This document shows positions 1 through 19,446 of a stretch of 19,446 nt of DNA, piece by piece. The stretch spans positions 16,229 to 35,674 of the forward strand of contig JBHLQM010000027.1 in the NCBI GenBank assembly GCA_048884785.1, written 5' to 3'. Numbering within the stretch: position 1 is the first letter of the stretch; the number at the start of each line of letters is the position of its first letter. A program made the position numbers and the translations under genes. Under the pieces are notes generated by a model, which saw only the letters and a list, made by a program, of their open reading frames with translations, was not told where the DNA came from and ran no database searches. This stretch comes from Candidatus Thorarchaeota archaeon (lineage in GTDB: Archaea > Asgardarchaeota > Thorarchaeia > Thorarchaeales > Thorarchaeaceae).

Positions 1-176
1 GGGTTTTGGTGCTGATGGTCATCTATCTTGTAGGGATAGGCAGTAGGACTAAAACAAAAGATGTCATCTCCAAAGTACCTTCTCCTCACATCCAGCCCTT
101 TCTGCATCCAGATTTCGAGCTCAGCTTGAGATGAATCAAGAATTTCCTGACCCTGCGCAATGATGTCAATCGTCAC
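1..176 (-). CDS. Partial CDS (N-terminus only, runs off the window start), probably a biotin-synthase-related radical SAM protein
   Basis: Not in the ORF track. Manual translation from GTG at 176 (in-frame TAA just upstream) gives MTIDIIAQGQEILDSSQAELEIWMQKGLDVRRRYFGDDIFCFSPTAYPYKIDDHQHQNP..., open to the window edge. The 'RR.FG..I..(F/Y).P' segment resembles the N-terminus of archaeal radical SAM proteins, but the CxxxCxxC motif would lie outside the window. Confidence 0.45.
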   Translation of the reverse strand, partial: MTIDIIAQGQEILDSSQAELEIWMQKGLDVRRRYFGDDIFCFSPTAYPYKIDDHQHQN

Positions 177-300
177 AAACGCCCATTATCGGTTCATTGT
201 ATATGGCTTACGGTACAAGCTGTCAAATGGCAAGCTACAAGTATATCATATGTTCAACGTGTGATTATGGTGGACTGAAATCCTCCCAGAGGTGATTCCA

Positions 301-1746
301 TTGGCATCGTGCGCAAATCTGGTCGGCGTTGATACATTCTTTAATGCCAAGAGTGTGGCAATCTACGGAGCCTCTCCAAGTCCAAATAGTGTTGGACAGG
401 CGATTATCCAGAATTTCATCAAACCTCAGTTTGAAGGGATAGTATACGCTGTCAATCCTAAATACACTGGCGTGCTCGGTGTTCCGTGTTATCCAACCCT
501 TCAAGAGATTCCAGATCCTGTCGATCTGGTTATTGTGGCGGTCCCTGCGAGAATAACTGCACGAGTGTTTGACGATATTGCTGCAAAAGGCTGTGGTGCC
601 GCAATCGTTGTTTCAGGGGGCTTCTCTGAAACAGGGCCAAGAGGAGCAGAGCTTGAGGATGAGCTGGTTGCTATTAGTCGCAAGAATGGAATCAGGATTA
701 TTGGACCAAACTGTGTGGGAGTCGTAGACACACACTCACACATTGATACATTCTTCCTGCCTGAATATCGGTGCGGGCGTCCAAAATCATCTAATGTGGC
801 TAACATCTCTCTTGTATCACAATCGGGAGCATTTGCAGCAGCAATTGCAGACTGGACATCAGAACTGGGCATTGGGATTAGTAAGATAGTCTCACTCGGT
901 AACAAATGCGATGTGGATGATGACGATCTCCTTTGCTACTTGGGGGAAGATTCTACGACACAGGTCATTTGCTATTATACTGAGGGCTATGATGAGGAAA
1001 AGGGACGCTCCTTCTTTGACACGGCCAAACAAATCACACCTGAAAAGCCTGTTTTGGTTGTGAAGTCAGGCAGAGGGGCAAGAGCAAAGGCCGCATCCAT
1101 GTCACATACTGGGTCACTCGCAGGTTCAGATAGCATCACGGATGCAGCTTACAAACAAGCGGGAATCATTCGACCTGCAAACTTTGAGCAGATGTTTGAT
1201 ATGGCTAAGGCTCTAGCAATGCAGCCTGCTGCAAAAGGTGACCGTGTTCTCATGGTAACGAACGGCGGAGGGTTGGGGGTCATGACAACAGATGCCATTG
1301 AAGCATTGGGTCTCTCTCAGCCGCCTCCATCACCTGAACTATTGGAGAGATTTCAAAGTAGGTTGCCTGCATATTGCGGTATACAGAATCCTGTGGATGT
1401 GGTTGGAGATTCAGGTTCTGATCGCTATGAGGCAGTCTTTGAAGAGGCCATTGCTAGTGATGAATACGATATCTTTATCGTAGGCATGCTCCTGCAAACC
1501 CCAAGTCTTGGAATGGAAATCACAAATCACATCGCTAATTACTCACGGCAATCAGGTTTACCATTTGTTGTAATTTCAATGGGAGGTGCATTTACGACAA
1601 AGGCAGGAGAGATAATGGAGCTGATGGGAATTCCATCATATAGCACGGGTGAGAAGGGAGCACTTGCAGCGAAAGCGCTTTCACAATATGGTGAGATTAA
1701 GTATGGAAAGAAATTCAAGAAGAAAACAAACTCCGACAAACCATAA
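301..1746 (+). CDS. acdA: Acetate/acyl-CoA ligase (ADP-forming), alpha subunit
   Basis: CoA-binding Rossmann start (SVAIYGAS, VNPK, DLVIVAVP), IIGPNC, SQSG, VSLGN, phospho-His motif SHTGSLAG, VTNGGG, NPVD. ORF track starts at 292; GAGGTGA followed by TTG at 301 is the likelier start. Confidence 0.93.
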   Translation: MASCANLVGVDTFFNAKSVAIYGASPSPNSVGQAIIQNFIKPQFEGIVYAVNPKYTGVLGVPCYPTLQEIPDPVDLVIVAVPARITARVFDDIAAKGCGAAIVVSGGFSETGPRGAELEDELVAISRKNGIRIIGPNCVGVVDTHSHIDTFFLPEYRCGRPKSSNVANISLVSQSGAFAAAIADWTSELGIGISKIVSLGNKCDVDDDDLLCYLGEDSTTQVICYYTEGYDEEKGRSFFDTAKQITPEKPVLVVKSGRGARAKAASMSHTGSLAGSDSITDAAYKQAGIIRPANFEQMFDMAKALAMQPAAKGDRVLMVTNGGGLGVMTTDAIEALGLSQPPPSPELLERFQSRLPAYCGIQNPVDVVGDSGSDRYEAVFEEAIASDEYDIFIVGMLLQTPSLGMEITNHIANYSRQSGLPFVVISMGGAFTTKAGEIMELMGIPSYSTGEKGALAAKALSQYGEIKYGKKFKKKTNSDKP

Positions 1747-1789
1747 ATATGGGGTGTCAACAAGCAGAGCCTGAGAGGTCTGAAGTCTG

Positions 1790-2515
1790 ATGAAACTGGC
1801 AAAGAAGATATTTGGAATGGCACGCTCCGAGGGAAGGTCCTTTGTCCTTGAGAATGAAGCAAAGGACATCATGAGAGAATACGGTCTGAATATTCCAGCA
1901 TATGCCACCGCAGCTACTCCTGAGGATGCTGTGAGAGAGTCTGCCAAGATTGGCTATCCTGTTGTGCTGAAAATTCTCTCAAAGGATATCCTCCATAAGT
2001 CAGATGCGGGAGGAGTCAAGCTAAATCTAAAGAACGATGCTGAAGTGAAAAAGGCATTCAGTGAGATTATGCAGAATGCAAAGAAATACGGCGAAGAGCA
2101 TGGTGTTGCAGTTGATTTGAGCCGAGGTGTCTTCATTACTGAGTTCGCAGAAATGGGAACGGAGGTCATTGTCGGGGTAACCAAGGACCCACAATTTGGA
2201 CATGCCATTATGTTTGGTCTGGGAGGCATATTTGTTGAAGTGCTGAAAGATGTCACCTTCAGATTAATACCTCTGACGGAAAATGATGCACGTGAAATGG
2301 TGAGCGAGATCAAGGCCGCAAAGATCTTGGACGGAGTAAGGGGACAGGGGCCACGAGATATTGACGCACTTGTCGACGTAATACTTGGTGTTTCGAAAAT
2401 GGTTTCTGAGAATCCAGAGATAATTGAACTTGACTGTAATCCAACCTTTGTCTATGAACGTGGAAAGGGTGCAGTGGTTGTGGATGCTAGGATCCTGATT
2501 GATACTAGCCATTAA
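1790..2515 (+). CDS. acdB: Acetate/acyl-CoA ligase (ADP-forming), beta subunit (ATP-grasp)
   Basis: GYPVVLKI, ILHKSDAGGV (second catalytic His), DPQFGHAIMFGLGGIFVEVLKDV, ELDCNP, VDARI. Lies directly after acdA. Confidence 0.94.
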   Translation: MKLAKKIFGMARSEGRSFVLENEAKDIMREYGLNIPAYATAATPEDAVRESAKIGYPVVLKILSKDILHKSDAGGVKLNLKNDAEVKKAFSEIMQNAKKYGEEHGVAVDLSRGVFITEFAEMGTEVIVGVTKDPQFGHAIMFGLGGIFVEVLKDVTFRLIPLTENDAREMVSEIKAAKILDGVRGQGPRDIDALVDVILGVSKMVSENPEIIELDCNPTFVYERGKGAVVVDARILIDTSH

Positions 2516-3698
2516 CTAGATGGTCTACAAGAACAAGACCTCTCATGATATCAGAATCATTGAGTTGACCTGGAGTTATTTTTGTGCCAGCGGAAATCAA
2601 TAGAAGCAACGAAATGACTCTGGGTACCAAACGTGAATTCTGAAGCAAAAACTCCCTGTTTCCAGCCGCATCAATAACATATCCCTCAATCCTTCGAGTG
2701 AGGAGAGAAATATGCTCGTTTAGACCCTCAGAAGGCTTCAACTGTTTGAAGAGGCGTACTACGGATTCCTCGTTGTTGAAACTATCGGGAGAGAAACCAA
2801 CACTCTCGAGTTGCTTTATTGAATCCAACGTGAACATTTCATAGTCTTCCTCTTCTATACGTTTCTTCTCTTTTCCTACACTTTGAAGCTGTGCCAGCAA
2901 GCGAAGGGAATTTGTCAAAATAGAGCGAGATGCGGCTGGACTAGAGGGAGTTAGTTGCGTTAGAAAAGAACCATGTTGTTCTTCAAGATGTGCTGCCATT
3001 GAAGAGCTAATTTGACGTTCAAATCCAGGAGAGAACGCAACGACCGCGGCATTGAGCAATTTTGAACTGGCACCAATGCGACGGCTTGCAACAAGTGCTC
3101 TGAAGTCTTCAATTGAAATGTAAAATAATAGGATTCTGATTACATCATATGCTCTCTCGAAATCCGCCTCATTGGTTGAAGACCGGCCTTCATTCCTGCA
3201 AATCAGGGCACTGAGTAATTTCCATGCTGATGATAGAGAATCACATAGTTCATTTCTAAGCCTCGATTCTGCTACTCCTTGCTCATCCAGAAACCGCTTT
3301 AGTTTCTCTTCGGCCGCATTGACTCTGTTCAGAGTTGATATATCAAGTGTGATATCAGTGACTGATTTCATGAATTCTCTCGGTTCACGTATTCTTGGTC
3401 GAAGAACTAGTGCAGGTTCTTTTCTATCGATAATCCACCATTTTGTTGTGGAAGATACCTGATCAAGCATGTCAATCGCAATCGTCAGATCGGCTCTTCC
3501 AACCACAAAACGTGAGTCAAGATAAGCAACAAGACGAGAGATGAGACCTATAAAGTGAGAGAGATGAATGGAAAGACTCTTACTTTCGAAGGCATAGCTT
3601 GAAAATCGTCCTACAAACTGACGGACTTCTTCCTGAATATCATCACCAAGACGTGTCTGAGTAAGCGCACGATAGACGTCAATTGGTGTTCTCGCCAT
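2505..3698 (-). CDS. Hypothetical all-helical protein with four apparent AAA-lid/histone-fold-like repeats
   Basis: 397-aa ORF with ATG start and a TTATATAA element upstream (3773-3780). Its 3' end overlaps acdB convergently. No Walker motifs seen. The repeat call is by eye. Confidence 0.75.
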   Translation of the reverse strand: MARTPIDVYRALTQTRLGDDIQEEVRQFVGRFSSYAFESKSLSIHLSHFIGLISRLVAYLDSRFVVGRADLTIAIDMLDQVSSTTKWWIIDRKEPALVLRPRIREPREFMKSVTDITLDISTLNRVNAAEEKLKRFLDEQGVAESRLRNELCDSLSSAWKLLSALICRNEGRSSTNEADFERAYDVIRILLFYISIEDFRALVASRRIGASSKLLNAAVVAFSPGFERQISSSMAAHLEEQHGSFLTQLTPSSPAASRSILTNSLRLLAQLQSVGKEKKRIEEEDYEMFTLDSIKQLESVGFSPDSFNNEESVVRLFKQLKPSEGLNEHISLLTRRIEGYVIDAAGNREFLLQNSRLVPRVISLLLLISAGTKITPGQLNDSDIMRGLVLVDHLVNG

Positions 3699-3808
3699 TT
3701 TTCATCATTCTCCGGAAGAAGGTCAATTATTCAGACCTATTGCACTCTACTGGGAAAGAATCGGTATTTCTATTATATAATAATGTGTCACACGTTGGTT
3801 CCTGTTGA

Positions 3809-4576
3809 CTATTTCCCAAAACGGCGAGATCTCTTCTGGTATGACCGTAAAGCGCGCCAAATATCAATTCGACGCACAGCTGGCCAATATACTTGCTCAA
3901 AATATAGTTCCGAGTAAGCAGATTGCCAGAGCAAGAATCCCGATAGCCTCTCCTCACCAGATGTACGTATGATTAAGTCTGGATCTGGAATGTCCTTTGT
4001 ATAGAGATGGTCTTCTATTAGATCCTCGTTAATGCCATCAGGCTGAAGAATACCATCCTGAATCTTGTGACTAATTGCCTTCACTGCATCAACAAGCTCA
4101 GTTCTGCCAGAGTAGCCAACTGCAATATTAAGAGAATAATCACTGTATTCTTTGGTCTCCTCTTCAGCAGCATGAATTGCCTCTTGGAGCTTCTCAGGCA
4201 AAATGTCGATCCGTCCTATGGCCTGTATGCGTACCTTGTGTTTTCGTACATCGGGATTGCCAATCACTTCAGCGAACTTGCTTTCCAGAATGCCCATGAT
4301 CTCCTCGACTTCTTCACGTGAGCGTTGAAAATTCTCAATAGAGAATGCATAGAGAGTGCATACCTTGACGCCAGCCTCCCAGAGAATCCGGAGGACCTCC
4401 ATTACCTTCTGGGCTCCGGCCCGATGGCCATACCAAGGTATTTCCAAGCCCTGTATTCTGGCGTATCGTCTGTTGCCATCAAGTATCAATCCTATATGTC
4501 GAGGGTTCTTACTCTCATCAAGCTGTCTATGCAACCACCACTCATAGAGTCGATATACAGGACCTGCAATATTCAA
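3809..4576 (-). CDS. uppS: cis-prenyltransferase (polyprenyl diphosphate synthase, UppS family)
   Basis: PRHIGLILDGNRRYA, GH..G, TLYAFSIENFQRS..EV, AVGYSGR.E, PDPDLIIRTSGEERLSGFLLWQSAYSELYF, C-terminal RRFG. TTG start. Confidence 0.97.
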   Translation of the reverse strand: MNIAGPVYRLYEWWLHRQLDESKNPRHIGLILDGNRRYARIQGLEIPWYGHRAGAQKVMEVLRILWEAGVKVCTLYAFSIENFQRSREEVEEIMGILESKFAEVIGNPDVRKHKVRIQAIGRIDILPEKLQEAIHAAEEETKEYSDYSLNIAVGYSGRTELVDAVKAISHKIQDGILQPDGINEDLIEDHLYTKDIPDPDLIIRTSGEERLSGFLLWQSAYSELYFEQVYWPAVRRIDIWRALRSYQKRSRRFGK

Positions 4577-4638
4577 CGGATCACACTACCTCATACTCGG
4601 AGATCTCGTGGGTGTAATTGGACCCACATCATTTGAGA

Positions 4639-5010
4639 TCAAATCATCTCTGCTATCTTATCAGCCGCTCGTTTCATGTCAAGGAAGACCAGGCCCAGCT
4701 TGGCTTGGTCAGTTGTAGATACCGTGAGGCAAGCGTTTAGTCCTGCCTGAATTGCAAGTAGCCATCCATTGTCACCCTTGATAATCACCTGTTCCAGCGC
4801 ACCTTTCCCAAGCTCAATTGCCGCCTTTTCTCCTAGGGTGAGCATTGCTGCAGTCATTGCTGCGACCTTCGCCTCGTCAACTTCATTGGGGAGGGCAGAT
4901 ACAATCGGAAGTCCTTCTACGCTAACTATCGCACATGCCTCTATCTCAGGGATGCTGCCTTGGAGCTCATTGAGAACTCCTTCCAGTGTATCACCGCGTG
5001 TCTGACTCAT
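4639..5010 (-). CDS. Roadblock/LC7 domain protein (MglB-like, likely GAP partner of the adjacent GTPase)
   Basis: Roadblock pattern IEACAIVSVEGLPIVSAL...VAAMTAAMLTLGEKAAIELGKGALEQVIIKGDNG...AKLGLVFLDMKR. ORF track starts at 5022; ATG at 5010 after GGTGAGG is preferred. Closely follows the GTPase stop at 5027. Confidence 0.92.
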   Translation of the reverse strand: MSQTRGDTLEGVLNELQGSIPEIEACAIVSVEGLPIVSALPNEVDEAKVAAMTAAMLTLGEKAAIELGKGALEQVIIKGDNGWLLAIQAGLNACLTVSTTDQAKLGLVFLDMKRAADKIAEMI

Positions 5011-5026
5011 TGACCTCACCATAGGT

Positions 5027-5590
5027 TCATTTGTACATACGTTTAAGGATTACCTCTCTGGCTATTGCTTGGAATGCTCTTTTAACTCCAACCCCTTGCA
5101 CTGCGATGGTCTCGTAGATTGGGACATTACTGCCAAGACCAAGGAGATCAAGCATCTCGTCTCTAGACATTCGATTTGGCAGGTCTCGTTTGTTTAGCAT
5201 GACCACTATTGGTATATTGCGACCAAGTTCATCTCCGAGGAACAACTTCAGTTCCTCAAAACTCTCCGTGTTCTCCTCCCGTTGGTCCGGTGATGAGTCG
5301 GCTACAAAGAGCAAGCCGTCTGTGCCTTGAAGCACTACTTTTCTCTGGTGGCGGTGTCGCTTCTGACCGGCTACTGTGAACACATCGAATAGAACACGAC
5401 CGCCCGCGCTCATCGGTACATAGTCAAAGAACAGTGTTCGATTCGTTTCATCTTCGATAGCTGTGAACTCACCTTTCTGGAGGCCTTCTACTTTTCCATA
5501 GAGCCATCTCAGAGCAGTGGTTTTACCACCGAGGGATGGCCCATAGAAGACCAGCTTAAGATGAATGCGTCCTTTGTCATCCTTACGCAC
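5027..5590 (-). CDS. mglA: MglA-family small Ras-like GTPase
   Basis: G1 GPSLGGKTT; switch I ETNRTLFFDYVP (MglA signature RTLFFDF with the intrinsic Arg); G3 TVAGQ (MglA TVPGQ instead of DxxG); GTDGLLFVADS; G4 NKRD; G5 TIAVQGVGV. GTG start after GAGGTG. Confidence 0.92.
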   Translation of the reverse strand: MRKDDKGRIHLKLVFYGPSLGGKTTALRWLYGKVEGLQKGEFTAIEDETNRTLFFDYVPMSAGGRVLFDVFTVAGQKRHRHQRKVVLQGTDGLLFVADSSPDQREENTESFEELKLFLGDELGRNIPIVVMLNKRDLPNRMSRDEMLDLLGLGSNVPIYETIAVQGVGVKRAFQAIAREVILKRMYK

Positions 5591-5610
5591 GATTATAGCA
5601 CCTCATTGAG

Positions 5611-5704
5611 TCACAGCTGACCCCGGTCGTAGTTGGCATGGCGAAGACCGACGACCTGCGTGGGTCTCAGGCCCTGCATCGGGAGGTTGAGTGTGTTAAA
5701 AAGC
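5611..5704 (-). promoter_or_regulatory. Putative internal promoter (TTTTTAAC) and GC-rich structured 5' leader of the GTPase gene
   Basis: TATA-like element at about 5695-5704 on the minus strand. 5611-5690 is 64% GC (51/80, hand count), with paired segments GGTCGT 5625-5630/ACGACC 5651-5656 and GACCC 5619-5623/GGGTC 5662-5666. Confidence 0.4.
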
Positions 5705-5763
5705 TAGTCTCATAAAAGCATTGCTTGAGCATACACAGGGATAGTAGCGGGTCTTTTATGGGA

Positions 5764-6225
5764 TTAGACACGCTCGAGCTCTGCGAGGGCTGACTTCAGG
5801 TCTTCCTCATCAAGCTCATCCTTGCCTGGAGATGGTTCGACTGCCAGGAACTTATCGAGCTCTTCAGCAAGCTGTACACCCTGCTTCCTCATCACAAGAC
5901 GGATCATACCGATATTGACCTCTGCTTCAGATACAACACAGAGGACGCCCTTTCCACATGCAGACGCGAATATCTTGCCCTCTGAGAACTCTGAAGTCAC
6001 TATCTCAAGCTCGCCGATCTGAAGGTTCTTACCCTGTTCTTCGCTGGCGCAGAATACAGCACTCGCGATTGCCCCGATACTATCAGTGTCTACGGCATAG
6101 TAGGACAGCTTTGACACGTTTGCAATTGTGAGGCCTGTCTTATCGACAAGAATCACTTTCTTGATTCCCTTGTCCTGCCTAATGATATCAGTCAGTATTC
6201 GATCAAATGCTTTTGGATCACTCAT
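5764..6225 (-). CDS. Roadblock/LC7 domain protein with acidic C-terminal helix extension (MglB-like)
   Basis: IKKVILVDKTGLTIA...IGAIASAVFCASEEQGKNLQIGELEIVTSEFSEGKIF...NIGMIRLVMRK, then a linker and ELDEEDLKSALAELERV. GGAG SD site upstream of ATG. Confidence 0.9.
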   Translation of the reverse strand: MSDPKAFDRILTDIIRQDKGIKKVILVDKTGLTIANVSKLSYYAVDTDSIGAIASAVFCASEEQGKNLQIGELEIVTSEFSEGKIFASACGKGVLCVVSEAEVNIGMIRLVMRKQGVQLAEELDKFLAVEPSPGKDELDEEDLKSALAELERV

Positions 6226-6237
6226 GATAGTATCTCC

Positions 6238-6537
6238 TTATTCATTGTTCTTTAGGACCACTAGGATAAGTCCTTCCTTTGGTTCCGGGGCGATATTAAT
6301 CTGCCCACGACTGGTGTCGAGGGTCAGAAACGACAGCGTCCCCTCCTTTAGTTCGCGAACGGCATCCATTGCCTTGCCAACCAAGGAGGTTATGATAGCA
6401 GCGACGATTTCTGTAGTTTCGGGGTCAATATCGCTACTGAGGGGTAGTCCTTCCATTGTGGTAACGACTACTCCGCGGACACCTTCTTGTGCCCTCAGTC
6501 GCTTAAGAATTGCTTGAAGTTTTTCTTGACTTATCAA
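6238..6537 (-). CDS. Short Roadblock/LC7 protein resembling dynein light chain roadblock type (no C-terminal alpha3 helix)
   Basis: [32 protein letters not shown]...KAMDAVRE...LSFL...INIAP...LVVLKN. The ORF track's first 36 aa (from 6645) look non-coding. TTG at 6537 after GCGGGGA gives 99 aa. Confidence 0.9.
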
Positions 6538-6679
6538 ACTTGGGAATCCCCGCTGCTGTCTTGTGCAATTCGCAAATCTTACCACTCTGGAGAGTATTTT
6601 AGAGTTGTGGAGATGTGCTACGCGCAGATAGGTGATTTTGCGCATTTTGTTATAATCTTGTATTCTCCGTGTATGTATG

Positions 6680-6723
6680 AAAAAAGGATTGGATAGCGCA
6701 ATAATCGACCTTACGCGCTATCC
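6680..6723 (-). terminator. Hairpin plus oligo-T terminator downstream of the Sec23/24-like gene
   Basis: Perfect 9-bp inverted repeat GGATAGCGC (6691-6699)/GCGCTATCC (6715-6723), followed on the minus strand by AATCC-TTTTTT, starting 10 nt after the stop codon. Confidence 0.7.
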
Positions 6724-6733
6724 TGAGCGAAGA

Positions 6734-8368
6734 TTACTCTTCTTCTTCTTCTTCAAACATCTGTTTGGAACTCTTCCGCATCTGGGCAAGACCTTTGGTA
6801 AACGCCTCATCTGCTGCTGCAGAGGGAGCGCCTGATGGGGCCTCCTCCATCATCTGATCGAGCTGCTCCATCTCATTCTCTTCAGCCCTTAGTGCGTCTT
6901 CCACCATTTCGTATTTTGCCTGTGCAGGTTTTGGCGCTGCTTTGGCATATTCTTTCATTGCGGACCTAAAGGCAGCAATGCGCTTCCTGCCCTTCTTTCT
7001 ACCCTCAGCTCCTTCAGCAAATGACTCCTCACCAGCTTTCTGTGTAACAAAGGTTGCTCCAAGCGTTGGGTCTAGGGTATCCATGACCTCCTCCTCCTTC
7101 TTGGCAACCTTGAGCGTGGCGGTGACCGCACGGATTCTTCGAGCACCCTCCTCGTCTGTGTATGTAACTTGAACCTGAATGGGTACCTCATCTTCTTTGA
7201 TTTCCTTCTCAGGTTCAACTTCAAAGTAGAGCTCATGGTTCTCTCCGACCACTCCGATTTTGCTCTCCTTCCTCTTGGTCAGCTCTTCTATGACGGTGCG
7301 GGATACGCCCGATGCATCTTTTACCTTGACTCCCTTAGGAGTCACAAGCCTTACTTCCACATCGCGTCCAAGCAGACTTGCGCCAGCAAGTTCTGAGATA
7401 CTCTTGTCCAGTTCATTGGGCGTGACATAGTACATCTGGCCTCCTGTAGCCTCTGGTAGTAGACCCAAGGTCTTCAGTTCCATACCAGCACCTGATGCGA
7501 TTCCAACAACATCGACCGAAGTTCCGAATTCGAGAAACTTGCGGCCCATCTCTTCATAGAAGGCTCCTGCAGGAGTGACCTGATATCCCTCAAGAGCCCC
7601 AATTCCTTCGTTAGCAAGTCCATCAGTCAAGAGGACTACTCGTCCTACATTGCGGTGCTTAGCAACAACTGACGCCATTGCGACTGCAGGACCCAGAGCT
7701 GTGCCACCTTGATCTCGTAGAGAAGCGACGTGACTCTTGAGTCTATCAGCATTCTTGCCAACATGTACGAGTTTGATTTTGTCTAGCAATTTCTTTGTAG
7801 CATTGACAATGTTATCATAGCTTGGAAATGACTCATGTGGGAGCTGTATTTCATTCCCCGTTTCCAAATCTCTATAGAGCACGCTGCTCTCAAACTCGAC
7901 CAGCCCAAACTGTGTATCGGGTGCATTTGCAGCCAAGCTCTCAATAGATGTAGTTAGACTTCGCTTGACAGCGGATAGATTTGCTCCAGCCATTGAACCT
8001 GATACGTCTATGAGCGCTAGGAATGACCTTCCACCCGTGGAGATGGTCCCAGTTTCAGTTTCAGTTTTGACAGGAGGAGGCTTGATTAGAAAGTCCCCAT
8101 CGTCTCCAGCAAGAACGACTTCTCCTCCTATAATGTTCAAGGTTCCACAGAACGCACAGTGGAAAAATTTTCCAACTTTATTGTTTTCTTCCACTTGCTC
8201 TACACTCATCAGAAAGCCGCCACATTTCTGGCATGCAATAGGCTTTCCTATAATCTTCGTTACATCCTTTGCGAGGTCTCCAAAACCAATTCGCAGGACA
8301 TACGGAATATCGCTCATCAGCTTCTTTGATGCTGGAAAAGCCTCTGAGCTCGTTCTTAACATAGGCAT
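6734..8368 (-). CDS. Sec23/Sec24-like protein (Zn finger + vWA trunk + beta-sandwich + short helical region)
   Basis: Zn finger PIACQKCGGFL...FHCAFCGTLN; vWA with DVSGS, GGTALGPA, RVVLLTDG, FYEEMG...SVDV, TGGQMYY; beta-sandwich VEVRLVTPKGVKV...G, LYFEV, IQVQVTYTDEEGARRIRAVT (Sec23/24 consensus as recalled: Q...Y....G.RRIRV.T). ATG at 8368 follows GGAGGT; ORF track start is 8398. Confidence 0.85.
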   Translation of the reverse strand: MPMLRTSSEAFPASKKLMSDIPYVLRIGFGDLAKDVTKIIGKPIACQKCGGFLMSVEQVEENNKVGKFFHCAFCGTLNIIGGEVVLAGDDGDFLIKPPPVKTETETGTISTGGRSFLALIDVSGSMAGANLSAVKRSLTTSIESLAANAPDTQFGLVEFESSVLYRDLETGNEIQLPHESFPSYDNIVNATKKLLDKIKLVHVGKNADRLKSHVASLRDQGGTALGPAVAMASVVAKHRNVGRVVLLTDGLANEGIGALEGYQVTPAGAFYEEMGRKFLEFGTSVDVVGIASGAGMELKTLGLLPEATGGQMYYVTPNELDKSISELAGASLLGRDVEVRLVTPKGVKVKDASGVSRTVIEELTKRKESKIGVVGENHELYFEVEPEKEIKEDEVPIQVQVTYTDEEGARRIRAVTATLKVAKKEEEVMDTLDPTLGATFVTQKAGEESFAEGAEGRKKGRKRIAAFRSAMKEYAKAAPKPAQAKYEMVEDALRAEENEMEQLDQMMEEAPSGAPSAAADEAFTKGLAQMRKSSKQMFEEEEEE

Positions 8369-8505
8369 GCAATTATACCTCCAAAAACTTGCGGCCACTC
8401 ATGCATGAAAGGTATTAAGTAGTTCGACGATGAAACTCGGGAACGAACAACATTTAAACAGGAGGGCGTTTAGAGGAAAAGCAGTACTCCCTAAGGTGAT
8501 AATAG

Positions 8506-8871
8506 ATGGTTGACCAGACAAAAATCAAGGGTATTGTCAGTGACACAATGGCTGCAAACGCAGACATTGAAGGAATAATTGTATGTGATTCGAAAGGGCA
8601 GGTAATATTCGGTCACACACTATCTGATGGTATCAAGCATGACGATGTTGCCAAGCTTGTTGTCAAAATCTCGGCGAATTCGTCCTCGCTCACTTCTGGC
8701 ATCGACAAGGGAGGACTCAAGGAGGTCAGCATTGCTGCTGATGACGGATTTATCGTTATCCTCGGGGATGTTAAAATGGTGCTTGCGGGAATTGCGGGCG
8801 AGGGTTCCCGGGAACAGATGGGATTAATTCGCATGGCACTAAGGCGTGCGCTCCTCTCCATGATTAGCTAG
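8506..8871 (+). CDS. Roadblock/LC7 domain protein (fourth, divergently transcribed)
   Basis: IEGIIVCDSKGQVI...IDKGGLKEVSIAADDGFIVI...QMGLIRMALRR. SD AAGGTGA and a TATA-like TTTAAA at about 8453-8458; T-run after the stop (8897-8902). Confidence 0.82.
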   Translation: MVDQTKIKGIVSDTMAANADIEGIIVCDSKGQVIFGHTLSDGIKHDDVAKLVVKISANSSSLTSGIDKGGLKEVSIAADDGFIVILGDVKMVLAGIAGEGSREQMGLIRMALRRALLSMIS

Positions 8872-9058
8872 ACAAAAATATGCTTCAGCATTATCCTTTT
8901 TTACTCTTCAGAGGTTATTCCAGACTGTCTGAGGGTATACCTGGATATGATGTGGGTATTACCACAGTCATACCAACGGTATTTAGCACCGTGTATCCCC
9001 TCGGTATAATAGACGCGTCATGTGCTTTAAGGCATAAGTGAATCGGAAGGGATGCATC

Positions 9059-12000
9059 TTGGTCCATATTCAGAAGCTTGTATGCAAGGGCTTCAAGTCA
9101 TTTGGTCGAGATAGTGTCATAATTAGGATGAATCCTGGATTCACTTGTATTGTTGGACCCAATGGATCTGGAAAATCGAATGTAATTGATGCAATCCTTT
9201 TCGTCCTAGGACAGTTAAGTGCCAAGACCCTGAGGGCAAATGTATTCTCGGATCTTCTCTATTCGCCTCCGAAACCTGATATGCCTCCAAAGGCAAAGAA
9301 TGCGACTGTAGAGATTCATTTTGACAACAAGGATAGAAAGTTGCAGGTTGATGCAGACAAGGTAGTTGTCGAGAGAGAGCTTGATGATAATGGAAAATCG
9401 ACCTGTCGTGTCAATGGAAAGGTTGTTACTCGGACTGCCGTCCTAGATTTACTTGGGGGAATAGGAGTAGACCCTAATGGCTACAATCTGGTTCTTCAGG
9501 GCGAGATTGCACAGATGGTCAAAGTCAGCCCTATTGACAGACGAAAGCTCATTGAAGAGATAGCTGGAATATCTGCCTACGATGAACAAAAGGAACGTGC
9601 TCTCAAGAAGCTTGCAGAGAGCGAGAGCAATCTTGGCAAAGTAGAGACCCAGCTTATGGAGAGAAGAAGACAACTCGAAAAACTTGAGTTGGAGAGAGAG
9701 GATGCTCTTAGATACACACAGGCAAAGAGTGAGATTCAGAGAATAAAAGTAGACAGCGTTGCATGGTCTATTGTGAAAGGTCGAAGTAGGATTGTGGCCA
9801 TAAACGATACCCTCGCGGAGCGTGCTGCAGAGGCGGAAAGTCTGGTCAGAGAACTTGAAGAAATAGAAAAGAAACATGAAGAGATTGAAGCCGAGATTGA
9901 GAACATTGATGCTGAGATTGATCAGATAACCGGCGGGGACTCTGCCAGGATTTCTGAGGAATTTGGTATCGCATCAGCTGCGGTGAACCATGTTGATTCC
10001 AATCTCACTAGGGTCAAGGGTGAGTATGAGAAGATCATCCAACAGAAAAAAGACATTGAAGAACAGATATCGCTCGTTGGAAATCAGATCACAAGTGCCA
10101 AACAGAAGATTGAGGAAAAGGAAATTGAACTCTCTCAACTCGATAAGGAAATAGAAGAGTGTCAGAAAGATATAGCAAGACTTGAGGAGAGTTTTCAGAA
10201 GGAGCAATCAAATTACTATGAAACTGCACAGCGTCTGCAAGACCTGAACAATCAGATGCGCGCATTAGATGAGGGAGTATCTGAGGTCAGGTCTGCAATC
10301 AAATCCGATAACAAGGAATTAGGATTGGCATATGAGGACATTCAAGATGCTGAAAGCAGTCTCGCAAAAACCCAGGAAGAACTGGTAGAACTCGAGAGTT
10401 CCCTTCCGGAAAAAACGGGTTCACTAAAACAACAGGAGCAACTAGAGCAGTCCAAGGTACTAGAACTCGAAGAGATGGAAAGACGCCAAGAGAGAGTGGA
10501 TATAGAAGCAAGCGAAGCAGCAAGAATTGTCAGCGAAACAAGAGAAGAGCTGATTAGATTACAGGCCCGACGTGATGCCCTTAAAGATGCAGAAGAGGCA
10601 TTCCTGAAACGCCAAAAGGCCTTGTCAAGAGTTCTGGAACTTCGAGATTCAGGGGAGATTGAGGGAATTTACGGGACTGTTGCTGAACTGGGCAAAATTG
10701 ACCCTGAGTATTCAGTAGCAATGGAAGTCGCAGGGGGAAATAGGCTCTCTCATATTGTTGTAGACGATGAAGAAGTTGCTACTCAATGCATAAACATTCT
10801 CAAGAAAGAACGTGTGGGTCGTGCCTCATTCATTCCTCTCAATAAAATTAAGGCAAAAAGTCCAGGAAAACTTCCCTCAGATAGAAGGGTGCTTGGATTT
10901 GCGATAGACCTTGTTGAATTTGAGCCTAAGTTCAAACCGGCCTTTGAATTCGTCTTTCAGGATACTGTGATTACTGAGGATTTTGAAACGGCCAAACAAG
11001 TGGGATTCAGTCGATACCGAGCTGTTTCTCTTGAGGGCGATTTGGTTGAAAAATCAGGCCTTGTTACTGGAGGCCACTTTCAGCAGAGAGGTCCTGGTCT
11101 ATCTCTGCAGCTAGAAGATAATAGTGCAGAGATTGCGAACCGGCTGAAGGGCTTGGAGGAGATACTTGCTGATGTCCGAGAACAGCAGGAAGAAATACGT
11201 CAAAGAAGAAGAACCCTAGAGAAGGAAATCGAAAAACTGTCAAAGGAGAACTATAGAGGGCAGCTCGAAACAAAGCAGCTAGATGATCGTTTTCAAGAAA
11301 GAAAACTTAGGACTAGTGTACTTGCCGAAAAGATAACGACAACAAAGCAAACAATCGAAGCATTGGAGAGTCAAGTAAACGACCTAAGAGAGAGAGATGC
11401 CGAGCTCAGTGAGCATCGTGAAACCGTCAGGGCGTTACGAGATGAGGCAAATGAAGCGCTGGTAAAATCAGATGCAAACAAGATCAATCAAGATATCAAG
11501 GATTTGAAAGAGGTTCTTGAACATCATAGACGGGAACGAGAGGACTTAGTCAGCACGCTAACTGGTCTACAGGTTGCTCTTGATGAGAGGTTAGCGCCTA
11601 AGGACAAGGAACTACAGGATAGTCTTAGTAAACTCCTCGCAATTCTGCCTGGACAGAGTGAGGAGCTTGCCGAATTAGAGAGCGACTTCAGTGCGAAACA
11701 GGAAGAACTGGATAGGCTCAGATCTGAGAGAGCAAGAGTAGAAGATGCAGTCAAAGATAAACGAGTAAAACAGATGCAGCTTAAAGAGGACCTCCGAAAT
11801 GCTCGCTTCCGTCACGAGGAAATTCGAGAGTCTCAGACAAGCAATGAGAAGTCGGTGTACAGACTTCAGACTGAGCAATCTCGACTAGAGACGGATTTGG
11901 TTGCATTTACTGCAGAACTTGAGAATATGGCTGATGTTGAAAAAGAGATTGAAGACCGAGCTAGAAGAGAAGAGATAACATATCGCCAGATTGAGGAATT

Positions 12001-12649
12001 TGAGGAGAAGATAAAGGAACTAGAACGTGAACAGGAAGCTATTGGTGCAGTCAATTTGAAGTCACTTGACGATTATGATGTTGAGAAGGGCAGATATGAA
12101 GAGATTGTTGAGAAAAAGACCAAATTGGAGCAGGAGCACAAGGAGATAATTGCCTTTATGGAGGAGCTTGAAGCAGAGAAGACTCGCAAATTCCTTTTGG
12201 TCTACAACGAGATTGCCGATAATTTCTCCAAGGTGTTTGCTAAATTGTCACCCGAAGGAGAAGCAACCCTAATGCTAGAAAATCCAGAACACCCCTTGAT
12301 GGGAGGAATCACCGTCAGGTCTAAACCAAGGGGTAAAGAGCTTGTAACACTCGATGCAATGAGTGGTGGAGAAAAGACACTTACTGGCCTTGCTCTTATT
12401 TTTGCGATTCAGATGTACAACCCAGCTAGCTTCTACGTGTTTGATGAAATTGATGCGGCTCTGGATGATGTGAATGCTCATAATGTTGCGATGTTGATTT
12501 CTGAGATGGCCAAGTCATCTCAGTTCATTGTTGTTTCTCTCAGGGATACTACAGTCAGACAGGCAGACCTGCTCATTGGTATCTCAAATCAAGATGGTAT
12601 CTCAAAGATTGTCTCAGTAGATCTCGAGGAGGTTGAACAGGCAGCATGA
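9059..12649 (+). CDS. smc: Chromosome segregation ATPase SMC
   Basis: GFKSFG, Walker A GPNGSGKSN, Q-loop VLQG, long coiled coils, hinge (GIYGTVAEL, GRASFIPLNKI, G.VTGG), VNL.SLDDY, signature MSGGEK, Walker B/D-loop FDEIDAALD. TTG at 9059 preferred over GTG at 9038. Confidence 0.98.
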   Translation: MVHIQKLVCKGFKSFGRDSVIIRMNPGFTCIVGPNGSGKSNVIDAILFVLGQLSAKTLRANVFSDLLYSPPKPDMPPKAKNATVEIHFDNKDRKLQVDADKVVVERELDDNGKSTCRVNGKVVTRTAVLDLLGGIGVDPNGYNLVLQGEIAQMVKVSPIDRRKLIEEIAGISAYDEQKERALKKLAESESNLGKVETQLMERRRQLEKLELEREDALRYTQAKSEIQRIKVDSVAWSIVKGRSRIVAINDTLAERAAEAESLVRELEEIEKKHEEIEAEIENIDAEIDQITGGDSARISEEFGIASAAVNHVDSNLTRVKGEYEKIIQQKKDIEEQISLVGNQITSAKQKIEEKEIELSQLDKEIEECQKDIARLEESFQKEQSNYYETAQRLQDLNNQMRALDEGVSEVRSAIKSDNKELGLAYEDIQDAESSLAKTQEELVELESSLPEKTGSLKQQEQLEQSKVLELEEMERRQERVDIEASEAARIVSETREELIRLQARRDALKDAEEAFLKRQKALSRVLELRDSGEIEGIYGTVAELGKIDPEYSVAMEVAGGNRLSHIVVDDEEVATQCINILKKERVGRASFIPLNKIKAKSPGKLPSDRRVLGFAIDLVEFEPKFKPAFEFVFQDTVITEDFETAKQVGFSRYRAVSLEGDLVEKSGLVTGGHFQQRGPGLSLQLEDNSAEIANRLKGLEEILADVREQQEEIRQRRRTLEKEIEKLSKENYRGQLETKQLDDRFQERKLRTSVLAEKITTTKQTIEALESQVNDLRERDAELSEHRETVRALRDEANEALVKSDANKINQDIKDLKEVLEHHRREREDLVSTLTGLQVALDERLAPKDKELQDSLSKLLAILPGQSEELAELESDFSAKQEELDRLRSERARVEDAVKDKRVKQMQLKEDLRNARFRHEEIRESQTSNEKSVYRLQTEQSRLETDLVAFTAELENMADVEKEIEDRARREEITYRQIEEFEEKIKELEREQEAIGAVNLKSLDDYDVEKGRYEEIVEKKTKLEQEHKEIIAFMEELEAEKTRKFLLVYNEIADNFSKVFAKLSPEGEATLMLENPEHPLMGGITVRSKPRGKELVTLDAMSGGEKTLTGLALIFAIQMYNPASFYVFDEIDAALDDVNAHNVAMLISEMAKSSQFIVVSLRDTTVRQADLLIGISNQDGISKIVSVDLEEVEQAA

Positions 12650-13362
12650 GCGAAGATGAGGGGTTTCCATTTTGGGCAACACCACCCTATATCTTGCTGA
12701 CCGATGTTCTTCAACTAGACAAGATTGAGCCTTGGAACGTGGATGTTGGAAAGCTAGTAGTTTCGTTTCTCAGAGAGATGAAACGTTTGGGGGATATTGA
12801 CTTCAGAGTATCTGGAAATGCACTCTATTCTGCATCCGTGATTTTCATGAGGAAGACTAGAGAACTGGTTGAGCTGGGAATTCTTCCTCCTGAAGTTGAT
12901 GAGGACGATGACGATTTTGAGATTCCAATGATTCATCCTCCGTTTCGACTCACTAACCGTAGAGTTACTCTTCAAGAACTTCTAGTGGCTATGGATCGTG
13001 TTTTGACCAAGGGTGTTCGTAGTCGTGCTAGTCCAACCAAGCAAAAGATGAGAACACGGGCTGATCCCCTCACATTCAAAATGGAGATAGATAGAGTTAA
13101 TGTCGAGGAAAACATAGCAGATGTCTTGGCAGACTTGCACAGGTTGATGAAAATTGGAGAGATTGTGAGATTCGTAGATATCTTGATGAATCACACTCGA
13201 AGAGAGATTGTACGAGTCTTCTTTGCACTATTGCACCTCTATGCTAGAGCCTATGTTGACATTTGGGAGGATGATAGGGGCGTTATTCAGGTACAGCTCC
13301 TCGAACCTCCTGAAGAAGAGGACTTTGATATTGAGATGTCGCAGTCCCAACTGGAGTTGTAG
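12646..13362 (+). CDS. scpA: Kleisin, segregation/condensation protein A
   Basis: ATGA overlap with smc; EPWNVDV, DFRVSGNAL.SAS...K, RRVTLQELL, and C-terminal winged helix FFALLHL. Confidence 0.93.
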   Translation: MSEDEGFPFWATPPYILLTDVLQLDKIEPWNVDVGKLVVSFLREMKRLGDIDFRVSGNALYSASVIFMRKTRELVELGILPPEVDEDDDDFEIPMIHPPFRLTNRRVTLQELLVAMDRVLTKGVRSRASPTKQKMRTRADPLTFKMEIDRVNVEENIADVLADLHRLMKIGEIVRFVDILMNHTRREIVRVFFALLHLYARAYVDIWEDDRGVIQVQLLEPPEEEDFDIEMSQSQLEL

Positions 13363-13365
13363 ATA

Positions 13366-13917
13366 GTGAGCGAAGATCTCTTGACTCTTGAAGCTGCTCT
13401 TTACGCAGCAGGAAGACCGCTAACACTTCAAGAGCTTGCAGAGCTAATCGCAAAGGCAGAGTCTACGACCAAGAAACTCCTTGAGGATTTGGGGTTTCAA
13501 TACAATAAGAGAGAAGGTGCCCTAGAAATAATCTCTCTCCCGCGTGAGCGATACGTAATGCAGCTGAAACCAGAGTTGACTCCACGGGTTGGTAAGTTGA
13601 TACCTGGGGGCCTACTGTCTTTTGCAACACTTCAGACTTTGGTGTATATCGCATTAAAACAGCCAGTTGTTCAATCTGAGCTAGTGAACCAGAGAGGCAC
13701 ACACTGTTATGACCATGTTCGGGAGCTTGTAGAAAAGAAGTTTATTGACGCCACACCAGAGGGAAGAAGCAAAGTACTCAAGACCACACCACTTTTTGCT
13801 GACTATTTTGGCTTGGATCAAGACAAAATCAAATTGAAAGCTCAGCTCAAATTCAAACTAAAACGGATACTCAGCGAACAAAGCGAGCTGGAAGATAGAA
13901 ATGCAGAACTCCTCTGA
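13366..13917 (+). CDS. scpB: SMC-Scp complex subunit ScpB (kite, tandem winged helix)
   Basis: LEAALYAAGRPLT, LS.ATLQTL.YIALKQPV, RG...YDHV.EL, GR...L.TT..FADYFGL. GTG start 3 nt after the scpA stop. Confidence 0.95.
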   Translation: MSEDLLTLEAALYAAGRPLTLQELAELIAKAESTTKKLLEDLGFQYNKREGALEIISLPRERYVMQLKPELTPRVGKLIPGGLLSFATLQTLVYIALKQPVVQSELVNQRGTHCYDHVRELVEKKFIDATPEGRSKVLKTTPLFADYFGLDQDKIKLKAQLKFKLKRILSEQSELEDRNAELL

Positions 13918-13961
13918 ATATGTATCAAGGATATCGCTATCACAGAGGCGTCCAAAATTAG

Positions 13962-14417
13962 CTATTCTCTAGAAATGCGGAGCTTCTGAAAAATTCGAGA
14001 TAGAGTTGCTATGTCATCCTGTGTCAATTGACTAAACATCTTTTGAAAGAACTCATTTCTTCTATCTGTCCTTTTCTTCAATAGCTGGAGAGCCTTCTGA
14101 CTCAATCTAATCTGGACCTGCCTTCGATCAGTTTCCAGTCGCTCTCTCAAAAGGTAACCTCCTTCTACCAGTTTATCCACATAACGCGTTGCGGTGCTTG
14201 CAGGAAGTGGAAAGTGCTCACATAGATCCCCCATGGTACTCTCTGATACTTCACCTACATACTCGATGATTCTTATTTCTTGAAGAGAGAGGTTTTCTTC
14301 CTCAAAATCAAGTATTCTCGATACCTGTCGTACTAATCCGAAGTACGTGTTCAGCATGTTTTGAAGATTTTCTCCCATGATAATGTGATCATCATTCAGA
14401 TTCATAAATGTTTCCAT
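13962..14417 (-). CDS. MarR-family transcriptional regulator
   Basis: LSLQEIRII...TMGDLCEHF...STATRYVDKLVEGGYL.RER..TDRRQVQIRLS, a typical MarR winged HTH with DRR wing. Alternative start at 14405. Confidence 0.92.
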   Translation of the reverse strand: METFMNLNDDHIIMGENLQNMLNTYFGLVRQVSRILDFEEENLSLQEIRIIEYVGEVSESTMGDLCEHFPLPASTATRYVDKLVEGGYLLRERLETDRRQVQIRLSQKALQLLKKRTDRRNEFFQKMFSQLTQDDIATLSRIFQKLRISRE

Positions 14418-14481
14418 AATGGAATATTACCAATATGGAAGCATTTATATACTTCCATTATGGAAATATTCTATAATGGAA
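14412..14481. promoter_or_regulatory. Four 13-bp palindromic operators TTCCATWATGGAA flanking a central TATA box
   Basis: TTCCATAATGGAA 14412-14424, TACCAATATGGAA 14428-14440, TTTATATA 14444-14451, TTCCATTATGGAA 14453-14465, TTCTATAATGGAA 14469-14481. Located between the divergent marR and membrane-protein genes. Confidence 0.85.
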
Positions 14482-14504
14482 ATTATATCCGGTTGGTGAA
14501 AATA

Positions 14505-15161
14505 TTGAGTACAGTTTACCAGAAAATAGATGCCTTCTATGGAAGATTGAACGGAAGTTACTATGGCATTATGGCAGTAGTGACATCTGTAGTATCACTT
14601 GTATTCGCAATTCTGCTTTATGTTGGAATCGATCCTTCGTTCTCATTTCTGACTCATTACTTGAGCACAATTGGGGCATCTCCAACGGTAGCAGGATTGG
14701 TCTATACTCTAGGAATGCTAATCACGAATCTGTTTAGAGTGCTTTTTGCGCTATTCATAATCAGGTTCTTCCAGCTAAAGGGTTCCGGGAAGAAGATAAC
14801 TTGGACTGTCTTCGGAATATCAGTAATAACCTCGATAGGCTGGGGGATTAATACATTTGTCCCTTACACTCTCAGTCTTATGCTACATATTTCTAGCATC
14901 ATGGTCTATTTCTTTGGGAGTATCATATCCCAAATGCTGATTGTCGGAATTGAACTCAAGAATCCAGGGATTCCAAACTATTTAGCCGTCTTTGGATTCA
15001 TAGTGATAACCACCTTTCTCGCCTTTTTTGTACTGGAGATTGCGGTGTTCACATCAATGATGACCGACAAGACCCTATCCGTAATATCCGAGTGGCTCGC
15101 ATATCTGTCGATAATTGTTTGGGTGACAGTGCATAGTATCTATACAAAAAATGCAATCTAG
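14505..15161 (+). CDS. Polytopic membrane protein (about 5-6 TM; DUF998 / Frag1-DRAM-Sfk1-like)
   Basis: Alternating hydrophobic segments with FS...HYLS.IG, LH...(F/Y)F and SEW motifs reminiscent of this family. TTG at 14505 follows GGTGA; the ORF track's extension to 14361 runs through the operators and marR. Confidence 0.7.
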   Translation: MSTVYQKIDAFYGRLNGSYYGIMAVVTSVVSLVFAILLYVGIDPSFSFLTHYLSTIGASPTVAGLVYTLGMLITNLFRVLFALFIIRFFQLKGSGKKITWTVFGISVITSIGWGINTFVPYTLSLMLHISSIMVYFFGSIISQMLIVGIELKNPGIPNYLAVFGFIVITTFLAFFVLEIAVFTSMMTDKTLSVISEWLAYLSIIVWVTVHSIYTKNAI

Positions 15162-15168
15162 AAATTTC

Positions 15169-15221
15169 AAAAAGTGATGTGTTCAAAGAGAAATCAACTA
15201 TTGAACACTTCACTGTTTTTT
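15169..15221. terminator. Bidirectional hairpin terminator between convergent genes
   Basis: AGTGATGTGTTCAA (15173-15186)/TTGAACACTTCACT (15201-15214) pair at 13 of 14 positions, with an A-run before and a T-run after. Confidence 0.65.
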
Positions 15222-15235
15222 ATCATCTTGTGCAA

Positions 15236-16249
15236 TCAGCAAACTCTTGGTATGGGTTCTCCATAGGGAACCTGAATGATTTTTGTTCCACCTATCTGTG
15301 TCTTCATGATTACCCGAGGTTTGCCTTCTCTGACTTTGCCAACAACTTGTGGGGACTTTGTAGGTTTATGTCCACGAAGAGCTGAGAGAATGTCATCAGT
15401 GCTACTGCTTTCCACGGTCATCAGGACCGTGCCTTCGTTGCTCATATGTAATGGGTTGAGTCCAAGAATCTCACACAATGACCGCACCTCAGGGCGGACT
15501 GGTATCAATTCTTCTTCAATTTGAAATTCATGTCCAGATTTCTTGGCAATTTCATTAAGTGCAACAGCAGTACCTCCTCGAGTAGGATCCTTCATGGCAT
15601 GTATGCCACCTACATCAAGACATGTCCTGATAGGTTCCCATAGAGGTGCGATATCGCTTACTAGATTTGTATCGAATTCAAGTCCCTCTCTGTGCGCTAG
15701 GAGTGTAGTTCCATGGTCGCCAATAGGTCCTGTCAGAATGATATCGTCCCCAGGCTTTGCTCCACTGTCAGTGATTGGTCTATCTAAGTAAAGCTCACCA
15801 ATTCCGGTTGTTGACATAACAACTCCATCCAGTGTGCCCCTAGGCATCACTTTTGTGTCGCCAGCAATCATTGCGACTCCAAGAGGTTCAATAATGTCAT
15901 TCAGTGATTTTAGGATAATGCGGAGCGTTTCTACTTCAAAGCCTTCTTCAACAATGAGCGTATTAGTCATTGCAACAGGACGGGCGCCCATAACAGACAG
16001 ATCATTGATTGTCCCGCATGCGCTGATTGTGCCAATATTTCCTCCGGGAAAGAATATTGGATGCACTGTATGAGCGTCTGCACACACTATGACCTTGTCA
16101 CCATCGATCTTCAATGTGGCACCATCATCCATTTCATCAAGGCCAACAGTACCAACCTTCCTTCGGCCAAAGGAGGGAATGATGGTTTCCTCTAAGAGCC
16201 GCTGCATCACCCTGCCACCTGCCCCATGTGCAGTTTCAATCTTGCTCAT
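15236..16249 (-). CDS. hypE: [NiFe]-hydrogenase maturation carbamoyl dehydratase HypE
   Basis: AHGAGG, DDGA, PIFFPGGNIG, GTINDL, GDTKV, GPIGDHG, MKDPTRGG, NEG and C-terminal PRVC (catalytic Cys). Start at 16249 or 16258. Confidence 0.97.
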   Translation of the reverse strand: MSKIETAHGAGGRVMQRLLEETIIPSFGRRKVGTVGLDEMDDGATLKIDGDKVIVCADAHTVHPIFFPGGNIGTISACGTINDLSVMGARPVAMTNTLIVEEGFEVETLRIILKSLNDIIEPLGVAMIAGDTKVMPRGTLDGVVMSTTGIGELYLDRPITDSGAKPGDDIILTGPIGDHGTTLLAHREGLEFDTNLVSDIAPLWEPIRTCLDVGGIHAMKDPTRGGTAVALNEIAKKSGHEFQIEEELIPVRPEVRSLCEILGLNPLHMSNEGTVLMTVESSSTDDILSALRGHKPTKSPQVVGKVREGKPRVIMKTQIGGTKIIQVPYGEPIPRVC

Positions 16250-16394
16250 CGTGAACATCTCCGAGTGGATATAGCGTATCGGTCCACATTTATGAAGGGT
16301 CGCTTTATGCCACTATTGATAGGCATGGTCAGTGAGCAAGATTTAAAACATCTCTATAGTGAGCGACACTGAAATTTCTAAGAGGTAGTCTAAG

Positions 16395-16772
16395 ATGGGA
16401 ATCTGGCACGGAAGATCCGGACGCACATCCACCGGCGCACGAATAAAGAAATTCAGAGGCAAGAGAAAACATCAGATGGGACGAGTCCCAACTGAAACCC
16501 TGATGGGTGAGCCTAAGAGAAGAGCTATTGATAGCAAGGGCAAATCAAAGAAGATGCCTGCCATCACTGTCAAGTACGTAAATGTCACAGATCCAAAGAA
16601 GAATACGACCGTCCGTGCAGAGATTCAAGATGTGGAGAACAACCCAGCCAACATGGACTACCAGAGAAGAAAGGTCATCACAAGAGGAACCATCATCAAA
16701 ACAACGGCTGGAAAGGCAATGGTGACCAGTCGGCCAGGGCAAGATGGAATTCTAAATGCTGTACTTGTTTAG
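16395..16772 (+). CDS. rps8e: 30S ribosomal protein S8e
   Basis: MGIWHGRS.R..TG, KRK..MGR.PTET, ENNPAN.DY.RR.VITRGTII.T..GKA.VTSRPGQDG.LNAVL. SD GAGGT. Confidence 0.98.
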   Translation: MGIWHGRSGRTSTGARIKKFRGKRKHQMGRVPTETLMGEPKRRAIDSKGKSKKMPAITVKYVNVTDPKKNTTVRAEIQDVENNPANMDYQRRKVITRGTIIKTTAGKAMVTSRPGQDGILNAVLV

Positions 16773-16832
16773 TGATGGTGATCAGATTCTTCAGTGTGTC
16801 AATTACCCTTTTCCTTCTATTCAGAACAGAGG

Positions 16833-17213
16833 TTAGGCAACTTCACCCACAAGATCTGTGATTATGAACTCCTTGCCGCCTATGATTTCAGTAGAACTGC
16901 TCTTGCATCTGGGACATTTCATGGGAGAGAATACAGCAATCTGAGGGGAAACATCTGAGTCCATTTGGGATTCTCCCTCAAACCCACATTCACTGCAACG
17001 CAGTCTACCTCTCTTCTTCGTGATTCTCAGTTCGGCGCCTTCTATTATCGAATTTTTACTTGCTATCTCAAAATTAAACATCAATTGTTCAGGTACCAGA
17101 AAAGTGAACTCACCCACTTGGACATTGACTGCCGTCACTTTGATGACATTGTTCTGTTTTGCGGCTTCGGCTGCGGTTTCAACTATTTGAAGAGCTGCTG
17201 AGAATTCATGCAT
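16833..17213 (-). CDS. hypA: Hydrogenase maturation nickel metallochaperone HypA
   Basis: N-terminal MHE Ni site, VGE, CSEC and CPRC Zn site, GG.E. Confidence 0.96.
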   Translation of the reverse strand: MHEFSAALQIVETAAEAAKQNNVIKVTAVNVQVGEFTFLVPEQLMFNFEIASKNSIIEGAELRITKKRGRLRCSECGFEGESQMDSDVSPQIAVFSPMKCPRCKSSSTEIIGGKEFIITDLVGEVA

Positions 17214-17344
17214 GTTGCTTCAACCTAAGAAACTTGCGAGCTGATTTCATTAAGTGGTTTCTGTTTTAATACATATTCAGACCCTTTATATGAAATCATG
17301 TTGATGACTAGCCATTCTGATGTGCCTTGAAGGGAGATAATACT

Positions 17345-18001
17345 TTGTCGAAAACCGATAGGACTTCAAAGAAAGTAAAGGACGCGACCTCTAAGAAAGC
17401 AACCACGAAGACAGATCCAAAGAAGACCATCTCAAAATCAAAATCATCCAAAAAGACCAGTCCAAAAAAGAAAACACCTGCAAAGAAAGATAGCAAAGAG
17501 AAATCCAAAACAAGTAGCAAAGCAGCCACGTCGGTTTCCTCAAAAAGGCCACTCAAAAAGTCCGAATCACTAAAAGTAATACCCGGTCCCAAGACGGTGC
17601 TAGGCAAACCTCAGGCGAGCAGGCAGTCTGCAACAAATGAGATACTTAATGAACTGGCAACGGAAATTCGAAGTGACGATGAACAGGTTCGCTTAGGCGC
17701 ACTAGAAAGAATTGCAGTAATTGAAGGAGTTCAAGCCACAACTCTGCTGACTGAAGCATTGAAAGATTCAAAGTATATGGTAAGAATACATGCTGCTGCA
17801 GAGCTTGGTGAGAGAAAGGACAAAAAAGCAATCGACCCTCTCATAGGGGCCCTTGATGATGAGTCTGTTTTTGTTCGTCAGGCAGCGGCTGGAGCACTTG
17901 AGAGTATTGGAGGAGCAAAAGCAAAGAAAGCGGTTGCCGCTGCGGAGAAAGCGGGCCTTCTACTTGATGAGCTTCCAGAAGGCAAGCGTCTAGATAGCTG
18001 A
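17345..18001 (+). CDS. HEAT (PBS-lyase-type) repeat protein with Lys/Ser/Thr-rich N-terminal tail
   Basis: Three repeats: SDDEQVRLGALERI, LKDSKYMVRIHAAAELG, LDDESVFVRQAAAGALESIG. N-terminal ~76 aa carry 26 Lys (hand count). TTG at 17345 after GGGAGA; ORF track start is 17327. Confidence 0.85.
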   Translation: MSKTDRTSKKVKDATSKKATTKTDPKKTISKSKSSKKTSPKKKTPAKKDSKEKSKTSSKAATSVSSKRPLKKSESLKVIPGPKTVLGKPQASRQSATNEILNELATEIRSDDEQVRLGALERIAVIEGVQATTLLTEALKDSKYMVRIHAAAELGERKDKKAIDPLIGALDDESVFVRQAAAGALESIGGAKAKKAVAAAEKAGLLLDELPEGKRLDS

Positions 18002-18114
18002 ATGAAGCTTTAAAATGAAGATTTAGCGGACTAGTTGAGTGTAAGGACAGCAACATTTGTCTTATATTCAAACAGGGTAATGCAGCATAGACCGATTCAT
18101 TGAGGTTACTGCAA

Positions 18115-18660
18115 ATGTCAAATCCACCTGATGATGTGAAACAGATTGAGGCCGCCATTAAAGATCTCGATTTAGACTATATGAGGGGATGGATATCAGA
18201 GGCCGAATACAATCAAAAACTCGCAGACCTTAAGGAGCAGCTAATTGCGGCTGGAGGCACTCCTACAACAAGTTCAGCGCCTTCAATAGTAAAGCCTTCA
18301 GACCTCTCCGATGCTAAACTTCATCCACGCCCGTCTGATAGGAAAGCAACATTGGACCCCGTCAATGCGGTCAAGAGAACAGTGCAGGCGATGAGAAGGA
18401 TATCGATTGAGAGGATTGCTCAAGATTCAGGAGTTCCCGCTCACGAGGTTTCCAAGATACTCTTAGATCTTCTTGATGGAAGAGAGATTTCGGGGCGTGT
18501 GGATCATGATTCGGGAGATTTCATTCTAGGAACAGGCTCAGGACCAGCACCAAAGACAGTTCATGGGTGCCCCTATTGCCGAGCAGAACTAAATCGAGTT
18601 GCAGTGAAAGGAGACACAATCACCTGTGGCGTGTGTCGTCAATCGTTCATCGTTTCCTAA
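18115..18660 (+). CDS. SHOCT-like helix pair + PCI-like winged helix + C-terminal Zn ribbon protein
   Basis: G.ISEAEYNQK...L (SHOCT-like); RISIERIAQDSGVP..EV.KIL.DLL...EISGRVD..SG.F (PCI/WH-like); CPYC...CGVC. ATG at 18115 follows GAGGT. Confidence 0.72.
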   Translation: MSNPPDDVKQIEAAIKDLDLDYMRGWISEAEYNQKLADLKEQLIAAGGTPTTSSAPSIVKPSDLSDAKLHPRPSDRKATLDPVNAVKRTVQAMRRISIERIAQDSGVPAHEVSKILLDLLDGREISGRVDHDSGDFILGTGSGPAPKTVHGCPYCRAELNRVAVKGDTITCGVCRQSFIVS

Positions 18661-18727
18661 TAGTATTTCCGTAGAAGTTTCTCTCAACAGATATATTCGA
18701 GTAGTGACTTGATAGAATCGATGTTCT

Positions 18728-19446
18728 ATGAACCTAGTTGAGGCCTGTCTGAAAGCAAACGAAACAGCCGCCTTAGAAGCGCTAAAGGATATGTTGTCCC
18801 GCGCTCAGCCATCTGCAATTTGGGCAATACTTCTGCATGCGGCATCGTGGCATGAACAGCGGACCTACGACACGCCTCATTCCAGTATTCTTATGTACGC
18901 AATACATAGAATGATTGAAGACTTGGGGCCTCATTCTAAATTGCTAGTTGAAGAACATGAGTTGGTACCTGTCGTTGTACCGTCAGAACTAAAGAAGCAT
19001 TTACAGCTAGCACTTATTCAGCGCCTGACCCAGAATCTTACAGCTGTGGACCATTATTTACCAGAGCGGGGGCCCAGATATGATGTGAAATCAGGCATTG
19101 ACTCTCCCGGGAATCTCATGCGCAAATTCACACAGTCAATCAGAGAAAAGAGCGTAGTTGGAGCCATGGAAGCAGGTATTGGACTGGTGTCAATGGACCA
19201 GACTCAGAGATTCGCACGATTGGCGCTTTCAATGGCGGCAGAGCATCCGGATAACCTTGGACATGGTTTCATCATGCCTGTATCACTGTTGGTGGAACTG
19301 CCTGAGGCAAAATACAGGCATCCAGTAAATGCAGCGCTCTGGCATCTCATGGAATATATGGTGAGGAAAGTTCCGAGCAAGAGCCCTGAGAAGTATGCGC
19401 CTGATGACCAATCTAAGCACCCTGCTGAGCCCGTAAATATGACACC
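18728..19446 (+). CDS. Partial CDS (runs off the window end): hypothetical helical repeat protein with conserved His motifs
   Basis: Not in the ORF track. Open for 239 codons from ATG 18728: MNLVEACLKANETAALEALKDMLSRAQPSAIWAILLHAASWHEQRTYDTPHSSIL...LALSMAAEHPDNLGHGFIMP... Confidence 0.75.
   Translation, partial: MNLVEACLKANETAALEALKDMLSRAQPSAIWAILLHAASWHEQRTYDTPHSSILMYAIHRMIEDLGPHSKLLVEEHELVPVVVPSELKKHLQLALIQRLTQNLTAVDHYLPERGPRYDVKSGIDSPGNLMRKFTQSIREKSVVGAMEAGIGLVSMDQTQRFARLALSMAAEHPDNLGHGFIMPVSLLVELPEAKYRHPVNAALWHLMEYMVRKVPSKSPEKYAPDDQSKHPAEPVNMT

Follow-up and report, generated by a model that had tools for sequence, protein, structure and literature searches.

Within the window, i.e. the whole 19,446-nucleotide stretch of Thorarchaeota DNA that was analysed, open reading frame and profile analysis delineates six contiguous genes at 4639-8871, with no unrelated gene among them (Table 1). 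RB_D, MglA, RB_C, RB_B, and Sec23L lie on the minus strand, while RB_A diverges from them on the plus strand. The original prediction had read this locus as five co-oriented genes and a divergent one, encoding four distinct Roadblocks, an MglA-type GTPase, and a Sec23/24-like protein, and this inventory is confirmed. An NCBIfam search of the locus proteins returned no useful names. Two translation starts were reassigned. For RB_B, the probable start codon is TTG 6537, which has the SD motif GGGGA upstream, rather than ATG 6645. The longer 135-aa frame was rejected: its upstream part contains conserved promoter-like motifs, and distant RB_B orthologues do not align there but only from residue 26-41 onwards. 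For Sec23L, ATG 8368 is the most likely start, not GTG 8398.

Table 1. Genes and putative signals of the MglA/roadblock/Sec23L locus (window coordinates).
Feature	Position	Strand	Description
RB_D roadblock	4639..5022	-	127 aa; 123 aa from second Met; 4 bp downstream of mglA
MglA-type small GTPase	5027..5590	-	187 aa
RB_C/mglA spacer	5591..5763	-	173 bp
RB_C, MglB-like roadblock	5764..6225	-	153 aa, acidic C-terminal extension
RB_B, short LC7/DYNLRB-like roadblock	6238..6537	-	99 aa; 12 bp upstream of RB_C
RB_B conserved upstream element	6595..6645	-	ATGCGCAAAA 6645-6636; TATA-like TCTAAAATA 6603-6595
Terminator-like hairpin and T6	6680..6723	-	hairpin 6723-6691, T6 6685-6680, directly 3' of Sec23L stop codon
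Sec23L	6734..8368	-	544 aa: zinc finger, VWA trunk with full MIDAS, β-sandwich, helical tail
Sec23L/RB_A divergent spacer	8369..8505		SD GGAGGT 8382-8377, TATA-like TTTAAAT 8458-8452, both on the Sec23L side
RB_A, divergent fourth roadblock	8506..8871	+	121 aa; co-oriented with downstream SMC-ScpA-ScpB

The GTPase carries the P-loop GPSLGGKT, Arg51 in switch I, TVAGQ at G3, and NKRD. In Pfam, it scores 55 bits for Arf and 33 bits for Ras. Its assignment as MglA-type rests on matches to the Myxococcus and Thermus MglA structures with an E value of 1e-38 over residues 8-182, while the best Arf reaches only 2e-13. The alignment with MglA is gapless from G1 to G2, pairing R51 within ETNRTLFFD with Arg53 of MglA (ETDRTLFFD), and TVAGQ with TVPGQ. 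The defining features of MglA, namely the switch-I Arg, the catalytic Gln, and Thr for Asp at the start of G3, are shared with the MglA/MglB systems of Myxococcus xanthus and Thermus thermophilus. Among 26 Asgard orthologues, T72 is invariant and R51 and Q76 are nearly so; within Thorarchaeaceae, MglA is 93-98% identical. The spacer between RB_C and mglA contains an SD motif, GAGGTG (5604-5599), as well as the TATA-like sequence TTTTTAA (5702-5696), and probably provides a separate promoter for mglA-RB_D. In other Thorarchaeota genomes, this junction bears insertions of 1 to about 4 kb.

The four roadblocks share less than 26% pairwise identity, and Robl_LC7 matches support each of them. RB_D (57 bits) matches the solved Asgard roadblock 7f8m with an E value of 3e-23, and its orthologues lie after mglA in the majority of the sampled Asgard families. 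RB_C scores 41 bits for Robl_LC7 and 31 bits for MAPKK1_Int; its best solved matches are MglB (E 1e-5) and then LAMTOR2, and it is 85-94% identical across Thorarchaeota genera. RB_B (59 bits) resembles the short Asgard roadblock 7f8f (E 8e-27) and dynein DYNLRB (2e-13). RB_A scores 22.8-23.0 bits, i.e. at the Pfam cut-off of 23. It nevertheless matches the solved roadblock protein 9jq8 (E 3e-9) and aligns with RB_D at an hhalign probability of 78%. Its orthologues, 27-33% identical, are likewise placed divergently at this site in six further families (f4, f8, f12, f15, f16, f19). Since the cluster holds four of the 11 above-cut-off roadblock loci of the 3.6-Mb genome, this grouping is not due to chance.

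Besides the GTPase residues, roadblock genes adjoin mglA as in the bacterial MglA/MglB pair, and RB_C with its C-terminal extension is the most MglB-like of them. In contrast, the cluster lies in an archaeal setting, has no Frz/RomR-type partners, and encodes four distinct roadblock paralogues where the bacterial systems have a single homodimeric MglB. Further, the Asgard cluster is conserved beside UppS and, in some lineages, beside SMC-ScpAB. The bacterial polarity switch also has accessory roadblock-type partners such as RomY. AlphaFold3 models of a Thorarchaeota MglA with a roadblock dimer have been reported (PMC13408092). The original prediction also drew on Ragulator. With the Rag GTPases, this complex (LAMTOR1-5) likewise combines several different roadblock-fold subunits, short LC7-type ones included, with a small GTPase. 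This likeness turns out to be numerical only. The locus GTPase is a single-domain MglA that scores 16 bits for Gtr1_RagA, below the cut-off of 22, whereas Rag GTPases form heterodimers that carry roadblock domains of their own. As the cluster contains neither a Rag-type GTPase nor a LAMTOR1-like scaffold gene, Ragulator membership was rejected.

Sec23L matches Sec23_trunk (42 bits) and Sec23_BS (35 bits), both above the Pfam cut-off. Its predicted model has a pLDDT of 80, is all helical beyond residue 444, and superimposes in Foldseek on Sec24/Sec23 (E 1e-28, TM 0.62-0.71). Zinc finger, trunk, β-sandwich, and first helices follow in the same order and fold as in the COPII subunits. Nine residues (C56, C59, C81, C84, D131, S133, S135, T233, and D259) do not vary among 25 Asgard homologues; the four cysteines align with the Sec24 finger, and the MIDAS site is intact, whereas yeast Sec24 retains only DxSxS in the alignment. 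In Sec23, the gelsolin-like domain carries the GAP arginine finger for Sar1. Sec23L has no Pfam match to a gelsolin domain and ends after the helical tail at residue 544, hence it lacks a Sec23-type arginine finger; other Asgard Sec23-like proteins are likewise devoid of this domain (PMC11914678). Sec23L also departs from COPII in lacking a Sar1, Sec13, or Sec31 context and in its copy number. The 3.6-Mb assembly yields a single Sec23_trunk match and no paralogous Sec23/Sec24 pair, and relatives also have one copy per genome.

By profile score, the closest non-Asgard sequences are found outside COPII. CPRas proteins and their cpRAS-less relatives reach 205-254 bits, the best non-Asgard scores, compared to 73 for Sec24 and 31-34 for Sec23. 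BLASTP aligns Sec23L with a sea-urchin CPRas1-like protein at 24% identity over 499 residues (E 6e-38), a match that spans finger, MIDAS, and β-sandwich. Eukaryotic CPRas are cpRAS-zinc finger-VWA proteins with a fused Ras-like GTPase (Elias and Novotny, 2008, PMC2430557), and they have in common with Sec23L the four-Cys zinc finger, the VWA domain with full MIDAS, the β-sandwich, and the start of the helical region. A single-sequence search had detected no longer, fused Sec23L relatives, but a later profile search recovered the CPRas fusions. Within the 544 aa of Sec23L, Pfam detects no GTPase domain. Sec23L resembles the cpRAS-less relatives, as its chain carries no circularly permuted Ras domain, and its Thorarchaeota neighbor GTPase is MglA-type, not Ras-like. 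The cpRAS domain itself is 33-35% identical to the GTPase next to Sec23L in the Loki-like clade and 25% identical to MglA. In the literature searched, no paper was found that pairs "cpRAS" with "Asgard".

Several signals set Sec23L apart from its neighbors. The hairpin 3' of the gene has a folding energy of -17.9 kcal/mol (z -3.8, with 0 of 200 shuffles as good). Hairpins of different sequence occur at the same site in most Thorarchaeota loci examined, six also with a run of at least five T. Together with its own SD motif and TATA-like box, the hairpin and T-run suggest that Sec23L is a separate transcription unit. Upstream of RB_B, ATGCGCAAAA and the TATA-like TCTAAAATA recur in Thorarchaeota genomes, including three loci (L060, L061, and L062) without Sec23L at this position. 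Thus, these motifs are older than, or independent of, the Sec23L insertion. Where the insert is absent (L062), RB_A and RB_B are directly divergent and about 240 bp apart.

The two gene sets differ in their distribution among the 27 Asgard families sampled (f1 being Thorarchaeaceae). MglA orthologues occur in 25 of the 27, Sec23L in eight. The order RB_A, divergent from RB_B-RB_C-MglA-RB_D, recurs in many families; the cluster stands without Sec23L in f2, f12, f4, f8, f15, f16, and f19, and in partial form in f5, f7, f13, f22, and f26. The original prediction had looked to a synteny survey of related genomes for linkage of Sec23L to these genes, and here the outcome goes against it: linkage was seen only in Thorarchaeaceae, in about 35 genomes, while at least five families (f2, f12, f16, f19, f27) encode both sets unlinked, for example 850 kb apart on one Freyarchaeota chromosome. 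Even among Thorarchaeota, two genomes (G009 and G017, 96-98% complete) retain the cluster but only remnants of a lost Sec23L, while a third (G010) has no Sec23L inside the cluster and a divergent copy elsewhere. The linkage confined to Thorarchaeaceae, the unlinked families, the two losses, and the separate signals together argue that Sec23L is not an obligate part of a module. Against this, its placement between RB_A and RB_B is kept in at least 16 Thorarchaeota genera, with Sec23L itself down to ~50% identity, and one random insertion would fall inside the five-gene cluster with a chance of roughly 0.2%. However, the flanking housekeeping genes UppS, SMC, ScpAB, and acetyl-CoA synthetase are equally syntenic in Thorarchaeota.

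Outside Thorarchaeota, no Sec23L neighbors common to several lineages were found; OPT transporter, acyl-CoA dehydrogenase, ProRS, NAD kinase, and Nre genes occur next to it, and it has housekeeping genes as neighbors in the Hermod, Heimdall, and Freya/Jord groups. In a Heimdall group, a Ras GTPase gene lies some 4 kb away from Sec23L, which was taken as lineage synteny, not adjacency. In three sub-lineages of a Loki-like clade, Sec23L homologues adjoin non-orthologous Ras-like GTPase or Roadblock genes. By a rough count with contexts defined post hoc, ~4 of 15 distinct Sec23L contexts have an immediate GTPase or roadblock neighbor, compared to ~0.6 expected.

We favor, at a probability of about 0.55, a reading in which two units of different age lie side by side, an old MglA/roadblock switch and an inserted, non-obligate Sec23L. 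Conservation and homology show the first unit to be an ancient Asgard-wide switch, made up of a single MglA-type GTPase and four roadblock paralogues that diverged long ago. If bacterial MglA/MglB is a guide, roadblock dimers may form a platform that triggers MglA's own Arg/Gln catalysis, i.e. act as GAP, and may also exchange its nucleotide. The distances between the genes point to RB_B with RB_C and MglA with RB_D as likely pairs. The second unit, a Sec23/24-superfamily protein with zinc finger, MIDAS-bearing VWA, β-sandwich, and helical region, would have been inserted a single time into the divergent spacer between RB_A and RB_B, in the common ancestor of Thorarchaeaceae. Sec23L most likely acts together with a small GTPase as a metal-dependent adaptor; in Thorarchaeota, MglA is an unproven candidate for this partner.

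In the stronger form originally proposed, all six genes form one module, in which the nucleotide state of MglA is controlled by a hetero-oligomer of roadblocks and Sec23L is the effector or adaptor recruited by MglA-GTP, be it a proto-coat or a membrane adaptor. We consider this possible but doubtful. Both immediate neighbors of Sec23L are roadblocks of the MglA cluster across the Thorarchaeaceae genomes, and the CPRas fusion (PMC2430557) as well as the Loki-like contexts connect the family to small GTPases; yet these GTPases are Ras/Rab-like, not MglA, and the gelsolin domain with the Sar1 GAP arginine is missing. Moreover, the linkage arose once, the cluster persists in genomes that lack Sec23L, and Sec23L has its own start signals and terminator-like hairpin. 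A complex prediction of Sec23L (residues 11-549; alignment of 25 rows) with MglA (alignment of 26 rows) gave a score of 0.00 (mark 0.32), which weighs in neither direction on binding. Of the one-module claim, the roadblock/MglA part stands, backed by Asgard-wide gene order and the MglA residues, while the membership of Sec23L is weak. As the adjacency arose in one family only, it nominates a candidate GTPase for Sec23L and does not demonstrate a proto-coat machine.

At the other extreme, Sec23L may be unrelated to small GTPases and act as an ArnB-type VWA/β-sandwich/helical regulator with a MIDAS-bound, perhaps phosphorylated partner, its position in the cluster being a neutral accident kept by slow rearrangement. 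The fold search indeed retrieves ArnB (8s05, E 7e-14) and, from bacteria, the VWA protein 4fx5 (E 2e-17), and the architecture is widespread in prokaryotes (PMC12852372). The complete, invariant MIDAS, the housekeeping neighbors in three groups, and the report that three Asgard Sec23-like proteins bind one Asgard Arf weakly and irrespective of nucleotide (PMC11914678) fit this explanation. Nonetheless, we judge it distinctly improbable. While ArnA/ArnB of Sulfolobus (8s05; PMC12852372) share the VWA, β-sandwich, and helical architecture and involve a zinc-finger partner, their zinc finger and FHA domain reside on a separate protein under phosphorylation-based regulation, whereas the finger of Sec23L is on the same chain. 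In fold and sequence, Sec24/Sec23 are far closer to Sec23L than ArnB is, and the likeness to ArnAB is much weaker than that to Sec24 or CPRas. Furthermore, chance alone would hardly account for the CPRas fusion and the repeated GTPase/roadblock neighbors in two distant Asgard lineages.

The sequence link to CPRas makes the label "ancestor of Sec23" too simple for Sec23L. The Sec23L tree is a quick version with weakly supported deep branches. More speculatively, and in our view rather unlikely, Asgard Sec23-like proteins would be small-GTPase effectors or adaptors: the Loki-like pair of a Ras GTPase gene followed by Sec23L would be an unfused forerunner of CPRas, in Thorarchaeaceae, the MglA/four-roadblock switch would have taken over this adaptor, and the resulting GTPase-controlled, MIDAS-based recruitment module would lie near the root of the Sec23/24 coat lineage.

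The question of whether, and which, GTPases control Asgard coat-like proteins bears on eukaryogenesis. In the one published test found, Asgard Sec23-like proteins were combined with an Arf-like GTPase, and no effect of the nucleotide was seen (PMC11914678). Genome context nominates other partners for Sec23L, namely, in Thorarchaeota, MglA with its four roadblocks and, in a Loki-like clade, a Ras/Rab-like GTPase. The MglA/four-roadblock cluster itself represents a rare case in which an Asgard small GTPase is matched to its probable regulators by gene order alone.

Four roadblock genes (RB_A to RB_D), an MglA-type small GTPase gene (MglA) and a Sec23/24-like zinc-finger/VWA gene (Sec23L) lie between UppS and SMC-ScpA-ScpB in the 3.6 Mb assembly of this Asgard archaeon (Thorarchaeota). 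Gene set and orientations are confirmed, with RB_D, GTPase, RB_C, RB_B, and Sec23L on the minus strand and RB_A on the plus strand. The proposal that all six form one module stands for the roadblock/MglA cluster, which is real and ancient, but not for Sec23L, an insert peculiar to one lineage that carries its own signals and is no obligate part of that cluster.

Gene cluster at 4639-8871 and neighbouring genes (window coordinates)
Feature	Position	Strand	Support
397-aa protein	2505-3698	minus	
UppS (cis-prenyltransferase)	3809-4576		
RB_D	4639-5022	minus	Robl_LC7 57 bits (Pfam)
MglA-type GTPase	5027-5590	minus	Pfam Arf ranked top; MglA structures E 1e-38
RB_C	5764-6225	minus	Robl_LC7 41 bits (Pfam)
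RB_B	6238-6537 or -6645	minus	Robl_LC7 59 bits (Pfam)
Sec23L	6734-8368 or -8398	minus	Sec23_trunk and Sec23_BS above cut-offs (Pfam)
RB_A	8506-8871	plus, divergent	Robl_LC7 22.8-23.0 bits, at cut-off

The four roadblocks are distinct, as originally predicted: their pairwise identities stay below 26%, and Pfam, PDB, and profile-profile comparisons support the assignment. They represent 4 of the 11 roadblock loci above cut-off in the genome. Despite its cut-off score, RB_A is accepted as a roadblock because it matches a solved roadblock structure (E 3e-9) and yields profile-profile matches to RB_B, RB_C, and RB_D. RB_D matches the roadblock-domain structure 7f8m (E 3e-23), while RB_C carries an acidic C-terminal extension and has MglB, followed by LAMTOR2, as nearest solved relatives. 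The short RB_B is of the LC7/DYNLRB type; its nearest solved relatives are dynein light chains and the 94-aa roadblock-domain protein 7f8f, probably identical with the short Asgard roadblock that PMC10933270 describes.

The GTPase is assigned to the MglA type despite the Pfam ranking of Arf, since the comparison with solved structures is clear: it matches Myxococcus and Thermus MglA over its entire length (E 1e-38; best Arf 2e-13). Further, it displays the switch-I arginine R51, a threonine replacing aspartate in G3 (TVAGQ), and NKRD, which are retained in 26 Asgard orthologues. Roughly 35 small GTPases are encoded in the genome. A second MglA-like gene (52% identical; G000:C41:24584-25123) resides inside a 358-aa frame, and the same paralogue occupies frames of 270-320 aa in other Thorarchaeota genomes; thus, it carries an N-terminal extension. 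In the searchable literature, MglA-MglB pairs in Thorarchaeota are mentioned in passing only (PMC13408092), and the small GTPase genes of MK-D1 generally lie outside operons with roadblock genes (PMC10933270).

Across 200 Asgard genomes from 27 families, an MglA orthologue occurs in 25 families. The five-gene cluster is complete in f4, f8, f15, f16, and f19 and partial in f5, f7, f13, f22, and f26; in f2 and f12, the divergent RB_A faces an intact RB_B-RB_C-MglA-RB_D array across an empty gap, with Sec23L located elsewhere. Sec23L was found in only 8 of the 27 families, and the linkage to MglA expected in related genomes is missing in f2, f12, f16, f19, and f27. About 850 kb separates Sec23L from MglA on a complete Freyarchaeota chromosome. 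Within the Thorarchaeaceae (f1), the order acetyl-CoA synthetase, 397-aa gene, UppS, RB_D, MglA, RB_C, RB_B, Sec23L, RB_A, SMC, ScpAB is shared by at least 16 genera; MglA is 93-98% identical among f1 genomes with the cluster and Sec23L 50-80% among f1 genomes. Two nearly complete Thorarchaeota genomes have lost Sec23L, leaving remnants of 30 and 39 aa, and kept the cluster, while G010 lacks the in-cluster gene and harbors a divergent copy elsewhere, which shares only 41% identity with the in-cluster gene of another member of its genus. In a quick tree, all Thorarchaeota copies group together with the f2 copy as their sister; the simplest history would thus be that Sec23L moved once, in the f1 ancestor, into the spacer between RB_A and RB_B.

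In many Asgard families (L144, L148, L150, L152, L157), UppS comes after RB_D, so this pairing has the same age as the cluster; UppS may also be tied to it functionally, e.g., through lipid-carrier synthesis or membrane work. In the various Thorarchaeota genera, the 397-aa protein keeps its place between the UppS and acetyl-CoA synthetase genes with only 38-53% identity, and a Pfam search returned no family at E 0.01. RB_A points in the same direction as SMC-ScpA-ScpB, which follows 166 bp downstream (8506-13917 in total), an order also found in f2, f12, and a Freyarchaeota chromosome (L063, L064, L155); RB_A may be part of the condensin operon and not of the MglA unit. Insertions of 1 to ~4 kb separate RB_C and mglA in several Thorarchaeota genomes (L033, L037, L044, L079, L087), and in L036 and L037 an insertion of ~0.8 kb separates mglA from RB_D.

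Sec23L has its own SD (GGAGGT) ahead of ATG 8368 and a TATA-like box. Directly 3' of its stop codon, a hairpin is followed by T6 (-17.9 kcal/mol, z -3.8); most Thorarchaeota loci examined have a hairpin of different sequence at the same position, often with a T-run. Upstream of RB_B, ATGCGCAAAA and the TATA-like TCTAAAATA (6595-6645, minus strand) are conserved, including in Thorarchaeota genomes without Sec23L at this site. Thus, RB_B has probably retained a promoter of its own, with TTG 6537 as the start codon of the gene; both elements fall inside the 36-residue N-terminal extension of the plain ORF call. With the palindrome TGCGCA in it, ATGCGCAAAA is a candidate regulator site. The 173-bp RB_C/MglA spacer also holds an SD and a TATA-like box. 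Judging by the SDs, TATA-like boxes, hairpin, and conserved motifs, the locus would comprise three or four transcription units: RB_A (perhaps joined to SMC), Sec23L, RB_B-RB_C, and MglA-RB_D.

The predicted Sec23/24-like identity is borne out by both Pfam domains and by the AlphaFold model (pLDDT 80), which matches Sec24 and Sec23 chains (E 1e-28, TM 0.62-0.71) and, far more weakly, ArnB and a bacterial VWA protein. Trunk, beta-sandwich, and fold are shared with Sec23/Sec24, but the gelsolin domain is absent, as in the Asgard Sec23-like proteins of PMC11914678, a study without gene-neighbourhood analysis. The four zinc-finger cysteines and the complete MIDAS (DxSxS, T, D) are invariant in 25 Asgard homologues, and the gene is single copy in the genome. 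Matches in three Thorarchaeota genomes (L006/L066 in G004, L008 in G011, L014 in G008) contain one in-frame TAG or TGA, which may reflect sequencing error, a pseudogene, or alignment past the true stop.

A profile of these 25 homologues, run against 1.84 billion representative proteins, retrieved ~40 Asgard-type proteins, followed by a large eukaryotic set at 205-254 bits, whereas Sec24A reached 73 bits and Sec23 31-34 bits. By Pfam and source names, this set comprises the CPRas proteins of sea urchin, starfish, and Willaertia, the family of Elias and Novotny (PMC2430557), in which a circularly permuted Ras domain (cpRAS) is joined to a zinc finger of the Sec23/24 type, a trunk/VWA domain, and a beta-sandwich; relatives lacking cpRAS, e.g., from Entamoeba, also appear. 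BLASTP aligns the window's Sec23L with sea-urchin CPRas1-like over 499 residues (24% identity, E 6e-38), covering the shared finger, MIDAS, and beta-sandwich. The searchable literature yielded no earlier description of the CPRas-Sec23L relationship, the four-roadblock cluster, or the Thorarchaeota linkage.

In a Loki-like clade (G052 and 31 metagenome contigs), Sec23L has different neighbours from the same two families, GTPase and roadblock. An Arf/Ras-like GTPase lies 125 bp upstream, or a Ras-family GTPase 60 bp upstream; elsewhere, the latter is one gene farther, separated by a redoxin gene with an in-frame TGA. In yet other cases, Sec23L has Ras GTPases upstream and a roadblock gene 63 bp downstream. 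These GTPases are non-orthologous to one another and to MglA. The cpRAS domain is 33-35% identical to the Loki neighbour GTPase, aligned in two permuted pieces, versus 25% to MglA. By a rough count over contexts defined post hoc, a GTPase or roadblock gene is the immediate neighbour in ~4 of 15 distinct Sec23L contexts, against ~0.6 expected, an excess that is suggestive only. Five loci (L186:1860-5656, L175, L187, L195, L178) show a co-oriented Rce1-like CAAX/CPBP protease, Ras-family GTPase, redoxin, and Sec23-like gene. With its in-frame TGA in a W-U-x-x-C motif, the redoxin is a probable selenoprotein, and a CAAX-type protease adjoining a Ras-like GTPase is notable for an archaeon.

By analogy, the roadblock/MglA cluster most likely operates in the manner of MglA/MglB, its roadblock platforms being heteromeric. 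A role of Sec23L as a functional partner of the Thorarchaeota MglA appears doubtful, while the balance tips slightly toward its protein family working with some small GTPase. The CPRas relationship and the GTPase and roadblock neighbours in the Loki-like clade would keep such a link open for Sec23L.

Follow-up and report, generated by a model that had tools for sequence, protein, structure and literature searches.

Asgard archaea encode roadblock/LC7 proteins, which are counted as eukaryotic signature proteins. The dynein roadblock light chain DYNLRB is a homodimer, and MglC of Myxococcus is a further precedent for the regulation of the GTPase MglA by several roadblock proteins. Such multi-roadblock regulation has been described in Myxococcus for MglB acting with RomY (PMC9481161, in the accessible part of that article). 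The short roadblock kind is already known in Asgard archaea from the crystal structure of Odin-RBLC7 (OLS18093.1, PDB 7F8F), which was solved by molecular replacement with the fly dynein light chain LC7 (3L7H) and revealed a homodimer without a C-terminal helix (Tran, Akil, Senju and Robinson, Commun Biol 2024, PMC10933270). According to the accessible text of the same article, the vacant helix position of DLRB1 and of LAMTOR4/5 takes a helix of the intermediate chain or of LAMTOR1, and a helix-binding site for a partner was proposed for Odin-RBLC7 as well; that text does not describe the gene-cluster context of Odin-RBLC7.

Here we analyze a window of 19,446 nucleotides from a Candidatus Thorarchaeota archaeon (GenBank assembly GCA_048884785.1, contig JBHLQM010000027.1), which encodes four roadblock proteins. 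The shortest of them is the Thorarchaeota ortholog of Odin-RBLC7, and we call it RBLC7; the three long ones are named RB153, RB127 and RB121 after their number of residues. RBLC7 and Odin-RBLC7 belong to the same length class and both lack the C-terminal helix, but they come from different Asgard lineages, and the Thorarchaeota gene has a Sec23/24-like gene upstream and a non-ATG start. The short architecture is also shared with DYNLRB1/2, LC7 and km23 (PDB 1Z09, 2HZ5, 3L7H/3L9K; TM 0.8-0.9), whereas the genomic partners of RBLC7 are an MglA GTPase and MglB-like roadblocks. The short Ragulator pair LAMTOR4 and LAMTOR5 (HBXIP) likewise lacks α3, its open face lying under a LAMTOR1 helix. What RBLC7 has in common with MglB and MglC of Myxococcus and Thermus is its gene cluster, which also encodes an MglA ortholog and an MglB-like protein; it differs from MglB in lacking α3, in having no detectable sequence match to MglB chains of the PDB and in standing apart from the RB153 clade, the MglB-like protein of the locus being RB153 and not RBLC7. 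The coordinates of all features are given in Table 1.

Table 1. Features of the RBLC7 locus, in positions of the window.
Feature	Positions	Strand	Remarks
RBLC7-type short roadblock gene	6238..6537	minus	99 aa; TTG start; TAA stop at 6238-6240
Shine-Dalgarno-like GGGGAT	6546..6551	minus	About 10 nt upstream of the TTG; putative, read from the sequence
RB153 long roadblock	5764..6225	minus	Pfam Robl_LC7 and MAPKK1_Int; starts 12 nt after the RBLC7 stop
RB153 acidic C-terminal helix	5767..5817	minus	~[DE][DE]L[KE]xAL.ELE[KR][VF]; low-confidence model
MglA-family small GTPase	5027..5590	minus	187 aa; M. xanthus MglA at E 1e-38, Arf far behind
RB127 long roadblock	4639..5022	minus	Thor-RB ortholog (PDB 7F8M, E 2.8e-23); starts 4 nt past the stop of MglA
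Prenyltransferase homolog	3809-4576	minus	Pfam Prenyltransf on its ortholog
397-aa protein	2505-3698	minus	No Pfam match
Sec23/24-like protein	6734..8398	minus	Sec23_trunk, vWA, Sec23_BS (beta-sandwich)
RB121 long roadblock	8506..8871	plus	Divergent; beside RBLC7 in many Asgard families
Hairpin (6691-6723) and U-run (6680-6686)	6680..6723	minus	Just after the Sec23/24-like stop

Start codon and fold of RBLC7

The interval assigned to RBLC7 is translated without interruption into 99 residues, the stop codon being included in its coordinates. A longer, ATG-initiated frame of 135 residues from position 6645 was ruled out as the RBLC7 gene on comparative evidence. The homologs listed by a word-indexed search are mostly 96-99 residues long; the start position is TTG or GTG in the 33 loci nearest to the window (L001-L033, nearly all labelled Thorarchaeota); in three of these loci (L006, L011, L012) a stop codon lies directly upstream of the RBLC7 start; and a motif of the GGGGAT type (GGGGAT, GGAGAT or GAGGAT) is kept about 10 nt 5' of the start in most related loci. 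In the most distant of the 34 loci, L034, labelled Heimdallarchaeota, an ATG occupies the same start position, and the solved ortholog 7F8F likewise begins at aligned residue 1 in the phmmer alignment. The conserved non-ATG start (window 6535-6537 and L001-L033) may keep translation of RBLC7 tuned low relative to that of RB153.

The match of RBLC7 to the Pfam family Robl_LC7 has an E value of 1.2e-16 and spans positions 3-90 of the 91-position profile, and the LAMTOR5 family reaches a borderline 27.3 bits against a cut-off of 27. The AlphaFold2 model, built from a 22-row alignment with pLDDT 89, consists of a helix at residues 4-15, strands at 20-27 and 32-35, a second helix at 39-62 and strands at 71-75, 78-85 and 90-97, in the order α1-β1-β2-α2-β3-β4-β5, so that the last element ends at residue 97 of 99 and the third helix is absent. 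Orthologs in 20 other Asgard loci measure 94-105 residues. Reading frame and model thus bear out the first-pass annotation, which had described a 99-residue roadblock ending after its last β-strand without α3. The other three roadblocks (153, 127 and 121 residues) run 22-54 residues past the domain.

Relationship to dynein roadblock light chains

A phmmer search of all PDB sequences places RBLC7 closest to 7F8F, deposited as a 94-residue "Robl_LC7 domain-containing protein" (E 1.4e-27; residues 1-96 against 1-94), followed by dynein roadblock light chains, among them those of human, mouse, fly and Chlamydomonas. The human DYNLRB1/Dnlc2A chains match with E 1.5e-13 to 2.7e-13 over almost their full length, aligned to residues 5-96 or 7-96. 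In this search the DYNLRB chains reach 39-54 bits and Asgard long roadblocks score far lower (7F8M E 0.005, 7YH1 E 0.65), and no MglB chain appears among the PDB matches at E values up to 10. BLASTP aligns macaque DYNLRB1 at 36% identity and 63.9 bits; the roughly 30% estimated by eye in the first-pass annotation was slightly low. The sequence likeness to DYNLRB far exceeds what chance would give. The long roadblocks of the same genome reach only 23-41 bits against RBLC7 where BLASTP aligned them. When the RBLC7 model was compared with solved structures using Foldseek, 7F8F again came first (59% identity, TM 0.92 by target) and the next 17 hits were dynein roadblock chains, with TM values of 0.75-0.90 and identities of 21-34%; lower in the ranking stood the Asgard long roadblocks, LAMTOR2/p14, a roadblock from Streptomyces and HBXIP, the likeness to LAMTOR5/HBXIP being much weaker than that to DYNLRB (TM 0.70, 19-20% identity).

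The word-indexed search listed 120 matches, all with at least 78% identity, and those with names are from Thorarchaeota, Lokiarchaeota and Promethearchaeota, mostly Thorarchaeota MAGs; it covers close homologs alone and is uninformative on distant kinship. An exhaustive HMMER scan of 1.84 billion representative proteins gave 257 hits at E ≤ 0.001, in which about 20 archaeal (Asgard) clusters come first and eukaryotic DYNLRBs then dominate. Among the 140 full-domain hits, 99 share an identity of 43% or more with macaque DYNLRB1, and every named non-eukaryotic cluster is from Asgard archaea (Heimdall, Hod, Borrarchaeum, Thor and Promethearchaeota). Two large repetitive Ig-like/vWA proteins, P0227 (928 aa) and P0246 (2629 aa), failed a jackhmmer check as roadblocks and were treated as false positives. 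A 314-residue protein recorded in NCBI/Logan on four contigs (P0139) has an RBLC7-type domain at about residues 148-235, flanked by a basic, helical N-terminal part and a C-terminal tail that contains Cys, and could be either a natural fusion hinting at partners or a gene-call artefact.

Within the sampled genomes of the phylum, RBLC7 is matched at E ≤ 1e-8 in 173 of 201; it is found in 80 of the 85 high-quality genomes and in 22 of 27 families, nearly always as a single copy. Some of the weakest matches, those of families f14 and f22 with E between 1e-9 and 1e-13, may be paralogous short roadblocks, and no match was obtained in the genomes searched from families f17 and f20.

For phylogenetic analysis, orthologs of RBLC7, RB153, RB127 and RB121 were gathered from 20 further Asgard genomes. 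The resulting trees rest on about 100-120 columns, have the Asgard long roadblocks as their sole contrast (bacterial MglB, MglC and LAMTOR2-5 being left out) and carry the root on a long branch. The careful 72-row tree unites all archaeal short roadblocks, Odin-RBLC7 included, with eukaryotic DYNLRB in a single clade (support 100/98) on a long stem, with DYNLRB itself at 100/100, and each long family stands separately (RB153 99/98, RB127 98/89, RB121 100/97); a quick 144-row tree agrees. No bootstrap tree contained a branch splitting the syntenic Asgard RBLC7 rows from the other groups, which suggests that DYNLRB may arise within syntenic Asgard RBLC7, and an AU test did not reject a sister relationship of the eukaryotes to all archaeal short roadblocks (p 0.254). 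The membership of RBLC7 in the RBLC7 family is secure and, judged by these sequence comparisons, it is the closest archaeal relative of DYNLRB/LC7. The end-to-end resemblance to DYNLRB/LC7 claimed from the sequence at the outset is accordingly upheld by phmmer, BLASTP, Foldseek, the exhaustive search and the trees; the opposite outcome considered there, a grouping with generic prokaryotic MglB or roadblocks, was not what we found, RBLC7 being a short roadblock of the DYNLRB/LC7 type. In the literature searched, which was incompletely covered, we found no paper on Asgard archaea together with DYNLRB and no explicit placement of eukaryotic DYNLRB with syntenic Asgard RBLC7.

The same genome encodes a second short roadblock without α3 (G000:C5:67068-67301; L059:5057-5380, minus strand; Pfam Robl_LC7 E 6e-13), whose gene lies a short way 5' of RadA/Rad51 in the same orientation. 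The trees place this protein on a long branch within the short-roadblock clade, apart from the RBLC7/DYNLRB group.

To our knowledge, archaea have no dynein. Dynein_heavy (PF03028) and Dynein_IC2 (PF11540) had no match in the 91%-complete genome, in a search run without a positive-control genome, so that absence is not demonstrated by it. RBLC7 is presumably not a dynein subunit, and its cellular role probably differs from that of DYNLRB, given that the neighbouring genes encode an MglA GTPase and roadblocks of the MglB-like kind.

Gene neighbourhood in Thorarchaeota and other Asgard archaea

On the minus strand the genes run in the order Sec23/24-like, RBLC7, RB153, GTPase, RB127, prenyltransferase homolog and 397-aa protein, and RB121 together with SMC/ScpA/ScpB is transcribed divergently from this run. 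The best solved relative of RB153 is MglB of M. xanthus (E 1.2e-5), followed by LAMTOR2. The intergenic gaps measure 196 nt between the Sec23/24-like gene and RBLC7, 12 nt between RBLC7 and RB153, 173 nt between RB153 and MglA and 4 nt between MglA and RB127, so that the cluster resolves into two tight pairs with larger gaps elsewhere. A stretch of 76 nt holding the hairpin and U-run downstream of the Sec23/24-like gene folds with -19.9 kcal/mol (z -3.6); it is terminator-like, which suggests, as far as can be read from the letters, that the RBLC7-RB153 pair may have a transcript start of its own.

This arrangement is well kept in the 34 loci related to the window. RB153 follows RBLC7 in 33 of them, and MglA and RB127 come next wherever the contig allows. 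Upstream of RBLC7, 31 loci carry the Sec23/24-like gene; of the remaining three, L018 and the Heimdall-labelled L034 lack it, and L002 is truncated by the end of its contig. With L034 set aside, the close loci share with the window 94-99% identity in MglA, 86-95% in RB153, 78-94% in RBLC7 and 58-81% in SMC. The MglA range, observed across the 32 closest loci that carry the gene (nearly all labelled Thorarchaeota), amounts to an unusually strong constraint, as expected for a protein with several binding partners. Some of these loci show individual features: in one Thorarchaeota MAG (L018:5273-6001) RB121 is directly beside RBLC7, as in other Asgard families, and two Thorarchaeota loci (L003:2857-5924 and L031:6766-10695) have 3-4 kb of extra DNA between RB153 and MglA, a distance that is otherwise about 150-300 nt. 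The 397-aa protein is found downstream of the prenyltransferase in nearly all 34 loci, at 41-66% identity.

Beyond these relatives, RBLC7 adjoins RB153 in 14 of the 17 other Asgard families sampled, the exceptions being f5, f9 and f24. MglA comes after RB153 in ten of those families, in most of which RB127 and the prenyltransferase follow, and RB121 is divergently adjacent to RBLC7 in many, so that the order RB121 / RBLC7, MglB-like RB153, MglA, RB127, prenyltransferase is held in many Asgard families. In family f3, whose RBLC7 scores nearest to the level of 7F8F, the gene of one genome likewise adjoins RB153 and RB127 orthologs. No Sec23/24-like gene was found at the RBLC7 locus of the other Asgard families sampled, including f2 of the same order; it is an insertion between RB121 and RBLC7 that is seen in the Thorarchaeota family only. 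Neither the pan-Asgard RB121 / RBLC7 - MglB-like - MglA - RB127 cluster nor this Thorarchaeota-specific insertion was found described in the literature searched, the coverage of which was incomplete.

The linkage is not uniform. RBLC7 is solitary in f9, f24, Borrarchaeum and the P0136 lineage; in f5 MglA comes directly after it, and in f5, f9 and f24 an RB153 ortholog is present elsewhere in the genome. In Heimdall/Hod-type loci the gap between RBLC7 and RB153 is about 170 nt, compared with 12 in the window. Families f17 and f20 have neither a detectable RBLC7 nor a close RB153 (best scores 20-36 bits) and keep MglA at about 50% identity, and in one f6 genome (93% complete) RBLC7 was not found, though RB153 is present. 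The genomes concerned are related and few, and the co-occurrence of RBLC7 and RB153 is suggestive only.

Partners and role of RBLC7

The first-pass annotation had stated that in dynein the missing helix position is filled by a helix of a partner, which agrees with the account of Tran et al. (2024, PMC10933270, accessible text), and had extended this to RBLC7 by naming the tails of RB153 and of the Sec23/24-like protein as possible fillers of the groove. The general idea of a partner helix is therefore not new and repeats the published proposal for the Odin ortholog; neither of the two specific candidates is supported. The C-terminus of RB153 is an acidic amphipathic helix that hardly varies; a Pro-rich linker of 10-25 residues, variable in length and sequence, precedes it, and all Asgard families sampled retain the helix motif. 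This layout resembles that of the MglB Ct-helix; of the AlphaFold2 model of RB153, which is poor (pLDDT 52, 14-row alignment), the secondary-structure pattern alone was used, and with caution. In the MglA-MglB structure of M. xanthus, residues 131-146 of MglB are disordered and the helix 147-157 of one protomer binds a pocket of MglA formed by α5, β2 and the β2-β3 loop, where it promotes nucleotide exchange; D/E-rich Ct-helices of this kind pair with Lys/Arg-rich α5 helices (Baranwal 2019, PMC6785124). The C-terminal helix of the window MglA, as read from its sequence, is rich in Lys and Arg. By analogy, the RB153 tail more likely addresses MglA than the RBLC7 groove, although Ct-helix binding was not predicted in an AlphaFold3 model of a Thorarchaeota MglA-MglB-like pair, according to the accessible text of a 2026 paper, which does not specify the roadblock modelled. 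The tail of the Sec23/24-like protein shows patchy conservation with some conserved helical patches, and it cannot serve as a general RBLC7 partner because its gene lies at the locus in the Thorarchaeota family only, and is missing there in L018, whereas RBLC7 is nearly universal in Asgard archaea.

The prediction of an RBLC7-RB153 complex, made with the two proteins' own alignments, gave an ipSAE of 0.58 compared with 0.00 for the best of three controls, which counts as weak support. Three runs share at least 91% of contacts, with a partner pLDDT of at least 78. In the calibration, 80 solved complexes and 110 mismatched pairs were scored, of which 58 and 2, respectively, reached the mark; at scores of 0.60 or less, the passes comprise 7 of the 80 solved complexes and both passing mismatches, and the RBLC7-RB153 score is judged to fall in a range in which a pass is more likely to be false than true. 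The pass may also be a recall of solved roadblock heterodimers in the PDB. Since the prediction returned a score without contacts, it says nothing on the filling of the groove.

Taking the evidence together, we favor as the probable reading that RBLC7 is a subunit of one or more roadblock platforms regulating MglA, probably paired with or docked onto RB153, with its sheet face free for an effector helix. RBLC7 would thus be a dimeric platform subunit in an MglA switch module rather than a motor light chain; most likely it would pair with or dock onto RB153, its uncovered β-sheet face could accept an effector helix, and in Thorarchaeota the Sec23/24-like protein would be a candidate client of the RBLC7/MglA module. 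A functional linkage of RBLC7, RB153 and MglA is indicated by the conserved order, the 12-nt gap, the joint absence in f17 and f20 and the MglA and MglB-like identities of the neighbours, and it is weakened by the lineages in which RBLC7 is solitary and by the f6 genome that has RB153 and in which RBLC7 was not found. Proximity of genes does not prove binding, nor is a heterodimer with RB153 needed, given that the Odin ortholog and DYNLRB are both homodimers. The same homodimers are the starting point of a different reading, in which RBLC7 is a free homodimeric adaptor whose two grooves take helices encoded elsewhere, its MglA/MglB-like neighbourhood reflecting loose co-regulation. This is the model proposed by Tran et al. 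(PMC10933270, accessible text) from the crystal of Odin-RBLC7, and the solitary genes of several Asgard lineages and the wide gap of the Heimdall/Hod-type loci are consistent with it; yet it has to account for the recurrent RBLC7-then-RB153 order in other families and for the families where RBLC7 and a close RB153 are both missing, and it comes without a named candidate partner. We regard it as a serious competitor, though an unlikely one.

Filling of the α3 groove by the C-terminal tail of RB153 or of the Sec23/24-like protein seems to us distinctly improbable. The near invariance of the RB153 helix and the flexible linker after its own α3, by which it could reach a neighbouring protomer in a heterodimer, would suit such a role, as would the complex score and the conserved helical patches of the Sec23/24-like tail. 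Against this stand the MglB-like character of RB153, the binding of the acidic MglB Ct-helix to the α5 region of MglA and not to a roadblock groove, the Lys/Arg-rich helix of the window MglA that matches what is reported for such pairs (Baranwal 2019, PMC6785124), the lack of contacts in the complex prediction and the confinement of the Sec23/24-like gene to the loci of one family when RBLC7 is pan-Asgard. Hardly credible at all is the notion that RBLC7 is an ordinary MglB-type GAP subunit whose likeness to DYNLRB is a convergence brought about by short length: its seat in an MglA/MglB-like cluster and its placement by Pfam in the general Robl_LC7 family alone would allow this, but DYNLRB chains and, at E values up to 10, no MglB chain are retrieved from the PDB, the short roadblocks and DYNLRB form a strongly supported clade apart from the Asgard long roadblocks, and length does not explain the scores because the alignment takes in the same stretch of about 90 residues whether a roadblock is long or short.

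The cluster itself names proteins to try as partners of RBLC7. The clade-mate of DYNLRB is this short form in particular and not roadblocks in general. A speculative extension, to which we attach little probability, is that the DYNLRB ancestor was a near-universal Asgard subunit of an RBLC7/MglB-like platform controlling MglA, with an effector-docking groove that dynein co-opted later. The ancestral platform would then have been asymmetric, combining the helix-less RBLC7 with an MglB-like partner bearing a single Ct-helix, and effectors would dock in the RBLC7 groove, in Thorarchaeota for example the Sec23/24-like protein. Independently of this extension, the near-universal presence of RBLC7 in Asgard archaea, its place beside an MglB-like protein and MglA and its clade with DYNLRB offer a concrete and testable setting for the role of a dynein light chain ancestor before dynein.

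What the first reader, a model, noticed from the sequence alone, without database searches (positions are those of the whole stretch)
6734..8368. Sec23/24-like protein that keeps a full MIDAS site but lacks the gelsolin (Arg-finger) domain
Seen: domain order Zn finger (CxxC...CxxC), vWA, beta-sandwich with GARRIRAVT, and a short helical region ending KQMFEEEEEE at about 544 aa. The MIDAS triad DVSGS / T (GGTAL) / D (LTDG) is intact. Established: eukaryotic Sec23/24 have an additional C-terminal gelsolin-like domain, where Sec23 carries the GAP arginine (yeast Arg722), and their MIDAS is degenerate. MglA GTPases supply their own catalytic Arg, retained here in NRTLFFD. Inference: this is an intermediate form that needs no Arg finger because the neighbouring GTPase has one in cis. 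It may bind ligands through metal-dependent MIDAS contacts; its own acidic tail or a roadblock tail is a possible ligand.
Basis: partly seen in the sequence, partly recalled or inferred. Interest (0 to 1): 0.75.

Follow-up and report, generated by a model that had tools for sequence, protein, structure and literature searches.

The report
Thorarchaeal Sec23/24-like MIDAS protein
This is the already described Thorarchaeota "Sec23/24-like" protein, whose lack of a gelsolin domain is published. New here are an invariant metal-binding site, closest eukaryotic relatives that are cpRAS-VWA proteins rather than COPII coat subunits, and evidence that the neighbouring MglA GTPase is a lineage-specific neighbour, not a shown partner.

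Summary
A 544-aa gene on the minus strand (6734-8368) encodes Cys4 Zn finger, vWA/trunk with a complete MIDAS, beta-sandwich and a roughly 115-residue helical domain, with no gelsolin fold. The AF2 model (pLDDT 88) matches Sec24A and Sec23A best (Z about 29-30). ArnB follows at Z 26.

The gene is the known Thorarchaeota Sec23/24 homologue. [quoted passage not shown]

Found here:
- The MIDAS and Zn cysteines are invariant across the Asgard family.
- The nearest eukaryotic sequence relatives are the cpRAS-VWA / Entamoeba-type ZnF-vWA proteins (194-282 bits, against 91 for Sec24). They also keep the MIDAS and show no gelsolin hit.
- The roadblock-MglA-roadblock cluster is conserved across Asgard families without this gene. 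The gene lies between two roadblock genes only in the Thor family, followed by a terminator-like hairpin.

So the reading "no Arg finger needed because MglA has its own" is not supported. A metal-dependent adaptor role is the best reading. The acidic tail is Thor-specific and so is not the conserved ligand.

An overlapping first-stage note on this stretch exists (e1-5663014); its follow-up was withheld.

The parts
6734..8368 (-). Sec23/24-like gene, 544 aa plus stop (stop codon 6734-6736)
   Evidence: ORF; translation; orthologues of 538-545 aa starting MPMLRTSS.
8377..8382 (-). GGAGGT Shine-Dalgarno-like motif ending 8 nt before ATG 8368
   Evidence: Read directly. It supports M11 of the long ORF as the start.
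8249..8368 (-). N-terminal strands (residues 1-40). By analogy with Sec23/24 they are taken to join the beta-sandwich (inference, not shown).
   Evidence: Model strands E4-6, E10-12, E23-28, E37-40. The region is aligned to the N-termini of Sec23A and Sec24A.
8129..8239 (-). Cys4 zinc finger (C46, C49, C71, C74)
   Evidence: Invariant in A1 and in 150 family members wherever aligned. Pfam zf-Sec23_Sec24 scores only E 0.053, below its cut-off.
8036..8080 (-). Low-confidence linker (residues 97-111)
   Evidence: pLDDT below 50 at residues 102-111.
7376..8035 (-). vWA / Sec23-24 trunk domain (residues 112-331)
   Evidence: Pfam Sec23_trunk 1e-10, VWA_2 and VWA; alpha/beta pattern in the model.
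7994..8008 (-). MIDAS motif DVSGS (D121, S123, S125)
   Evidence: Translation checked; invariant.
7700..7702 (-). MIDAS Thr (T223 in GGTALGP)
7622..7624 (-). MIDAS Asp (D249 in LLTDGLANEGIG)
   Evidence: In yeast Sec24 the aligned residue is Gly (VVSGT).
7100..7375 (-). Beta-sandwich (residues 332-423) with VPIQVQV and GARRIRAVT
   Evidence: Pfam Sec23_BS 35.2 bits, above 33.5; Q398, Q400 and R413 conserved.
6755..7099 (-). Helical domain (residues 424-538): helices 434-475, 480-509, 517-530, 534-538
   Evidence: Model. Between 484 and 503 of the 544 residues align to Sec23/24 and the alignment ends at Sec23A residue 624. No Pfam Sec23_helical hit.
6737..6754 (-). EEEEEE tail, specific to Thor-family relatives
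   Evidence: net charge over the last 12 residues is -1 to -7 in the six Thor-type rows; most other relatives are +4 to +8.
6680..6723 (-). Terminator-like GC-rich hairpin (6691-6723) followed by T6 (6680-6685), directly after the stop codon
   Evidence: dG -17.9 kcal/mol. A hairpin followed by a run of at least 5 T, with unrelated sequence, is seen after the orthologous gene in 8 of 21 Thor-family sequences (the window included).
6638..6644 (-). TGCGCAA core of a palindromic motif (TTGCGCAA / ATGCGCAAA) about 100 nt upstream of the next gene (roadblock a)
   Evidence: Found at -93 to -129 in 21 of 22 Thor-family loci, including G055, which lacks the Sec23/24-like gene at this site. Not found in 11 loci of other families.
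6238..6537 (-). Neighbour: short roadblock (RB_a), 99 aa from TTG
   Evidence: Pfam Robl_LC7 3e-16; orthologues of about 99 aa.
5764..6225 (-). Neighbour: roadblock RB_b with an acidic C-terminal helix
   Evidence: Pfam Robl_LC7 1.8e-10 and MAPKK1_Int (LAMTOR3) 30.8 bits, above 25.
5027..5590 (-). Neighbour: MglA-type small GTPase
   Evidence: PDB MglA E 1e-38; R51 nearly invariant and Q76 invariant.
4639..5022 (-). Neighbour: roadblock RB_c, 4 nt after mglA
   Evidence: Pfam Robl_LC7 1.5e-15.
8506..8871 (+). Neighbour: divergent roadblock-like RB_d
   Evidence: Pfam Robl_LC7 22.8 bits, just below the cut-off of 23. Conserved next to SMC across Asgard families.

Best explanation
The gene encodes the Thorarchaeota member of the Asgard 'Sec23/24-like' family. 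It is a soluble five-part protein: N-terminal strands, a Cys4 Zn finger, a vWA/trunk domain with a complete MIDAS, a beta-sandwich and a helical domain. This is the architecture of the Sec23/24 core and of the archaeal ArnA-ZnF/ArnB complex, but without the gelsolin domain.

Most likely it is a metal-dependent protein-protein adaptor. The MIDAS would hold Mg2+ or Mn2+ and complete the coordination sphere with an acidic (or possibly phosphorylated) side chain of a partner. The Zn finger, sandwich and helical domain would form a rigid platform. It is not a Sec23-type GAP.

It appears to be transcribed as its own unit. In the Thor family it lies at the head of an older roadblock-MglA-roadblock cluster, so coupling to that GTPase switch is possible but not shown.

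Shown: the architecture, the MIDAS invariance, the absence of gelsolin, the gene-order history and the sequence kinship to eukaryotic cpRAS-VWA proteins.

Inferred: metal binding, the adaptor role and any GTPase link.

My odds: identity about 0.95; MIDAS-dependent adaptor about 0.55; functional coupling to MglA/roadblocks about 0.25.
For: Pfam trunk and beta-sandwich hits above their cut-offs.

The family profile hits Sec24 at 6e-25 over Zn finger, trunk, sandwich and the start of the helical domain. ArnB is hit at 1e-12.

AF2 model: pLDDT 87.9, pTM 0.88. The top 46 Foldseek hits are all Sec23/24. VIA gives Z 29.7 for Sec24A (491 residues aligned), 29.3 for Sec23A and 25.9 for ArnB.

The MIDAS (D-x-S-G-S, T, D-G) and the four Cys are invariant in 33 sequences down to 23% identity. 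They are present in all tier-1 rows wherever aligned, and the full MIDAS is kept in 84 of 93 eukaryotic-type relatives. That is strong purifying selection on the metal site.

ArnB, the solved archaeal relative, holds a metal ion in the same MIDAS (PMC12852372).

A hairpin plus T-run follows the gene, and a conserved motif lies upstream of the next gene.

In eukaryotes the same module is fused to a Ras-type GTPase (PMC2430557). This gives independent support for some kind of small-GTPase link.
Against: No experiment on any Asgard member shows metal binding or a ligand.

PMC11914678 found only weak, nucleotide-independent co-precipitation of three Asgard Sec23-like proteins with one Asgard Arf in yeast.

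Neighbourhoods outside the Thor family are unrelated to each other and give no hint of a partner.

The terminator and promoter reading rests on sequence patterns alone; no RNA data were available.
Confidence: 0.6

Rival explanations
1. The protein is the effector or partner of the neighbouring MglA GTPase. It lacks gelsolin because MglA carries its own Arg finger, and its MIDAS binds its own acidic tail or that of a roadblock protein.
For: Same-strand adjacency to RB_a and RB_b, with MglA and RB_c further along, is kept in Thor-family loci from many genera even as protein identity falls to about 50% (MglA seen in 18 of 20 loci). MglA keeps R51 and Q76. Eukaryotic relatives are fused to a Ras-type GTPase. 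In one distant Asgard genome a small GTPase lies directly upstream (L033).
Against: The roadblock-MglA-roadblock cluster, with UPP synthase and SMC beside it in several loci, recurs across the other Asgard families sampled WITHOUT this gene. This includes G055 (same family) and G112 (same order). In 7 loci RB_a directly faces RB_d. MglA is in 146/151 genomes and in families where the gene was not found. Where both exist outside the Thor family they are unlinked. Housekeeping genes (SMC/ScpA, UPP synthase) are equally syntenic, so kept order is weak evidence here. A hairpin plus T-run separates the gene from RB_a. The acidic tail is not conserved, whereas the MIDAS is. MglA's known GAP is MglB, a roadblock protein.
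Confidence: 0.2
2. Proto-COPII coat subunit. The protein is recruited to membranes by an Asgard Arf/Sar-like GTPase and selects cargo or bends membrane, as a forerunner of Sec23/24.
For: The best structural matches are Sec24 and Sec23. This is the reading of PMC11914678, which calls these proteins precursors of the COPII inner coat. Most non-Thor members end in polybasic tails that could touch acidic lipids.
Against: No gelsolin domain and no Arg finger. Only one such gene in the genome, so no Sec23/Sec24 pair. By sequence the family is far closer to the non-coat cpRAS-VWA family (194-282 bits) than to Sec24 (91 bits) or Sec23 (43 bits). Those closer relatives keep the MIDAS, whereas the MIDAS Asp is Gly in the aligned yeast Sec24 sequence. 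PMC11914678 reports that the Sar1-contact residues are missing and binding was weak. The Thor tail is acidic, not basic.
Confidence: 0.12
3. ArnB-like signalling scaffold. Like Sulfolobus ArnA/ArnB, the ZnF-vWA-sandwich-helical unit is a phosphorylation-controlled regulator whose C-terminal region is a kinase target.
For: ArnB superposes at Z 25.9 with 368 of 381 residues aligned, and the PDB entry is titled as an archaeal orthologue of the Sec23/24 core motif. ArnB keeps a metal-occupied MIDAS and is regulated through Thr residues in its C-terminal domain. A conserved R-x-S motif lies near the C-terminus of the Asgard family.
Against: No FHA-domain or kinase gene was seen beside the gene in any of the 34 loci examined. 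The sequence match to ArnB covers only the MIDAS region. The R-x-S motif is only a majority consensus.
Confidence: 0.13

Closest known systems
Asgard 'Sec23/24-like' eukaryotic signature proteins. First reported in Thorarchaeota (cited in PMC7997004). Structure and domain analysis in PMC11914678 (Nat Commun 2025).
   Same: It is this family. One orthologue is annotated 'SEC24 family transport protein [Thorarchaeota SMTZ1-45]', 73% identical. [quoted passage not shown]
   Different: Nothing differs in kind. The searchable literature did not mention the invariant MIDAS, the cpRAS-VWA kinship or the history of the gene's position.
Eukaryotic COPII Sec24 and Sec23 (PDB 3EGD, 1M2V, 1M2O)
   Same: Zn finger, trunk, beta-sandwich and helical domain in the same order and spatial arrangement. 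Z 29-30 with 484-503 residues aligned. The RRIR and QxQ sandwich motifs are shared.
   Different: No gelsolin domain and hence no Arg finger. A complete MIDAS: yeast Sec24 has Gly at the D249 position and a shifted Thr. One gene rather than a Sec23/Sec24 pair. No long N-terminal extension.
Eukaryotic cpRAS-VWA proteins ('circularly permutated Ras protein 1') and their cpRAS-less relatives in Entamoeba, Dictyostelium and others (Elias & Novotny 2008, PMC2430557)
   Same: These are the closest eukaryotic sequence relatives. The Asgard-only HMM scores them at 194-282 bits over positions 20-530. hhalign gives E 1e-85 over 466 columns. They share the Cys4 finger, a MIDAS kept in 84 of 93 sequences and, in 20 proteins scanned, no gelsolin hit. 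Entamoeba P0160 is 547 aa with the same layout.
   Different: Many carry an N-terminal circularly permuted Ras domain, and some carry RING, Kelch or ankyrin domains. They form a separate side of the tree (SH-aLRT 100). No such type was found in 301 Asgard genomes. Their function is unknown.
Sulfolobus ArnB with the ArnA Zn finger (PDB 8S05, 5A8J)
   Same: vWA with a metal-occupied MIDAS, then beta-sandwich, then a C-terminal helical domain, with a Zn finger packed at the Sec23/24 position. Z 25.9.
   Different: In ArnA/B the Zn finger comes from a second protein that also has an FHA domain. Here it is fused. Sequence similarity is limited to the MIDAS region.
Generic prokaryotic vWA proteins (Catenulispora 4FX5; YfbK-like)
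   Same: vWA plus beta-sandwich core with a MIDAS. Z 21.9.
   Different: Clearly weaker match than Sec23/24 (Foldseek 3.6e-16 against 2e-28). 370 residues aligned against 484-503 for Sec23/24.

Membership tests
Sec23/Sec24 (COPII inner coat) | Sec23/24-type Cys4 zinc finger before the trunk | tested here: met
   C46, C49, C71 and C74 are invariant. The family profile aligns across the Sec24 finger. The single-sequence Pfam hit is only E 0.053.
Sec23/Sec24 (COPII inner coat) | Trunk (vWA-fold) domain | tested here: met
   PF04811, 42.1 bits against a cut-off of 27.
Sec23/Sec24 (COPII inner coat) | Beta-sandwich domain | tested here: met
   PF08033, 35.2 bits against a cut-off of 33.5.
Sec23/Sec24 (COPII inner coat) | Helical domain after the sandwich | tested here: inconclusive
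   No PF04815 hit in the protein or the genome. However, the model's helices 424-538 lie inside an alignment that runs to Sec23A residue 624, with 484-503 of 544 residues aligned. The domain was not folded and searched alone.
Sec23/Sec24 (COPII inner coat) | C-terminal gelsolin-like domain (in Sec23 it carries the catalytic Arg) | tested here: not met
   The protein ends at residue 544. No PF00626 hit. No strand after residue 422. Gelsolin-domain genes in the genome lie on other contigs.
Sec23/Sec24 (COPII inner coat) | Sec23/Sec24 paralogue pair forming a heterodimer | tested here: not met
   Only one PF04811 match in the 91%-complete genome. Dimerisation itself was not tested.
Sec23/Sec24 (COPII inner coat) | GTP-dependent binding of, and GAP activity on, Sar1/Arf-type GTPase | not testable with these tools
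   Biochemistry is needed. PMC11914678 reports weak, nucleotide-independent binding for three other Asgard members.
MIDAS-type vWA domains | DxSxS motif, a Thr, and an Asp in the LxTDG context | tested here: met
   D121, S123, S125, T223 and D249, invariant in the family. Metal occupancy was not tested.
Eukaryotic cpRAS-VWA family | ZnF-vWA-sandwich-helical module homologous over its full length | tested here: met
   194-282 bits over HMM positions 20-530. hhalign E 1e-85.
Eukaryotic cpRAS-VWA family | N-terminal circularly permuted Ras domain | tested here: not met
   No GTPase domain in the 544-aa protein. The Asgard rows form their own side of the tree.
ArnB-like archaeal vWA regulators | vWA(MIDAS) + beta-sandwich + C-terminal helical domain, with the Zn finger supplied in trans by an FHA protein | tested here: inconclusive
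   The fold matches at Z 25.9. The Zn finger is in cis, and no FHA gene was seen nearby.
MglA small GTPases (the neighbouring gene) | Close similarity to MglA, with the switch-I intrinsic Arg and the catalytic Gln | tested here: met
   E 1e-38 to M. xanthus MglA. NRTLFFD aligns to DRTLFFD. R51 is at least 90% conserved and Q76 is invariant.

The most novel reading that the evidence does not exclude
The Asgard 'Sec23/24-like' proteins are the direct counterparts of the little-studied eukaryotic cpRAS-VWA / ZnF-vWA family, a MIDAS-dependent module that works with a Ras-type GTPase. On this reading they are not proto-coat subunits. COPII Sec23/24 would be a faster-evolving offshoot that lost the MIDAS and gained gelsolin, and the presence of this gene in Asgard genomes would not be evidence for vesicle coats.
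Probability: 0.4. Interest if true: 0.6.

Novelty: already known. Interest (0 to 1): 0.4.

Why it matters
Sec23/24-like genes are often cited as evidence that Asgard archaea had forerunners of the COPII vesicle coat.

This follow-up shows that the family's conserved hallmark is a metal-binding MIDAS. In the one Sec24 sequence aligned here, the MIDAS Asp is replaced by Gly.

Its nearest eukaryotic relatives by sequence are cpRAS-VWA proteins of unknown function, not coat subunits.

The apparent operon with MglA in Thorarchaeota is a lineage-specific gene placement.

Together these points caution against reading the gene as a coat precursor or as an MglA effector. They also point to a concrete test, a MIDAS-dependent partner search, that could assign a function to the archaeal and the eukaryotic family at once.

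Tried and rejected
- Complex prediction of the Sec23/24-like protein (alignment A1) with MglA (A2), with GTP and Mg riding along. Verdict 'no answer', score 0.00 against a mark of 0.32. This is no evidence either way.
- Search for RNA runs holding 4600-8900: no RNA holder listed, only sediment and soil DNA metagenomes. Co-transcription could therefore not be examined, and read laying was not used.
The origin of the unnamed metagenomic tier-2 proteins (for example P0189, P0199) could not be checked.
- Search for longer, fused forms with the family profile ('longer', 1002-2860 aa). Only P0261 (module + Kelch + ankyrin) came back, and no form with a gelsolin domain. This is weak evidence, as the tool itself says.
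- Bona fide Sec23/24 sequences could not be obtained. The tree has no Sec23/24 rows and no outgroup, so bit scores against PDB chains were used instead.
- The 2017 Nature paper that first reported Thor Sec23/24 is not held. It is cited through PMC7997004.
It was folded separately.
- Considered and dropped: a trans-encoded gelsolin partner next to the gene. The gelsolin-domain genes are on other contigs.
Full report
**What is there**

The finding's coordinates hold a gene on the minus strand. The longest ORF is 6734-8398 from GTG. Orthologues begin MPMLRTSS, and a GGAGGT motif ends 8 nt before ATG 8368.

Named homologues all come from Candidatus Thorarchaeota MAGs. One is annotated 'SEC24 family transport protein [Thorarchaeota SMTZ1-45]'. 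The window lies on contig 27 of a 3.6-Mb genome that is 91% complete and has only this one Sec23_trunk match.

**Domain anatomy**

Pfam results:
- Sec23_trunk: 42 bits, cut-off 27.
- Sec23_BS: 35.2 bits, cut-off 33.5.
- VWA and VWA_2 hits.
- zf-Sec23_Sec24: sub-threshold, E 0.053.
- Gelsolin and Sec23_helical: no hit.

I aligned 33 family members that go down to 23% identity (A1). The invariant columns are:
- the four Zn cysteines (C46, C49, C71, C74);
- D121, S123, G124, S125;
- T223 in TALGP;
- D249-G250 in LTDG, followed by A-N-x-G-x-G.

The MIDAS is therefore intact and also among the most constrained features of the family.

The AF2 model built on this alignment is confident (pLDDT 87.9, pTM 0.88). 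After residue 422 it has helices only (434-475, 480-509, 517-530, 534-538).

Structure searches:
- The first 46 Foldseek ranks are all Sec23 or Sec24 chains, with E from 2e-28 to about 4e-24. A generic vWA protein (4FX5, 3.6e-16) and ArnB (8S05, 1.4e-14) follow.
- VIA-align gives Sec24A Z 29.7 (491 residues, model 1-544 on Sec24A 383-947). Sec23A scores Z 29.3 (model 1-544 on residues 13-624). ArnB scores Z 25.9.

The archaeal protein thus covers the Sec23/24 core and stops where the gelsolin domain begins.

Gelsolin-domain genes exist in this genome, but on other contigs.

**What is already known**

Thorarchaeal Sec23/24 homologues are an established eukaryotic signature protein (PMC7997004).

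PMC11914678 (Nat Commun 2025) states the following:
- They lack the Sar1-contact residues.
- Foldseek returns Sec23.
- Three such proteins bound an Asgard Arf only weakly and independently of nucleotide state.

PMC12852372 describes ArnA-ZnF/ArnB as the same core with a metal-occupied MIDAS. The headline of the finding is therefore not new.

In the searchable library I found no paper that notes the invariant MIDAS of the Asgard family or links the family to cpRAS proteins.

**Sequence kinship**

A full scan of 1.84 billion representatives returned 955 hits. About 45 Asgard orthologues come first. A second tier then follows at E 1e-34 to 1e-21.

All ten named members of that tier are eukaryotic:
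- 'circularly permutated Ras protein 1-like' proteins of echinoderms and nemerteans;
- cpRAS forms of Willaertia and Pyxidicula;
- proteins of Diphylleia and of a choanoflagellate;
- two Entamoeba invadens proteins of 520-547 aa without the Ras domain.

Pfam shows Ras + zf-Sec23_Sec24 + trunk (+ sandwich) in six of the 20 scanned, and no gelsolin in any of them. This is the cpRAS-VWA family of Elias & Novotny (PMC2430557).

Quantitative comparison:
- An HMM built from Asgard sequences only scores tier 2 at 194-282 bits over positions 20-530.
- The family profile scores the best Sec24 at 91 bits and Sec23A at 43 bits. That profile included one Entamoeba row.
- Profile against profile, the Asgard and tier-2 alignments give E 1e-85 over 466 columns.
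- The tier-2 profile scores Sec24A at only 60 bits.

Of 93 tier-2 sequences aligned at all five MIDAS positions, 84 keep D-S-S-T-D, and all keep the cysteines wherever aligned.

An unrooted ML tree (84 rows, LG+G4, quick search) splits cleanly into 33 Asgard rows and 51 tier-2 rows, with SH-aLRT 100.

A tier-2 query finds only the same single locus per genome in 301 Asgard genomes, at 22-33% identity.

So a MIDAS-bearing family, with no gelsolin hit in the members scanned, spans Asgard archaea and eukaryotes. COPII Sec23/24 is the more divergent relative. In the aligned yeast Sec24 sequence the Thr is displaced and the Asp is replaced by Gly, reading VVSGT against LLTDG.

I could not root the tree or include Sec23/24 rows, so the order of branching stays open.

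**The neighbourhood**

On the same strand, downstream of the gene, lie:
- RB_a (6238-6537);
- RB_b (5764-6225);
- MglA (5027-5590), which matches M. xanthus MglA at E 1e-38 and keeps R51 and Q76;
- RB_c (4639-5022);
- UPP synthase.

Upstream and divergent lie RB_d, SMC and ScpA.

Within the window's family this order is kept. In all 20 loci fetched, from many genera, RB_a and RB_b follow the gene. MglA is seen in 18 of the 20.

The same cluster is also found around MglA in 14 loci from other Asgard families, without the Sec23/24-like gene. RB_a is adjacent in 12 of them, and RB_a faces RB_d directly in 7. Two of these loci are close relatives of the window's genome: G055 (same family) and G112 (same order).

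In those lineages the Sec23/24-like gene lies elsewhere. Its neighbours there include a beta-lactamase-fold protein, a PhoU-like protein, a peroxiredoxin, FeoB and an AsnC regulator.

MglA was found in 146 of 151 sampled genomes. The Sec23/24-like gene was found in 116 of 301, and in none of the sampled members of several families that do have MglA.

The simplest reading is that the gene was placed between RB_a and RB_d in an ancestor of most of the Thor family. It has stayed there in a region whose order is very stable, even for unrelated housekeeping genes.

Two sequence features suggest the gene is its own transcription unit:
- A GC-rich hairpin with a T-run follows its stop codon. Hairpins with unrelated sequence, each followed by at least 5 T, are seen in 8 of 21 orthologous sequences, the window included.
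- A palindromic TTGCGCAA-type motif lies about 100 nt upstream of RB_a in 21 of 22 family loci. That count includes G055, where the gene is absent from this site.

**Consequences for the interpretation**

The idea that the protein can do without an Arg finger because its neighbour has one does not explain the family. Every member examined here has the same gelsolin-less layout, whatever its neighbours. MglA's established GAP is the roadblock protein MglB, and roadblock genes are in the cluster.

The acidic tail is confined to close Thor relatives. Net charge over the last 12 residues is -1 to -7 in the six Thor-type rows, while most other members are +4 to +8. The tail therefore cannot be the ligand for which the MIDAS is conserved.

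What remains well founded is that the MIDAS is under strong constraint. A metal-mediated contact with an acidic or phosphorylated side chain of some partner is thus the most likely core mechanism. This is supported by analogy with other MIDAS domains and by the metal seen in ArnB.

A link to small GTPases in general has independent support from the eukaryotic cpRAS fusions. One Asgard locus also has a GTPase directly upstream (L033). The specific link to MglA rests on lineage-restricted adjacency alone.

**Verdict**

- Observation: confirmed.
- Interpretation: partly supported. Identity, MIDAS and the absence of gelsolin are right. The causal story with MglA and the acidic tail is not supported.
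- Novelty: the object is already known.
- Interest: moderate, because these additions bear on how the gene is used in arguments about the origin of eukaryotes.

An overlapping first-stage note on 4639-8871 exists in the scan (e1-5663014); its follow-up was withheld.

Noticed in passing
window 3809-12649, and loci L086-L099: The block UPP synthase / RB_c / MglA / RB_b / RB_a, facing RB_d / SMC (/ScpA), recurs in whole or in large part around MglA in the Asgard families sampled. This includes the unrelated housekeeping genes. In this region, kept gene order alone is therefore weak evidence of a functional link.
   Followed up: yes
window 6638-6644 (minus strand), and the same place in L032, L036-L055, L095: A palindromic TTGCGCAA / ATGCGCAAA motif lies 93-129 nt upstream of the short roadblock gene in 21 of 22 Thor-family loci. 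It was not found in 11 loci of other families. It may be an operator or promoter element of the roadblock-MglA unit.
   Followed up: partly
window 6680-6723 (minus strand): A hairpin (dG -17.9) followed by T6 sits right after the Sec23/24-like stop codon. Orthologous loci have hairpins of different sequence followed by T-runs, as expected of a conserved terminator.
   Followed up: partly
C-termini of alignment A1: Tail charge flips within the family. Thor relatives end in acidic runs (EEEEEE, DEEDEE). Most other Asgard members, and Entamoeba P0160, end in polybasic runs such as KKKKKN or RKKK. A majority R-x-S motif precedes the tail.
   Followed up: partly
proteins P0259, P0261: Eukaryotic-type relatives carry further domains. 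The Willaertia protein is cpRAS + module + C-terminal RING. P0261 (metagenomic, 1089 aa) is module + Kelch + ankyrin repeats.
   Followed up: no
L033:6138-6809 (+), next to L033:6935-8599: In one distant Asgard genome (G030) a 223-aa Arf/Ras-like GTPase lies directly upstream of the Sec23/24-like gene on the same strand. This was not seen in three other genomes of that family.
   Followed up: partly
window 2505-3698 (minus strand): A 397-aa protein with no significant Pfam match (only Exo70_N at E 0.058) is conserved next to UPP synthase throughout the Thor family.
   Followed up: no
L050, L055, L042: The spacer between RB_b and mglA varies. It is about 170-1000 nt in most loci, 1.7-1.9 kb in two, and in G236 mglA is not within 4 kb. 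The Sec23/24-like gene with RB_a and RB_b is therefore the tighter unit, and mglA with RB_c is a second one.
   Followed up: no
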